NCBI GenBank assembly: GCA_016180435.1
Contig: JACPBG010000001.1
Coordinates: forward strand, 136,358-200,357
DNA from: Candidatus Sungiibacteriota bacterium
GTDB taxonomy: Bacteria; Patescibacteriota; Minisyncoccia; Sungbacterales; HO2-52-23
Direction: 5' to 3'
Length of the DNA: 64,000 bases
Under the pieces are notes generated by a model, which saw only the letters and a program-made list of their open reading frames with translations, searched no databases and was not told the origin of the DNA. The position numbers and the translations under genes were made by a program. The stretch's first letter is position 1; every line of letters begins with the position of its first letter. Positions 1-64,000 of this stretch are shown piece by piece.

Positions 1-2395
1 TAAAATATTCCAACACGTTAAGGCCTTCTTTATAAGAAGAGAGTACGGGTAATTCAATAATTTTTCCGGCGGGGTTTACCACAAGTCCTTTCATGCCTGC
101 CATCTGGCGAATCTGGGTCCAGGTGCCGCGCGCCCGCGATTCAACCATGGTTGAAACCGAACTTTCCGGATCAAGCGATGTCGGCACAAGCTTCGTGATG
201 TCTTCCACAACTTTCTGCCATATTTCCACGATTTTTTCATAGCGCTCGCGATCGGTAAGAAGCCCTCTTTGGTATTGTTCAATAATCTGCGAAACGCGCG
301 CTTCCGCATCTTTGATTATTTCTGGCTTGGCATCCGGTATTTTTAAATCATCAATCCCCCATGAAATTCCGGAGCGCGTGGCATATTCAAACCCGAAACG
401 CTTTATGCGATCCAGGATCGGCGGAGTATTCACGATGCCGTAGCGCTTGATGATATGCGCCACTACTTCGGCAAGATCGCGCGATTTCAGCTGCTCATTC
501 ACATATGGAAAATCGTCCGGCAATTCACGGTTAAAAAGCAAACGCCCGACCGATGTCTCAATCAATGTCAGGCCCGTGGGCAATGCGGCATGCGCCTCTT
601 CGGATTTTCGCCCCTCTATTTTGGATGACGGAACCCGAACTTTTATCAATGCCTGAAAATCAACAGCTCCAAACTCGTAAGCAAGCAGGGCATCATCTGC
701 TGATGAGAAAATTTTTCCTTCGCCTTTGAGTCCCTTGCGAACATTGGTCGCAAAATAACAGCCGAGCACCATATCCTTATCCGGATTTACAATCGGATCT
801 CCGGTTGCCGGTTTTAAAAGGTTGTTGGCCGAAAGCATGATATGGCGCGCCTCGGCTTGCGCTTCATCCGTAAGCGGCAGGTGCACAGCCATCTGGTCTC
901 CGTCAAAATCCGCGTTAAACGCCGGACACACCATAGGATGTATTTGAATGGCATCTCCCTCGATTAGAACCGGCTGAAAGGCCTGAATTCCCAAGCGATG
1001 CAGGGTAGGCGCGCGATTCAAAAGAACATATCTTCCCGCAATGACTTCTTCCAATACCGCCCACACGCGCGGATCCTGATCCTCGATCAAGCGGCCGGCG
1101 CCGCGGATATTATGCGCAAATCCCCGCTCAATGAGCTTTCGTATGACAAACGGCTTAAAAAGTTCCAGCGCCATTTTTTTCGGAATTCCGCATTCATTCA
1201 AATTCAAATCCGGCCCGACCACAATGACTGACCGGCCGGAATAATCCACGCGCTTACCCAAAAGATTTTGGCGGAAACGGCCTTGTTTGCCTTTCAAAAT
1301 GTCGGCCAGAGATTTTAAGGGTCGGCGCTGAACTTGGGATGCCACCGGGGCCACTCCGCGGCGGATGGAGTTATCAATCAAAGCATCCACTGCCTCCTGC
1401 AGCATTCTTTTTTCGTTGCGCGTAATAACATCCGGCGCATTCAACTCATGCAGGCGTTTCAGCCGGTTATTGCGGTTTATGACGCGCCGGTATAAATCGT
1501 TTAAATCAGATGTGGCATACCGCCCGCCGTCAAGCTGAACCATGGGACGCAGATCCGGAGGAATAATCGGAATCATGGTCAAAAACATCCATTCCGGACG
1601 TATGCCGGACCGGATTGCGCCCTTAATAATCTGCAGACGCTTCAAGGTTTTTCGCTGCAAAACCGGCGACTGATTTTCAAAATCCGCCTCAAGTTTCTTT
1701 TGCAGATCGGAAAGATTTATACCCTCCAATATCCTCCGGATCGCTTCGGCTCCGATGGACGCTTCAAATGCTTCGCCGAATTTTCTGGACAGGCGGTGAT
1801 ATTCTATTTCCGAAACAACTTGATGCATATGCAGCCCGCGAAGTTCCTCCCGCGCCTTATCGCGGATTTCTTTCAAACTTGCCAGATCTTCGCCGGCAAC
1901 GCCCTTGGATTTTAATTTGAATTCGCGCTCAATTTCCTCAAGCGATGTTTGACGCGCCTCCTCATTTATTTTGGTAATGATGTAACCCGCAAAATAAATT
2001 ACTTTTTCAAGATTCGCGACCGATATATCAAGAATCAAACCGATCTTGGAAGGCACGCCGCGCAAAAACCATATATGCGAAACCGGGGCGGCAAGTTTGA
2101 TATGCCCCATGCGCTCGCGGCGCACAATTGCGCGCGTAACTTCCACTCCGCATTTATCGCATACCACGCCCTTATAACGAATCCTGCGGTATTTACCGCA
2201 ATAACACTCCCAGTCCTTGGTGGGGCCGAAAATCCGTTCATCAAAAAGCCCGTCGCGTTCCGGACGCCCGGTACGATAATTTATGGTTTCGGGTTTAGTC
2301 ACCTCGCCGTATGACCAGCGGGTAATGGCGTCCGGAGAAGCCAGACGCAGGGCAATTCCCGAAAAATCTCCTAAAAATGATTGGATTTCTGGCAT
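1..2395 (-). CDS. rpoC: DNA-directed RNA polymerase beta' subunit, 5' part (runs off window start)
   Basis: Manual translation from ATG at 2395 gives [44 protein letters not shown]; NADFDGD catalytic motif near 900-920; absent from the ORF track because it is truncated. Confidence 0.97.
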
Positions 2396-2405
2396 CTATA
2401 CAAAC

Positions 2406-2551
2406 GGTGGTTCTCAACAAATATGTTTAAAAATCTTCGTGAAATCCCGCCGTGATTTCACTCATCACGGGTCGGCCTCGCTCGTTCGCTTGCGCTCACA
2501 CCATGGCCGCTCGGCCTCCCAGTGTTTTTAAACATATTTGTCTCGACCACC
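2406..2551 (-). repeat. Structured repeat family A, copy 1
   Basis: Outer inverted repeat acaaatatgtttaaaaa/tttttaaacatatttgt; minus strand reads ACACTGGGAGG..CCGACCCGTGATGAG; closely similar core at 52554-52682. Confidence 0.85.
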
Positions 2552-2709
2552 TTATTTTGATTTGCCTTATTATTTTAAATCACTATTTTAATAGTTATTT
2601 CGTGAATCTTTAGGTAGAAAATAAAAAATTATTAATAAACCACTTCACTATTGTAGCAACATTCGTCCGCCTTCGCTAAAGCTTCGGCAAGACATCGGCC
2701 TATCTTTAT

Positions 2710-2814
2710 CTAAATAATCTCAACATTGTAACAGGCCTCGCAATAAACTATCTCCATCCTTTCCGGCGCGATTACAAAATCTTTTTTACAATTTTGGCAG
2801 TTTCGCGTTTCCAT
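2710..2814 (-). pseudogene. Internally deleted remnant of a Zn-ribbon protein (N- and C-termini joined out of frame)
   Basis: METRNCQNCKKDFVIAPE followed in another frame by EIVYCEACYNVEII-stop. Confidence 0.6.
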
Positions 2815-2947
2815 GTATTTTATCAATGGCCGCCATCGGCGGCTACATTATGCAAATCTCACTTTTTTCTTTTAAGGCGCTGAATGCTGTTTTGCGCGGT
2901 AACCGATATTTTTTGCAAAACTTTTAAGTGAGTCGGGGGAGGGACAA

Positions 2948-3088
2948 TTTCGGATACAGTAATTTCAGACAATGGGAGGCAAAATTTGCTTGGTTCGTCC
3001 CGCTAAAGGCGGGACGAAAATTTTGCCGACCCTTAGCGAGGTTTTCGCAGGAAAAACCGAGACGTGTCTGAAATTACTGTATCCGAAA
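2948..3088 (+). repeat. Structured repeat family A, copy 2
   Basis: Perfect 24-bp inverted repeat tttcggatacagtaatttcagaca; core ACAATGGGAGG..CCGACCCTTAGCGAG. Confidence 0.88.
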
Positions 3089-3094
3089 AATGTA

Positions 3095-6000
3095 TCACCG
3101 GGATACCACTTTCGCACGAGCGGCATACTGCCGACCCGGTTTTCGCTCCTCACCGGATTTCGGCGCCGGCACCTCTTTCTTTATCACGCTTACATCCAGC
3201 GCCAATCCTTTCAGCTCATTCACTAAAACATTGAACGACGCCGGAATATTCGGATTTTTAATTTTTTCGCCATTTATAATCGCCTCATACGTTGCCGAGC
3301 GCCCCAAAACATCATCCGACTTTATGGTCAATAATTCCTGCAGAGTATGGGCGGCTCCGTATCCTTCCAATGCCCAGACTTCCATTTCACCGAATCTCTG
3401 GCCTCCAAACTGCGCTTTTCCTCCCAAGGGCTGTTGAGTAATCAGGGAATATGGCCCGATGGATCGCATGTGAATTTTATCTTCCACCAAATGTATCAGC
3501 TTCATAATATATATATTGCCCACCGTGATTTTCCGGCCAAAACGCTCGCCGGTTCTTCCGTCATAAAGCGGAACTTTTCCGTCCTCGGGAAGCCCGGCTT
3601 TTTTAAGCTCGGCTTTTATCTCTTCTTCCGATGCGCCGGCCAGAGCCGGGGTCACGGCCCGATATCCCAATCTTTGAGCGGCCCAGCCAAGATGGGTCTC
3701 CAGAATTTGTCCGAGATTCATACGAGACGCGACTCCCAATGGATTTAAAATAACATCCACCGGAGTTCCATCTTCCAAATGCGGCATATCTTCCACCGGC
3801 AGAATTTTTGAAATAACACCCTTGTTGCCGTGCCGTCCGGCCAATTTATCGCCCACCGCAACTTTACGGAGCTGGGCAACTTCAACCTGCACGCGCTTGA
3901 TCACGCCGGCTTCCAGCTTGTCGCCGCGCTCGCGCGCAAATACTTTAATCCCGACTATCCGGCCCCGCTTGCCGTGCGGCAGACGCAATGACGTATCTTT
4001 GACATCGCGCGCTTTTTCCCCGAAAATCGCGCGCAATAATTTTTCTTCGGGTGTTAAATCGGATTCGCCTTTGGGCGAAATTTTTCCTACCAAAATATCG
4101 CCGGATCTTACCTCGGCCCCTATTCTTACAATCCCGTCCTCATCCAAATTTTTCAATTTTTCCTCTCCGACATTCGGAATATCATGAGTCGTGATTTCCG
4201 GACCAAGTTTAGTGTCGCGCACATCCACCGAAAAATCTTCAATATGCATCGAGGTAAACCGGTCATTTTCCAGCAGACGTTCCGAAAGAATTATGGCATC
4301 CTCATAATTCGCTCCGACCCAGGAAATAAACGCCACAAGCACATTCTGTCCAAGCGCCAATTCGCCGTCGCTAATAGAGGAACTATCGGCCAAAATATCG
4401 CCCTTCTTTACTTTATCTCCGCGATGCGCGACCGGGCGCTGTCTAATAACAGTAAAGGCATTGGTTCGCAAAAACGAAACCAGAGGATACACTTTCATTT
4501 TTCCGTTTTTATCTTTCACCCGAATTTCACGCGCGTCGGATGATTCCACAACTCCCGCATCTTCGGCGAGAATCACTCTCCCGGAATGGCGCGCCGCATC
4601 AACTTCAACTCCGGTCCCGACATATGGAGCATCGGCGCGGACACACGGCACCGATTGGCGCTGCATGTTTGAGCCCATCAACGCGCGGTTGGCATCATCA
4701 TGCTCAAGAAAAGGGATCAGGCTGGTTGCGATGCTAATTGCCTGCTGTGGAGATACATCCATATAATGAACGTCTTTTTTCTCGATAACTCCCGGGTTTC
4801 CATGTATGCGCGCCTCAATACGCCCAAGTGTGATATTTCCATCGTGATCAATATCAATGCCTGCGTGCGCGATATTAACTTTTGTCTCGAATGCCGCATC
4901 CAGATATTCAATCTCCCCGGTAATTTTGCCGTCCGTGACTTTCATATACGGAGTTAGTATAAGTCCGAGATCGCTTAAGCGCGCGTAACCGGACATATGC
5001 CCCACCAGTCCGATGTTTGGCCCTTCCGGCGTTTGAATCGGACAGATTCTTCCGTAGTGCGAAGGGTGCACATCGCGCACCTCGAATCCGGCGCGTTCTC
5101 TTTGCAGTCCCCCGGGTCCCATGGCCGAAAGACGGCGCTTGTGCTCAAGCTCGGACAACGGATTGATTTGATCCATAAATTGCGAAAGCTGGGATGAAGT
5201 GAAAAATTCCTTGACAGACGCCATAAAAGGACGCGCATTTACCAACTGAGCCGGAGTCAGTGTAACCGGATCAAATGTTGACATGCGATCCTTGACAATT
5301 CTTGCCATGCGCGCAACCCCGACCCGTAATTTATTCTGCAAAAGTTCGCCGACGCAACGCACCCGGCGATTTCCAAGATGATCAATGTCGTCTACCGCCG
5401 CGTCCGGCGCATTATTCAACCGGATTATTTCACGAAGAATCGCAGTAATTTCCTCGGCTCCAAGCACACGATCCTTGGGATCTTTTACGTTTTTTTTCAA
5501 ATCAAGGCGCTGATTCAATTTAAAACGCCCCACTTCTGCCAAGTCATATCGATCCTGTCCGAACATAGCGCGAATAAGAGAGCGCGCATTATCCACGGCC
5601 GCAAGATCCCCGGGACGTATGCGCCGGTATATTTCAATAAATGCGTCATCCGCATTTTTGGAAGAATCGCGCTCCAGGGTTTTTCGCATGTAAGATATCT
5701 CTCCGGTATCAAAATCCTTGAAAAGATTGAGTATGGCGTCATTATCAGCCACGCCAAAAATGCGAAGCAGGACCGAAGCCGGCACTTTTCGCTTGCGGTC
5801 GATTTTCACCTGAATTGCGCCGTCCGAATCTGTTTCAAATTCAAGCCAGGCCCCGCGATTCGGAATTACTTTAGCGCCGAATAGTTTTCTGCCTCGATTC
5901 AAATAAGCCGTGAAATAAACGCCGGAGGAACGTATAAGCTGGGAAACCACAACTCGCTCTACCCCGTTTACTATAAAGGTTCCGCGCGGAGTCATTAACG

Positions 6001-6334
6001 GAAAATCTCCAAGGTATACTTCTTGTTCTTTGGCCTCTTTATTTTGAGAGTTAGTCAAACGCACGCGCACGCGAAGAGGAGCTTCATACGAAAGATTATT
6101 TTCCCGGGCTTGCGCTTCCGTATATTTTGGTTCGTCCAAATAATAATCCGCGAACTCAAATGCCAAACCCTGCTCGCCAAACTCCTCTTTAATGGGGGAC
6201 GACTCCCTGAAAAGTTCTTTAAGTCCGATTTTAAAAAACCAGGCATAGGAATTAACCTGTATTTCGGCAAGATTGGGTAAAGAAATTCGTGAAGCGTGAT
6301 AGCGGGAAAAAATTTTTTTGTTTGACAAAAACAT
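3095..6334 (-). CDS. rpoB: DNA-directed RNA polymerase beta subunit
   Basis: VNGVERVVVSQL, SQLSQFMDQ, GDKLAGRHGNKG and GGQRFGEMEVWALE motifs; 1079 aa. Confidence 0.99.
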   Translation of the reverse strand: MFLSNKKIFSRYHASRISLPNLAEIQVNSYAWFFKIGLKELFRESSPIKEEFGEQGLAFEFADYYLDEPKYTEAQARENNLSYEAPLRVRVRLTNSQNKEAKEQEVYLGDFPLMTPRGTFIVNGVERVVVSQLIRSSGVYFTAYLNRGRKLFGAKVIPNRGAWLEFETDSDGAIQVKIDRKRKVPASVLLRIFGVADNDAILNLFKDFDTGEISYMRKTLERDSSKNADDAFIEIYRRIRPGDLAAVDNARSLIRAMFGQDRYDLAEVGRFKLNQRLDLKKNVKDPKDRVLGAEEITAILREIIRLNNAPDAAVDDIDHLGNRRVRCVGELLQNKLRVGVARMARIVKDRMSTFDPVTLTPAQLVNARPFMASVKEFFTSSQLSQFMDQINPLSELEHKRRLSAMGPGGLQRERAGFEVRDVHPSHYGRICPIQTPEGPNIGLVGHMSGYARLSDLGLILTPYMKVTDGKITGEIEYLDAAFETKVNIAHAGIDIDHDGNITLGRIEARIHGNPGVIEKKDVHYMDVSPQQAISIATSLIPFLEHDDANRALMGSNMQRQSVPCVRADAPYVGTGVEVDAARHSGRVILAEDAGVVESSDAREIRVKDKNGKMKVYPLVSFLRTNAFTVIRQRPVAHRGDKVKKGDILADSSSISDGELALGQNVLVAFISWVGANYEDAIILSERLLENDRFTSMHIEDFSVDVRDTKLGPEITTHDIPNVGEEKLKNLDEDGIVRIGAEVRSGDILVGKISPKGESDLTPEEKLLRAIFGEKARDVKDTSLRLPHGKRGRIVGIKVFARERGDKLEAGVIKRVQVEVAQLRKVAVGDKLAGRHGNKGVISKILPVEDMPHLEDGTPVDVILNPLGVASRMNLGQILETHLGWAAQRLGYRAVTPALAGASEEEIKAELKKAGLPEDGKVPLYDGRTGERFGRKITVGNIYIMKLIHLVEDKIHMRSIGPYSLITQQPLGGKAQFGGQRFGEMEVWALEGYGAAHTLQELLTIKSDDVLGRSATYEAIINGEKIKNPNIPASFNVLVNELKGLALDVSVIKKEVPAPKSGEERKPGRQYAARAKVVSR

Positions 6335-6645
6335 AAAATTATTTTTTAAAATATAAAATTAAAACAAAAAAACCCGAACCCAAATATCCCTTCCCTTGGG
6401 GTTTAAATTAACACTTGCGAATATTCAATCTTCTCGCAAATTGTTTCCCGCCGTGTGGCGGATTTTAAAAATTTGATATATATGCAATTCTTTCGCTATT
6501 CTATCGCTTCAATCATCTTACACTGTTAAGTTTACGCCTATTCGCCAATCATGTCAATATACCAGTTATGCACAGTAACAGTAACGGTAATGGTATACAA
6601 ACCTCGAACTTGCATAATTCACCGGATGAAGATAATATTAAACTC

Positions 6646-6981
6646 ATGGGATTTATACTCAAGTTAGCGGCAAGGGTGCTGATAAATTCAGCGGCGCTGT
6701 ATATTGCGGATGAACTATTGGCGGGATTCACGCGCACCAGCGGATGGTATGCACTTCTTATGGGAGCAGTAATCCTGGCCTTGCTAAATACGTTTTTTAA
6801 GCCGGTCCTCCGTTTCTTGACCTTCCCCTTACGCTGGATCACACTGGGATTATTTAACATTGTGATTGCGATGATAATCCTCTGGACATTTGATTTTATT
6901 TCCGTACAATTCACTATAAATGGCCTAACCACGCTTTTTCTAGCGGCTTTAATTATAATGATCGCTAATTCGTTTTTATGA
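6646..6981 (+). CDS. 4-TM phage holin family (YvlD-like) membrane protein
   Basis: LLNTFFKPVLRFLTFPLRWITLGLF signature; start placed at ATG 6646. Confidence 0.8.
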   Translation: MGFILKLAARVLINSAALYIADELLAGFTRTSGWYALLMGAVILALLNTFFKPVLRFLTFPLRWITLGLFNIVIAMIILWTFDFISVQFTINGLTTLFLAALIIMIANSFL

Positions 6982-7196
6982 AAACAACTCTCATTATCAT
7001 CCAACTCATAGTTTCCACACTGCTTGCCGGCGCTATTCTTCTGCAACAGCGCGGAGGCGGATTATCTCCGGTACTCGGAGGAGAAGGATCGGTATACCGA
7101 ACGCGGCGCGGCATGGAAAAAACACTTTTTGTCGGAACAATAATTTTGGCTGTATTATTTTTTATAACCGGATTACTAAACCTTATACTTCAATAA
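6978..7196 (+). CDS. secG: Preprotein translocase subunit SecG
   Basis: Two TM helices around ILLQQRGGGL..GG..RRGMEKTL. Confidence 0.9.
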   Translation: MKTTLIIIQLIVSTLLAGAILLQQRGGGLSPVLGGEGSVYRTRRGMEKTLFVGTIILAVLFFITGLLNLILQ

Positions 7197-7209
7197 CGAA
7201 AACCAAACG

Positions 7210-8946
7210 GTGGATTTCATACGACTTATCCGCAACTGGAGATTACTTAATTTCAAAAAGCTCCTCTACTTTCCGCACATTTTACATACTTCAGAGAAGC
7301 GTTTTTTTGCAGCGCTTCTCATAGTCGCACTTCTAAGCGGCGGAGCTCTTTTGGTGCGCGGATACCGGATCATCACAATCCCTGCTCCTGGCGTAGGAGG
7401 AACATTTATCGAAGGCGTATTATGGGAGCCGCGCCTGATAAATCCGCTTTACGCGTCGCAAGACACTGACCGCGATATCGCACGCCTTGTATATTCCGGA
7501 CTGCTCTCCTACTCCGGCAACGGAGAAATCATAAACGATCTTGCGGAAAAATATGACATAAGCAGTGACGGAAAAACCTATACCATAATACTCCGCGAAA
7601 ACGCCGAGTGGCATGATGGCAAAAAGGTAACTGCAGATGACATCATCTTCACCGTACACACCCTGCAAAATCCCCAGTATAAAAGCGTCTACCGCGCCAA
7701 CTGGCTTGGCGTAAATGCGGAGAAAATGGATGAGCGTACAGTCAAATTCACTTTGCGCACCGCGTATGCTCCGTTCATAGAAAATCTTACACTTGGCATA
7801 CTGCCCGAGCACATTTGGGGCGCCGTAGGGCCTGAACAAGCACTCATACATGGGGCGAATCTGAAACCAATCGGTTCCGGACCCTATAAATTCAAAGAGT
7901 TCGCCCAGGATAAAGATGGAAACATTGCCTCATACACGCTTGAAAGAAACACAGATTACTTCCTTGAGGGTCCATATCTGAAAACCATACAATTCGTATT
8001 TTTCAAAACAAGCTCCGAGATTCTCGCCGCCTGGAAACGTAAAGCGATTGATGGCTTCACAATCACGGATGAAAAAACGCTGGTAGAAATTAAAGGACGT
8101 AATGAAAACGCGTTGAGAGCCATCGCCATGCCGCGAATAGTAGGTTTATTTTTCAACGAAAAGCACTCGCCTGCGCTCGCCGATAAAAAAATTAGAACAG
8201 CTGTTGCTAAGGCGCTAGACAAAGATAAACTGTCTAAAATTCCGGCAGGCGGAGGTGTGGTGGCCAACTACCCGATTCCTTTTGGGCTGCGGGATAATGT
8301 TGGCACATCCAGCGCATCGGCATATGACCCGGACCTGGCTGCTAAACTTCTGGATGAATCGGGGTGGAAAGACAGAAATAATGACGGAGTACGCAAGAAA
8401 ACGGAACGGGCCAAAGGAAAAGAAACCGAAAAACTCCTGCAATTTACTCTTGCCACATCGGATTGGCCGGAGCTTATACTTGTCGCTGAAAAAATAAAAG
8501 AACAGCTTGGCGCCATCGGTATAGGTGTATCAATTGAAATAAAATCATTTATGGACCTTGAGGCAACTGTTATCCGCCAACGGAACTTCGACATGCTTCT
8601 TTTCGGACAAATATACGGATATGAACCGGATCCGTTCGCATTCTGGCATTCATCCCAAATAAAAGATCCGGGGCTCAATGTTGCACTCTATGCGAATAAA
8701 AAAGCGGATCTACTGCTTGAAGAAACGCGCCGGACATCTGACAAGGAGCTTCGCTCCAAAAAATTTGATGAGTTCTCCAAAATACTTTCCGCGGATATTC
8801 CGGCAATATTTCTCTATACCCAGAATTTTCTATACGTTCTGCCGTCGGATATACAAGGGGCCGAGATTAAACGTGTAGGCGTACCGGCAGACAGATTCAA
8901 TGAGATAAATAAATGGTACAAAGAGACCAAGCGAATTTTTAAATAG
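7210..8946 (+). CDS. Peptide ABC transporter substrate-binding protein (family 5)
   Basis: DLAE..ISSDGKTYT..LR..WHDGKKVTADDIIFT and PIGSGPYKF motifs. Confidence 0.9.
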   Translation: MDFIRLIRNWRLLNFKKLLYFPHILHTSEKRFFAALLIVALLSGGALLVRGYRIITIPAPGVGGTFIEGVLWEPRLINPLYASQDTDRDIARLVYSGLLSYSGNGEIINDLAEKYDISSDGKTYTIILRENAEWHDGKKVTADDIIFTVHTLQNPQYKSVYRANWLGVNAEKMDERTVKFTLRTAYAPFIENLTLGILPEHIWGAVGPEQALIHGANLKPIGSGPYKFKEFAQDKDGNIASYTLERNTDYFLEGPYLKTIQFVFFKTSSEILAAWKRKAIDGFTITDEKTLVEIKGRNENALRAIAMPRIVGLFFNEKHSPALADKKIRTAVAKALDKDKLSKIPAGGGVVANYPIPFGLRDNVGTSSASAYDPDLAAKLLDESGWKDRNNDGVRKKTERAKGKETEKLLQFTLATSDWPELILVAEKIKEQLGAIGIGVSIEIKSFMDLEATVIRQRNFDMLLFGQIYGYEPDPFAFWHSSQIKDPGLNVALYANKKADLLLEETRRTSDKELRSKKFDEFSKILSADIPAIFLYTQNFLYVLPSDIQGAEIKRVGVPADRFNEINKWYKETKRIFK

Positions 8947-8950
8947 TTCT

Positions 8951-9661
8951 ATGAGATTTCCACAATATGAACAATATATAGGCAAATCAAAGGATGAACG
9001 GAGGGAAAAAGTATCCGCCTCGCCCGCGCTTGAACGCAAACGTTTTCTCCTTTCCCGTCATCCGGAATTAAAAGAACGCTTGAAAAAAATACATGAAATA
9101 ATGAAAGAAGAAAAAGCGAAATACCCGGAACTTGTCGCGCTTACACTATTCGGATCACTGACCAAGGGGTATGCGATACCTGAATCCGATATTGACGGTT
9201 ATATTCTAATTGATGAGGATAAAATTCTGCCAAAGAAACCGGAGGAAATTGACTCCCCTAGTGTGTTCTCACACATTCATGATCGGATTAAAGAAGAGTT
9301 AAAACTAAACGCCGAACAAAAGAAAAATCTAACCGCATATATATTCAGCGGAAAACGATTACCGAAGTTACTGACTTATACCCATGATACGACTATTGAC
9401 ATAATGAAGGCCGACCAGCTAATGAGATTTTTCCATCTTTCCATAGGAACCGGAATAAATGACTACCGAAAAATTATCCTCGATACGCTTGAGTCAATGG
9501 GAAAGGACGGAGAAAAAATCTGGAAAAATATATTCAGCCATCTATTCCATTTCGAAAATGGTGGACTTGACACGAAACTATACGCAAAACGCCTCGCGTT
9601 GTATCCGAAAACAATCCAGGAAGCAAAAAAATACTTTCTCCATGAAAACAGTGATCTTTAA
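8951..9661 (+). CDS. Nucleotidyltransferase-domain protein
   Basis: LFGSLTKGY..ESDIDG pol-beta superfamily motif. Confidence 0.7.
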   Translation: MRFPQYEQYIGKSKDERREKVSASPALERKRFLLSRHPELKERLKKIHEIMKEEKAKYPELVALTLFGSLTKGYAIPESDIDGYILIDEDKILPKKPEEIDSPSVFSHIHDRIKEELKLNAEQKKNLTAYIFSGKRLPKLLTYTHDTTIDIMKADQLMRFFHLSIGTGINDYRKIILDTLESMGKDGEKIWKNIFSHLFHFENGGLDTKLYAKRLALYPKTIQEAKKYFLHENSDL

Positions 9662-9665
9662 CAAT

Positions 9666-9694
9666 TTGCAATTTTTTTCTAACTATGCTATACT
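9666..9694 (+). promoter_or_regulatory. Sigma70-type promoter
   Basis: TTGCAA-17 nt-TATACT with an extended -10 TG. Confidence 0.6.
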
Positions 9695-9985
9695 GCGCAT
9701 AACGTAATCTTCCGGAGAGTGGCGCAAAGATCACCTTTCTCCAGAGGACTACTCGTCTTTACACCTCGCACCCGCGAGATTTTCTACGAATAATAATCTA
9801 TTCACATTCGGCGATTCTCCGCTGATATGACGCTGATTACAACGCCGATAAAACGCTGATTTTAATTATTGTATTTACGGGCGAGTGGGTCGCATGCGAG
9901 GTTACACAGCATGCAACGGGCGCAAAAGCGCCCCGGGCCGACACGAGCAACCATTTTTTGATCGAGGCCGTGCCGAGAAAATAAA

Positions 9986-10068
9986 GGGCGAGTGGCGGAA
10001 CGGTATACGCGCTGGCTTCAGGAGCCAGTGGGAGCAATCCTGTGGAGGTTCAAATCCTCTCTCGCCCA
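9986..10068 (+). tRNA. tRNA-Leu(CAG)
   Basis: GGGCGAG/CTCGCCC acceptor, CTGGC-TTCAGGA-GCCAG anticodon arm, long variable arm, GGTTCAAATCC. Confidence 0.96.
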
Positions 10069-10155
10069 TTTTATCTCCTATTTTTAAAATCCTAGACGCG
10101 CTGCAGGATTTAACAACATTCAAGGAACCGAAAATATAAAGTTATAATTTTGAGT

Positions 10156-10605
10156 ATGGGTAAAGAATTACCAATTGAGAAACAAAATCTTAATATAGAA
10201 TTTAATTCACGGGCTATAAGCAAACGCCTCGTCGAATTGCTTGATAAACTTTGTGGACAAGTGCAATGGGAAGGTGACACACCCTATAAAATCCAAGTAA
10301 TAGATGCTGATGATAAAAAAGCCTACGTATTTGCTATTCGCAAAGGAGAAAATTGGTATACCGTTCAACAACGAGAAAGTAACAATCCGAGTTTAGTTAG
10401 AACGTATACTCTTGAAAAAAAGACTGAAAATTGGGATTATATTGATCCCTATCAAATAAAGTGTGGTGCGTCTTCACTTCCTGCATTGCGGGGCGTTCTA
10501 GATAAATTACAAAAAGTCTGGGAATTGTCTCAACCCAAGAAAATAGATAGCAACATAGATACCGCAAACAATCCGCTACCCCCAAAGGATCCTCATAATA
10601 CTTGA
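10156..10605 (+). CDS. Hypothetical protein
   Basis: AT-rich ORF of about 149 aa just downstream of tRNA-Leu. Confidence 0.6.
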   Translation: MGKELPIEKQNLNIEFNSRAISKRLVELLDKLCGQVQWEGDTPYKIQVIDADDKKAYVFAIRKGENWYTVQQRESNNPSLVRTYTLEKKTENWDYIDPYQIKCGASSLPALRGVLDKLQKVWELSQPKKIDSNIDTANNPLPPKDPHNT

Positions 10606-10682
10606 ATGACCTCGATTCTGGATCGTCCCACGCCACCTGAAAAAATTTCATCAAATAGAACCCAAAAACCTCAAAACTAATA

Positions 10683-11141
10683 ATGCGTATGAATAAATTG
10701 CTGGATTTTTTAAGGTCTCAGAAACTGCTTGTCGTGGCCTGCCATGATAAAGACGATATTTGGATCGCAAATGTATATTTCGGGGTCGATGATAATTTCA
10801 AAATATATTTTATAAGCCCCGAAAATACAAAGCATAGTCAGTTGATAGCTGAAAATCCTGCAGTTGCTTTTTCAGTTGCATGGTTTAATCCAAATAATCA
10901 CAAAGATCGAAAGGCAATACAGGGTCTTGGAGTTTGCCGGCCCGCAAAAACCGAAGAAGAAATTGCAGAGGGGGTGCGACTGCATAATCACAATTTTCCG
11001 GAATTTAAAAACAAAATTACAGTGGAGTGGATTCACACCAACGAATACAAATCGCGTGTATGGATTATTGAACCTTCGTATATGAAATACTGGGATGACG
11101 AGTTATATGGCGACAAAGAGACCGAGGAATTCAAATTTTAA
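10683..11141 (+). CDS. Pyridoxamine 5'-phosphate oxidase-like FMN-binding split-barrel protein
   Basis: WIANVYF..IYFIS..TKHSQLIAENPAVA..AIQGLG pattern. Confidence 0.75.
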   Translation: MRMNKLLDFLRSQKLLVVACHDKDDIWIANVYFGVDDNFKIYFISPENTKHSQLIAENPAVAFSVAWFNPNNHKDRKAIQGLGVCRPAKTEEEIAEGVRLHNHNFPEFKNKITVEWIHTNEYKSRVWIIEPSYMKYWDDELYGDKETEEFKF

Positions 11142-11336
11142 CCCCAGACACGCCCACTCACCTATTTTTGATTTTAACGGAGTTATAATAAAATAATTTG
11201 ATCCTAATTTTTATTTAAATTATCAACATTTTAACAATAAAGGCAAATTTGCACGCTATAAATACGCGACAATAAACGCAATTGCGTTTATATACTGCGT
11301 AGATCTCTTGCGTCTATATTTGTCTCTAAATAAACA

Positions 11337-13124
11337 ATGATCCAGAGAAGAATTGCGCCGCATAGGCGAAGCGCGGCCATGCACGGCGATACGCGCACCG
11401 CGCACCGGCGACGCTTCCCTAAAGCATTTTTTCAGAAAATAATCCCCTCTTTCCAGAGAGGCCAGTTAAAATTTATCCCCTTGGGCGGATGCGGAGAAGT
11501 CATGCGCTCAATGTACATATACGAATACGAAGACGACATCGTAATCATTGACATGGGCCTGCAATTTCCCCAGGAAGATATGCCGGGAATTGATTTTCTG
11601 ATTCCCAATGTGGAATACCTGAAACCGCGCAAAAAAAATATCAGAGGAATAATCATAACTCACGGCCATTATGATCACATGGGCGCAATCCCCTACCTTC
11701 TTGATCCCCTGGGTAATCCCCCAATCTATACTCTGGCGCTCACCCGCGGCATGATTTTAAAAAAGCAGGATGATTTTCCACATTTGCCGCGGCCGAAAAT
11801 TGAAGTGGTTACCACGGAGTCGCGCTTGAAACTAGGCCAAATCGATGTTGAATTTTTCCATGTAAACCACAATATTCCGGATAGCATGGGTATTGTTTTA
11901 AAAACCCCGGCCGGAACCGCAGTGCATACGGGTGATTTTAAATTTGATCACCATCCGGTAAACGAACGCCCGGCTGACATTCCGCGTTTATCCGCCATAG
12001 GCAAAAGCGGGGTACTGCTTCTTGTTTCGGAATCAACGGATGCCGAAATGCCCGGGCACCAAATTTCCGAATCCGATGTACAGCGTTCGCTTGAAGAGAT
12101 TTTTAAGGAGGCACGGGGGCGAATTATTGCCGCAACCTTTTCATCCCTCCTCACGCGGATTCAGCAATTAATCTGGCTTACGGAAAAATATGACCGCAAA
12201 ATTATTATCGAAGGACACAGCATGAAACAAACCGTGGAAATATCGCGGGAGCTTGGATATCTGAAAATAAAAAAAGGCACGCTAATCACCGCCAAAGACA
12301 TTGACCGGTTTCCCGACGGACGAATCGTGATTGCCTGCACCGGAGCTCAGGGCGAAGATCATGCGGTGCTTATGCGTATCGCCAATAGCGAGCATAAAAC
12401 CATTGCCATAAAACCCACGGATTCAATTATATTTTCTTCATCCGTTATCCCGGGAAATGAAGCCACGGTCCAGCGCCTAAAAGACGTGCTTTATAAAAAA
12501 GCCGCCAAGGTATACCACTATGCCAGCATGGACATCCATGCCGGAGGACACGCCAAACGGGATGAGCTTGCGCAAATGATACAGCTGGTAAAGCCTAAAT
12601 TTTTCATACCCATCCATGGAAATTATTTTATGCTTAAATTGCACGCCGAACTTGCGGAAGAGACCGGAATCCCCCGCCAAAATATCATGATTGCCGAAGA
12701 CGGAGATATAATAGCGATGAATCGCGAGGAAATCAAAAAACTTAAAGAAAAAGCGCCGGTTGATTATGTTATGGTGGATGGTCTGGGCGTAGGCGACATC
12801 AAAGAAGTTGTTCTTCGCGATCGCCAGCATCTGGCCGAGGACGGAATTTTTGTTATAATTGCCATAGTAGATGCCAAAACCGGAAAAATGCGCACTTCGC
12901 CCGACATTATCTCACGCGGATTTATTTATTTAAAAGAATCCCAACACCTTTTGAAAGAAGTGCGGCTTAAAACCAAAACCATAGTTGAAGAAATCACCGT
13001 CGGCGGGTCGCATCCCATAAACTGGACGTATATAAAAGACGAACTTCGCGAAAAAATCGGGCAATTCCTATTTACCAAAACGCAAAGACGGCCAATGGTT
13101 TTACCGGTGGTAATTGAAGTATAA
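11337..13124 (+). CDS. rnj: Ribonuclease J
   Basis: IPLGG.GEV, THGHYDHMG, HTGDFK, IHAGGHA, PIHG and C-terminal RRPMVLPVVIEV. Confidence 0.97.
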   Translation: MIQRRIAPHRRSAAMHGDTRTAHRRRFPKAFFQKIIPSFQRGQLKFIPLGGCGEVMRSMYIYEYEDDIVIIDMGLQFPQEDMPGIDFLIPNVEYLKPRKKNIRGIIITHGHYDHMGAIPYLLDPLGNPPIYTLALTRGMILKKQDDFPHLPRPKIEVVTTESRLKLGQIDVEFFHVNHNIPDSMGIVLKTPAGTAVHTGDFKFDHHPVNERPADIPRLSAIGKSGVLLLVSESTDAEMPGHQISESDVQRSLEEIFKEARGRIIAATFSSLLTRIQQLIWLTEKYDRKIIIEGHSMKQTVEISRELGYLKIKKGTLITAKDIDRFPDGRIVIACTGAQGEDHAVLMRIANSEHKTIAIKPTDSIIFSSSVIPGNEATVQRLKDVLYKKAAKVYHYASMDIHAGGHAKRDELAQMIQLVKPKFFIPIHGNYFMLKLHAELAEETGIPRQNIMIAEDGDIIAMNREEIKKLKEKAPVDYVMVDGLGVGDIKEVVLRDRQHLAEDGIFVIIAIVDAKTGKMRTSPDIISRGFIYLKESQHLLKEVRLKTKTIVEEITVGGSHPINWTYIKDELREKIGQFLFTKTQRRPMVLPVVIEV

Positions 13125-13128
13125 AAAT

Positions 13129-13150
13129 AAGCCGACGTAACTCGGCTTTT
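13129..13150. terminator. Probable bidirectional intrinsic terminator
   Basis: aagccga-cgtaac-tcggctt hairpin with A/T flanks between convergent genes. Confidence 0.6.
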
Positions 13151-13919
13151 AACTTGATAATGCTGTATGAGTCCGCATGGCTGCCAAAAATGTTTTTTCA
13201 AGCTCACGCTTGGCGCCCTCAACGGCATGTTCAAACGCCTTAGACGCCTTTTCCAGAAAAGAATTGCAATGATACTTTCGCATTGCTTCTATGAGTACAG
13301 TAGTATTTTGACGTCTTTTCTCTAATTCCGGTAGTTTTTTTGCTCGATCCTTTAGCAACCTGAATTTCGTGTGCTGCCGCATAAAAATATATACTTTCGT
13401 CCACCAAGGCGATGATTCAAGACCGGACACATCTTTGATTTCTTGCTCCAGCAACCCAGCCCTTGCCTCTAACAAGCAAACAAAATTACGAGACGCCTCA
13501 AGATGTTTTATATACCGTTCATCTTTCTCCAATTCTTCTCGGGCTGCTAAACCATAAGCAAGAAAGGTGTGGACAATAGCTTGAAATGAATTTCCGTTCT
13601 CCACCTGTTTTATCGCATAATCAGCAAATTCATATCCGCGTTTAAATTCAGGCTTTTTAACAATCTCTTCTGCCATCGCTCGACACTTATCACCCATTAT
13701 TTTACCAACGGATTCCAACACCGCCTTATCCTCCGGAATTACCGCATTTCGAATACAGCACCATACGGCATCATTGAACCATCCGAAATCACACAATTCT
13801 TCCAGAGAAATAAATTCCTTGTTGATAAATGGGTTGGGGCATAAATCCGAATCGTCTGAAACTTTCCACACTCTTGTTTCGTGCATCAATTGCGGAGTTG
13901 TACGCATAAAAGTCCTCAA
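13149..13919 (-). CDS. Hypothetical helical protein
   Basis: 256-aa ORF with no recognisable motif; start uncertain. Confidence 0.6.
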   Translation of the reverse strand: MRTFMRTTPQLMHETRVWKVSDDSDLCPNPFINKEFISLEELCDFGWFNDAVWCCIRNAVIPEDKAVLESVGKIMGDKCRAMAEEIVKKPEFKRGYEFADYAIKQVENGNSFQAIVHTFLAYGLAAREELEKDERYIKHLEASRNFVCLLEARAGLLEQEIKDVSGLESSPWWTKVYIFMRQHTKFRLLKDRAKKLPELEKRRQNTTVLIEAMRKYHCNSFLEKASKAFEHAVEGAKRELEKTFLAAMRTHTALSS

Positions 13920-13962
13920 ATTTTCAAACGGCTTATATTAAAATATCATCAATGTTCACGGT

Positions 13963-13990
13963 TTGTCAAACGCCAGCCAAATGCTATAAT
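13963..13990 (+). promoter_or_regulatory. Sigma70-type promoter facing trpS
   Basis: TTGTCA-16 nt-TATAAT with an extended -10 TG. Confidence 0.55.
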
Positions 13991-13998
13991 TAAATAGG

Positions 13999-14325
13999 TC
14001 ACTGCTTTAGCAATGACCTCATGAATTCTTCTTCGCCCGAAAGAGCTTTAGTGAATCTCAGATATTTATCTTCATCGCCGATAATAAAATCCCTGATAAA
14101 ATCGGCATGAAACAAACCAAGAACACTCGTATCTTCTTTTTTATGGCGAACGGATGCGGGCAACTGATCGTTTGTCATCTTCTCGATCTCTCGCACAAAC
14201 CTATCCTCATCGCCTGATACAAATTTATAAATAACAAGCCATACGGCATAACCGAGCGTAACTATTGAAAAAATACTAAGAAACTCTTCGAGCCGGTCCA
14301 ACAAAAAATTTATGGTTGCCATCAT
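13999..14325 (-). CDS. Small hypothetical membrane protein
   Basis: ORF with one hydrophobic segment (FLSIFSIVTLGYAVWLVIY). Confidence 0.5.
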   Translation of the reverse strand: MMATINFLLDRLEEFLSIFSIVTLGYAVWLVIYKFVSGDEDRFVREIEKMTNDQLPASVRHKKEDTSVLGLFHADFIRDFIIGDEDKYLRFTKALSGEEEFMRSLLKQ

Positions 14326-14377
14326 TAAAATGACTCTCCGACATTCAATGTACTGTAAATAAATTACCATTTTAACT

Positions 14378-15478
14378 ATGGAAAGTCAACAAACATTATT
14401 AAGCGGAATACAACCCTCCGGGGATCTCCATATCGGAAATTATCTCGGGGCGATTAAACAATGGGTGGAACTGCAAAAAACCCACCGCGTTTTTATCACA
14501 ATCGTAGATTTGCATGCCATCACGGTACCGCAAGATCCGGAAAAACTTCGCGAAAAAACTTTAGAAACCGCGGCCTTACTTTTGGCCTGCGGCATTGATC
14601 CCAAAAAATCCGTGCTTTTTATACAATCCCATGTACCGGCGCACACCGAACTTATGTGGATTTTGAATACCCTAACACCTGTCAGAGAACTACTGGAAAT
14701 GACACAATATAAAGAAAAGGCACCCGGACTTAGAAAAATTGTAGCAAGAGGACGTGCGGGACTACTTTCACCGCATGGGGGTGGACTACTTTCACCCGCC
14801 AACATGGAATTAAAAGAAGATTTAGGAAATATGGGCCTTCTCGATTATCCGATATTGCAGGCCGCCGATATTTTACTTTATCAACCGGACATAGTGCCAA
14901 TTGGTGAAGATCAACTTCAACATCTGGAACTTACCCGGACCCTGGCGCGAAAATTCAATAATCGCTTCGGGGAGACATTCAAAGAGCCAAAAGCCCTTAT
15001 TAATGCAGGTACCGGACGCATCATGGGACTTGACGACCCGTCCAAAAAAATGTCCAAATCCGCCCAGAGTCCAAATAATTATATCGCTTTACTTGATTCG
15101 CAGGATGAAATCCGCCGTAAAATTAAAATCGCCGTAACTGATTCAGAAAAAGGAGGGACCGAATTCTACAAAAAGGCGCGACCGGGCGTGGTAAATCTTT
15201 TAGCGATTTATGCGGAATTTTCGGATTTGACTATGGCTGATACTCTGACTAAAAGTTGGGAAAACTATAGTAACAGATATAGTGAACTAAAACACGATGT
15301 AAGCGAAATTGTAATAGAAAAACTTTCCAAAATTCAAGAAAAATACAAGGAAATTTCTACAGACAAAGAGGGGCTTCTCACGATCCTCAATTCCGGCTCC
15401 CAAAAAGCCGCCGAAGTTGCCAATAAAACTCTTACCGAAGTGAAAAATAAAATTGGGCTTGTTCCGTTAGAGTTTTAA
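14378..15478 (+). CDS. trpS: Tryptophan--tRNA ligase
   Basis: SGIQPSGDLHIGNYLG, YPILQAADIL, GEDQLQHLELTR, KMSKS. Confidence 0.98.
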   Translation: MESQQTLLSGIQPSGDLHIGNYLGAIKQWVELQKTHRVFITIVDLHAITVPQDPEKLREKTLETAALLLACGIDPKKSVLFIQSHVPAHTELMWILNTLTPVRELLEMTQYKEKAPGLRKIVARGRAGLLSPHGGGLLSPANMELKEDLGNMGLLDYPILQAADILLYQPDIVPIGEDQLQHLELTRTLARKFNNRFGETFKEPKALINAGTGRIMGLDDPSKKMSKSAQSPNNYIALLDSQDEIRRKIKIAVTDSEKGGTEFYKKARPGVVNLLAIYAEFSDLTMADTLTKSWENYSNRYSELKHDVSEIVIEKLSKIQEKYKEISTDKEGLLTILNSGSQKAAEVANKTLTEVKNKIGLVPLEF

Positions 15479-15610
15479 TACTTATCTAAATTATTTTCCA
15501 ACGTTAATCAATCCGGATTATAACCGGAATATTTTTATCTATTGACTAAAAAACTCTAATGGGATAAAAGAAAGAATGGGATTTGTTCTTTGATAGACGG
15601 AGTATGCAAT

Positions 15611-16213
15611 ATGCCGTATGATGAGAAATTCTTTGAGGCATACCGGGAATACTTGAAAGAGCCGATAGTACGCAAAAATCATGATCATGTTTTCCGGATC
15701 TTTGCCTATCTTATGCTCACCGAAATCCCGCACGTTATGGATCTTGGCTGTGGCATTGGCGAATATGCCATGTACGATCCGTATCACATGAAATATGTTG
15801 GAATTGATTTGCATAACCCCGAGGGAATAAAACCCTTCATCCAGACGGACTATACCGCGCTTGATTTCATGGGCAAAACTCCTTTCCGCCCGAATGCATT
15901 CATCAGTTTGTTTTCCACCGAACTTTTCCTATCCGACCGCGCCAAATACGCTTTTTATGAGAGGATTTTTCGGGAACTTCTCCACATACGATTCGGTATG
16001 GTAAGCGGATTTTTTTATGAATCCAGACGCCGCCAAAAAATACTTAAGGAACTTGAGGGAACAGACAAAGAGGTTACCAGCCGCCAGACAATTGAGCATC
16101 CTTCGCGTTATATCTCTGATCATTTTACGGAGATGCGAATCCATATGCATACGCCCTCACAAATGTTTGGCCAAGACGTGGTTGAAGTATGGAAAATTTT
16201 TGTTAGACGTTAG
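15611..16213 (+). CDS. Class I SAM-dependent methyltransferase-like protein
   Basis: VMDLGCGIGE motif I and YVGID motif. Confidence 0.65.
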   Translation: MPYDEKFFEAYREYLKEPIVRKNHDHVFRIFAYLMLTEIPHVMDLGCGIGEYAMYDPYHMKYVGIDLHNPEGIKPFIQTDYTALDFMGKTPFRPNAFISLFSTELFLSDRAKYAFYERIFRELLHIRFGMVSGFFYESRRRQKILKELEGTDKEVTSRQTIEHPSRYISDHFTEMRIHMHTPSQMFGQDVVEVWKIFVRR

Positions 16214-16760
16214 CAAAAAAGAATCTCCACGGCTTATTTCTCCACTTTCCGGCATAATCCACCCCGATCCGTTTGCCGCGCTTAATATCTCGCGCAGAAA
16301 TTCTAATTCCGCGGTCTTCTATCCAGAGACCGCTTTTTTTATTGGCGGACATTTTATTGAACCGCTTATCAATTTTAAAATATTTACACACTCTCCCCGG
16401 ACCCGTTATCATCTGCGTGAATCCGCGTATAGATCCGCGTGGATCCGCTTCTACCCCCACAGAACGTATCAAAATTGCCGCCGGATATCCCTCGCGCTCG
16501 GTTATGATGTTCAGACAATGATGCATGCCGTAAACAAGGTACACATACCAATACCCTGGTTTTCCGAACATAACTTCGGTGCGCGGAGTTTTTCCGCGGG
16601 ATGCGTGCGAAGCGCGATCATACGGCCCCACATAGGCCTCAACTTCAGTGATTATTCCTTCAATCCGGCGCTTGCCGATTTTTCGCACTAAAAATTTACC
16701 CAAAAGTTTAGGGGCAATTCTTAGTGTTGAATCATTAAAAAAAGAGGTGATAAGTATCAT
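16203..16760 (-). CDS. mpg: 3-methyladenine DNA glycosylase (MPG/Aag family)
   Basis: ITEVEAY, YVYLVYGMHHCLN, AILIR, GPG and RIGV..PWRF. Confidence 0.93.
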   Translation of the reverse strand: MILITSFFNDSTLRIAPKLLGKFLVRKIGKRRIEGIITEVEAYVGPYDRASHASRGKTPRTEVMFGKPGYWYVYLVYGMHHCLNIITEREGYPAAILIRSVGVEADPRGSIRGFTQMITGPGRVCKYFKIDKRFNKMSANKKSGLWIEDRGIRISARDIKRGKRIGVDYAGKWRNKPWRFFFANV

Positions 16761-16815
16761 TTTTTGCCGCAAAACAGTGACAGAGATAATATAGAGATTA
16801 CATTAAGGTCTATCA

Positions 16816-16857
16816 ATGTTTTTCATTAATTCGCGATCGCGAATTAATGAAAAACAT
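16816..16857. repeat. Perfect 42-bp palindrome centred on GCGATCGC
   Basis: atgtttttcattaattcgcgatcgcgaattaatgaaaaacat; sibling at 43661-43694. Confidence 0.9.
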
Positions 16858-16897
16858 ATAAAAATATTAAATTTCAGATTAATCAGAGTCCGGCTTG

Positions 16898-18094
16898 TTA
16901 AATCTTAGCTAGTGCCAACTTTAAATCCTCAATCAAATCCAGAGGGTCTTCCCTGCCGATTGATAATCGCAAGGTCCCTTGAGTAATTTCAGCCTTGGCG
17001 AGTTCTTCTTTAGTCAATTGCCCGTGCGTAGTGGTGGCCGGATGAATCACAAGTGAACGCGACTCACCAATATTTGGCGCATGCCAAAAAAGGCGCAATG
17101 ATTCCAGCACGCGTTTAGCGTCACGTCTTCCGCCTTTTATTTCAAAGGCCATGAGTCCCCCAAAACCCTGCGGCATGATTTTTTTATTCTCCCGCGCACG
17201 GGGACCGAAAGCGGGATAAAATACACGCCGAACTTTGGGGTGCTTTGAAAGAAACCGGGCAACCCTAAGAGCGTTTTTCGAGTGTTCCATGACCCGGCCA
17301 AAAAGCGACTCGGCATGCGATAGAAAAATCGCGGCATTGTCCGGAGACATGCAAGGCCCCAATGTCCTAAACCAACCAAGTCGCATGTCGTCAATCAATC
17401 TTTTCTTCCCGACAATGCATCCGCCGATCACCTCGCCATCGCCAAAATATTTTGAGAGCGAATGCCACACGATATCTGCGCCCCGTTTCAAAGGCTGCGC
17501 CAGAGCCGGGGTTGCCAAAGTGTTATCTATAACCAATTTTATGCCATGACGATGCGCGATTTTAGCAATCGGACGCGGATCAAACAAATCAATAAGGGGA
17601 TTGGATGGATTTTCCAACGCAAGAAACCGGGTATTAGACCGAATGGCGCGTTCCCACTCGTCAAGATCATATGGATTTTCCAGGAGAGTAACCTCAATAC
17701 CAAGTTTCGGGAGCAATTCACGAAAAAGATGCAACACGCCGCCATAGAGCCGGTTAGACGAGACAATATGTCCGCCGCCATTCGCGAGGTGCAAAGATAT
17801 TATAAGAATCGCGGACATGCCGGACGAAGTAGCAAGTCCGGCCTCTGCTCCTTCCAACACTGCGACCCGTTTTTCCAAACGATCAACAGTGCGATTATTA
17901 ATACGGCTGTAAATAAAACCCCCTTCCTTTCCTTCAAAAAGGCGTTTGGCTCGTTCAAAAGATCCAAGGGGGTAAGCAGTTACGCGGTCAACCACGGGCC
18001 GAAGTTCGTGATCTTTGAAATCACCTCCTCCATGTATTTCAAGGGTTCGCGGCCTCAATTTCCATAGATTTTTTGCTGAAAGTTTTTTCTTCAT
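16898..18094 (-). CDS. PLP-dependent trans-sulfuration enzyme (MetB/MetZ/methionine gamma-lyase family)
   Basis: YSRINN, SSGMSA, LYGG, ENPSNP, DNTLATP, HSLSKY; start moved to ATG 18094 because the track extension overlaps tRNA sequence. Confidence 0.92.
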   Translation of the reverse strand: MKKKLSAKNLWKLRPRTLEIHGGGDFKDHELRPVVDRVTAYPLGSFERAKRLFEGKEGGFIYSRINNRTVDRLEKRVAVLEGAEAGLATSSGMSAILIISLHLANGGGHIVSSNRLYGGVLHLFRELLPKLGIEVTLLENPYDLDEWERAIRSNTRFLALENPSNPLIDLFDPRPIAKIAHRHGIKLVIDNTLATPALAQPLKRGADIVWHSLSKYFGDGEVIGGCIVGKKRLIDDMRLGWFRTLGPCMSPDNAAIFLSHAESLFGRVMEHSKNALRVARFLSKHPKVRRVFYPAFGPRARENKKIMPQGFGGLMAFEIKGGRRDAKRVLESLRLFWHAPNIGESRSLVIHPATTTHGQLTKEELAKAEITQGTLRLSIGREDPLDLIEDLKLALAKI

Positions 18095-18105
18095 ATCGGT
18101 TTTAA

Positions 18106-18294
18106 TCGCCCCATGGGGAATTGAACCCCGGTTCCTAGGCCCTGCCCTCCCGCCTTTTACCAATCAGCCTCACCGGGATTCGAACCCGGGTTACCAGGAT
18201 GAGAACCTGGCGTCCTAGACCAAACTAGACGATGAGGCCAAAAAGGTGGGAAGGTGAAAGAACCTAGTGTCCTAGGCCACTAGACGATAGGGGC
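18106..18294 (-). pseudogene. Interrupted Glu-type tRNA-like gene enclosing tRNA-Glu(CTC)
   Basis: 5' half GCCCCTATCGTCTAGTGGCCTAGGACACTAGG at 18294-18263; 3' half CCTAGGAACCGGGGTTCAATTCCCCATGGGGCGA at 18139-18106. Confidence 0.75.
18165..18239 (-). tRNA. tRNA-Glu(CTC)
   Basis: GGCCTCA/TGAGGCT acceptor, CCAGG-TTCTCAT-CCTGG anticodon arm, GGTTCGAATCC. Confidence 0.95.
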
Positions 18295-18468
18295 ATAAAT
18301 CGCCAGAATTTTGGAAAAATCTGGACTAGACCGGACTAGACGACAGGAGTATAAAAAATGGGTCGGTCGGAGCCGTAACGTGTTATATCTCATCATATAC
18401 CATCATCTTACAATGAATAATGATAAATGAGGAGTTATTTTGCAGGAGGTCTATATATTCACCGGACC

Positions 18469-18723
18469 TTATTTCTTAATTAAATTAAACAAAACCGCGA
18501 AAAGCCATACTCCCAGAAACGCAATTATATTCCAGATGACCAGGCCGGAAAGAAATGTGCCAAATGTCAAAACGTTGCGGCCCACATCAAGATCAGTGTG
18601 AAGAGCGTACATCATAAATCCAAAACGGATCCCGGGAAATAATGCCACTCCGGTAAAACATATTACATAGACCGCACTAATCCAGGCGGCACTAACTTTT
18701 AAAAGATGCATTGTATTAATCAT
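18469..18723 (-). CDS. Small 2-TM membrane protein (DUF5676-like)
   Basis: VYVICF..YALH..F..GL..W..LFN pattern. Confidence 0.65.
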   Translation of the reverse strand: MINTMHLLKVSAAWISAVYVICFTGVALFPGIRFGFMMYALHTDLDVGRNVLTFGTFLSGLVIWNIIAFLGVWLFAVLFNLIKK

Positions 18724-18803
18724 TATTTTAAAAATATTATTACAGTTATGCTCGACCTTTTGACGATTTTCTCCACCACTAAAATGACGATATAATCCAT
18801 TAA

Positions 18804-18995
18804 TTATTTTTTTACAACTATCCAAATAAGAAAACCTATAACGGCCACTGCCAGGAATCCCGCCAGAATCAAAGAGCCGATCGCCGGGCCAGCCGCAACT
18901 GTCTCTCCGGCATGCTCTTCTACCTCCTCACCCGCGTGCGCGAGAACAACGGAAACCGGAAGTAAAAAAATAATTGCTGAAAAAAATTTTCCCAT
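18804..18995 (-). CDS. Small membrane protein with AHAGEE motif
   Basis: Signal-like N-terminus, VLAHAGEEVEEH, C-terminal TM. Confidence 0.6.
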   Translation of the reverse strand: MGKFFSAIIFLLPVSVVLAHAGEEVEEHAGETVAAGPAIGSLILAGFLAVAVIGFLIWIVVKK

Positions 18996-19016
18996 GTTAT
19001 TAAATGCGTGGGTTTA

Positions 19017-19247
19017 CCCCACACTTAATTTTAACTGCCGCTTTCGTTTCCATCCAAGGCAAGATGAACATCTGTTAAGAAATGCGGGCGTATCACACCA
19101 GCTTACTCTGGACGGCACGAAAACGGCCTGCCCGCCATATGCCCGTCTCACAAGTAAAGGCGTTACTCGAAACTTCACTGCAGTACTGAACCCCGTCTTA
19201 ACTTCATATACAGGCGTATGGCAGGCGGGTTAAAATTAAGTGTGGGG
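19017..19247. mobile_element. MITE-like element family G with a nested insertion at 19127-19229
   Basis: TIR ccccacacttaattttaac/gttaaaattaagtgtgggg; inverted copy without the insert at 43724-43854. Confidence 0.85.
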
Positions 19248-19248
19248 C

Positions 19249-20346
19249 CTACATCGCCGGGGCAAAAAACGGAAATGTAAGAAGACCCCAGAGGATAAAA
19301 ACAATAAATAATATCGCAAAAGTCCTACGCGACATTTCTTTTTTTTTCTTGAAATAATACCAGATAAGAACGGCTGACGGCACAATCAGATTAAACCAGG
19401 CGCCAAGCCAAAAGAGAGGCACCATCTCTTCCACCAAAGGAATCGCCGCTTCAGCTATCCGCTTTCCACCGATATCACTTACAAAGCGATTCAGTCCTTC
19501 ATGAAAAATAGAGCCCTCGTACCACATGTGCCCGAAAATGCCGTTTAATATGATAAAGGACGAAATTCCAACTAATGCCCAACCGGTAATTTTATCTACC
19601 ACGGCTTTACGTTTGATCAATCCACCGGTGGCATTAACCCCTAATATGCCAAGAACCGAAAAGAAGAGAAGGGGTAAAACTCGTCCCAAACCATTTACCG
19701 CCATGTACCAGGCGCCCACGGCAATACTGCCTGTTCCAGCCGCGGCAGTCAATATCAAGTATGTTACGGGATTGGGACAACCTACACCGGCATTGCCCAG
19801 AAAAAAACCCAGAAACAAGGCCTTAAAATAATCAGGCTGTTTCTGAATAAACGACGGCATGCCGGTATAGGCGGGCATCTTGAAACCAATTAAGGCAAGC
19901 TCGGACATGCCGAAAATAAAAGCTGCAACTCCGGCTATAAAATAAAGAATCCGGGTCGCGCTATCCAATCCTAAATATTGGCCCACCATGGCAATACCGG
20001 CTCCATAAACCGAAAGCATGGCAATCAATCCAACCCCAAAAAGTAAAGCTATGGTCAAGCCTTTACGGTAACCCTTGCCCATAGAAAGCGGGACTATAAT
20101 AAAAACCAGAGGCAAAGTGCAGGGCAACACAATATTGGAGACACCTCCGACGAAAGAAAGAATAGTGGTCAGCGTTTTGGCGGGGGAAGTTGCCAGATAG
20201 GTAAGAAAAATTATTATGGCTGCGAGCATAGCAAAAGCCAGCCCAACAAAAAACATTTTCATTTTCTGTGTTGACTGCGGCGATATTTCTTCCGGCAAAG
20301 ACGCGGCTGTTTCTTCCGGCGAAGGTGTGATTGTTTTGTTGTCCAT
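19249..20346 (-). CDS. CcdA/DsbD-beta family thiol-disulfide membrane transporter
   Basis: Multi-TM protein with LPCTLP and GCPNP cysteine pair. Confidence 0.85.
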   Translation of the reverse strand: MDNKTITPSPEETAASLPEEISPQSTQKMKMFFVGLAFAMLAAIIIFLTYLATSPAKTLTTILSFVGGVSNIVLPCTLPLVFIIVPLSMGKGYRKGLTIALLFGVGLIAMLSVYGAGIAMVGQYLGLDSATRILYFIAGVAAFIFGMSELALIGFKMPAYTGMPSFIQKQPDYFKALFLGFFLGNAGVGCPNPVTYLILTAAAGTGSIAVGAWYMAVNGLGRVLPLLFFSVLGILGVNATGGLIKRKAVVDKITGWALVGISSFIILNGIFGHMWYEGSIFHEGLNRFVSDIGGKRIAEAAIPLVEEMVPLFWLGAWFNLIVPSAVLIWYYFKKKKEMSRRTFAILFIVFILWGLLTFPFFAPAM

Positions 20347-20360
20347 ATTAAGACCCCTAA

Positions 20361-21353
20361 TTATATCCCGCAACCGCTTCCTCCGCGCGACGGCGCGTCA
20401 CTTTCCACTCCGCATCCCCCGCTCCCTCCGCGCTGCTCTTTCGGCTGAACAACTTGCGCCGCGATCCTCGCATATCCTTGAGAGCTGGAATAATTGATTC
20501 CAAGAACTTCCTGCGGATTCACGTCCTGCCACTCAATACCCTTATTATTTTTCATATAAGTTGCAATAGTGAGATATGTGTCCGGAAACCAATAGGCATT
20601 CACCTGCAACGCGACTTTATACATCATCTGCTCGCTCACGCCCTGGGATGCCATTAGTTCAAGAAGCCCGAGCATGGCCATGCCGTGATTGCAATCCGGG
20701 AAATGGGTTGAATTTCCGCAACACGGCCGGTATATGCCGCGCGACACCTTGTCCACTAAGGCCTGCTGTTCCGGCGTCAAAACTATGAAAGGATGCCGGC
20801 TGTAATGCTCCATGGCATTACCGCGGGATAATGTCCAGCCGCCGGTAGATGCAAAATTCTCCGCTCCGCCATAACGCGAGTCCGCCATCTCACCGCTTTC
20901 CAAAATATTATTCTTTGTCCCGAGTCCCAATGCCCAAAACATATTCAAAATCAAACCGGAGTTTTCGGAAGTAATTTTAAGATTGCTGTTTGATTCGCCA
21001 TAAAGTAACCTTTTTATTTCACTATTTAACCCGCCTCGACCCGCATAAAGCTGTTCAAATTTTTGAGCGTCAATCACCCCAACGCTTACCATTTTAGCGC
21101 CAAGATCGCCCCATCTGACCGGCAATACCACGCCGTCTACAGGCAAAACTTTTTCTTCAAGTTCCGATACCTCGGTTTTGGGAGTAATATCTTTTTTGGG
21201 GGGGGTATAAGCATTCCTGGGGCCGGAGGTATAAACCCACGCGCCGGCGATAATAAGCGCTGCAGCGACAATATATACACCGAGGTGCTCATTATTTACG
21301 CCCGCCTTTTCATCCGACATTTTGAGTTCCATATTTTGTTCTTCATTTTTCAT
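20361..21353 (-). CDS. Membrane-anchored Cys/His protein, putative metal binding
   Basis: N-terminal TM; RPCCGNSTHFPDCNHG motif; GGCG..GCG tail. Confidence 0.7.
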   Translation of the reverse strand: MKNEEQNMELKMSDEKAGVNNEHLGVYIVAAALIIAGAWVYTSGPRNAYTPPKKDITPKTEVSELEEKVLPVDGVVLPVRWGDLGAKMVSVGVIDAQKFEQLYAGRGGLNSEIKRLLYGESNSNLKITSENSGLILNMFWALGLGTKNNILESGEMADSRYGGAENFASTGGWTLSRGNAMEHYSRHPFIVLTPEQQALVDKVSRGIYRPCCGNSTHFPDCNHGMAMLGLLELMASQGVSEQMMYKVALQVNAYWFPDTYLTIATYMKNNKGIEWQDVNPQEVLGINYSSSQGYARIAAQVVQPKEQRGGSGGCGVESDAPSRGGSGCGI

Positions 21354-21430
21354 CCCGTTAGAAATTTGCCTGCCCCGTAGCGAACGCGTAGCGTTCTGCT
21401 ACTGGGGTTTGGACATATTATTTATGTTTC

Positions 21431-21470
21431 GAAGTCCGACTTAAATAGCACGCTATTGAAGTCGGACTTC
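21431..21470. repeat. Palindromic element
   Basis: gaagtccgactt..aagtcggacttc arms; lies next to a cccgttagaa half-TIR and a hairpin at 21355-21407. Confidence 0.75.
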
Positions 21471-21479
21471 ATTAAGCTA

Positions 21480-22250
21480 TTATTTCAGCCAGCCGGTTAT
21501 CGTCTGAACAAGCTGATTAAGATAAATGTTTATTTTTATTTGAAATTCTCCTCCGCCCATCGCCAGCTGGTTTGTTATTGCGAGGTATAAGATAAAAATG
21601 CCCATCAAAAAGAAGGTTATGCCGGATATCACATCGGCTATCGCAAGATTAATTTGCCTCGCGCCGATTGAATAAGACAGGCGTTTATTTGATTCCATAA
21701 GTTTTTTAGTGAAGTTGTTTTTATCCAGGAGATGGGCAATCAGGAAAAGAGGGGCAACCATTCCTAAAACATAGGCAAGAGCATAAACCCCTCCCCAAAA
21801 AATGGAATTAGGCAAAACAGATAAAGCCACAACACCGGCCAAAACCGGAGCACAGCACATGGTCGCAAATCCCGAAAAAATACCGAGTGTAAAAACCGAG
21901 CCCGCACTATTGATTTTTAATTTCGGACTAACGGAAAACGGCATTGAAAAATGCTGCCCCAGCAGTATCAATGCCCCTAGAAATAAAAGGAATATTCCTC
22001 CGGCAATAAATATCGGATCGTGATATTCACTGAATAACTTCCCGAGGCCAGCCGCCCCCATACCCAGCGGCAGGAACACCGCGAGAAGTCCCAGGAAAAA
22101 TACAAAAGTCATCCAAAACACTTTTTGTTTTTCCCTGAAAATAGAACCCAAATATGAAGGCAGTAAAACAGTGATACAACAAGGCGCAAAGAGCGCCGCT
22201 ATTCCGGCGATAAACGCGGTTATAAGCGATGCGATAATTAATGTTTCCAT
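21480..22250 (-). CDS. CcdA family protein
   Basis: FAPCCITVLLPSY and MCCAPVLAG motifs; multi-TM. Confidence 0.88.
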   Translation of the reverse strand: METLIIASLITAFIAGIAALFAPCCITVLLPSYLGSIFREKQKVFWMTFVFFLGLLAVFLPLGMGAAGLGKLFSEYHDPIFIAGGIFLLFLGALILLGQHFSMPFSVSPKLKINSAGSVFTLGIFSGFATMCCAPVLAGVVALSVLPNSIFWGGVYALAYVLGMVAPLFLIAHLLDKNNFTKKLMESNKRLSYSIGARQINLAIADVISGITFFLMGIFILYLAITNQLAMGGGEFQIKINIYLNQLVQTITGWLK

Positions 22251-22267
22251 GATTATTGAATCCTCTC

Positions 22268-22366
22268 TAGACCTACTGCACAAAGATTTTCGTCACGAAA
22301 TTTAAGAATTTCGAGGCAAAATCGCTGAACAAACTTTGCGGCCTATCGCTTAGATAAGCCAAAAAG
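22268..22366 (+). mobile_element. MITE family C, left fragment overlapping the redoxin 3' end
   Basis: Matches 53158-53257 (tagacctactgcacaaagattttcg..gccaaaaag). Confidence 0.88.
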
Positions 22367-22918
22367 CGGGTCATCCAGCGTAAATCTGATTATCCCGTTT
22401 TTATCAATAATAAAATAGGTGTGGCCGGGAAAACCGCCCGGATGCATTGATGAATTTAAGTATAACACATCATACGCCCGAGACACGGAGCGCGCGGCGT
22501 CAAAAAGAATTTTGGATTTTGCCAGATTCGGCGATTTACTTACGATTTCCTGCCATTGACCCTTAGAATCGACAACAATGGAGAAAGCCGCTACATTTTC
22601 GGTATCAAATCTGGGATCATTACCAAACCCCGCTATCTGATCCCAACAAGCCGGATAACACATCGCCCCCTCATTAAAGAAAAGCACTACGTTTTTACCG
22701 AGATAATCGTTTAATTTAACTGTTTTCCCGTCAATACTTTCCAGCGCAAAGTCCGGAGCTTTTTTGCCCACCGCATCTTTAAAAACCAATTTTTCTTTAG
22801 AATTTACATCATTCGTGATGGCTAAATTTATATCGGGACGGTTTCCTCCCGCGGTGAAGATAAGAAATCCGCCGATAATAATTGCCGCTGCGCTTATAAT
22901 TATTGTTTTTTTACCCAT
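22343..22918 (-). CDS. Membrane-anchored AhpC/TSA redoxin-family protein
   Basis: GKKAPDFAL..G.TV.L.DYLGK.VVLFF, CYPAC, FIIDKNGIIR. Confidence 0.85.
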   Translation of the reverse strand: MGKKTIIISAAAIIIGGFLIFTAGGNRPDINLAITNDVNSKEKLVFKDAVGKKAPDFALESIDGKTVKLNDYLGKNVVLFFNEGAMCYPACWDQIAGFGNDPRFDTENVAAFSIVVDSKGQWQEIVSKSPNLAKSKILFDAARSVSRAYDVLYLNSSMHPGGFPGHTYFIIDKNGIIRFTLDDPLFGLSKR

Positions 22919-22924
22919 AGTATT

Positions 22925-23032
22925 TAGAACTTACGCGTTTAAATGAAAAGACCCGCTTTTGTCATTCCCGTGAAAACGGGAATCCAGTATTTTAGGCATA
23001 TATCGGGAATGACATTAAACGTGTAAATCCTA
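22925..23032. mobile_element. MITE family F, internally deleted copy
   Basis: TA-bounded TIR tagaacttacgcgttt/aaacgtgtaaatccta; contains ATTCCC-N8-GGGAAT; inverse of 27691-27823. Confidence 0.85.
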
Positions 23033-23117
23033 ATATTGAAGAAATTACAAGAATAAAAAATCTCCGCTCAAGGAGATTGAAAAGGCGCGCGACATAAAAC
23101 CAATTCGACAAACGGTT

Positions 23118-23546
23118 TTACCCCGGCGCCTTAAAAAAAGATGGGCTATTTTCATGGAGCGCAAGCCAGCGAATGAATTTCCGATGGCGCGAAGAAACGG
23201 GCCATTCCGATAAATGGCGGTTTGAATAGATACCAATCAAAGCGGGGCTATGCCAAAAATTCCCGGCACCGAAAATCCAGAAAGTTAAAACCGACATCAG
23301 GAAAGCCGCCAATATGCCTAAAAGATTCTTTGCAAAAGTGGCGGTTAAAATGCTTTTCAACGCATCAAAATGGAAATTCAGAAAAACCAGTGAAACGGTG
23401 TCTTCCGGGCAATCAATGCCTTTGGCGGCGGAGGCAATACACCCCTTATGGCTGTTGTCGGAACCGTGATCCATGGCAAACACGCCGGCATTAGCAATGC
23501 CCATGATACTTAAGATTACTATAGCCGCAAGAATAATTTTTATCAT
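23118..23546 (-). CDS. Hypothetical membrane protein with His/Cys motif
   Basis: Signal/TM, MDHG..HKGCI..C, TM, WLALHENSP tail. Confidence 0.65.
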   Translation of the reverse strand: MIKIILAAIVILSIMGIANAGVFAMDHGSDNSHKGCIASAAKGIDCPEDTVSLVFLNFHFDALKSILTATFAKNLLGILAAFLMSVLTFWIFGAGNFWHSPALIGIYSNRHLSEWPVSSRHRKFIRWLALHENSPSFFKAPG

Positions 23547-26500
23547 CTAATTATGGATAACAGCTTATTTAAATCCTCCGTCAGAATTCTTAATGCCTCG
23601 GCCAAACTTGCCGTCTGCGAAGAATTCGGGGCAAGCAAAATAGACCCTCCTCCGCCTCCTCCACCGCCTCCGCCGCTGCTTGCTACCACGATACTAAACC
23701 CAACGCTGTTGGTGTTTACGCCTCCGACGCATTCTTTTGACGCGTCGCAGAATAATATTAAGTAATCGCCGGCGCCTCCTTCGTTAAAAATTCCCCATCT
23801 GTTCAAGAAAATATATGTATTGGTATTTAACGCGATGGACGCGCTGGCCTGAATCAGCGTCCTTACATTATCTTTATTTCTTACCGCGTAAATATCAACC
23901 GGATAATAAGCTGTTTTGCCGTCAGCCCGGCTGGAAGTTAAAACAAGAGTGTCAGTCGGCGCGTAAGTAGATTTATCCAACTTCATAAAGAAGCCCGGAT
24001 AAGATGACTGTAAGCTCACAATGCTAAACGGCGCGTTGCTCATATCGCTATTGCCAGTTTCAGTTTCAAGGATTAAAATCTTGTAATCGCCAGGACTCAA
24101 TACCCTTTGTAAATTGCCTTGATCACTTGCGACGATTACCTGTCCAACTGGCCAACTAAAAACTTGTTTGTCTGCAGCAATACCTTTAACAGTTGCAATA
24201 TTGCCTTGCCCAAAACCGTTTTTATCCACAACACTTATCGCGTATGTTTTCCCGAAGCTTCCAATCCAAGTAATTGGTTGCGCCGCACCTATCTGAAATT
24301 GCTCTCCCCCATTCGGAGAAAGAACGGTGATGGAGGGTTGGGTCGCGGCCGTGACAATCTTAAAGTATGAATCGCTTCCGTCAAAAAGAGTTAGGCTATT
24401 ATATGAACTCTTTATTTCCAACGTATATGCTCCGTCAGGAATAGAGGATGGAATGGGAATCTCCTCATAACCGTCGTTAATCGTATTATTGATGAGATAA
24501 TATTCAACTCCGTTGTCGTATCCTCTTAAGCGAATTAAATCTAATACTGCCGAGGATGAAACTCCTGAAGTAGTCCACTTTGCGAAAATGATGCCATCTT
24601 TGCCATTTCCTTTATAATACGTCTCCCCTCCATTCGGCGAAAGAACGGTAATGGAGGGTTGGGAGGTTGGCTGATTAACCGTAATCTGGAATTGTTTTGA
24701 AGCTGATTTCCCGCCGGAGGTTACGGTAACTGTAAATGTATAAGTGCCCACGGCTGTCGGCGTTCCAAAAATAACTCCGTTGGTAGAGCAGCTTCCCGCG
24801 CTATTGCAGGAAACAGGAGAAGTTGAAATCGTTAAACCCGGCGGCAAACCGATTGCGGTCCATTTAGCATCTGATCCGATCCCTGAAGCAGTAATGTTAG
24901 GTTGAGGATAAGCAACTCCCACAGTGCCGGTTGGCAAATCGGCGGCATTAATAATAATTATAGGAACTGGCGTTGGAGCCATAATACTAAACGGAGAATT
25001 TGATGAACTTACTGACGGCGCTGTTTGTCTGACGATTTGAATGTAGTAGGACGTTTCCCCAGGGGCGAGCGGCCCAAGTTTTCCGTCATATAACGTACCG
25101 ACGTTCCAAACAAATGATGTACCATAAACCTGGTTTGCAATAATTCCGTACGCGCCTCCATCTTTACGCACTGCAAAAACTGTATAGTATACATTGCTCG
25201 CATACGCAGAATCCGTCCATTGAATGGTCTGATTTGTTCCTGATTGCCACGCGTGTCCATTCGGCACAGTAACGGTGATGGAGGGTTGAGTATAAAATTT
25301 CTCCAGATAATTTTCCGTCACCCAGCCGTCCGCTCCGGAATCAAAATCTATATACCACCACCAATAACCATTTACATAAATAGGATAGGTAGCGAGGTTA
25401 AGAGGTGAAGGAGAAATAGTGCCAAGAGCGCCAACGGCTTGGGTGCCGCGGATTGGACTGGCAAAATTTGACAAAGACGGAGTGCCCCGCACATTAACTA
25501 TAGCGGTGGTTTTTACCCTATCGCCGATTTGAAATCTTGCAGAAGGATCTATAGTAACCGTCATGCTTGTTTTGGCGATAAGGCCCTGGTTGTCGGTCAC
25601 ATAGAAAACCGGGGTATATACACGGGAGTTAGCGTAAGAATGAGTAAATGTCGCGGTTTGTTGAACCGGAGCCAATGAAAGCGGGACCGGAGAAGGAGAA
25701 GGCATTGGTTGAACCGCTTCATCTCCCCAAACAACCGAATACGAAAGCGGCCCATTTTCCGGATCATACGCACTAACACTCCATGTGCCGGTTTCTCCGA
25801 CTTTCAGCGCAGTCGGACCTTTGACTCCGGAAATAACCGGTGCTTGATTATTAATCGGAGGCGGTGTTGGAAATGGAGTGGGGAACGGCGGAGGAACTTC
25901 AAACTGCGAAAGATTAATTGTCGCAAAAGTCACTCTGCCCGCTCCTATAGAAACATCGGTTTTATTTTTATCATATCCTTTCGCGCTTGCAACAATCGTA
26001 TATTCTCCCGCGCGTAAATTCTCAAAAAACGCAACTCCGCGTTCCGTGGTCTGCGTTCCGATCAGCGTGCCGGACGCGTCATACAAATCAACCGTTGCGT
26101 GATAAATTGTCCCGCAAGGCGGAAGAATTATTGAGGGTCCTCCGTCTGAATGTCCTCCGCCCGAGCCGCCACTCTGAATTTGTTGTAAGGAAGATGACGA
26201 TAACACGCACATTATATTCATACCATTCACACTGACCTGTAAGGATCCGTAATTTTGCGCGGGCCTAGAAAGATCGCGTATAATCAACGCTTTAATGTTC
26301 TGACTACTGTTAGTGTAGGAGCCGTAAATATTCAAAATATCCCCAACCGCTATCTCGGAAAGCGCCATGGAAGTCCTGTCTCTTTGCAAAATGGCTGTTT
26401 GTGAAGTTACTTCAATTAAATATTTCCTGATAGCCGGATAATAATCGGGACTAGCTCCCATGGCTCCCGCGCCTGGTTGTGGCTGCTCTTGAATTTCCAG

Positions 26501-27265
26501 TCCCATGGGACAGGGCAGAGTAACGCCGCTATTTGGATTATCACTAAAATCACGGCAAGGAGAAAAGTATTTATTCACAACCGTAAAACTTGCGGGCGGA
26601 ACTCCGGAAGAGGGCGCAGACAACACTTCCATATTATTTAATTGGATAAAACTCAATCTGACGGGCTTGGTAAGATTCCTCACAACCAGAGCGTCTATGG
26701 AAGAAACTCCGGAATTCGTAAATCCATATACGTTTATGCGGTTTCCGACTTCAAAATCAGACAAAGAAGCCCTTTGCCGGTTTCGCAGCAATAATCTTGT
26801 ATCTGAATCTAATTGGATCGTGTAAAGAACGGATGGCGAAAGCGGGCAGGGGTATTCAACTCCACTCGCGCTTTCGGATTGAAATTTTTGACACCTAACT
26901 CCGACTTCGTAAGATGCTTTGATTTCAGCCGGGAAAGACGGACCGGAAACGCTGCGGACAATAAGATTATTGAACTGCACAATATCATCAAAATCGTCGT
27001 CAAAATCAGGGGGTGGAAAAGGCGGCATGTTTGGCATGGGTACGGATAATAATGTGGGGCTACCCGCCGAACCGCTTCCGCCAGCGACGCCCCCGGCGCC
27101 GGACTGCGCTTGGCTTTGCGACGCTTGTAATTGCTGAACTTTCTCCATAAGAACTTTAAGTTGAGCCTGCAGAGCCGCAATGGTTTCTACATTGATCTGG
27201 GCATAAGTCCAAAAAGGCGCGATCAAAACTGCGCCAAACCATAAACTTATTATATATTTTTTCAC
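23543..27265 (-). CDS. Large secreted multi-domain surface protein (PKD/Ig-like, SH3-like, repeated PSITVLSPNGGE modules)
   Basis: Signal peptide and coiled coil; YDPENGPLSYSVVWGD; VNVR..WW..F..GWV; GLPPGL..GTPT; 1240 aa. Confidence 0.85.
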   Translation of the reverse strand: MKKYIISLWFGAVLIAPFWTYAQINVETIAALQAQLKVLMEKVQQLQASQSQAQSGAGGVAGGSGSAGSPTLLSVPMPNMPPFPPPDFDDDFDDIVQFNNLIVRSVSGPSFPAEIKASYEVGVRCQKFQSESASGVEYPCPLSPSVLYTIQLDSDTRLLLRNRQRASLSDFEVGNRINVYGFTNSGVSSIDALVVRNLTKPVRLSFIQLNNMEVLSAPSSGVPPASFTVVNKYFSPCRDFSDNPNSGVTLPCPMGLEIQEQPQPGAGAMGASPDYYPAIRKYLIEVTSQTAILQRDRTSMALSEIAVGDILNIYGSYTNSSQNIKALIIRDLSRPAQNYGSLQVSVNGMNIMCVLSSSSLQQIQSGGSGGGHSDGGPSIILPPCGTIYHATVDLYDASGTLIGTQTTERGVAFFENLRAGEYTIVASAKGYDKNKTDVSIGAGRVTFATINLSQFEVPPPFPTPFPTPPPINNQAPVISGVKGPTALKVGETGTWSVSAYDPENGPLSYSVVWGDEAVQPMPSPSPVPLSLAPVQQTATFTHSYANSRVYTPVFYVTDNQGLIAKTSMTVTIDPSARFQIGDRVKTTAIVNVRGTPSLSNFASPIRGTQAVGALGTISPSPLNLATYPIYVNGYWWWYIDFDSGADGWVTENYLEKFYTQPSITVTVPNGHAWQSGTNQTIQWTDSAYASNVYYTVFAVRKDGGAYGIIANQVYGTSFVWNVGTLYDGKLGPLAPGETSYYIQIVRQTAPSVSSSNSPFSIMAPTPVPIIIINAADLPTGTVGVAYPQPNITASGIGSDAKWTAIGLPPGLTISTSPVSCNSAGSCSTNGVIFGTPTAVGTYTFTVTVTSGGKSASKQFQITVNQPTSQPSITVLSPNGGETYYKGNGKDGIIFAKWTTSGVSSSAVLDLIRLRGYDNGVEYYLINNTINDGYEEIPIPSSIPDGAYTLEIKSSYNSLTLFDGSDSYFKIVTAATQPSITVLSPNGGEQFQIGAAQPITWIGSFGKTYAISVVDKNGFGQGNIATVKGIAADKQVFSWPVGQVIVASDQGNLQRVLSPGDYKILILETETGNSDMSNAPFSIVSLQSSYPGFFMKLDKSTYAPTDTLVLTSSRADGKTAYYPVDIYAVRNKDNVRTLIQASASIALNTNTYIFLNRWGIFNEGGAGDYLILFCDASKECVGGVNTNSVGFSIVVASSGGGGGGGGGGSILLAPNSSQTASLAEALRILTEDLNKLLSIIR

Positions 27266-27440
27266 TGTGAATATGCGGAACTGACGCCCCCCCCCGCTAA
27301 AGCGAAAAGAACAGGTCGCCGGTTCCCATTAAAATATTGATAATGGTGACCAATTTACTGTCTTGACAAGTAGGACCACTTCAGTCTAATCATAAAGCCA
27401 AGAAAATAAACAGTCAATTAACTCGCTTTTCCGTCCGACA

Positions 27441-27644
27441 CTATATACAGCTGCAATGATCTTCGGATTGTCCACATGCCTTGCATTTTACCCTAAATTT
27501 ACCGCCGCCCATACATTCTTTCCAATGAAACGGATCATAATGACCCGAGGATTTACCGCATTTCGGGCATTTCATTCCCTCGCCTTCTCCGCCGCAATGA
27601 CTACAGTGCTTGCTGGAAATATGATGTTTAATATGTTCTGTCAT
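27441..27644 (-). CDS. Small Cys/His-rich putative metal-binding protein
   Basis: CSHC, CPKC, CKAC and HCSC in 67 aa. Confidence 0.65.
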   Translation of the reverse strand: MTEHIKHHISSKHCSHCGGEGEGMKCPKCGKSSGHYDPFHWKECMGGGKFRVKCKACGQSEDHCSCI

Positions 27645-27690
27645 ATTTTTAACTATACCATAGCTTGATATAAATAAAAGCTTACTATTT

Positions 27691-27823
27691 TAGGACTTAC
27701 GCGTTTGATGTCATTCCCGACTTGATCGGGAATCCAGGAAACCCATATTTGCCTAAAATACTGGATTCCCGTTTTCACGGAAATGACAAAAATGGGTCTT
27801 CCCATTCAAACGCGTAAGTCCTA
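27691..27823. mobile_element. MITE family F, full copy
   Basis: Perfect TIR taggacttacgcgtttga/tcaaacgcgtaagtccta; internal gtcattcccg..cgggaatcc hairpins. Confidence 0.88.
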
Positions 27824-27908
27824 TATTTAAAAGAATTACAACACTTGATTAAATGTGCCTAATATAGTAAGCTTATGCATATAATTTCCGGAACCGAAGG
27901 AAAGAAAA

Positions 27909-28358
27909 ATGAAGAAAGTTCTTTTTTTTATAAGCGCATGTCTAGTTTCAATTTTTATGGCGTCCATGGCGGCCGAAGGGCAGATTTACAAAAGAACGGT
28001 AAACGGAATTGAGGAGTATGAATGTTTACTTCTCAACGAAACGAAAAACTACATCGTCATAGTGATTGATGGAAAACGGGTGGGTACTCTTAATCCGGTT
28101 GAAAACCACCCGAATACCTACGATCGGTCGGCTCAAAAAATATGGCTTTCCCTCGGACCGCATGTAATGACTGCGTTCGGTTATCCCTCTCAAGCAAACA
28201 TTACCAGAGAGAAGCCCTCGGTTCAGACCAAAGAACATATTTTCGACATCAGCAGCCGCATAGACCGAAATCCGAATCCCAACGGATCATACAATCTGCC
28301 AGCATTCATTCTGGAAGATATCCTTTTCAAACCATATCAATCAACCCGCCACCACTGA
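27909..28358 (+). CDS. Hypothetical secreted protein
   Basis: Signal peptide MKKVLFF..AEG; followed by a terminator-like hairpin at about 28385-28413. Confidence 0.7.
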   Translation: MKKVLFFISACLVSIFMASMAAEGQIYKRTVNGIEEYECLLLNETKNYIVIVIDGKRVGTLNPVENHPNTYDRSAQKIWLSLGPHVMTAFGYPSQANITREKPSVQTKEHIFDISSRIDRNPNPNGSYNLPAFILEDILFKPYQSTRHH

Positions 28359-28413
28359 TTCTAATGCGCCGCCCATAACAAAAATGACTTCCGCTTCCGG
28401 AAGTCAATTTTTT

Positions 28414-28512
28414 ATCCCCACACCTTCCCGGAATACCCAGCAGCTTGCTACGGGATGAATGGGCGTTTTAAAAATCCTACGGGGTTTAATACCCGTAGGA
28501 AGGTGTGGGGAT
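28414..28512. repeat. Inverted-repeat element abutting the typA stop codon (ccccacac ends, related to family G)
   Basis: atccccacaccttcc/ggaaggtgtggggat. Confidence 0.8.
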
Positions 28513-30333
28513 TTATTTTAACCCGTTGGCGCGGCGCGCCCGGCTGCGCTCAACTTCGGTAAGATATTGCTTGCGCAAACGCACGCTTTTGGGGGTAATT
28601 TCCAAATACTCATCCGCGGCCATAACTTCAAGTCCGCGCTCAATGGTAAGTTCAAACGGAGGCGTTAAATCAATCGCATCATCCGCAGCCGCATCCCGGA
28701 CATTGCTCAATTGTTTCCCTTTGGTCGGATTAACCGTCATCTCCTCGCCTTTGGAAGTATTGCCGATCACCATTCCATTATATACTTCCGTTCCCGGACC
28801 GATATAAAGCGTTCCCCGATCCTGCAAACCCCAAAGGGAAAACCCAAGCGCTTTTCCGTCCGCCATTGAGATCATGGAACCGACCGCGCGTTTGCGTATT
28901 TCCCCGGCGTATGGCCAAAATCCCAAAACGCGCGAAGACATAATCCCTTCGCCTTTAGTATCAATGACAAAAAGATTGCGATATCCGAGAAATCCGCGGG
29001 TAGGCCCCTCAAAAATTAAACGCACGGATTCAGCATGATGCCGAATATCTTTCATGATAAATCCGCGCGTGCCGAGCCGTTCAATCACCACCCCCTGAAA
29101 TTCCGAAGGCGTATCCACCACCACTTCTTCAAACGGTTCAAGCTTTTCCCCGCCTTCTTCGCGGATAATAACCTGCGGCTGAGAAACCTGAAGTTCGTAT
29201 CCGGCCCGCCGCATATTTTCAAGCAAAATCGCAATATGCAGCTCTCCCCGGCCGAATACGCGTGAACTATCCGTGGAAGAAAAATCAATACGAAGTCCCA
29301 CATTTACTTCAAGCTCGCGCTTGAGATATTCGCGAATCTGGCGGGATGTCACGTATTTTCCCTCGCGCCCGGAAAGTGGAGAATTATTTACAAAAAAATT
29401 CAGTGCAATGGTCGGCTCATCCACCGCAATGGCGGGCAGCGGCTCTGATTCCGGATCGGTGGTTATGGTCTCTCCGATATCAATATCCGGCAAACCGGCT
29501 GCAAGCACGATATCTCCCGTACTTGCTTCTTTGGTTTCTATACGTTCCAGACCCTGAAAAGTGAAAAGTTTTGTGATTTTTCCGGAGCGTATTTTGCCGT
29601 CCGGGTTTTTTACAAATACATTCGCGCCCGGTACCGCAACACCCTCATATACGCGGGCCACGGCCAGCCGTCCCATAAAATTGTCATATCCCAGATTAAA
29701 CGGCTGCATGCGCAAAGGTTTTTTAACACGCATATCGGAAAAAGCATTCGGCACATGCTCTAGAATCATATCTAAAAGCGGGGTTAGATCCGCCGACGTA
29801 TCGCCAAGTTTCCGTTTCGCGATCCCCTCGCGGCCGATAGAATACACCACCGGAAAATTCGCTTGCTCCTCATTCGCGCCAAGTTCCAGAAATAATTCAA
29901 GCACCTGCTCTTCCGCACGCGCCGGATCGGCCGACGGTTTGTCTATTTTATTGATAACGACTATGGGGCGCAATCCGAGTTCCAAAGATTTTTTCAGCAC
30001 AAACCGCGTTTGCGGCATGGGTCCCTCCTGCGCATCCACCACCAAAAGTACCGAATCAATTGCGCGCAGAACCCGCTCGACTTCGGATCCGAAATCAGCG
30101 TGTCCGGGCGTATCCACAATATTAATCTTTGTTACGGGACGTCCCGAGCTTGGCGAAGGATAAAAAATCGAGGCGTTTTTGGCATAAATCGTAATGCCGC
30201 GCTCTTGCTCAAGCGTATTTGAATCCATGGTAACGCCTTCTTGGGCGGCTCCGGTTTGGCGCATGATAGCATCCGTCAGCGTGGTTTTGCCGTGATCCAC
30301 ATGCGCGATTATCGCGATATTTCGAATCTCCAT
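28513..30333 (-). CDS. typA: Translational GTPase TypA/BipA
   Basis: [44 protein letters not shown]. Confidence 0.98.
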
Positions 30334-30350
30334 GATTATTCTTCCTAAAT

Positions 30351-30518
30351 TTTAACTTGATAATTCCGACCAGCTTGCTGGTCGGTTACCATTGATAGGT
30401 TCTCGACCCGCTTCGCTCTCGCTCCAGCGAGGCGAGCAGGCTCGAACAATATTTTTCGAGCGAAGTCGAGAAGATACCCTTGATGATACCGACCTGCTTG
30501 CAGGTCGGAGGTTCATTT
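30351..30518. mobile_element. Repeat family D with a nested ~30-bp hairpin
   Basis: ccgaccagcttgctggtcgg and ccgacctgcttgcaggtcgg hairpins; inverse copy at 43907-44040 lacks the insert at about 30406-30437. Confidence 0.85.
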
Positions 30519-30520
30519 AT

Positions 30521-30634
30521 TAGACCTACTACGCAAAGATTAATCTACTGCAATTTAATAATTTCGGCCAAAATCGCTTCAAAACTTTTTGGCTTATCTA
30601 AGCGATAGGCCGCAAAGTTTGTTCAGCGATTTTG
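30521..30634 (-). mobile_element. MITE family C, right fragment supplying the obgE 3' end
   Basis: Reverse complement of about 53207-53321. Confidence 0.88.
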
Positions 30635-31697
30635 TTTTTTCTATCGCATCATAATCATAAATTGAAAAAGCGCCGACAAGCATCTTCTTCTTTTTCAGTA
30701 AAGAAAGTTTCTTTTTTAACTCTGACCGAGAAACCGTATCGCTCTTTCCCAAGAAAATAAATTCTTTTTTATCTAAAAGCGCTTTACTGTATATTCCAAG
30801 CTCTTTCCGGACGATTTTATAATCTTTATATGGATCGGCTGATTCCGCGGAAATAATATGAAATAAAACTTTTGTCCGCTCGATATGGCGCAAAAATTTT
30901 ATGCCCAGCCCCCTTCCGCCGGATGCCCCTTCTATTAACCCGGGAATATCTGCCAGCACAAGCTCATAATATACCCCCAGATTCGGCTCCAGAGTTGTAA
31001 ACAAAAAATTTCCGACCTTGCTTCGGGCGTTAGTAAATTCATTCAACAAACTTGATTTCCCGACGTTGGGCAATCCTATAAGCCCCACATCGGCAATAAG
31101 TTTTAATTCAAGCCGTACGGTAAAATTTTCTCCCGGCGCGCCGTATTCAAATTCTTTGGGCCGGGTATTTACGGAGGACCGAAAATGAAAATTTCCTCTA
31201 CCCCCGCGCCCGCCTCGGGCCGCCAGAAAACGCTCGCCAATGGATACGATTTCTCTATCATTTTTTACCCCGTTAGAACGCTGCCGACTCCTGCTCGCCT
31301 CGCTAAAGCTATGGCGAAGCGGGTCGGCGGTAACGGCAGAGATAGCCGATGGGGATATAATACTCTCATTGGCAGGTCGCGAAGCGTCCGTTCTAACGGG
31401 GTTTGCAGTAAGATTATGGATAATCGTTCCCACCGGCACATATAAAACAAGATCTTTCGCATTGGGTCCGTCGCGAAATTGACCCTTGCCGTCCCCGCCG
31501 TTTTTTGCGGAAAATTCCTTTTTGAAACGGTACGAGCTTAAAATGCTAAAATCCGACGATCCCTCAAAATAAATATCCCCGCCGTCACCCCCTGACCCGC
31601 CCACCGGGCCGTATTGATTCAAATTTTTGTTAAACAAAACAGCGCCCCGTCCGCCGCTTCCCGCACGTAGTTTTATTGTGATGTCGTCTATAAACAT
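30594..31697 (-). CDS. obgE: GTPase Obg/CgtA with an in-frame palindromic insertion
   Basis: MFIDD..Gly-rich Obg fold, LELKLIADVGLIGLPNVGKS, FTTLEP, DIPG, FLRHIERT. Confidence 0.96.
   Translation of the reverse strand: MFIDDITIKLRAGSGGRGAVLFNKNLNQYGPVGGSGGDGGDIYFEGSSDFSILSSYRFKKEFSAKNGGDGKGQFRDGPNAKDLVLYVPVGTIIHNLTANPVRTDASRPANESIISPSAISAVTADPLRHSFSEASRSRQRSNGVKNDREIVSIGERFLAARGGRGGRGNFHFRSSVNTRPKEFEYGAPGENFTVRLELKLIADVGLIGLPNVGKSSLLNEFTNARSKVGNFLFTTLEPNLGVYYELVLADIPGLIEGASGGRGLGIKFLRHIERTKVLFHIISAESADPYKDYKIVRKELGIYSKALLDKKEFIFLGKSDTVSRSELKKKLSLLKKKKMLVGAFSIYDYDAIEKTKSLNKLCGLSLR
31267..31402. mobile_element. Palindromic element inserted in frame in obgE
   Basis: TIR accccgttagaacg/cgttctaacggggt; about 45 extra aa. 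Confidence 0.88.
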
Positions 31698-31760
31698 AAA
31701 TTAAAAAGGCGTTACGCCGAAGCCACGCCCAAACGCATTATAAAAATTACTAACTCTTAT

Positions 31761-31994
31761 TTATGCAGTGACGTGATTAGTAGACAACCAATCAATAAGT
31801 TTCTTGCGATGCCGGGCGATTGACCATGTGTCACCATGCCTGAAAAGCCCCGGATTAATACTTTGAAACTTTTGCAATATAGCGACCGATACGCACGGAA
31901 AACCATTTGGAATATTTTTATTATAATCAGCCAGAAACGCCAAAAGAGGCATCGGTATCAAGCTTTTTTCATATTCTTTATACTTTCTTTTCAT
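31761..31994 (-). CDS. Small hypothetical protein
   Basis: 77-aa ORF co-oriented with its neighbours. Confidence 0.6.
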   Translation of the reverse strand: MKRKYKEYEKSLIPMPLLAFLADYNKNIPNGFPCVSVAILQKFQSINPGLFRHGDTWSIARHRKKLIDWLSTNHVTA

Positions 31995-32072
31995 TGCTAA
32001 CCCAGTATACAATAAAACGAATTAAAAATCAATTTATACGCGGAAAACAAAACCAACAAGCTTAGGGATAAA

Positions 32073-32813
32073 TTAAAATAATCCTTGGCCGCCGAATCTC
32101 ACAACCTTTTTCTTGATTCCCGACACACACTTATTCAAATCAGAGACGATATCCCGCTCCATCAAATGCATCACGACCCATCCAATTCTTTTAAGCGCGC
32201 GGTTTTTGGTCTTATCTTTATCAAGCTGGCGGCGTCCGGAATGAGCTTTGCGATTATCGCACTCAACCGCAATTTTACCCTTCCGGCATAATACCGCAAA
32301 ATCAAGCGAATAACGTTTTCCGCCGGAGGAAATCCTATACTGCGGAATAGCTATAATGCCCGCGCGACGCAAAGCCCTCTCTATAATTGATTCTGTCGGA
32401 GCCACCCGATATAGTTCCAAAATATTTCTGGCGGTCTTGAGGCGACCCAGCGTAGCAAATCCAAAAGACACCCGGCGCGGCGGCATATTTCGGATAGGTC
32501 GCTTAAGTTTTTGAATGCGTCCCAGCCATACCTTTTGATATTCTTTACCAGCTGCCGGATGCTTAATTTCCTCCGGAAGTATTTCAAGGCGTTTCTTTAA
32601 CTCAATACGAAGTGCCCGCGCGTAATACTTGATTTGCTTGCCTCCCGGACCGAAACGCGCGGGTTCGTAAAAAGCCAAAAAATTAAATTTTCTCCGCGGG
32701 GATTTATCCGCCGGCATACGATACCAATGCTCATGCAAAAGAATTTCAAGATCGCTTTTTCGTTTAAGCACTCCCACGAGCGCCATTTCTTTTTCTTTGT
32801 CAATTTTTGCCAT
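32073..32813 (-). CDS. DUF559 / Vsr-like PD-(D/E)XK endonuclease-domain protein
   Basis: PQY.I..YSLDFA..IAVECD..H..D..K..L..GW.V. Confidence 0.8.
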   Translation of the reverse strand: MAKIDKEKEMALVGVLKRKSDLEILLHEHWYRMPADKSPRRKFNFLAFYEPARFGPGGKQIKYYARALRIELKKRLEILPEEIKHPAAGKEYQKVWLGRIQKLKRPIRNMPPRRVSFGFATLGRLKTARNILELYRVAPTESIIERALRRAGIIAIPQYRISSGGKRYSLDFAVLCRKGKIAVECDNRKAHSGRRQLDKDKTKNRALKRIGWVVMHLMERDIVSDLNKCVSGIKKKVVRFGGQGLF

Positions 32814-32861
32814 CAAATTCTCCAGTCACAACATCCTTACAAACTTGAGAATGTAAGGATG

Positions 32862-33149
32862 TTATTTTATCCGCCGGAAGGATTCTAAAAATTTAACAAA
32901 CATCTTGCCATAAGGCGAGAGAGCGTGCTCCACGAATTTACCGCGGTATTTTTTATTGATAAGCCCGGCCTGATAAAGCCGCCGGGTGTGTTCTCCAATG
33001 GTTTTCTCGTTGGCTCCGAGTGTTTCAACTATATCCTCCAGGGTAACGCCATCGCGTTCGGATACCAAAAACAATATCTCAATGCGATAGTGATTGGCCA
33101 TCCCTTTAAGATGGCGCTCCATTTGTTTGGCTGTCTTCACCTTCTTCAT
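32862..33149 (-). CDS. ArsR-like winged-HTH protein
   Basis: KGMANHYRIEIL..TIGEHTRRL..AGLI. Confidence 0.8.
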   Translation of the reverse strand: MKKVKTAKQMERHLKGMANHYRIEILFLVSERDGVTLEDIVETLGANEKTIGEHTRRLYQAGLINKKYRGKFVEHALSPYGKMFVKFLESFRRIK

Positions 33150-33252
33150 CTCTTTATGTTACACAACATACCAACATTCTCAAGTTTGTAAGTATGATGT
33201 AAATGTGTTGTGACTAGATTGCCGATACGATCCGCATCCGTAAAAAATTTAT

Positions 33253-34125
33253 TTAAAGTTTGGCTTTTTGGTCGGGGATATAGGCGGCATACACTTCGGC
33301 TTTTTGGGCAAATTCTTGGGATTTTGGAATATCCCCTTTTCGACGGGAAATATCCCGAAGACACCGCGCAACTCTGGCCGCTTGTCCATACTTACCCATG
33401 TTTTTAGAAATTTCTTCGGCGGAAGTATTCTCCGTAGGCCACGGATATTTTTCGGCAAGTTTAGACATCTTAGTTGAGTATGTATCGGATGCTTTTTCCT
33501 TTCCGTATCTTTTTGCAATATCAAACGCGCCCGCCAGCAAAAATATTTCCGTATGCGGAGCAACATCTTGCCCGGCGTTTCGTTCTTCGCGCACCTTTTT
33601 TAATCCGGCGCGAATGGCAGTTAGGGCCGCCGCGTCAAAATCACGAATGGGGTCATTTTTCTTAAAAACCAAAAGACCCCGAAGCGGTTTAACAAGAGGC
33701 ATGGAATCGGCAACCTCGGCCGCGCGCCGATAGACGGTCTGCATAACATCAAGTTCGCTGGAAGTCATTCCGTTCAGAGAGACCGGAATCAGGCCGGCTT
33801 TCCGGCCCCCCTGTTTCTCCATTTCTCTTTTTATACGTTCTTGAAGCGCGCGCAGGGCTTTATTCATATACATTCCCACATTTCCCGCGGCCTTCACTTT
33901 TTTTTCTTTCCAAAGACGCGATGCAGCCGAATAATAATTACTCGCATAATTAACAAGCGCCGCATCCCGATCTCCATGCTCGCTCCGAAATTCAAACACC
34001 CTATCCGCCAGCGGCAGAGCTTCATCATATTTTTCCTCCCAGTTAAGCCGGCCAAGCCGCTTGGCCGCGTCCTCAAAATTTTCTTTGGTTAGCGCTTCAA
34101 ATTGTCCAAGTTTTGGTCTTTCCAT
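33253..34125 (-). CDS. Hypothetical helical protein
   Basis: 290-aa charged, Ala-rich ORF. Confidence 0.65.
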   Translation of the reverse strand: MERPKLGQFEALTKENFEDAAKRLGRLNWEEKYDEALPLADRVFEFRSEHGDRDAALVNYASNYYSAASRLWKEKKVKAAGNVGMYMNKALRALQERIKREMEKQGGRKAGLIPVSLNGMTSSELDVMQTVYRRAAEVADSMPLVKPLRGLLVFKKNDPIRDFDAAALTAIRAGLKKVREERNAGQDVAPHTEIFLLAGAFDIAKRYGKEKASDTYSTKMSKLAEKYPWPTENTSAEEISKNMGKYGQAARVARCLRDISRRKGDIPKSQEFAQKAEVYAAYIPDQKAKL

Positions 34126-34224
34126 GGCTAAAAATAATGCGTAAAAATGTATAAAGGGGATAAAAAGGTGTCACCTTCTTTTTTTATATTTTACATTATA
34201 ACACGAATTCCGTGTATTCTAAAT

Positions 34225-34316
34225 CCGCCCGGAAGCGCAAATTCTCCCTCGCCATGCGAACCTTTACGCTTACCGAGTAAAATAGTGCCGTCTTTCAAAA
34301 TCATTACACCAACTCC
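34225..34316 (-). pseudogene. NUDIX hydrolase N-terminal fragment
   Basis: GVGVMILKDGTILLGKRKGSHGEGEFALPGG, breaking off at the start of the Nudix box. Confidence 0.7.
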
Positions 34317-34397
34317 TCCTAGGCCACTAGACGACGGGGGCATAAATCGCCAGAATTTTGAAGAAATCGGGAATAGACCGAAATAGACGACAGGAAC
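34317..34397 (-). repeat. tRNA-Glu 5' fragment plus upstream flank, diverged copy of 18270-18348
   Basis: GCCCCCGTCGTCTAGTGGCCTAGGA plus shared ataaatcgccagaattttg..tagacgacagga. Confidence 0.85.
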
Positions 34398-34580
34398 ACA
34401 AAATGTTTGATTTCTTATCTTACTACAATTCTTACTACGATATACTAAAAATAAAGCGCTTTCACAAGGAAACTTAATCACGGAATGGCTTTTTTTATTT
34501 GACAAAGCCAAAAAATAGATGTATTAAATCTGTATTAAGAGGGTTGGCTCTTTTAAAACCCAGTATGGAGGAGGCTCAAA

Positions 34581-36125
34581 ATGGCTGATAAAACAGTGTG
34601 CGTTGTTTCGGCAGAAGCAATGATTCAGGGGTTGGGACCGTTTGCCTGCGGTGCCAATCAAAGAGGCGGCCTTGGCGACCTGTTCGGCCACATGATGGAA
34701 GGTTTTGTAAAAAATGAAATCCGCGTAATCCCTATAACCTATTTTTACCCGCGCGATTGGCAGACGGGTGAAATGGTTGACTACAACAACACACCCGCGC
34801 GTTGTAACTACAACCTGGATGTTGATATCTATTGGCAAAAAAGAAGCGTTCCAATATTTACCATTGATCAGGCCGGTGCTCGAGTATACGGCATCAATGA
34901 TCCCGAAGCTGGCATCATTTATCCGGACACATGGAAAAAAGTGCGCCAAGCCGCTTTCTTTGGAAGAGCGGCGCATGCGCTGCTTAAAAAGCTTAATGAA
35001 AGACCGGAAATTGTATGGTGCCAGGAATGGCCGACTATGCCGGTTATTCCGAATTTGCGAGATGATCCATTTTTTGAAAAAACAAAATACATTTTCACTC
35101 TTCACACCTCGGTGCATGACGCCCTCGATTCCATGCCAAATGAATGGTACAGCGAATTTGCGATTAGCGAAAAATATCGCTCGGCATTTTTAAGAGACGG
35201 GGTTTTGGATCCAACTCTGGCCGGAGTGCGTATGGCCGATCTGATAACAGGCGTCAGCGACGAACATGGCGGCGAGATTCGCAGAATGTATCCGGAATAT
35301 GCCACCGAAATAAAAGGATTCAGGAACGGCACCAGCCGCAGTTCTCTCCTTTCACCGCGAATCAAAGCGCTTCCGCACGTCAACCCATATTCTTTATGGA
35401 CAGCGCATCTCGGAGATAAGGCCGAACTTCACGAAGAAATCCGTAAAGAAACTGGGGTTTCGCTGGATCCGGAACGCCCAGACATCGCACTATTTAGACG
35501 AGAAGCAGATTATAAAAACCGACGCCCGATGTTTGAACCAATCATAAAGGCGATTTGCGCCCCACGCGGAAAAATACTTGAGGATGGGAGAAGAGGTCTG
35601 GGCGCGAATGTAATATTCGGGGGCGTGGCGCATGAGAACGACCCAGCGGGCCGGGAGAATATGGAACTTTACCGCAGATGGATGAAAGATCCAGACCTTA
35701 AAGGAAGATTTGTCTATCTTTCGTTCTACAACGCAGCGTGGCGAACTCTGGCAGTAAGGGGATGCGATATTCACGTTGAATGCCCGCAACCCCGATGCGA
35801 GGCCTGTGGCACCAGCTGGATGCTCGCCCTACTAAACGGAGTAATGAATGTCGCAACTTTGGGCGGAGGACACAAGGGATTTAGCAGACCGGCTGATCCG
35901 CAAACAGGCGAAGGAGATACGCTTTTTATTGAACCGTATAATTCAGAAACTCTTTATTTGCAACTGGACAAAGCCGACGGCTGGTACTATGACTGGACAT
36001 TAAACCAAAATGATTGGTGGCCGCGGCTCAAAATGAATAATTTTCTACGCGGCGAAGAAGTGGACATTACAAAAATGATCGAGAGATATAACACACTCTG
36101 CTTTGAACCGCTTCTTGCGGCCTAA
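34581..36125 (+). CDS. Alpha-glucan phosphorylase (GT35)-like / glycogen synthase fold protein, divergent
   Basis: GGLG, RREADYK, AHEND..G, EACGTSWM..LNG; GGAGG RBS; TTGACA at 34499. Confidence 0.8.
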   Translation: MADKTVCVVSAEAMIQGLGPFACGANQRGGLGDLFGHMMEGFVKNEIRVIPITYFYPRDWQTGEMVDYNNTPARCNYNLDVDIYWQKRSVPIFTIDQAGARVYGINDPEAGIIYPDTWKKVRQAAFFGRAAHALLKKLNERPEIVWCQEWPTMPVIPNLRDDPFFEKTKYIFTLHTSVHDALDSMPNEWYSEFAISEKYRSAFLRDGVLDPTLAGVRMADLITGVSDEHGGEIRRMYPEYATEIKGFRNGTSRSSLLSPRIKALPHVNPYSLWTAHLGDKAELHEEIRKETGVSLDPERPDIALFRREADYKNRRPMFEPIIKAICAPRGKILEDGRRGLGANVIFGGVAHENDPAGRENMELYRRWMKDPDLKGRFVYLSFYNAAWRTLAVRGCDIHVECPQPRCEACGTSWMLALLNGVMNVATLGGGHKGFSRPADPQTGEGDTLFIEPYNSETLYLQLDKADGWYYDWTLNQNDWWPRLKMNNFLRGEEVDITKMIERYNTLCFEPLLAA

Positions 36126-36149
36126 TATCATCCATAGCGGCATATGCCG

Positions 36150-37481
36150 CTATTTTCTTTTCCAATTTTTATCCTGCCGCACAAGTAACTCACCGGCTTT
36201 TTCCGGGTGCGCCATAATTTCCTCCACGACTTTCTCCATGCGCATGGACTGACTGCCTTTTACTAAAATCAGGTCGCCTTCCCGAATCATGGGATCAAGC
36301 GTTTTTCCGGCGGATTCGGAATCGCCAAATTTAAATATCTGTAATAATGCATGTCCGGCCTCCCGCCCCATTTCATGGGGCGAGGCTCGCCCAGATTGCT
36401 GGGCGGCATCTGCAATGAATTTGGCGCGCGGTCCTACGCAAAAAAGTAAATCCACGAATTTCGCGGCCTGATCTCCTACGGCGCGGTGCGCTTGTTCAGA
36501 GTATTTCCCGATTTCCAGCATATCGCCCAAAACCGCTATTTTTCTTTTTCCCGGAAGGACGCGCAGGGTATCAAGCGCCAACCGCATAGATTCGGGCGCC
36601 GCATTATAAGTATCATCAAGAATCCAAGAATTTTTTATCCCATCCAACAGTCGCAGGCGCCCCGAGATCGGATTAAAACTTGCCAGCGCCTCGGAAATCT
36701 CAACAAGATTGAGTCCCAGCGCAATCCCCACTGCCGCGGCCGCTGCCGCAGAATACACTTGAGGCATGCCAAAGGTATTTTTAAACCGCGCCGGCATCAT
36801 ATTTCCCTGATATTCAATTTTGAATGAAACTCCATCGGGAATATCATTACCTTGATTATCCTTTATAATTTGTAGTTTGTAGTTTGTAGTTTTGATATCG
36901 GAATGTTCTTCCGTGCCAAAAGTAATTACACGCGCTTTAGTTTTATCTTTCATGCCATACACCGCAAAATCATCGTGATTTAAAACCGCCAGGCCGCCTG
37001 CCGGAAGTGCTACAACCAGTTTTGCTTTTTCCATAATAAGTTCCTCAATGTCCTTAAAAAACTCAACATGCACGGGAATATCTCCAATGGCAGTGACCAC
37101 CGCAATATCGGGTTTGGCAATGGATAAAAGATAATCCATGTCGCCCGGCCTATCCATGCCATATTCCAACACTAACGCCTCCGGATAAGGACTGCGCCAA
37201 ACTATTCTCCTATTCGCGCGAATAAGTCCATAGAGCCATCCGAAAATGTTACGTCCGCAGTGCGGGATGCCCAAAATAGCAAGCGGAAAACCGATTTCAT
37301 TGTTGTAATTTTTCTCCGCTTGTCTCACGCGATACTTTTTGGAAAGCACCGCAAAAACCGCCTCCCGCGTAGAGGTTTTCCCCACTGATCCGGTAATGCC
37401 GATTATTTTGGGCTTATACTTCCGTATGGTTGCCCGCGCCAGTATTGCCAAGATTTTTTGAAGAATTGACTTTTGAATCAT
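36150..37481 (-). CDS. murF: UDP-MurNAc-tripeptide--D-Ala-D-Ala ligase
   Basis: GITGSVGKTST, NNEIG, DDTYNAAPES, LGDMLEIG, LVKGS. Confidence 0.95.
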   Translation of the reverse strand: MIQKSILQKILAILARATIRKYKPKIIGITGSVGKTSTREAVFAVLSKKYRVRQAEKNYNNEIGFPLAILGIPHCGRNIFGWLYGLIRANRRIVWRSPYPEALVLEYGMDRPGDMDYLLSIAKPDIAVVTAIGDIPVHVEFFKDIEELIMEKAKLVVALPAGGLAVLNHDDFAVYGMKDKTKARVITFGTEEHSDIKTTNYKLQIIKDNQGNDIPDGVSFKIEYQGNMMPARFKNTFGMPQVYSAAAAAAVGIALGLNLVEISEALASFNPISGRLRLLDGIKNSWILDDTYNAAPESMRLALDTLRVLPGKRKIAVLGDMLEIGKYSEQAHRAVGDQAAKFVDLLFCVGPRAKFIADAAQQSGRASPHEMGREAGHALLQIFKFGDSESAGKTLDPMIREGDLILVKGSQSMRMEKVVEEIMAHPEKAGELLVRQDKNWKRK

Positions 37482-37532
37482 ATAATGCTAATATATATTA
37501 AGGTCATTTTCAGATCATAATTAGGAGGAGAA

Positions 37533-37670
37533 ATGAAACTAAAATTGGTCTTAGGGGTAATTGGGATCTTATTAATTGTCAATCAAATAATCAACTGGAG
37601 TCAGATAGGACTTATAGGTTTTTTCCTTGGTGGTCTTATGCTTGCCGCTTCGTCTGATGAGTTTCTTTAG
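37533..37670 (+). CDS. 45-aa 2-TM membrane microprotein (below the ORF-track cutoff)
   Basis: AGGAGG RBS followed by MKLKLVLGVIGILLIVNQIINWSQIGLIGFFLGGLMLAASSDEFL. Confidence 0.55.
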   Translation: MKLKLVLGVIGILLIVNQIINWSQIGLIGFFLGGLMLAASSDEFL

Positions 37671-37684
37671 AATTTTTTGCAGGA

Positions 37685-37720
37685 TTGACTTCATAATTTC
37701 ATTATGCTATACAGCATAAT
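37685..37720 (+). promoter_or_regulatory. Promoter with a palindrome over the -10 element
   Basis: TTGACT-17 nt-TATACA; ATTATGCT-atac-AGCATAAT. Confidence 0.5.
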
Positions 37721-37752
37721 AGCACATTTCCATTATTTTGGGGGGCGGCCAC

Positions 37753-38076
37753 ATGAAAAAGTTCAGGATATATCTGATCATTCACCTCATCTGCGGCCTA
37801 TTGGCGCTTGGGATGATACGATTTGCCGGATTTGAAACTGATTATTATCATAGAGGGGAGTCCTTAGAAAATGTACTGACACACATTAATAGCCCCATAC
37901 CAAACATTTTGTTACCAGTTTTCGGTCCACTAGCGCTCGTCACGGTGCCTTTTCTCATATACCTCGTTAATGAAACCGGGCATCCATTATTCGGCGTCAT
38001 GATTACCAAAGATCTTCGCTGGCCGGATTACCATCCTGACTTTAAATCAATCCAGAGTCCGGCAAAATCGCCCTGA
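37753..38076 (+). CDS. Hypothetical membrane protein
   Basis: Two hydrophobic segments; followed by a terminator. Confidence 0.6.
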   Translation: MKKFRIYLIIHLICGLLALGMIRFAGFETDYYHRGESLENVLTHINSPIPNILLPVFGPLALVTVPFLIYLVNETGHPLFGVMITKDLRWPDYHPDFKSIQSPAKSP

Positions 38077-38089
38077 TTTTTATCATACC

Positions 38090-38111
38090 TGACCCTTCGG
38101 GTCATTTTTTT
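38090..38111 (+). terminator. Intrinsic terminator
   Basis: tgaccc-ttcg-ggtca hairpin plus T7. Confidence 0.7.
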
Positions 38112-38200
38112 ATTTTTCAAAGCGCGGAGCGCTACCTTAATACAAACCGCACTCCCCACACCGAGATGCCGCAAACATCAATAAATGTATAAGGGCGAGC

Positions 38201-38328
38201 GTATCACTATTTCAAAACAATGGGAGGACAAGTTTGCATGGTTCGCCGTCTGCAGACGGCGAAAACTTGTCCGACCCTTAGCGAGTTTTTGCGCTGGCAA
38301 AAACGAGCGTGTTTTGAAATAGTGATAC
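38201..38328 (+). repeat. Structured repeat family A, copy 3
   Basis: 19-bp inverted repeat gtatcactatttcaaaaca; core ACAATGGGAGG..CCGACCCTTAGCGAG. Confidence 0.88.
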
Positions 38329-38334
38329 CGAACC

Positions 38335-40062
38335 CTATTTTTCATCCGGCGGTATCTCGTAATAATTCAAAATATACTCCGCCAAATCATGAAACGCCGT
38401 AGTCAGAGTGTTAGCCGCAAAACGATTCCCCGTAGGAGAGTTAAGCTGCAAAAATACCAGAAACTTCGGATTAAACGCCGGCGCATATCCGACAAAAGAA
38501 TGAATTACTTCATCCGAATACCCCCGGCCGTCGCGACGTGGAATTTGAGCTGTGCCGGTTTTTCCTGCCACAAAATATCCTTTAACGCCTGCCCGATTTT
38601 CATATCCTATCCGCACCACGGAAATAAGCATTTTAGTCAGAGTTTCGGCGGTTTCTTTGGAAATCACCTGCCGCACTTCCTGCGGTTCCTTTTTAATTTC
38701 ATTCCCCGAATCATCCACAATTCTTTCAACAACATAAGGCCGCATCAATTTACCCTCATTAGCAATGGCGCCTGCCGCCATCGCCATCTGCAAAGGGGTT
38801 ACGGCGATTCCCTGCCCGAAAGATGCGGTGGCAAAGTCAATTTCCCGCTCCGCGGAAAGATTGGAAATATTTCCGGAGACCTCTCCCGGCAGATCAATGC
38901 CGGTTTTTTCGCCAAACCCAAATTTTTTCAAAAAAGCCCACTGCCGGTCGCGGCCCAATAACCGTGCCACGTGCACCGCCCCGGTATTTAACGATTTTTC
39001 AAGAACCTGAGTCATAGTCTGCGTTTTATAGGTTTTGCCGTCAAAATTTTTAATGGTATAACCCTTGATCTTTATCTCTCCGAAGTCATAATAGGTCGAA
39101 TCCGGACGGACCACGCCATCTTCGATACCTCCGGCCATGGTGATGGGCTTCATAACCGATCCCAATTCATACATTGATTCCGCCGCCGGATTCAAAAAAA
39201 CAGAAAAATCCTTTTCCCTTGAAAAAGCATTCGGGTCAAATGCCGGAGATGAAGCCAGCGCCAGAATTCTTCCGGTCCTCGGCTCAAGAACAATTGCCAG
39301 ACCCCGATCCGCCTCCCATTTTTTTCTATAGGCCGCGAGCACTTCTTCCGTTTTTTGCTGTATATTGTGATCCAGCGTCAAAAAAAGTTTTGATCCCTCT
39401 TTGGGCGGATGGATGATCCGGCGTCCGAGGGCCACCCAAAAACCGGCAGCATCTTTCACGCCCTCAAGCATCCCCTTGTTCCCGGCAAGGTCCGATTCGT
39501 AGTAACGCTCCAATCCGTATCGTCCTTCCTCATCCTCCTGAATCCTGCTGACAAACCCGAGTAAATGCGCAGCCATGGCGCCATACGGATAATAACGCGC
39601 CTTCCCCTCCTCAATATAAATGCCCGGCAGGCGGCGCGCCGCAATGCGCTCAGCCGATTCCCGGCTGATATTTTTTTCTAATACTTCGTAAAAGTCCCCT
39701 TTCTTCCCAAGTTTAGCGAAAATCTCTTCCTGCGGAAGCGATAAGTCCTTTCCAAGAATTTCCGCGAGTTCAGCAGGACTTGCGATGTCTTCCGGGGATG
39801 CAATAACCGCCCAAGACGATCGGCTGATTGCCAATGGTATGGAATTACCGAATTTATCGCCGGCAAAAATGGAACCCCGTTCTGCCAAAAGTTCCACAAC
39901 CTGCCGATGCTGGCGGGACGCGGATTTAACAAAATCCTTATGATCAATAATCTGCAATTGAAAAAGCCTGCCGAGAAGAGCCAGTCCTGCCGTCAAAAAA
40001 AAGAGGAGGATCCAATTCATCCGCCTCCTTATACTTGCGTCAAATTTAGGAATGCGTGGCAT
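38335..40062 (-). CDS. ftsI: Class B penicillin-binding protein FtsI
   Basis: RGSI, GSVMK (SxxK), SLN, GKTGTAQ; located in the mraZ-rsmH cluster. Confidence 0.92.
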   Translation of the reverse strand: MPRIPKFDASIRRRMNWILLFFLTAGLALLGRLFQLQIIDHKDFVKSASRQHRQVVELLAERGSIFAGDKFGNSIPLAISRSSWAVIASPEDIASPAELAEILGKDLSLPQEEIFAKLGKKGDFYEVLEKNISRESAERIAARRLPGIYIEEGKARYYPYGAMAAHLLGFVSRIQEDEEGRYGLERYYESDLAGNKGMLEGVKDAAGFWVALGRRIIHPPKEGSKLFLTLDHNIQQKTEEVLAAYRKKWEADRGLAIVLEPRTGRILALASSPAFDPNAFSREKDFSVFLNPAAESMYELGSVMKPITMAGGIEDGVVRPDSTYYDFGEIKIKGYTIKNFDGKTYKTQTMTQVLEKSLNTGAVHVARLLGRDRQWAFLKKFGFGEKTGIDLPGEVSGNISNLSAEREIDFATASFGQGIAVTPLQMAMAAGAIANEGKLMRPYVVERIVDDSGNEIKKEPQEVRQVISKETAETLTKMLISVVRIGYENRAGVKGYFVAGKTGTAQIPRRDGRGYSDEVIHSFVGYAPAFNPKFLVFLQLNSPTGNRFAANTLTTAFHDLAEYILNYYEIPPDEK

Positions 40063-40065
40063 ACA

Positions 40066-40452
40066 TTATGGAATTTGTGCCGAGAATTGAGAGGCAACGA
40101 AACTTGAAGGAGTAATAAATTGCATCACCGATATCTTCTGCATAGATTCTAAAACGTTTTTATGCTCGGATGCAAGCGAAGAAAGCGCGATTTGCGCTTC
40201 AATCTCCTTTTCTTCAAGCGCCACCTCGGCTTTACGAAGCTCCGCGCTATTACTGCGAATTTGAAACCCGAGGTCAAATGTCATATAAAGCGCAGCGGCA
40301 TAAACCAGAACGGATATGGCGACAAGCGCCAGAAGAACCGCCGAGAACGAACGCGTACGCATGATTTCCCGAATCGTAAAATATCTAACGGACGGAAACC
40401 GAAAAAACGGGAGTCCAAGGATTTTTTGTTGCGCCAGAATTAAATAAGTCAT
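40066..40452 (-). CDS. FtsL-like bitopic coiled-coil protein
   Basis: TM plus coiled coil, in the ftsL position between rsmH and ftsI. Confidence 0.6.
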   Translation of the reverse strand: MTYLILAQQKILGLPFFRFPSVRYFTIREIMRTRSFSAVLLALVAISVLVYAAALYMTFDLGFQIRSNSAELRKAEVALEEKEIEAQIALSSLASEHKNVLESMQKISVMQFITPSSFVASQFSAQIP

Positions 40453-40457
40453 ATACG

Positions 40458-40536
40458 AGAACTTAGATCTTAGAATTTAGAACTTAGAGTCTAAAATATT
40501 ATATAAATATAAATTTTCTAAGTTCTATGTTCTAAT
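40458..40536. repeat. Heptamer tandem repeats (AGAACTT / TTCTAAG) as two inverted blocks
   Basis: agaactt agatctt agaattt agaactt agagtct .. ttctaag ttctatg ttctaat. Confidence 0.75.
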
Positions 40537-41422
40537 ACGCTTTTATGGCGGCGCGGAGCTTAGCCGAGCGCGCCCTCGGATTTTCCATTATTTCAATCCA
40601 CGACGCTTTAATCGGCTTTTTAGTCAAAATTTTAAGCGTGCCCGATTTTGATTCTTTTTTAAAAAATTCTTTGACGATACGATCCTCAAGCGAGTGGAAA
40701 GAAATCACGACAATTTTGCCACCCGTTCTAATCGCATCCCGCGCAACCGGCAAAACATTCTCTAAATTTTCAAGTTCGTGATTGACCGCTATACGAAGCG
40801 CCTGGAAAGTGCGGGTGGCGAAATGAATCCGTCCATAGCGGTAACCGGGCGGGACGCTTCGCGAAATAATTTCGACAAATTCAGCTGTCGACTGAATCCG
40901 ATGTTGGCGGCGGGCGCGCTCGATACCCTGCGCAATTTGACTTGCAAATCGCTCTTCTCCATAGAGGCGAAGGATATCCTCAATTGCCGCGCATTCCCAA
41001 GTATTGATGATTTTCTCTGCCGTAAGGCCATTGAATTTAACATCATACCTCATGTCGAGCGGTTCTCGTTTCAGGAACGAAAACCCGCGACCAGATTCTT
41101 CAAGGTGATGCGAACTAAAACCAAGATCAAAAAGGATTCCGCAAGGCGCATCCAGATTATGTTCTCGTATAATATCTCCAAGATTTGCATAATTATCACA
41201 AACTAATTTTATATTTTTATTTCTAAGTTCTAAGTTCTTGACTCTAAGTTCTTCGATGAGATCGCAATCCCAATCTATACCAAGCACCAATCCTTTTTCT
41301 CCAACTCTTTCGGCAATCGCCCTGGCATGCCCTCCGCCGTTAACTGTTGCATCCACATACACCTCACCTGGTTGAGGATTGAAGATTTCTAGAACTTCGT
41401 TCAGTAAAGCCGGCTTATGCAT
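40532..41422 (-). CDS. rsmH: 16S rRNA m4C1402 methyltransferase
   Basis: HKPALL.E, DAT..GGH, DLGFSS, PLDMR, FHSLEDR, NPRARSAKLR. Confidence 0.97.
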   Translation of the reverse strand: MHKPALLNEVLEIFNPQPGEVYVDATVNGGGHARAIAERVGEKGLVLGIDWDCDLIEELRVKNLELRNKNIKLVCDNYANLGDIIREHNLDAPCGILFDLGFSSHHLEESGRGFSFLKREPLDMRYDVKFNGLTAEKIINTWECAAIEDILRLYGEERFASQIAQGIERARRQHRIQSTAEFVEIISRSVPPGYRYGRIHFATRTFQALRIAVNHELENLENVLPVARDAIRTGGKIVVISFHSLEDRIVKEFFKKESKSGTLKILTKKPIKASWIEIMENPRARSAKLRAAIKAY

Positions 41423-41427
41423 ATCTT

Positions 41428-41490
41428 TACGAAATACGAATTTTTGCGAATGTACGAATTCGTATATTCGTACTGATTCGTAATTCGTAA
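41428..41490. repeat. TACGAAT-type short repeats as inverted blocks
   Basis: tacgaaa tacgaat..tacgaat tcgta..ttcgta; similar units at 41935-41985. Confidence 0.65.
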
Positions 41491-41492
41491 AG

Positions 41493-41927
41493 TTAATAAA
41501 GTCCCAGTTCCCCTAATTTCTCCGCTATCATATCCGCATTCTTCTCAACCTCTTTTTTATAATTTTCCCAGCGTTCCATATCCCAAATTTCCAAACGGTT
41601 CTGCACTCCGACAATCGTCACCCTTTGGGCAAGGCCCGCATATTCTTTAAGATAGTCCGGCACAAGTATCCTTCCCAACTGATCAAGTTCCACCTCAACC
41701 GCGCCGGAGAACTGCAAACGCAAAAAACTTCGCGCATCCGCCTGCCCCGTAGAAAGTTGTTCCAATTTTCCACTAACCCTCGCCCACTGTGCCATAGGAT
41801 ACAAAACCAGACAGTTGTTAAGGCCTCTTGTCAAAATCGCCTTCTCCCCGATTTCTTTGCGAAGTTTAGCCGGCACCGCAAGCCGTTTTTTGGAATCAAT
41901 ATTATGAAGGTATTCACCAATTAACAT
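41493..41927 (-). CDS. mraZ: Transcriptional regulator MraZ
   Basis: GEY.HNIDSKKRL..P, DQLGRILVP, LEIWD. Confidence 0.97.
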   Translation of the reverse strand: MLIGEYLHNIDSKKRLAVPAKLRKEIGEKAILTRGLNNCLVLYPMAQWARVSGKLEQLSTGQADARSFLRLQFSGAVEVELDQLGRILVPDYLKEYAGLAQRVTIVGVQNRLEIWDMERWENYKKEVEKNADMIAEKLGELGLY

Positions 41928-42025
41928 AGCAGTGATGCCAATCTACGAATTTAATGCCAATCTACAAATTGCGAATTTACGAATCCTCTACTTCCCTCCC
42001 GCCTAATAAGTTAGTAAGTCCTATT

Positions 42026-42197
42026 TACCCGGCGAGATGATCCGATTTCGAGACCATGATTTGGTCGAGCGGGCATGGTTCCGAGCGAAGCCAAATTTGA
42101 TTTGGCGAAGCGAGGAGAGCGAGACCAAATCCTGAGGTGAGCGAGCACGCCGGGCGAGCGATAGCCGAGTCGAGAAATTGGATTATCTCGTCGGGTT
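42026..42197 (+). repeat. Structured repeat family A, divergent copy 6
   Basis: Outer IR acccggcgagatgatcc/ggattatctcgtcgggt; shares GGYCGAGCGGSCAYGGT..GAGCGAGRCC with copies 1 and 4. Confidence 0.65.
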
Positions 42198-42300
42198 ATC
42201 CCCAAAACAACTAACTTATCCACAATCTTATCCACTTTTCACCACTTCACTTATATATTATCCCACTTTGATACATTATGCAATGATGTCAACCCACTTT
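42196..42300. promoter_or_regulatory. DnaA-box-like and MraZ-type GTGG repeats upstream of mraZ
   Basis: TTATCCACA at 42216-42224, 1-mismatch boxes at 42196 and 42228; CCAC at 42220, 42232, 42242 and 42263. Confidence 0.6.
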
Positions 42301-42377
42301 ATTCAAAATAAAAAACGGCTTATCTAAGCCGTTGATCCAAGAATTCATTCACAGGTTTTCCACTATTCAGGAAATCT

Positions 42378-43532
42378 CTATAAAATTACCCCGGATAGGC
42401 ACTTATAATGAATACCGCGTTGCCTAAGATGATCCAGCATGAAAATGAAATTTCCTTCGGAACGTCCGATGTATTCGGGCGGATTTATGCCTCTTCGCTT
42501 GAATTTACCGTCAAGAATGAGACGCGCTGCGCCGGTTGCGGTATATCCGGTAGTGCGGGCCATGGAAGTAGTCTGGGTCAAAAAATCATACTGGTCAAAA
42601 AGGTTGTAGGTAATTTTTTGAGAAATGCCGTTACACGTACCTTCAATAACCAAACGAACAACGGTCAATTCCTTTTCCTGTTCACCGAGCCGCCACTTGT
42701 TCATAATAATTTTTGTGTTGAAATCAAAAGGACGAATGACATTGCCCTCAAATTCTATGGGCGCGAGCGATAAAAAACCGCTGGCCTGCAATGCCTTATA
42801 TAAACCGATATGACCCGGGTATCGAAGAGTTTGCTCTTTCATATTCGGAATGTGTTTCATAGTATGAAGAAGCGTGCGCAAGCCATCCGTGTCAAATGCC
42901 TCCAGTGTCCCAACGGTGTCAAATTCTACGGTCCGTATATTTGAAAGAGCCGGGACCGTAACCACCTGACCATTTTCCACAAAACGCGCAGGGCGCGTGT
43001 ATTCCTCAATAACGTCGGCTGGCGAAAACGGCGCCTTGTATTCCCAAGGCCATTTACGAACAACCGGCAATCCGCCTACCAAGGCCTCGTAATGCGTAAT
43101 TGCCATATGCCCATCATGGTATCCGAGAATAATGTTGGTCATGCCCGGACATACGCCGCAATCCACTATGGCGATAACATCATTTTTCCCGGCAAGCTCG
43201 TCTAATTTTAACGGATCTTCTGCAGAAAAAGTTATGTCCACCACATTTTTTCCGGCCTCAATAATATTCTTAAGCGTGGCAAATCCCATCCGGCTTAGCA
43301 CGGCCGAGACCACCAGATCGGCATCCTTTATAACTTGGCGCAGTGTTTCGGCATTGGATATATCCGCGCACACGGTTTGTACGCCATTTTTAGCCAGAGG
43401 TTCAAGCCGTGTTCGGTTTATATCCACCGCGGTCACCAAATAGTTTTTATTAAGATCAACCGCAATGGCTTTACCAACCATTCCTGCGCCCAATACCACA
43501 ACATGTTCCTCTTTCAAGGTGCTCTCCAACAA
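42378..43532 (-). CDS. Saccharopine dehydrogenase / lysine 6-dehydrogenase family oxidoreductase
   Basis: GAGMVG Rossmann motif, DCGVCPG, VGGLP, LEAFDTDGLRTL, TLRYPGH, MARTTGY. Confidence 0.92.
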   Translation of the reverse strand: MLESTLKEEHVVVLGAGMVGKAIAVDLNKNYLVTAVDINRTRLEPLAKNGVQTVCADISNAETLRQVIKDADLVVSAVLSRMGFATLKNIIEAGKNVVDITFSAEDPLKLDELAGKNDVIAIVDCGVCPGMTNIILGYHDGHMAITHYEALVGGLPVVRKWPWEYKAPFSPADVIEEYTRPARFVENGQVVTVPALSNIRTVEFDTVGTLEAFDTDGLRTLLHTMKHIPNMKEQTLRYPGHIGLYKALQASGFLSLAPIEFEGNVIRPFDFNTKIIMNKWRLGEQEKELTVVRLVIEGTCNGISQKITYNLFDQYDFLTQTTSMARTTGYTATGAARLILDGKFKRRGINPPEYIGRSEGNFIFMLDHLRQRGIHYKCLSGVIL

Positions 43533-43660
43533 AAGATCAAAACTATACCATGCATATCATGATCAAGTTTAAATTACAATATAGACCCTATCACGTCGCC
43601 ATCGAACTGGATTATATATTTTAGCAGGCCGAAAAAATTCTAAGTTAGATTTATTAATGT

Positions 43661-43694
43661 TTTTCACTAATTCGCGATCGCGAATTAGTGAAAA
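43661..43694. repeat. Perfect 34-bp palindrome centred on GCGATCGC
   Basis: ttttcactaattcgcgatcgcgaattagtgaaaa. Confidence 0.9.
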
Positions 43695-43723
43695 TTAATA
43701 AAAAATGGGTCCCCATGGGCAAG

Positions 43724-43854
43724 CCCCGTCACCAAAATTTTGACAGTTTCTGTGCCGCCCCGAATAAGCTGGCGGGATATACTCTGTATTTCTTGATATA
43801 TGTTCATCTCTCTTGGGATGGAAACGAAAGCGGCAGTCAAAATTTGGTGCGGGG
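43724..43854. mobile_element. MITE-like family G, inverted copy without the nested insert
   Basis: Reverse complement shares actgccgctttcgtttccatcc..agatgaacat with 19017-19247. Confidence 0.82.
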
Positions 43855-43906
43855 CAAGCCCATGATCTTTTGGAGCATGGATAAAAATCCGCCTAAAGGC
43901 GACTAC

Positions 43907-44040
43907 AATGAAGCTCCGACCTGCAAGCAGGTCGGTATCAAAGGTATCTTCTCGACTTAGCTCTAAGAATATTGTTCGAGCCTGTCGAGAACCTACCAAT
44001 GGTAACCGACCAGCAAGCTGGTCGGAATTATCAAGTTAAA
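43907..44040. mobile_element. Repeat family D, inverted copy
   Basis: Reverse complement of 30351-30518 minus the nested hairpin. Confidence 0.85.
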
Positions 44041-44098
44041 AAACCAATTATACAAAAAGCCCGAGAGAATTCGGGCCTAAAATGAGTAAGAGGATTCA

Positions 44099-45514
44099 CT
44101 ATAGAGGCTTAGCCTCTATAGTAATATGCAGTTCTTTAAGCTGTTTTTTGTCTATTTCCGAGGGCGCATCCATCATAAGATCCCGGCCGTCGCCGGTTTT
44201 CGGAAAGGCGATGACTTCACGGATATTCGGCTCATTTTGCAGAATCATCACCAAGCGGTCAATTCCCGGAGCAATTCCTCCGTGCGGCGGCACTCCATAA
44301 CGAAACGCTTCCAGCATATGGCCAAATTGCCGCTCTACTGCCTCCGGCGCATTGCCCAACGCCTCAAACACGGCTTTCAGAAGTTCCGGATCATGAATGC
44401 GGATGGATCCTCCGCCGATCTCGTATCCGTTCAACACAAAATCGTATTGGTCGGCCAGCATCTCGCCCGGCCGCTCCTTAAATTCTTTCCAAAACATTTC
44501 TACATTCTCCACGCGCGGTTTGGTAAAAGGATGATGCGTCGCATCCCAACGCCGTTCGGTCTCCTTCCACTCAAATGCCGGAAAATCCACCACAAAAAGA
44601 AAGGCAAGTTCATCCTTATCATTTTTATCTTTACGCACATCCGGCTTATCCGTACCGTATTTTTCCATGGCTTCCTTATACGTCATAACCGGGATTCGGC
44701 CATCCGCTTCAAGCGTTAATCTCTTATCTGGAAATAATGTCCTCACCAGGGATAAATACAATTTTTCGGTCATAGCAAGTATTTCTTCTCTGTCGGTAAA
44801 ACTCATCTCTATATCAAGCTGGGTAAATTCCGGCTGTCTATCCCCCCTGGTATCTTCATCCCGGAAACAGCGGGCAATTTGGAAATAGCGCTCAATTCCG
44901 GCAACCATCAGAAGCTGTTTATACTGCTGGGGTGATTGGGGAAGCGCATAAAATTTTCCCGGATAAATGCGGGAGGGCACCACATAATCCCGTGCGCCCT
45001 CGGGCGTTGACTTGGTAAGAATCGGCGTCTCAATTTCAATAAAATTATTTTTGTGCAAAAAATCCCGCATATAAGCAATCACTTTATCGCGCACAACCAG
45101 ATCGTTTTTCAGACGCTCCCGGCGCAAGTCCAAATACCGATAATGCAGACGATTTTCCTCGCCTATCTCGTATCCATCCGTATCCAGAGCAAAAGGCGGG
45201 GTCTTTGATTCATTAAGTATATTCAGGCCATCCGCTTCAACTTCAATCAAACCCGTCGCCAAAACAGGATTTTCCATGTTTTTGGGGCGTTTCTTTACCG
45301 TGCCCCGAATTTCAACCACCCATTCGGAACGAAGCTGATTGGCACTCGCCAGCAATTCCTTACGCGCCGGCGAAAAAACAACCTGCACAATCCCCCAACG
45401 GTCGCGCAAATCAATAAAAATAAGTTTGCCGTGATCGCGCCGCACATGAACCCAGCCCAGCAGAGTTACCGATTCGCCTATTTTGTTTACTGTGTCTTTA
45501 GTGAGAGTACGCAT
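44099..45514 (-). CDS. aspS: Aspartate--tRNA ligase, short form lacking the GAD insert
   Basis: RRDHG..FIDLRD, TPEGARDY, LPQSPQ, FRDED, GGSIRIH, PPHGGIAPGIDR; 471 aa. Confidence 0.96.
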   Translation of the reverse strand: MRTLTKDTVNKIGESVTLLGWVHVRRDHGKLIFIDLRDRWGIVQVVFSPARKELLASANQLRSEWVVEIRGTVKKRPKNMENPVLATGLIEVEADGLNILNESKTPPFALDTDGYEIGEENRLHYRYLDLRRERLKNDLVVRDKVIAYMRDFLHKNNFIEIETPILTKSTPEGARDYVVPSRIYPGKFYALPQSPQQYKQLLMVAGIERYFQIARCFRDEDTRGDRQPEFTQLDIEMSFTDREEILAMTEKLYLSLVRTLFPDKRLTLEADGRIPVMTYKEAMEKYGTDKPDVRKDKNDKDELAFLFVVDFPAFEWKETERRWDATHHPFTKPRVENVEMFWKEFKERPGEMLADQYDFVLNGYEIGGGSIRIHDPELLKAVFEALGNAPEAVERQFGHMLEAFRYGVPPHGGIAPGIDRLVMILQNEPNIREVIAFPKTGDGRDLMMDAPSEIDKKQLKELHITIEAKPL

Positions 45515-45561
45515 AGTTTATACCATAACATATTTTACATAAAATTCTAATCTCTAATTTC

Positions 45562-45690
45562 GAGTTTGGTGAATAATGCATAAATAAATTATTTTTCGAG
45601 CAAGCCGCAACAGCGGCGCGTCGAGAAATTACCTTAATCCATAATGTACTTCTCGACAGGCTCGAAGAATAAAAGTTGCTTAAAATCTTA
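45562..45690. mobile_element. MITE family E copy with one TIR eroded
   Basis: Inverse of 60104-60246. Confidence 0.82.
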
Positions 45691-45718
45691 ATTCTAAAAC
45701 ATAGATTCGACAAGATCG

Positions 45719-47341
45719 CTATAAATTCTGGGATTCCTTATTGAACGGAAGTTCAACGAAGAAAGTGGACCCCTTTCCCGAACCCCCTGATTCCGCCCAG
45801 ATTTTCCCTCCGTGATCCTCCACAACTTTTTTGGCAAAATACAAACCCAAACCCAATCCATTCGGATCAACGCGCGCCGCATCCTCAACCCTGGCAAACT
45901 TCACAAAAAGTTTATGTATATTTTCGGGGCTTATTCCGATGCCGTCATCTTTAACGCTTATTCTGATTTGGTCGCGCATCCTATTTATGGATACCAGCAC
46001 TTTCCCGTTGCGCTTGGTATATTTTACCGCGTTATCCACCAAATTAATGAATACCTCGCGGATTTTATCTTTATCACAAATTGCCCAAAGTTCGGTTCCG
46101 GCCCTATTTTCAAATTGCAAATTAAGTTCAAGTTTTTCGGCTTTAATTTTTAATCCGTCAACCGCATCATCCAAAATTTTAACAACATTATTTTTAACCA
46201 TCTCGTACTGTATTTTTCCGGATTCAATGCGCGAAAGATTCAATAAATCGGAGATCAGACGTATAAGATTCTCCGTGGAAATCGCCATCTTGGTAATCAC
46301 TTCCAGCGCCTTTACGCTTAATTTGCCAAATCCGCCCTCCAGAAGCATGGAAGCGTATCCTTTGATCGCAGTAAGCGGGCTGCGCAACTGATGGGATGCG
46401 ATGGAAAGAAATTCGGACTTGGCCTGATCAAGTTTTTTCAGTTCTTCATTGGCAATTTCAAGATCATGCGTCAACACTTCCAATTTTTCACGTTGCTCAG
46501 CTTCGCGCACAGTACCCCTGATCAGTAAATAACTGAATATGCCGCCTCCAATCAGTAAAATGACTTTTCGTATAAGCTCATCCGTAGTGCGCGAAAGAGA
46601 CGTTTCAATGAAAAATATGATAAGAATGATCGCAACGAATATTTCGGTTGCAATTAGACGGGCATTAAGCAGGCGGTGCATGGTAATCGCGTAAGTTATA
46701 AGTATTACCCAAACAATCGTAGAAACGGGTCCGATCCAAATATATTGAAATATGTTCAAGAGGGGCGCAAAAACATTTGTAATAGCCGCAATTGAAAGTA
46801 CAATATAGGTTCCCAGGGTTATATACAAAATCTGGGTTTTAAGATTTTCATCTTTAAGTTTAATCCGTGTTTTGATCAATTTTAAAAGGGCAAGTCCCAT
46901 AAAAACCCAGAGTTGAATGTCAAAAAGCAGGCGCCCCGGTCCGTAAAGAAATCCCTTTATTCCCGTATCGGTAACAAAATAACCTCCAATTATGAAATCA
47001 GAGAAGAAATAAAGAATAAACAATATGAATGACGTAACAAATATGGCAAAAGTTTTTATGCGCGGCAATTTACTATCAGAAATGAAGGTTTCAACAAAAA
47101 AATAAAACGCCGGCGCTGTAAAGCCGCCGGCTAAATATAAAAATCGCGCCGACAAATCAGAAAGCATTGGACTGGAAGTCCATAAAAATAAACTCACTCC
47201 GAATCCCCACATCGCGGCGGTAAACACAAAAATCGAATACGCAACGCTTGCGACATATCCTTGGCTTTGAAAATAAAATATGAGTGAAATAGCGGCAACA
47301 ATAAGCGCGACAAGCAATGTTGCCAGAATTATTGGATCCAT
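45719..47341 (-). CDS. Sensor histidine kinase with a multi-TM (7TM-type) N-terminal domain
   Basis: About 280-aa multi-TM region; ASHQLRSPL, NLVDNAVKY, DDGIG, GLGLGL. Confidence 0.95.
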   Translation of the reverse strand: MDPIILATLLVALIVAAISLIFYFQSQGYVASVAYSIFVFTAAMWGFGVSLFLWTSSPMLSDLSARFLYLAGGFTAPAFYFFVETFISDSKLPRIKTFAIFVTSFILFILYFFSDFIIGGYFVTDTGIKGFLYGPGRLLFDIQLWVFMGLALLKLIKTRIKLKDENLKTQILYITLGTYIVLSIAAITNVFAPLLNIFQYIWIGPVSTIVWVILITYAITMHRLLNARLIATEIFVAIILIIFFIETSLSRTTDELIRKVILLIGGGIFSYLLIRGTVREAEQREKLEVLTHDLEIANEELKKLDQAKSEFLSIASHQLRSPLTAIKGYASMLLEGGFGKLSVKALEVITKMAISTENLIRLISDLLNLSRIESGKIQYEMVKNNVVKILDDAVDGLKIKAEKLELNLQFENRAGTELWAICDKDKIREVFINLVDNAVKYTKRNGKVLVSINRMRDQIRISVKDDGIGISPENIHKLFVKFARVEDAARVDPNGLGLGLYFAKKVVEDHGGKIWAESGGSGKGSTFFVELPFNKESQNL

Positions 47342-47414
47342 AATTTTAGTTTAACAGCAAATATACAAATTTAAAAGCCCCGATTTTTGAAACCAGAGGG
47401 CCTGATTATCTATA

Positions 47415-48512
47415 CTATATACGTATGATCGCGGAGCCATACTGCAAACCAGCTCCCAACGCGGAAAAAAGAACAAGATTTCCACTTTGTATCTTGTTGG
47501 CGGTCTTGGCTTCGTGAAATCCAACCGCTAATGTGGCGGTATCAAGATTCCCGAATCGGTCCACATGAATCGTAGTTTTTTCAGGAGGAATACCCAGGCG
47601 CGAAGTAAGCTTCTCCAGAATTACTTTATTAATTTGATGGAATACAAAGTAATTTATGTCTTGGATGGACATGTTGGCGTTTTTGAGCACTTCGTGCACC
47701 GTTCTCTCAAAATACGCCGGTGCCTTTTTTTGGACCATCGGCGCGTCCAGATTGAAATAATGGACGCCCGAAAGCACCGATTCTATGATTGCTGGATTTC
47801 GCGACCCGCCCTTAAACGTAGCGAAGTTGTTTGCGCCATCCGCGCCCCAATACGTGGCGAGAAATTTTTCAGGTGAATGCGGCTTAGATTTTTGCAGTAT
47901 CATTGCTCCAGCGCCGTCTCCAAACAGTGAGGCATTGAATCGGTCGCGCGCCATTAAAGCGCGCTGTCTCTCTGCTGTAATGCCATTTTCGTAGTAGCAT
48001 ACTGCATATGAAGATGTTGAGGTAGATGCGCTGATCAAAACTGTCTTGGCCTGACCGGACACGATGAGCGAGTTTGCGATAATCATCGCATAAATAAATC
48101 CTCCGCATCCGACGGTGGTCAGACCGAATGCAGATGTATTGGCGCGTGTCGCTCCGAGACGCATCATAAGCATTGGACCGGGATCCGGCATAAGGTCCTC
48201 GGGTGTAGAACTTGCGTAAATTATCACATCAACATCATCAATGTTGATGTTCGCATCTTGTAAGGCGTTTCGGCTGGCTTTTTCTGCAAGGTCCAAATCG
48301 TAAAACCCTTCCCTCATTTTGCCGGCGCTAAAATCAAATGCGAAGTGCCGCTCTTTAATTCCGAGTTTCTTCTCAATCCATTCCGGGCTCCAATCAAAAT
48401 TCTGATTGAATTCCGGCAATTTTCCGGTGGGGAAAATTCTGCAGAGCCCCTCGTTTGTCATAACAAACGGGGGCATGAACATGCCACTTCCGATTATCTT
48501 TGAATGGCGCAT
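47415..48512 (-). CDS. 3-oxoacyl-ACP synthase III (FabH-like) condensing enzyme
   Basis: WIEKKLGIKERH, GCGGF (Cys), LFGDGAGA, FHQIN (His), FGN (Asn), GAGL. Confidence 0.9.
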   Translation of the reverse strand: MRHSKIIGSGMFMPPFVMTNEGLCRIFPTGKLPEFNQNFDWSPEWIEKKLGIKERHFAFDFSAGKMREGFYDLDLAEKASRNALQDANINIDDVDVIIYASSTPEDLMPDPGPMLMMRLGATRANTSAFGLTTVGCGGFIYAMIIANSLIVSGQAKTVLISASTSTSSYAVCYYENGITAERQRALMARDRFNASLFGDGAGAMILQKSKPHSPEKFLATYWGADGANNFATFKGGSRNPAIIESVLSGVHYFNLDAPMVQKKAPAYFERTVHEVLKNANMSIQDINYFVFHQINKVILEKLTSRLGIPPEKTTIHVDRFGNLDTATLAVGFHEAKTANKIQSGNLVLFSALGAGLQYGSAIIRI

Positions 48513-48605
48513 ATTTCTCCTGGATGAATTTTTTCGAGAACTTCCCTGATTATACCATAAATTTATGATTTATACAAATTTTAAAAAAGCCCTTAAAAGA
48601 GGGCT

Positions 48606-49511
48606 TTAAATATCTGATTTTACGCTGTACAAAAAGGTTGAATTCAGCGAAATCACGAGGCAGCGGGCGCTTCCGCCAGCTTTATGGAATTCGGAAAGAT
48701 ATACAACTCCGAGCTCAATATCGCGCTTGGCGAGTTCCTTGCGTAAAGCCGGCGATGGCTCGGTGGTAATCAATTTCCAATGGGTCAATTCCCTGGTTCG
48801 TGGATCCAGCTTCATTATCGGAATTCCGTTACAGACAAATTGCATGGCATCACGGTATGAAACAGGAATAACCTCGCTGTGATTTTCTATCACTCGAAAA
48901 GAGTGGGCATCAAATGCTTCAGGATAACATAAAATATATTTTCCGATAGGGCAGAGGCATGTGTCCAAATGATAAAAATCCGGATGAATGAGCTTCACCA
49001 ATATCGGGCTTTTTTTAATGCACTCGGCGGCATTAATGGCTCCGCGCTCGCTTGTACGAAAATAATTTCTCTCATCAGTGTCGCTGTAGCCGCAAAAAAG
49101 GGTTTCTTTCTCGTCAAAAATAAACAGGGCATCTCCGTGTCCTTCAAATGTCCCTTCGCACAACTCATGGATTTTAAACCCGAAACTCTCAAATGCGGTT
49201 TTAAAATACGCCTCCTCCTTCCCCCGCTCTTTCCGGAAACGAAAATGACTTAATACAAAATCGTCTTTATACACCAATCCGGCATTGGCGATAAAAACCA
49301 TGTCCGGAAGTCCCTCGGCCTGATCAGTGAAATAACTGCGAATTCCCTCCTGCTCCAGGGCATGGCGCAATCCATACCATTGAAATTTTGCGCCCGCAGG
49401 ATCAACCGGTTTCTGTCCCTTACGCCTCATGTGCGTGTTTATTTTATAGAAAACTCCGTAATAATCAGGACGGCACATCAGAACAGCCGAATTTTCTTTA
49501 AACGCTTCCAT
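48606..49511 (-). CDS. Amidinotransferase superfamily enzyme (arginine dihydrolase/deiminase-like)
   Basis: LMCRPDYY, PDMVFIANAG, FEGHGD, YHLDTC, KAGGSARC; AAGGAG RBS before ATG 49511. Confidence 0.9.
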   Translation of the reverse strand: MEAFKENSAVLMCRPDYYGVFYKINTHMRRKGQKPVDPAGAKFQWYGLRHALEQEGIRSYFTDQAEGLPDMVFIANAGLVYKDDFVLSHFRFRKERGKEEAYFKTAFESFGFKIHELCEGTFEGHGDALFIFDEKETLFCGYSDTDERNYFRTSERGAINAAECIKKSPILVKLIHPDFYHLDTCLCPIGKYILCYPEAFDAHSFRVIENHSEVIPVSYRDAMQFVCNGIPIMKLDPRTRELTHWKLITTEPSPALRKELAKRDIELGVVYLSEFHKAGGSARCLVISLNSTFLYSVKSDI

Positions 49512-49652
49512 AAACTCCTTATTTGCACATTTTGAAGGTACGCGCCTTTTTTGAATATATGCTTTTGCGTAAAAAAGGCAACGGGGTTGAAAAATCAGGC
49601 ATATCGTTATACGATTCCGGCAGAACATTGACATTTGTTCGAGATCATATAG

Positions 49653-50927
49653 ATGTGGAAATTCCCTGATCCCATTGGCTGGATTCCGCCCGGAGATGCC
49701 GGACAAGCGCTTATGCGATTCATTATAGCATCGCTTAATCTGGAAGATGCGCAAAAAACAGCGCATATTTTCAGAGAAATACTAGAACCATACAAAAACA
49801 ACCTGGGATGGCATTTCAAATGCCTTATGCTTCTTGCCAAATTTTTCCCGCATGGTTTTAACGCCTTATTCCGCATCGGCACGTCGCTGTTTTTTGAAAA
49901 ACGTTTTATGGCGGCCAATGGCGATACGGGTATTGTGCTGGCTGTTTCGCGAACATCACGCCAAGGGTTAAAAACAAATTTTGATATTTTAGGAGAAGCG
50001 GTTACATCGGAAAAACAAGCCGAACGTTATGTCCAATCGTATCTTGCACTTATACGACAACTTATAACCTGTATGCCGCCGCATGAAATCAGCATATCAC
50101 TGAAACCCTCGGCATTTTATTCGCAAATTCAGGCTGCAGCGCCGGAACATTCGGCTGAAGTTATTGCCAAACGCCTGGAACCGATAATCGCCCTGCTTAA
50201 AAAAATCGGCGGACACGCCTACCTTGATGCGGAAGAATCCGAGATGCTTGAAGTGCAGAAACTGGTTTTTAAAATTCTATACCTAAAATATGGCAGCGCA
50301 GTCCGTTTCGTTCTGCAGGCCTATCTTAAATCCTCATTCCATACTCTAAAATGGCTAGTTTCCATAAATAATCCGGATGACCCCATACATTTCCGCTTGG
50401 TACGCGGAGCATATTGGGACCATGAATGTATGCGCGCCGAGCGGCTGAACTGGGATGAAACGCCGGTATATACCGATAAAGACGAAACCGATCTCATGTA
50501 TCATACGCTCATCTGGCAGGGCATGCGGCATGGACTTGTCGTGAATCTCGGAACGCACAATATCATAAGTATTGCCAACAGCATAAATTCCTATATTTCG
50601 ATGCGCGCCTGGGGTTTTGAATGCAGTATCCCGGAATTCCAAATGCTGCACGGCATGCCGGGCGTTAAAGAATTTGGCAAAATACTTTGCCAAAAAGGCT
50701 ATTCGGTTCGTATTTACAGTCCGGTCATATATCCCGAAGGCGAAACCCGCGAAGGAATGGCATATCTTGTGCGCAGAATTTTAGAAAACCAGTCCCAGAT
50801 GTCATTTCTGGTACAGCATTCCGGAACAAAAATGCGGGAAGCAGTTGGTATTTTACAAAAAATACCGGCCCGCAAAGATCTTCCGGATATAATCAAACAA
50901 ATCCGTATTCCCAAGGAGGCGGCCTAA
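49653..50927 (+). CDS. Proline dehydrogenase (PutA N-terminal type)
   Basis: DILGEAV, ISLKPS, DAEE, LQAYL, RLVRGAYWD.E, GTHN, EFQMLHGM, YLVRRILEN. Confidence 0.92.
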   Translation: MWKFPDPIGWIPPGDAGQALMRFIIASLNLEDAQKTAHIFREILEPYKNNLGWHFKCLMLLAKFFPHGFNALFRIGTSLFFEKRFMAANGDTGIVLAVSRTSRQGLKTNFDILGEAVTSEKQAERYVQSYLALIRQLITCMPPHEISISLKPSAFYSQIQAAAPEHSAEVIAKRLEPIIALLKKIGGHAYLDAEESEMLEVQKLVFKILYLKYGSAVRFVLQAYLKSSFHTLKWLVSINNPDDPIHFRLVRGAYWDHECMRAERLNWDETPVYTDKDETDLMYHTLIWQGMRHGLVVNLGTHNIISIANSINSYISMRAWGFECSIPEFQMLHGMPGVKEFGKILCQKGYSVRIYSPVIYPEGETREGMAYLVRRILENQSQMSFLVQHSGTKMREAVGILQKIPARKDLPDIIKQIRIPKEAA

Positions 50928-52550
50928 ATGAATACCTTGCATGAATTCAAGAATGAACCGCACCTGGACTGGACTAATGAGGAAAACCGAAACGCCATGC
51001 GAAATGCCCTGCAACGGGTAAAAGGCGAGTTCGGAAAATCATATCTGATTATTATTGACGGAGAGTGGTCGCTTGCCAAAAAATCATTTTATTCGTTTGA
51101 TCCGGCGACCTGCAATCCGCGTATAAATCCGCATGGTTTTGATCCAACCCGCGACATAATAGGCATTGCATATACGGCTGGCCCAAATGATATTGACCGC
51201 GCAGTTAGAGTTGCTGAAAAAATAATTACGGAATGGCGCAAACTTGGCGTGGAAAAGCGCGCCGAATTGCTTTGGCGCGCCGCGCAAATCATGCGCGAAC
51301 GAAAATTTGAACTCGCCGCCTGGCTGGTTTATGAAGTGTCAAAATCCTGGGATGAGGCCATAAGCGAAGTTGAAGAAGCGATTGACTTCATTGAACTTTA
51401 TGTCCGCGAGAGTTATTTCTTTTTCGGTGAATTCCCTACGGCATCGCTCAAATCCGAAGAAAATATTCTTACAGCGGTTCCGCGCGGTCCGACTGCCGCC
51501 ATATCAACTTGGAATTTCCCGATCGCTTTGGCAGTTGAAAAAATAGCCGCATCGCTTGTTTGCGGATGTCCGGTGCTTTTCAAGCCGGCGGAACAGGCCT
51601 TTGTATGCGGATGGATGGCGGTTAAATGTTTTCTGGATGCGGGAGTGCCCCCGGAACTTATTGCTTATCTTCCGGGCGGGGATGAAGTTGGCAAAGCACT
51701 GGTAACATCCCGGGGAATCGCGCAAATCGCTTTTACTGGATCGGTTGAGGCGGGCATTGCCATAAATTTGTCCGCCGCCCAAACTCCCGGAAAATTCGGC
51801 ATCAAGGGGTTTGAACCGGAACTTGGCGGCAATAACGCCGTCATTGTTTGCCCGAGCGCCGTGCATGATTCCGCCATACGCGACATCCTGCATTCCAAAT
51901 TCGGCTTCAACGGCCAAAAATGCTCGGCACTGCAACGCCTTATTTTCGTGGGATCGCCGCTGGATTGCACGCCGCGAAAAATATGCGAAGGAGTAATTGA
52001 GGCTGCCAAATCGCTTGAATACGGGCATCCGGAAAATCCGGCTTATCGCCACACCTCTCTCATTGACAACGATGCCTATAAAAAAGTCCTTGAACGAATT
52101 GAGGCCTTGAAATGCTACGCGAATCCTTGTTATGAGCAAATGTTAAAAAAAGTTGATCGCGGGTATTTTGTAGGTCCGATTATTTTTGATAAAATTCCGC
52201 CTCATCTCGGATTTGTTCAGGAAGAAATATTCGGTCCAGTGCTTATGATTTTTTATGCTAGATCCTTGGAAGATGCGGTTTTACTTGCCAATAGCACTCC
52301 CAATGCCCTGACTGGAGGGGTTTTTACGGAGTTGGAAAGCGAGATTGAATACGCCAAACAAAATATTGATGTGGGAAATTTTTACGCCAACCGCCCTATC
52401 ACTGGGGCCATGGTCGGACGCCAGCCTTTCGGAGGATTTAAATTTTCCGGCAATGGCAAAAAAGTGGGGTGTCCGGAACGCCTGAATTTTTTTCTGAATC
52501 AAAAAACAGTGACGATCAACCGCGAGCGCTACGGCGCTTTGCTGAAGTAG
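50928..52550 (+). CDS. rocA: Delta-1-pyrroline-5-carboxylate dehydrogenase
   Basis: FKNEP, EVEEAIDF, WNFP, FTGS, ELGG, GQKCSA, EEIFGP, QPFGG; abuts the ProDH stop codon. Confidence 0.9.
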   Translation: MNTLHEFKNEPHLDWTNEENRNAMRNALQRVKGEFGKSYLIIIDGEWSLAKKSFYSFDPATCNPRINPHGFDPTRDIIGIAYTAGPNDIDRAVRVAEKIITEWRKLGVEKRAELLWRAAQIMRERKFELAAWLVYEVSKSWDEAISEVEEAIDFIELYVRESYFFFGEFPTASLKSEENILTAVPRGPTAAISTWNFPIALAVEKIAASLVCGCPVLFKPAEQAFVCGWMAVKCFLDAGVPPELIAYLPGGDEVGKALVTSRGIAQIAFTGSVEAGIAINLSAAQTPGKFGIKGFEPELGGNNAVIVCPSAVHDSAIRDILHSKFGFNGQKCSALQRLIFVGSPLDCTPRKICEGVIEAAKSLEYGHPENPAYRHTSLIDNDAYKKVLERIEALKCYANPCYEQMLKKVDRGYFVGPIIFDKIPPHLGFVQEEIFGPVLMIFYARSLEDAVLLANSTPNALTGGVFTELESEIEYAKQNIDVGNFYANRPITGAMVGRQPFGGFKFSGNGKKVGCPERLNFFLNQKTVTINRERYGALLK

Positions 52551-52553
52551 TCC

Positions 52554-52682
52554 GGAAACTGCTTTTAAAAATCTTCGCAAAATTCCACCGTAATTTTGCT
52601 CATCACGGGTCGGCCTCGCTCTTTCCGTTTCACGGAAAACCGTGGCCGCTCGGCCTCCCAGTGTTTTTAAAAGCAGATTTCC
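52554..52682 (-). repeat. Structured repeat family A, copy 4
   Basis: IR ctgcttttaaaaa/tttttaaaagcag; core as at 2406-2551. Confidence 0.88.
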
Positions 52683-52801
52683 TTCCTTAATGGATTTGCT
52701 TTAAGTTTATGCGGCATTTTCTATGCCGCATTTTTAATTTTTGCATTTGCATACACAATAAAATGTGTTATATTCAACGCAGTTCCTAAAAAAGTTAAAG
52801 A

Positions 52802-53128
52802 ATGAATGATATAGAATTTTTCTGTCCGCAGTGCTATAAAAAAGCCGAATTTGCGACGCACTATTGGATTAAATATTCTACGGCTGGATTGGAATTGCCT
52901 ACGTTTTTGTGCGTGGATTGTCACACAGCATATATTGATTGGCCCGTTGTCAAGCGTAAAATCCGCCGATGGAGAAATGCATCAAAATATGCGAAAGCAA
53001 AAATTTCTTATTTCGCGGTTGTCATAGAAATTATGCAGTGGCACCGTGAAAACCTGGAAGAGTTTTTTATAAAGCGACTTGGATATCGCGAAGTGAAATT
53101 TTTAAAGCGGCGTAAAGCCAAAACTTAA
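52802..53128 (+). CDS. Hypothetical basic Zn-finger protein
   Basis: CPQC..CVDC. Confidence 0.6.
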   Translation: MNDIEFFCPQCYKKAEFATHYWIKYSTAGLELPTFLCVDCHTAYIDWPVVKRKIRRWRNASKYAKAKISYFAVVIEIMQWHRENLEEFFIKRLGYREVKFLKRRKAKT

Positions 53129-53157
53129 AACGCGGATTAATCGCGTTTATTTTTTAT

Positions 53158-53321
53158 TAGACCTACTGCACAAAGATTTTCGTCACGAAATTTCAGAATT
53201 TCGAGGCAAAATCGCTGAATAAACTTTGCGGCCTATCGGCCAAGATAAGCCAAAAAGTTTTGAAGCGATTTTGGCCGAAATTCTGAAATTGCAGTAGATT
53301 AATCTTTGCGCAGTAGGTCTA
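53158..53321 (+). mobile_element. MITE family C, full-length copy (164 bp)
   Basis: TIR tagacctactgc/gcagtaggtcta bounded by TA; right end forms the stop codon of the adjacent ORF. Confidence 0.9.
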
Positions 53322-53573
53322 TTCAACTCCTCCGACTTTTTCCACAATAGCGCGGTTAATTTCATCTTCAGTGGCGCCTTCGGGCAAACCGAGTTCTTTG
53401 ATCAATTCTTCGCGCTCCTTTCTTTCTTTTCGCTCTTGCAATTTTTCAAACGGCAAAACTTTGACTTTTTGTCCGGGCTTTTGCCCGGATTCCGGTAGCG
53501 GCTTTTCTTTCCGCTGGCGGTATTCATCAAGGTTCACGACGTTTTCGAAATTATTTTGAGGAGTTTTTTCCAT
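53319..53573 (-). CDS. Small charged hypothetical protein
   Basis: 84-aa ORF. Confidence 0.55.
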   Translation of the reverse strand: MEKTPQNNFENVVNLDEYRQRKEKPLPESGQKPGQKVKVLPFEKLQERKERKEREELIKELGLPEGATEDEINRAIVEKVGGVE

Positions 53574-53758
53574 AAATTTTTGCGATATAAATATAGATAA
53601 AATCTTGATCTACTTATACAACCAAGCTTGAACGCACTTTATCATAAATTTTTGAGCTAAGATAGTCCCGCCCCGCGAGCAGGACGGGCATTCCGTCGCT
53701 CTTCCCAACAAGGCATCAAAACTCATCCCAAAAAACACGCAAAAAAAATAAATTTGCG

Positions 53759-53791
53759 GGTGGACGCGTGCGGAATTTTCTTTTTAATTAG
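53759..53791. repeat. Left arm of a 33-bp inverted repeat pair bracketing a four-gene cassette
   Basis: Reverse complement matches 57067-57099 at 31/33. Confidence 0.85.
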
Positions 53792-53813
53792 GGATCAATT
53801 TAATACAAACAAA

Positions 53814-54005
53814 TTATCCAAATACAGTGTAAAAGACGGCGATAATTACTATTGCAATAAGAATAATCCATTTCCAGCCACGAGATGACACTTGGGACAT
53901 ATTTTTAGCCTGATACTCAACCCGTTCTGCTGTGCGTTGCATGCTATCAAGCGTGCTCATGGTGCGGTCTACTTTCTTAAAAACATCAAATATTTTATCA
54001 AACAT
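53814..54005 (-). CDS. Small protein with C-terminal TM
   Basis: 63 aa; WKWIILIAIVIIAVFY. Confidence 0.6.
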   Translation of the reverse strand: MFDKIFDVFKKVDRTMSTLDSMQRTAERVEYQAKNMSQVSSRGWKWIILIAIVIIAVFYTVFG

Positions 54006-54031
54006 TTTATTTATTTAAGTCAGGTAATTAG

Positions 54032-54667
54032 TCAGAAACGTAAATTATTATTAATAAGTTTTGCAAAAGCAATTAATTGTTCACGAGTAAATTTTTCATC
54101 AGCCATTAAAGTTACGAAGAAGCGACCAGAGCTATCAGCAAACATCAAGGATCTCTCAAGATTTTTTTCTTTATCCATATAAAAGTAAAATCCTTTCTTA
54201 CCGACATCAATATTGTCTATGCTAGCGCCGCCCAATTTACCCAAAGCCTCATATGAATCGAGCATCTTAAACGCTGAGTCTGCATAAATTACGTTGGCGC
54301 TTATATTAATATTATTATTGTTTCCATATTGACAAAAAATAATTTTTTCAGTTTGAAACGCATCCATCATGGGGTCGGAAGCCAAATTTGTATTCACTAA
54401 AAATAGTTTGTTTACATCTTTTGCCGAAGCTATTTGTGAACAACTAAATTTAAAACTACTGGAACCAATTTTGTCATTCGACGGTACTTGAGTCGGCGAG
54501 GCAGAAGGCGTTGTTTTTTGTGTAAACCCTTGCGGGCCAGACGGCGTTGATCTGCTTATAGTGTTGATGGCTCTATTGTAAAAATAAAATGCGCCTCCTA
54601 TTACAATTACTGCTGCCGCAACGATCACTAGCAATGAAATATATCCGCGATTATTTGATGTTTTCAT
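54032..54667 (-). CDS. Membrane-anchored protein with a prepilin-like N-terminus
   Basis: NNRG-YISLLVIV.. followed by a S/T/P linker and a Cys-pair domain. Confidence 0.65.
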   Translation of the reverse strand: MKTSNNRGYISLLVIVAAAVIVIGGAFYFYNRAINTISRSTPSGPQGFTQKTTPSASPTQVPSNDKIGSSSFKFSCSQIASAKDVNKLFLVNTNLASDPMMDAFQTEKIIFCQYGNNNNINISANVIYADSAFKMLDSYEALGKLGGASIDNIDVGKKGFYFYMDKEKNLERSLMFADSSGRFFVTLMADEKFTREQLIAFAKLINNNLRF

Positions 54668-56430
54668 TATTTTATATTTTCTTCTTGGCCAATATTAATA
54701 GTTGGCTCCACTGAGGCGTATTTTCGGATGAAATAAATATCATTCGCGTTTTGTATGGTATCTATGCCTCTGGTTTTATCATACCTGCCTCCGATATTGT
54801 AATTCAAAACTGATACGGGTGCGGTTTGATTTTTTCCAGTTCCGTCTCCAAGTTGTCCAGTTTCATTGCCGCCCCAACACTTCATTTCTCCATTCGATAA
54901 CAAAGCGCAGCTATAATTTACACCGGCCGCAATGGCAACAGCGTTAGTGATGGCAGAAGAAGAAATCTCGCCCCCTGCACTCCCGCCCCAACATTTTACT
55001 TGTCCGCTTGATAACAAGGCGCAAGTATGAAAAGATCCAACCACAACAGATGTAGCATTGGAAATGCTGCCGCCATTAAGCTGGCCGCCACCATTATCGC
55101 CCCAGCATTTAATTGTGCCACCAGTTAGCAAAGCGCAGGTATGGCTTTCGCCAGCACTTAAAGCAGATACGCCATTTAAACCAGAAACCACAACTGGCGT
55201 GGCTTCGTATTGAAGCTTTGTAGAAGCGCCTAACTGTCCGCTAGTATTCCAGCCCCAGCATTTTACGGTGGCGTTGGAAAGCAAAGCACACGTGTGGTTG
55301 CCGCGAGCTATCAGTGCTACTGCATCATCAATACCTATAACTGATATTGAGGTATTTTTAGAAACAGTTGTCCCATCGCCTAATTGACCATGACTATTTT
55401 CGCCCCAGCATTTTACAGAGCCGTTTGATAATAAAGTACAGGTGTGCTTCCAGCCAGCCGCTATTGCTATCGCATCATTTATTCCTGAAACCAAAACCGG
55501 AGAACTTTTACTTGTTCCGTAACCGTCTGTTCCTATACCTAACTGGCCATAGAGATTATACCCCCAACATTTCACGTTCCCACCGGAAAGCAATGCGCAT
55601 GTGTGTTTCCAGCCAGCGCTTACGGCCATCGCATTATTTATGCCTGACACAGCAACGGGCGTAGATTTATAATCATAAGACGCGCTTGAACCATATCCTA
55701 GCTGGCCCCAATCATTTTGGCCCCAGCATTTAACCCCACCACTCGAAAGTAAAGCGCAAGTATGTGCGCCGTTTGCAGAAATAATATTTTCCTTTTTCAA
55801 ACCAAACGCCAAAAAAGTATTTTGTCCGTTGCTTAGAAAAGATGCTGACGCGTTGCCGTAATATAAATAAATTTTGCCACTGGGCGCAGTGATAGACGGA
55901 ACTTTTACCCAAATTTTTGAATTCTCCGAGTTACATCCGGATTCCATCCAGTAATTAAGCAAAACAGTGCTGCCAAAATCAGTAAATCGCATATCGCCAC
56001 AATCTGAACGCATTTTGCCTGCAGATACAAGCGAGGCAGTATCTAAAGATATTAAAATCTGATAATTGGAAAGTGCTGTGGCAGAAGATATAGAAATTAA
56101 TTTTCTATATTGCCAATTTGGCAAAATTTTTACTGGTTCGGATTTAAGTACTGTCGGCGTTGGAGTTTGACTTGGTACTATGATTTTTGGTGTAGCAGGC
56201 CGCACAGTGGGCGTTTGAGTAGACTGGGTGAAAGGCGCTGTTACTTGCAGCTCCGTTTCCGAAGGCGCGGCCTGTTTATCTTTTGGCTCCGGAAAAGATA
56301 AAGGATTTGATGTAATCTTTTGTGAACCTGTCGGCACTGAAGAAGGATTAATGAAAATATTTAAATAAACATAAGCGCCCCCAAGTAAAACAGCGGCGAT
56401 AATTATAGAAATTATTACTAATTTAACCAT
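54667..56430 (-). CDS. DUF2341-domain protein with RCC1 repeats
   Basis: WQYRKLI..D.RF..YW.E..WVKVP..YLYYGN followed by seven (H/Y)(T/S)C.L..G..KCWG repeats. Confidence 0.85.
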   Translation of the reverse strand: MVKLVIISIIIAAVLLGGAYVYLNIFINPSSVPTGSQKITSNPLSFPEPKDKQAAPSETELQVTAPFTQSTQTPTVRPATPKIIVPSQTPTPTVLKSEPVKILPNWQYRKLISISSATALSNYQILISLDTASLVSAGKMRSDCGDMRFTDFGSTVLLNYWMESGCNSENSKIWVKVPSITAPSGKIYLYYGNASASFLSNGQNTFLAFGLKKENIISANGAHTCALLSSGGVKCWGQNDWGQLGYGSSASYDYKSTPVAVSGINNAMAVSAGWKHTCALLSGGNVKCWGYNLYGQLGIGTDGYGTSKSSPVLVSGINDAIAIAAGWKHTCTLLSNGSVKCWGENSHGQLGDGTTVSKNTSISVIGIDDAVALIARGNHTCALLSNATVKCWGWNTSGQLGASTKLQYEATPVVVSGLNGVSALSAGESHTCALLTGGTIKCWGDNGGGQLNGGSISNATSVVVGSFHTCALLSSGQVKCWGGSAGGEISSSAITNAVAIAAGVNYSCALLSNGEMKCWGGNETGQLGDGTGKNQTAPVSVLNYNIGGRYDKTRGIDTIQNANDIYFIRKYASVEPTINIGQEENIK

Positions 56431-56947
56431 TAGAATTAGAAGCTGACCCTTGAATTATCGGATCATAATATTTTCCGACACCCTGTTGCATTATTAAGGC
56501 AAACGCATAAATTCCAACAATTCCGCCGATGGCGTTTATCAGCCAGAATACTATGCCGCCAAAAACACCCAATCCGGACAGGCCGCCCAGAATTCCAAAA
56601 ATAATCCATATCGCAAGACTTGGATAGAAACATAACTGAAAAATATTTGTTATATTGAACGCCCAGCCGAATAAAATCCTGGCAAGCTTAAGCCAGAAAT
56701 CAAAAAACATAGAAAAAATCACTCCGCCTATGGCGCCGCCAATTACTGACAAAACAATATTATAAATGAAATTTCCTAAACCAAAATAATTTGACTTAAT
56801 TCCAAAGGCTATCAGATCGTCTATTGCTCCTCCCCCGGGGATAGTAAAAAATCTAACACTAACAAAAGTAGCAATCCCAATAATTACTCCGTAAACGGCC
56901 GATCCTATGGCGGACCAATATATTGTGTTTTTTGTGCGTTCATCCAT
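56423..56947 (-). CDS. Gly-rich multi-TM membrane protein
   Basis: About four hydrophobic helices; overlaps the start of the next gene. Confidence 0.7.
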   Translation of the reverse strand: MDERTKNTIYWSAIGSAVYGVIIGIATFVSVRFFTIPGGGAIDDLIAFGIKSNYFGLGNFIYNIVLSVIGGAIGGVIFSMFFDFWLKLARILFGWAFNITNIFQLCFYPSLAIWIIFGILGGLSGLGVFGGIVFWLINAIGGIVGIYAFALIMQQGVGKYYDPIIQGSASNSNG

Positions 56948-57066
56948 ATAAACATTATACGCGAAACGAGATTAATGAAAAGAAAAACTATCCACACGTA
57001 GAACCAATCCTTTTATATAAAAATACCATCACTCATTGGGCAGACACCAACCCTCCCAATTTATTT

Positions 57067-57099
57067 CTAATTAAAAAGAAAATTCCGCGCGCGCCCACC
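57067..57099. repeat. Right arm of the 33-bp inverted repeat pair
   Basis: ctaattaaaaagaaaattccgcgcgcgcccacc. Confidence 0.85.
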
Positions 57100-57180
57100 T
57101 CCTCCACCAAAGACGAATTGCGGATTTTGGGGGATAGCCGTTGCGAGGCGGCTTCCTCTGGCTTGCGCTTTTCTAAAGTG

Positions 57181-57252
57181 TCCTCCCACCTGGAATCGAA
57201 CCAGGACCAACGGCTTAAAAGGCCGCTGCTCTACCAATTGAGCTATGGGAGG
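57181..57252 (-). tRNA. tRNA-Lys(TTT)
   Basis: CCTCCCA/TGGGAGG acceptor, GCGGC-CTTTTAA-GCCGT anticodon arm, GGTTCGATTCC. Confidence 0.93.
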
Positions 57253-57269
57253 ATAAATTTTAGTACGGG

Positions 57270-57289
57270 ACCAATTGAGCTATGGGAGG
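57270..57289 (-). repeat. Exact duplicate of the first 20 nt of tRNA-Lys
   Basis: accaattgagctatgggagg, also at 57233-57252. Confidence 0.9.
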
Positions 57290-57292
57290 GAA

Positions 57293-57784
57293 TTATGATC
57301 TCCGCCATTCGGATTTATTGCCCTTGCGCTGATTTTCTGCCATTGCCAGCTCATCATATATACCGTCAATAAGCCGATAGTTTTTCGCCTCCTCAAGAGT
57401 TACCCAACGAAATTCGTCGGTCTCATCCGGTTTAAGCGCAACTTCGCCCGATTGATAATCAGCGAGGCATGAAATAACCAAAGATGGATTTCCATCGCCA
57501 TGCACAGTAGCCAAACTTGTAACATAGGCAATGTTCGCAATATTCAATCCGACCTCCTCTTTTACTTCGCGCCGCAAAACTTTTTCCAGCACATTATACC
57601 AATAATCGGCAGTATCTTTGGGTAAATTAATGTAATCATTGATTTCCAACTTGCCGCCCGGAACAGTCCACATTCCCGGAAAACGTTTTTTGTTAGATGA
57701 ACGCCTCGTAATCAAATACTTTCCGTTTTTTACAATGATAGCGGTAATTACTACTTCGTGAAGATGCTGATTTTTATTATCCAT
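57293..57784 (-). CDS. NUDIX hydrolase
   Basis: WTVPGGKLE..LRREVKEEVGL (Nudix box containing an insertion). Confidence 0.9.
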   Translation of the reverse strand: MDNKNQHLHEVVITAIIVKNGKYLITRRSSNKKRFPGMWTVPGGKLEINDYINLPKDTADYWYNVLEKVLRREVKEEVGLNIANIAYVTSLATVHGDGNPSLVISCLADYQSGEVALKPDETDEFRWVTLEEAKNYRLIDGIYDELAMAENQRKGNKSEWRRS

Positions 57785-57990
57785 ATTTTTAAAATTTTTG
57801 GGGGGTGGGTTTTTTAAGCCGAAGCGTACCATACATATTAGTATTATTGTATCACAAATATACTTTTATGACAAATTCTACGAAGTTACAAAAATATATG
57901 CGCGATACAAAGTGGCGTTATCTATTTTTGCTGATGCAATCTCACTAAGTTCTTGAAAATGCGTAAAATTTATCGTAACCTGTAGAAGTT

Positions 57991-60099
57991 ATGGCGCAGG
58001 ATTATTTTTTGGCCTTGATTTACTACCTGGTTTTTCTGGCATTCGCACCGGCCGGATTTTGGGCTGCGCAGATTTTCATATCCGATTTTCGCTCGGCCTA
58101 TGCTGTTTCCAAACTCCTCGGACTTCTTATTTTCGGATATTTTATTTGGCTGCTATCTTCTCTTCAATTCCTTGATTTCCAAAACATCTTTTTTATAAGA
58201 ATGTTTTTTATGCTGCTTGCGTCTGCAAGTATCTGGACGCTGTTTAAATATTGGCCCGAAGAATGGAAAAAAAACCGCAAGACCAATTTTAAAACCGTGC
58301 TCATGACCGAGGCCTTTTGGATTATTTTATATTTGGCCTATCTCTGGTTAAGATCCCATAATGCCGAAATTCACGGAACCGAGCGCTTTATGGACATGGC
58401 ATTTCTTAAAGCATCATCTCTGACCGATTACTTTCCGCCGATTGATCCCTGGATGGCGGGAAACCCGATAAATTATTATTACTACGGCCATTATCTTTTT
58501 TCTTTGGTCTCCAATCTTTCCGGTATTGGCGTAAATTTCACATATACATTTGCCCTCGGAATTATTTTCAGTTCCTCGCTGATGCTTGCCTGGACCTTTG
58601 TAAGGCGCTTTGTAAATTCCAAAACTTTCGCACTGCTTGCCGCATTTTGGATCATTATTTCCGGTACAGCCGCATTTGGCGCATGCATTATTCAAACACT
58701 CGGCGCATGTTCCTACGTAAAATCAACCCGGCTTTACGAGCCCTCATATATAATCAATGAAATTCCATCTTATAGTTTTACGGTCGGAGATTTACATGCG
58801 CATCTTATTGCCCTGCCGTTTTTTCTCTTGGTATTATTTTTTTTATATGAACTTTTCAACAAAGAAACATTCGGTTTCGGCCTAATCGGAATAATGGCAG
58901 TTATTTTGGCATCGCTCGGCATGATGAACCCATGGGATTTTGTTTCATTGGCAATGATCGTTTTTTTAATCGCCGTATTCAGAATATTTCGCGCTAAAAA
59001 ATCCGGCATTACCTGGATTAAGGCCTGGGACATGGAAAAAATGATCGTGGTCAAAACAGTATTTTTGGGAGTTTTTGCGGTTATTTTAATGCTGCCGTTT
59101 TTAATGCATTTTGAAGGCGGAGCCGGAGGAATAGGATTTTCCCCGGTATATGCGGCAAATCATAATCTTCTTTATAACTATCAATATCCGACGCCGTTTT
59201 GGGGGTGGATCGGCATTTGGGGAGGTTTTGCCCTAATTTTGGCGCTTAGTGCCGCGATACTGCGGAGAATCTTTTTCAATGCGCAAAACTTTACGGCTCT
59301 TCTTATTCTGGCCGGAATTTTGCTTTTGGCCGGAGTGGAACTATTTTTTGTAAAAGACATTTATTCGCTTGCCAATCCCCCGTATTTCAGGGCAAACACG
59401 GTTTTTAAATTCGGCTTCCACACCTGGACCCTTCTTTCGCTGGCAGCCGCAAGCACTTCGGCACAGGCCCTGCGCGAATACAAATTTTCCAGGACCAGAT
59501 TAAAAAATGCGCGGATATACGCCCGGATCCTGCCTGTCATTATAACTATTTTGGTTTTGCTCGGACTTTTTTATCCGATCAAAGCCCTGAATGAATTTTA
59601 TCTTTCCTCAAATTCTGCACAAACGCTGGACGGATCTTTGTTTTTGAAAACGCTTTATCCGGACGATTACGCGGCAGTCATGTGGCTGAACAACAATGCG
59701 CGCCAACGTGAAGTGCTTATTGAAGCGGCCGGAGACAGTTATACTGATTACGGAAGAATAGGAATTTTTTCCGGAATGATGAATCCCATAAATTGGATGA
59801 CGCATGAATGGGGCTGGCGCTTCAAGCCGCAGGGCGAGCCCCCAGCCGATCCGAATGCGCCGCGGGAATCGGGCTGGAGCAAAGTTGCCGCCCTGTCCGG
59901 AGAAATACGCGGAATATACGAATCAAACGACCCGGAAACAACCCGCGCGCTACTACGCAAACACAGCGCCGGATTTATTTATATCGGCGACCTTGAAAGA
60001 AAAGAATATCCCAATCTTATGGAATCAAAATTTTATCAGCTTGGGTCAGTGATTTTTTCTTCCGGCAACGCCAAGTTATTCAAGTTGGAATTTGAATAA
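57991..60099 (+). CDS. DUF2298 / YYY-domain integral membrane protein
   Basis: TERFMD, PPIDPW.AG..INYYYYGH, INEIP.YSF..GDLHAH, NTVFKF, TLDG. Confidence 0.88.
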   Translation: MAQDYFLALIYYLVFLAFAPAGFWAAQIFISDFRSAYAVSKLLGLLIFGYFIWLLSSLQFLDFQNIFFIRMFFMLLASASIWTLFKYWPEEWKKNRKTNFKTVLMTEAFWIILYLAYLWLRSHNAEIHGTERFMDMAFLKASSLTDYFPPIDPWMAGNPINYYYYGHYLFSLVSNLSGIGVNFTYTFALGIIFSSSLMLAWTFVRRFVNSKTFALLAAFWIIISGTAAFGACIIQTLGACSYVKSTRLYEPSYIINEIPSYSFTVGDLHAHLIALPFFLLVLFFLYELFNKETFGFGLIGIMAVILASLGMMNPWDFVSLAMIVFLIAVFRIFRAKKSGITWIKAWDMEKMIVVKTVFLGVFAVILMLPFLMHFEGGAGGIGFSPVYAANHNLLYNYQYPTPFWGWIGIWGGFALILALSAAILRRIFFNAQNFTALLILAGILLLAGVELFFVKDIYSLANPPYFRANTVFKFGFHTWTLLSLAAASTSAQALREYKFSRTRLKNARIYARILPVIITILVLLGLFYPIKALNEFYLSSNSAQTLDGSLFLKTLYPDDYAAVMWLNNNARQREVLIEAAGDSYTDYGRIGIFSGMMNPINWMTHEWGWRFKPQGEPPADPNAPRESGWSKVAALSGEIRGIYESNDPETTRALLRKHSAGFIYIGDLERKEYPNLMESKFYQLGSVIFSSGNAKLFKLEFE

Positions 60100-60103
60100 A
60101 GTA

Positions 60104-60246
60104 GAGTTTGGTGAATAATAAGATTAAGCCAATTTTATTCTTCGAGCCTGTCGAGAAGTACATTATGGATTAAGGTAATTTCTCGACGCGCCACTGTCAC
60201 GGCTTGCTCAAAAAATAACCTATTTTATGCATTATTCACCAAACTC
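60104..60246. mobile_element. MITE family E, full copy
   Basis: TIR gagtttggtgaataat/attattcaccaaactc; shares ttcgagcctgtcgagaa with family D. Confidence 0.88.
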
Positions 60247-60325
60247 AAAGTAACAAATTTGCATAAATATATGCGTTGTGTAAAATTAAATTGTCGCAAC
60301 ATTATAAAAGATATCATTAAAATCT

Positions 60326-61336
60326 ATGAAAAATACACTTTTTATCACACTTTTTCTGGCTCTGGCCATGCCCGCATTCGGCCAGGAAGCCGGGGTATAT
60401 CTTACCGATGCCAGCGGAAACAAAATAACGCAATTTAATGTCGGGGACTCGGTTTATCTTGAAGGCATCTGCCCTTCGGCCGGAGGAGTTAGTGCAAGAA
60501 TCTATATTACTCCGGATAAAACCTGGAAAGCCGGAGACCAGTTGCAGGATGTTTCCGCCGGAATTGAGGCCCTGCAAATTCCAAGCAATGGCACGATAGT
60601 GTCCACAAAAATCTGGAATTACGCCAATGGAGGCGCGTATGACGCTATCATTGATACAAATAATGATATGATTTTGCAGGATTACGAAAGCTGTATTGTC
60701 GGCAAAACCGATATCGGATTTCGCGTAGGAATAGTGGCTACTCCGACTCCGACACCCACGCCGGTACCTACGCCCACTCCAACCCCCGTTGTACTTACGC
60801 CATCTCCAACGCCAACTCCTGCGCCCGTAACGCCTGTGCCGTCTCAACCCTCGCAATTATTTACGCTTGATTCTTATGTTGAAACAAAAAGCCTTGCCAA
60901 TGTCCGGAAATCCCCCGGTGGAACCCTGCTTGGACAGCAACTTAGCGGAGTCGGCGGCACTGTAATAGGCGGACCGGTACAAGCATCTTTATCCGGAATC
61001 CCGCAATGGTTCTGGAATGTGAATTTCAATGATGGCCCTGACGGCTGGGTTGCGGAATTTACGCTGAAATCCGCAACAAAGCCGGTGCCGAAAACAGAGC
61101 CCGAGCCAACACCCGAACCCGAAGCCACTCCGGAACCGTCCCAAGAAGTGACAATTACGGAACCGGCTCCGGTTTTGACAGAAAAACCGTTTGAAGGAAA
61201 TCTTGCGCAGGTATCGGAATCCGCGGGAAATTCCGGATGGAATTCTTTCCTGGGCGCAGCAGTCATCGGACTTGCTATTTTACTCGGACTTATCATTGGA
61301 TCCTCAATCATTGCCCGCGCTATTCGCAAAAATTAA
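60326..61336 (+). CDS. Secreted Pro/Thr-rich protein with an SH3-like domain and C-terminal TM anchor
   Basis: Signal peptide, (TP)n linker, NVRKSPG..WFW.V.F..DGWVAE, C-terminal TM. Confidence 0.8.
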   Translation: MKNTLFITLFLALAMPAFGQEAGVYLTDASGNKITQFNVGDSVYLEGICPSAGGVSARIYITPDKTWKAGDQLQDVSAGIEALQIPSNGTIVSTKIWNYANGGAYDAIIDTNNDMILQDYESCIVGKTDIGFRVGIVATPTPTPTPVPTPTPTPVVLTPSPTPTPAPVTPVPSQPSQLFTLDSYVETKSLANVRKSPGGTLLGQQLSGVGGTVIGGPVQASLSGIPQWFWNVNFNDGPDGWVAEFTLKSATKPVPKTEPEPTPEPEATPEPSQEVTITEPAPVLTEKPFEGNLAQVSESAGNSGWNSFLGAAVIGLAILLGLIIGSSIIARAIRKN

Positions 61337-61355
61337 AATCACTTTTTCTGTCCTC

Positions 61356-61382
61356 AAAAAACCGAGTCCAACTCGGTTTTTT
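61356..61382. terminator. Bidirectional intrinsic terminator
   Basis: aaaaaaccgag-tccaa-ctcggtttttt. Confidence 0.75.
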
Positions 61383-61627
61383 GTATACTGACTCGAATAA
61401 TACGAAATAAACCCTGGTTCAAACTCTGCTCATTTCATGGAAATTTTCTATCTTATGCTTATCCGCGGTCGCGGATAAGCATAAGATGGCATAGCTTAAA
61501 ATAGTTCGGACGGTTTTCATTACAAGTTTTTCTTTGCTTGCCGGCTGTAGTTTTAACGAAGGCTGGGCGGCAAATTCTTTGAAAAAGAAAATCGCCTTCC
61601 GAAGAAGGCGACGATATACGATTCGGC

Positions 61628-62086
61628 TTAAAGCGAGACACCTATTTCTTTGAGAGCCTTGGCCACAATAAAGACCGGAACATTGAATAGTCTGACTGCC
61701 CCTTGCGGTGGCTTGAACGGAACTGGCTTTTTGAAACGCTTAAGGTTCTTGAACTCATATCGCCAAGATCCGGCGCCAATACTGACTGTACCGGTGTCGT
61801 TATCAAACTCTCTCTCAATCTGCTCTGCTTCCGCATCGGTGAGTTCTCGAACCGGAACAAGTTCTCCTACGCCGACAAGAACACCACGAAGGGTATTTTT
61901 GGAATCAAGACCGTGTGCTTTCGCAACATCACGGGCAGTGCTCGTAGAGGTGTAAAGAAGGGTCAGCCCTGTATGGCTCCAACGCCATGTACGTGTCTTT
62001 GCCGAGAGCTTCCCTCGAAGCAAAAGCTCATTGTATGGGAACGAATTGGGAAATGCGGGAATAGTCTTGCCATTGCCGTTTTTCAT
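61628..62086 (-). CDS. ASCH/PUA-like domain protein
   Basis: PY..LLLRG...KTRTW....G..LLY, G.LVG, P.P.K..QG..LF; AGGAGG RBS. Confidence 0.6.
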   Translation of the reverse strand: MKNGNGKTIPAFPNSFPYNELLLRGKLSAKTRTWRWSHTGLTLLYTSTSTARDVAKAHGLDSKNTLRGVLVGVGELVPVRELTDAEAEQIEREFDNDTGTVSIGAGSWRYEFKNLKRFKKPVPFKPPQGAVRLFNVPVFIVAKALKEIGVSL

Positions 62087-62237
62087 TGTTTTCCTCCTGT
62101 TTGGACTGGGAAAAGATCTACGTAGAGGTTAGCAAATATCAGTATAAAATGTCAAGAGGCGGCCAATGCCGCTTCTTGAAAAAATCTTATAAAATTTTTC
62201 TTTTCACAAAATTAAAATGCGGTTCGAACCGATATTT

Positions 62238-62308
62238 TGGACCCGAGGAGAATTGAACTCCTGTTTCCCGCGTGCAAGGCGGGTGCTCTACCACTAAGCT
62301 ACGGGCCC
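62238..62308 (-). tRNA. tRNA-Ala(TGC)
   Basis: GGGCCCG/CGGGTCC acceptor with G3:U70, CCCGC-CTTGCAC-GCGGG anticodon arm. Confidence 0.95.
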
Positions 62309-62344
62309 TCTCAAAAAATGGAAGAGTGAACAAGCCGGGTACAT

Positions 62345-62722
62345 TTAAGCGGCCCTGAGATTAGAAGAATTTTCTTCTAACTCGTCTTTATTTTCTTCAT
62401 TTGCCGGCTTGGCTTCGTCATAACTCAACCACGCATTGGTCCGAGACGCTTCCGTCTCTTCAATTGTTTTCAGCGGAGAAATTTCGTGAAAATTAAGCCA
62501 GGCGTCCACTTTATTTCCGTCCGGCAATACAAACTCAACGAGCAAATCCTGAACAGATCCTCCAATCTGCTTTATTTTACCAACCGTACCCGGAGCCACA
62601 CGGCAATCCTTATTTCCGAGCCTGCCTGGTATAGTTACCCAATTTTCCAGACGAGCTGATATGCCTACTTTCCATCCTTCCTCCGGTTCATTTTTTTCGA
62701 ATTTTTTAGATGATTCCTTCAT
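62345..62722 (-). CDS. Hypothetical protein
   Basis: 125-aa ORF with acidic termini. Confidence 0.55.
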   Translation of the reverse strand: MKESSKKFEKNEPEEGWKVGISARLENWVTIPGRLGNKDCRVAPGTVGKIKQIGGSVQDLLVEFVLPDGNKVDAWLNFHEISPLKTIEETEASRTNAWLSYDEAKPANEENKDELEENSSNLRAA

Positions 62723-62756
62723 GTTTTTTATAAATCTACCAAATGGTTAGAAAAAA

Positions 62757-63278
62757 TCAAGTGTCCGACTCAAACCGGCGAAATAGGATAATCACGGCCA
62801 GAGGCACAATCACCCACCAGATATGATAGGCGGGATTCGCAAATACGGTTCGGGTGAACGGCGCCAAAATTTCAAATCGGCCCGGCGGCAGAAAGCTCAA
62901 AAAAATGTGGATTAGAAGCCCGGCCTGCAAAAAACACAAAATAAATATTTTCCACCAGGAACCGGCGGGCGTAATTCCCCGGCTCCGCCTGGAACCCAGC
63001 GAAAATGCAAGCAAAAGGAAAGTCGCCGTAAAAACCGCTGTTTTGGCAAAAAATTCCTCAACCTCGCTGAAATTTTTAAACCAAGCGCCTAACGGCAACG
63101 CCAAAAACAGCGCATATGCCGCATAAGTATAAATTATTGTCGCGGCAACGCGCGATTTTCCGGCAAAAATCCCGTAAAAAAACCCTCCGGCGATCAATGC
63201 CAAAATAGAAATGATATCCCAGGTCGGATGGGACCAAATCGCTTGTGCCGTTGCGCTTATGGCTCCAAGTTCAGGCAT
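62757..63278 (-). CDS. Hypothetical multi-TM membrane protein
   Basis: About five hydrophobic helices; located downstream of groEL. Confidence 0.7.
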   Translation of the reverse strand: MPELGAISATAQAIWSHPTWDIISILALIAGGFFYGIFAGKSRVAATIIYTYAAYALFLALPLGAWFKNFSEVEEFFAKTAVFTATFLLLAFSLGSRRSRGITPAGSWWKIFILCFLQAGLLIHIFLSFLPPGRFEILAPFTRTVFANPAYHIWWVIVPLAVIILFRRFESDT

Positions 63279-63301
63279 AATTATATTATAGCACAATTAC
63301 T

Positions 63302-63340
63302 ATATATTTAAATCCCCACCACGTGGGGATTTAAATATAT
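63302..63340. repeat. Palindrome with 18-bp arms (ccccac/gtgggg core)
   Basis: atatatttaaatccccac-cac-gtggggatttaaatatat. Confidence 0.85.
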
Positions 63341-63453
63341 TCATACTTAACTTTTCTTCTTAAGGCGCATGCCGTGTATGAACTTACTATCAAGATAATT
63401 CGGTCGAGGCAATATGATTTTGAAACAAAAGCCCCCAGTGAGTTATTGCGGCT

Positions 63454-63596
63454 TCGTATATTGTAATTTCAGACAATGGGAGGACGCGAAAGCTTGGTCC
63501 GAGCACTCAAAAATTTTGAGTGCTCGGTTTCGCGTCCGACCCTTAGCGAATCCCGCGCTGGACGGGACGAGTCGTGTCTGAAATTACAATATACGA
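63454..63596 (+). repeat. Structured repeat family A, copy 5, nested in a larger IR (about 63394-63656)
   Basis: 22-bp IR tcgtatattgtaatttcagaca; outer arms gataattcggt..atgattttgaaaca. Confidence 0.88.
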
Positions 63597-63662
63597 GAGC
63601 CGCGTAAGCGAGTAAACGTGTTTCAAAATCATGTTGCCGAGTAAACCGAATTATCAAGTCCA

Positions 63663-64000
63663 TTAATAATCCTCATGCGGCATCGCCGGCATCTTTTCCT
63701 TCTTCTCCGGCAGTTCCGCCACCGCGGCTTCGGTAGTAAGAAACATGGCCGCCACGGATACCGCGTTCTGCAGGGCAAATCGCACAACTTTCAACGGATC
63801 AATGATACCCGCCGCAAACATATCTTTTACAAGCTCTCCGGAAAGCGCGTTATATCCTCCGTATTCTCCGGTACGGATAAGATTGGCAATAACCACGCCG
63901 TCTTCCCGGCCGGCATTAGCCACAATTTGGCGCAAGGGCTCCTCCAGCGCGCCCATTAAAATTTCACGCGCGGAATCAAATTCTCGTTTAGTATCTGCCG
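63663..64000 (-). CDS. groL: Chaperonin GroEL, 3' end (runs off window)
   Basis: [39 protein letters not shown]. Confidence 0.95.

Follow-up and report, generated by a model that had tools for sequence, protein, structure and literature searches.

How does a complete tRNA gene come to lie inside the anticodon arm of another tRNA gene in a bacterium? The question is raised by positions 18106 to 18294 of the window, i.e. the whole stretch of 64,000 nucleotides analysed here, which belongs to a Candidatus Sungiibacteriota genome (G000; 1.05 Mb, 97.5% complete). A preliminary description had considered the locus as a splicing unit that yields two tRNAs or as a leader of the adjacent trans-sulfuration gene. 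The reading we favour, with a probability of roughly 0.85, is an event in the DNA: a polar cassette bounded by inverted repeats and carrying a foreign tRNA gene with the same anticodon broke the resident tRNA-Glu(CTC) gene and replaced it.

Anatomy of the nested locus

In window coordinates and from 5' to 3' along the minus strand, the locus consists of the following features.

18326..18349, minus strand: 5' fragment (acceptor strand and D arm) of the oldest tRNA-Glu gene, similar to the 5' ends of those Glu(CTC) genes that are typical of the family (L003-L011)
18295..18325, minus strand: left end of an older cassette from another repeat family, with no right end found in the vicinity
18259..18294, minus strand: 5' half of the split outer tRNA-Glu(CTC), stopping inside the anticodon loop; 23/25 identical to the outer gene of G001
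18240..18258, minus strand: cassette left end, TTCA and then a 14-nt inverted-repeat arm
18165..18239, minus strand: cargo, an intact tRNA-Glu(CTC) without encoded CCA (ARAGORN; Rfam)
18141..18164, minus strand: cassette right end, a 6-nt spacer, the 14-nt arm and CAGG
18106..18140, minus strand: 3' half of the same split outer tRNA-Glu(CTC); the T stem contains a mismatch, the acceptor strand is shorter by 1 nt, and the first 26 nt of this half are identical (26/26) to the outer gene of G001
16898..18094, minus strand: Cys/Met PLP-enzyme (trans-sulfuration) gene, PF01053, a neighbouring bystander outside the element

The cassette covers 118 bp (18258-18141), from TTCA and the first arm to the second arm and CAGG, and 75 of the 118 nt are tRNA. 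The presence of a complete tRNA-Glu(CTC) within a split tRNA gene was confirmed by ARAGORN, which calls the inner gene intact, by the Rfam tRNA model (58.8 bits, E 1.4e-11) and by the sequence; in intron mode, ARAGORN calls the nested locus Lys-TTT. The linkers pair as described earlier, with 12 Watson-Crick pairs, one G-U pair and one mismatch over 14 positions, and the outer stem has four more pairs than previously given. The reported TTCA bulge is present but lies opposite one C, in a 4x1 internal loop. The region folds at -83.8 kcal/mol (z -3.2), and none of 200 shuffled sequences was equally stable. A promoter scan of positions 17900-18900 found none, with 2.1 expected by chance.

The outer gene had been regarded as a possible Glu(TTC). 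Its two halves with CA between them are called by ARAGORN as Glu(CTC), and these two anticodon-loop bases have been replaced by the cassette. An intact Glu(TTC) gene, which the preliminary description had named, together with a lack of transcription or processing of the outer halves, as speaking against its reading, is indeed encoded elsewhere in the genome (C11:17597-17674). The inner tRNA is the only Glu(CTC) gene found in G000. It shares 56 of 75 positions with the outer gene and the stem changes are paired, which indicates that both evolved separately as working tRNAs; with 29 Glu genes from relatives it is 72-88% identical. In G001, a genome of the same genus, the same outer gene (23/25 and 26/26 bases) has fully paired stems. 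Against this reference, the T-stem mismatch and the loss of one acceptor-stem base in G000 bear out the earlier suspicion that the outer gene is decaying. The break in the G001 gene comes one base earlier and is due to an oppositely oriented member of another repeat family, with another Glu(CTC) cargo; two insertions in this gene seem to have lost no bases.

In L006, the older end with its spacer (18295-18325) is found again ahead of a nested Glu(CTC), and the partner arm lies behind this tRNA. Positions 18349-18295, which hold the oldest Glu fragment and this left end of a third repeat family that is complete in L006, indicate that the outer gene itself was once cargo. Judging from these sequences, replacement appears to have happened at least twice at this nest, with 18349-18295 as the earlier layer.

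Two further places in the window carry related pieces. The first, at positions 34317-34395 (minus strand), duplicates with 90% identity the stretch made up of the oldest Glu 5' fragment, the old repeat end and the first part of the outer gene; a short reading frame comes next, and a tRNA 3' part is missing. At 57180-57290 (minus strand), a tRNA-Lys(TTT) has its own 5' end repeated exactly in front of it, together with a repeat arm.

The cassette ends as a repeat family and their recurrence

The arm belongs to a repeat family of G000. Its 13-mer has five exact and 11 one-mismatch matches in the genome, compared with 0 and 1-2, respectively, in three Markov simulations. The copies are polar, with TTYA ahead of the left arm and CRRG behind the right arm. 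A scan for polar end pairs yielded 26 in G000, some of the long ones probably due to chance, and two in the reversed genome; it misses the nested Glu locus because the arm of this locus starts with CCT. The end pairs enclose either spacers of 5-80 bases, within protein genes and intergenic regions, or whole tRNAs within split tRNA genes. Both ends and both halves of a same-type gene were visible by eye at five of 35 G000 tRNA loci inspected, namely Glu(CTC), Thr(TGT), Gln(CTG), Ile(GAT) and Ser(TGA), and partial remains of nests at several more.

The elements are short, lack an ORF, have terminal inverted repeats and occur in several copies, as MITEs do. Target-site duplications were absent at the tRNA sites, where two bases are lost, and 4-bp repeats were found at some nuclease elements only (see below). 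Neither an IS110/IS1111 DEDD recombinase (PF01548) nor a Y1 HUH transposase (PF01797; IS200/IS605, REPIN/RAYT) was found in G000.

Short members of the same family lie within protein-coding regions of G000 at C7:58197-58431 and C8:200932-200996. At the Ile(GAT) locus (C8:55809-56050, minus strand), three tRNA-Ile pieces are interleaved; in the gene that is called there, the D loop is shortened and the acceptor strands do not match, and no clean Ile(GAT) gene is evident. A tRNA-Ile with the anticodon TAT, which is rare in bacteria, is encoded at C4:94751-94824 and is also a cassette cargo in L053 and L055.

An exact search with the 18-mer end retrieved 31 GTDB and 57 metagenome loci (88, of which 61 are distinct), and the named matches were mostly Patescibacteria. 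Among the distinct loci, 30 have a partner end and 23 a tRNA directly behind the TTCA end; the remaining ones, with neither partner nor tRNA, were taken as chance matches. Counted by eye on related, non-independent genomes, 21 of the 23 tRNA-carrying copies sit in a gene with the same anticodon (isotypes Gly, Met, Ala, Glu, Pro, Lys and Arg), one is unclear (L086) and one does not (L036). The count was made by eye because an automatic score for the alignment of flanks with cargoes told a copy's own flanks only poorly from those of others (own flank strictly ahead in 10 of 37 rows), tRNA loops being alike.

Sixteen of the 23 copies are oriented in sense, with the TTCA end first on the tRNA strand, and seven in antisense. 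In copies that retain both flanks, the bases lost are CA, from anticodon or D loops. In L090 (627-818) and L106 (500-618), the split gene is a 5S gene downstream of 23S and the cargo is likewise a 5S rRNA gene; four bases are missing at these targets and likewise in the T-loop cases. Six two-ended copies (L059, L062, L081, L082, L092 and L097) have short or unrelated spacers, and three of these lie inside tRNA genes, which indicates that tRNA loops are also hit without a matching cargo.

The same nesting in relatives, a check proposed by the preliminary description, was recovered by script for nine Glu(CTC) nests, the present one and eight in other genomes. Nine of the ten Glu(CTC) nests break after TTCT, start with TTYA and end with CARG, over 114-137 bp, while arms, cargoes and outer genes differ; the tenth, seen by eye, ends in CGAG. 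The arms vary among nests and remain complementary. With a strict pattern, Glu-type left junctions were found in 6 of 62 genomes of the order, and with a two-ended pattern matches were found in 5 of 401 genomes of the class; both are lower bounds because arm families vary. In L171, the victim's 5' half matches the cargo of L122 at every base (36/36), and double nesting is seen in L013. Replacement was thus serial.

A conserved stem-loop unit of ~60 nt is another cargo found inside its own homologue (G000 C7:240638-240747; L048, L056, L065, L066, L101 and L104). It is present in single copy in G000, has no Rfam match and is possibly an undescribed essential RNA or DNA site. A dif-like role found no support, as GC skew does not turn at C7:240638-240747. 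In L172 and L002, the anticodon-stem strands of the outer halves are non-complementary, as if derived from different tRNA genes, and may record one-sided recombination.

RNA processing and other alternatives

If the insert were a new intron or processing stem, with the outer halves ligated to give a second tRNA, one would expect a transcript that can fold as proposed. It can, with a duplex of arm and stem at -30.3 kcal/mol, and the retained complementarity of differing arms and the tRNA score of the rejoined outer gene agree with such a unit. Complementary arms, however, are equally expected of a terminal repeat in DNA, and the two loop bases of the outer gene are absent from the DNA: all eight single excisions that leave a 7-nt loop lack both a Glu anticodon and an ARAGORN call. 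The ends, moreover, occur in both orientations relative to the transcript and lie in D, anticodon and T loops, in 5S genes and in protein genes, and in most other nests the outer genes have additional insertions or halves that do not match. Neither EndA nor RtcB was found in the 97.5% complete genome. That no known intron type fits, as stated in the preliminary description, was upheld, since an Rfam scan of 17000-19500 found tRNA only, with no group I model and no ribozyme core (P3-P9) in the insert; the junctions show no bulge-helix-bulge, only the one 4x1 internal loop. Taken together, both orientations, varied targets, lost bases and decayed victims argue for DNA-level events, and a unit acting at the RNA level is highly improbable. 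The proposal of a leader did not hold either: the ATG of the PLP-enzyme gene at 18094 lies 11 nt beyond the outer 3' half, but homologues occur in 9 of 61 other genomes, at none of these nine loci does a tRNA immediately precede the gene on its strand, and the orthologue in G001 (85% identical) directly follows a protein gene.

Among DNA-level alternatives, a close precedent is tRNA-dependent lysogeny, in which a whole prophage with a tyrosine integrase integrates at an att core of ~10 bp (Guerrero-Bustamante and Hatfull 2024, PMC10865867). The logic described in the accessible text of that paper is the same, i.e. a tRNA gene is broken and a same-isotype tRNA is carried that, judged here by sequence, would complement it; the cassette could then be the shrunken remnant of an integrative element or prophage, of which the ends and the complementing tRNA were left. 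In contrast to the system as presented there, the cassette measures 118 bp and has no integrase, no duplicated ~10-bp core, inverted ends and a target loss of 2 bp, and its relatives cover many isotypes as well as 5S rRNA and nest serially (PMC10865867). The Glu(CTC) cassettes are uniformly 114-137 bp long, with the tRNA a few bases from both arms, and no integrase remnant of intermediate size occurs among the 61 distinct loci. The two-ended pattern had no match in viral contigs, the one-ended pattern a single chance-like one without partner or tRNA, and the only tyrosine recombinase of G000 is located elsewhere. A remnant of this kind is therefore very unlikely. Likewise very unlikely is a local origin, in which a repeat had landed in a tRNA gene of the cell and then received a duplicate of that gene, without any transfer between organisms. 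Near-identity of cargo and target close to the break in some nests (L080, L104 and L113) would suit it; against it stand the mere 56 of 75 shared positions with paired stem changes here, and an arm type whose cargoes, in four genomes from two families, are 77-97% alike while the outer genes differ. Least probable of all is an assembly artefact from collapsed tRNA repeats. tRNA genes do attract reads of other organisms, and depth rises over 18158-18298. Yet one contig covers 17500-18900 without difference in each of the runs X1 and X4 (two of four runs, two studies), both flagged as possible sources of this very DNA, so that these contigs may stem from the source samples; in run X6 the nest is covered by two overlapping contig pieces, again without difference, and run X8 does not cover it. 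The same junction in independent genomes with different sequences also speaks against an artefact.

Candidate mobiliser, mechanism and related systems

At C9:8573-8868, a 296-bp element of the form CTTG-arm-GIY-YIG-arm-TGAA lies in the D loop of a tRNA 5' half. On its strand it has the same polar ends as the Glu cassette, and its 19-bp arms resemble, but do not equal, those of the cassette. The encoded protein (87 aa) is a single GIY-YIG domain (PF01541, E 5.9e-18) with UPF0213 proteins as nearest solved structures. Homologues were found in 54 of 62 genomes of the order, and 22 of 31 GIY-YIG loci are flanked by terminal repeats of 15-26 bp (score 15 or more) that span 285-324 bp, in comparison to 0 of 300 random spots. 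Arms of the nuclease elements L157 and L150 are nearly identical to those of short elements in G000, and the arm of L151 is that of the L003 cassette. Several nuclease elements (L131, L142, L146 and L148) have 4-bp direct repeats and not unequal ends; these repeats and the seemingly lossless insertions in G001, set against the loss of two or four bases at the cassettes, indicate that a single simple junction chemistry is insufficient. Weak GIY-YIG matches were present in 3 of 72,556 plasmid records, and an atlas search named only generic GIY-YIG clusters.

A function for such proteins is suggested by SsnA, a GIY-YIG nuclease of 94 aa that binds a polar palindrome (NTS) on single-stranded DNA, requires a C after the palindrome, cleaves a few bases upstream of it and is active on transforming DNA; the halves of a split NTS can come together again as a stem that can be cleaved (Chenal et al. 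2025, PMC11893778). The available text of that paper notes an IS-like layout, a small GIY-YIG gene flanked by repeats, and its discussion treats such genes as mobile elements in an open proposal; the words 'tRNA' and 'Patescibacteria' do not occur in its main text. Both systems share a polar palindrome with TCA before and C after it and a single-domain GIY-YIG of about 90 aa flanked by repeats. The NTS repeats as presented there are self-contained short hairpins with no mobility or cargo shown, whereas a gene or tRNA stands between two arms here, and by inspection the published SRM pattern is not matched, as its first and last positions differ and the loop is far beyond 0-5 nt (PMC11893778).

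By analogy with SsnA, the small nuclease encoded between similar ends is the candidate mobiliser of the cassettes. It would bind the stem that both arms form in single-stranded DNA and introduce a nick immediately 5' of TTCA, in the manner of SsnA at NTS repeats; we consider this role slightly more probable than not. Arrival of the cassette as single-stranded DNA by natural transformation has a somewhat less than even chance; G000 encodes ComEC, which could take it up, and RNase III. The 118-bp non-autonomous cassette would then be joined into the CA within the anticodon loop of a Glu(CTC) gene active at that time, removing both bases. The old gene would be destroyed and decay, and the cell would survive since the cargo restores the lost function, downstream of the old promoter. 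The cassette would be kept in the genome because its cargo is now the only Glu(CTC) gene. Maturation of bacterial tRNAs by RNase P, 3' trimming and CCA addition is well established, and the inner tRNA could be freed in this way, perhaps with RNase III acting on the helix of the arms.

The match between cargo and target may have arisen in several ways. Selection and persistence among insertions directed to loops has an even chance of being the cause and is favoured by the cargo-free insertions in tRNA loops. Guidance by pairing of the cargo with its target is a tentative option, favoured by the near absence of tRNA cassettes at neutral sites, and spread of ready-made nests by homologous recombination is improbable. 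No empty site or recent transposition was seen in this population. A full homing cassette, in which the single-stranded element pairs via its RNA-gene cargo with the resident homologue while the arm-bound GIY-YIG protein of ~87 aa cuts, inserts and replaces, is doubtful; were the cargo a guide, the cassettes would amount to a selfish system of gene replacement programmed by homology, its mobilising enzyme would rank among the smallest known, and core RNA genes of Patescibacteria would be turned over by it again and again.

Bacterial MITEs and the REPIN/RAYT systems are short non-coding elements with terminal inverted repeats, many copies and a presumed trans-acting enzyme. The cassettes resemble them in their terminal inverted repeats, their copy number and their nested and in-gene insertions. 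They differ in the lack of target duplication at tRNA sites, in their unequal 4-nt ends and in a functional RNA-gene cargo matched to the target; moreover, neither a Y1 nor an IS110 transposase was found in G000, and the candidate partner encodes a GIY-YIG nuclease and not a known transposase. [quoted passage not shown] Those introns share with the cassettes the interruption of tRNA anticodon loops and the bacterial group, but the insert described here has no ribozyme core, is mostly tRNA, and its excision cannot restore the host gene. Integrative elements leave att-site tRNA fragments beside an intact tRNA gene; here, in contrast, both halves of a different gene enclose the intact one, and there is no direct repeat of its 3' end. 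In the literature open to the search, nested same-isotype tRNA cassettes were not found to be described.

The destroy-and-replace arrangement is a variant of a non-autonomous mobile element with a self-replacing RNA-gene cargo, operating at the DNA level. Genes of tRNAs and 5S rRNA, usually taken as stable vertical markers, are exchanged here again and again, and in many lineages, by tiny cassettes that become indispensable once the resident copy has been destroyed by them. The cassettes explain tRNA halves and false intron calls in annotations of Patescibacteria. Their defined ends, targets and junctions provide a direct test of the mobile-element proposal for repeat-flanked GIY-YIG genes, as worded in the available text (PMC11893778).

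Two further arrangements were observed among the retrieved loci. In L007, L009, L016 and L027, a different unit of ~110 nt follows a tRNA-Glu and ends in a copy of the 3' end of this tRNA. In L140 and L154, GIY-YIG elements lie just ahead of the motif GGAAAGTCC, which we take to be part of RNase P RNA, and their arms may stand in for a helix of this RNA.
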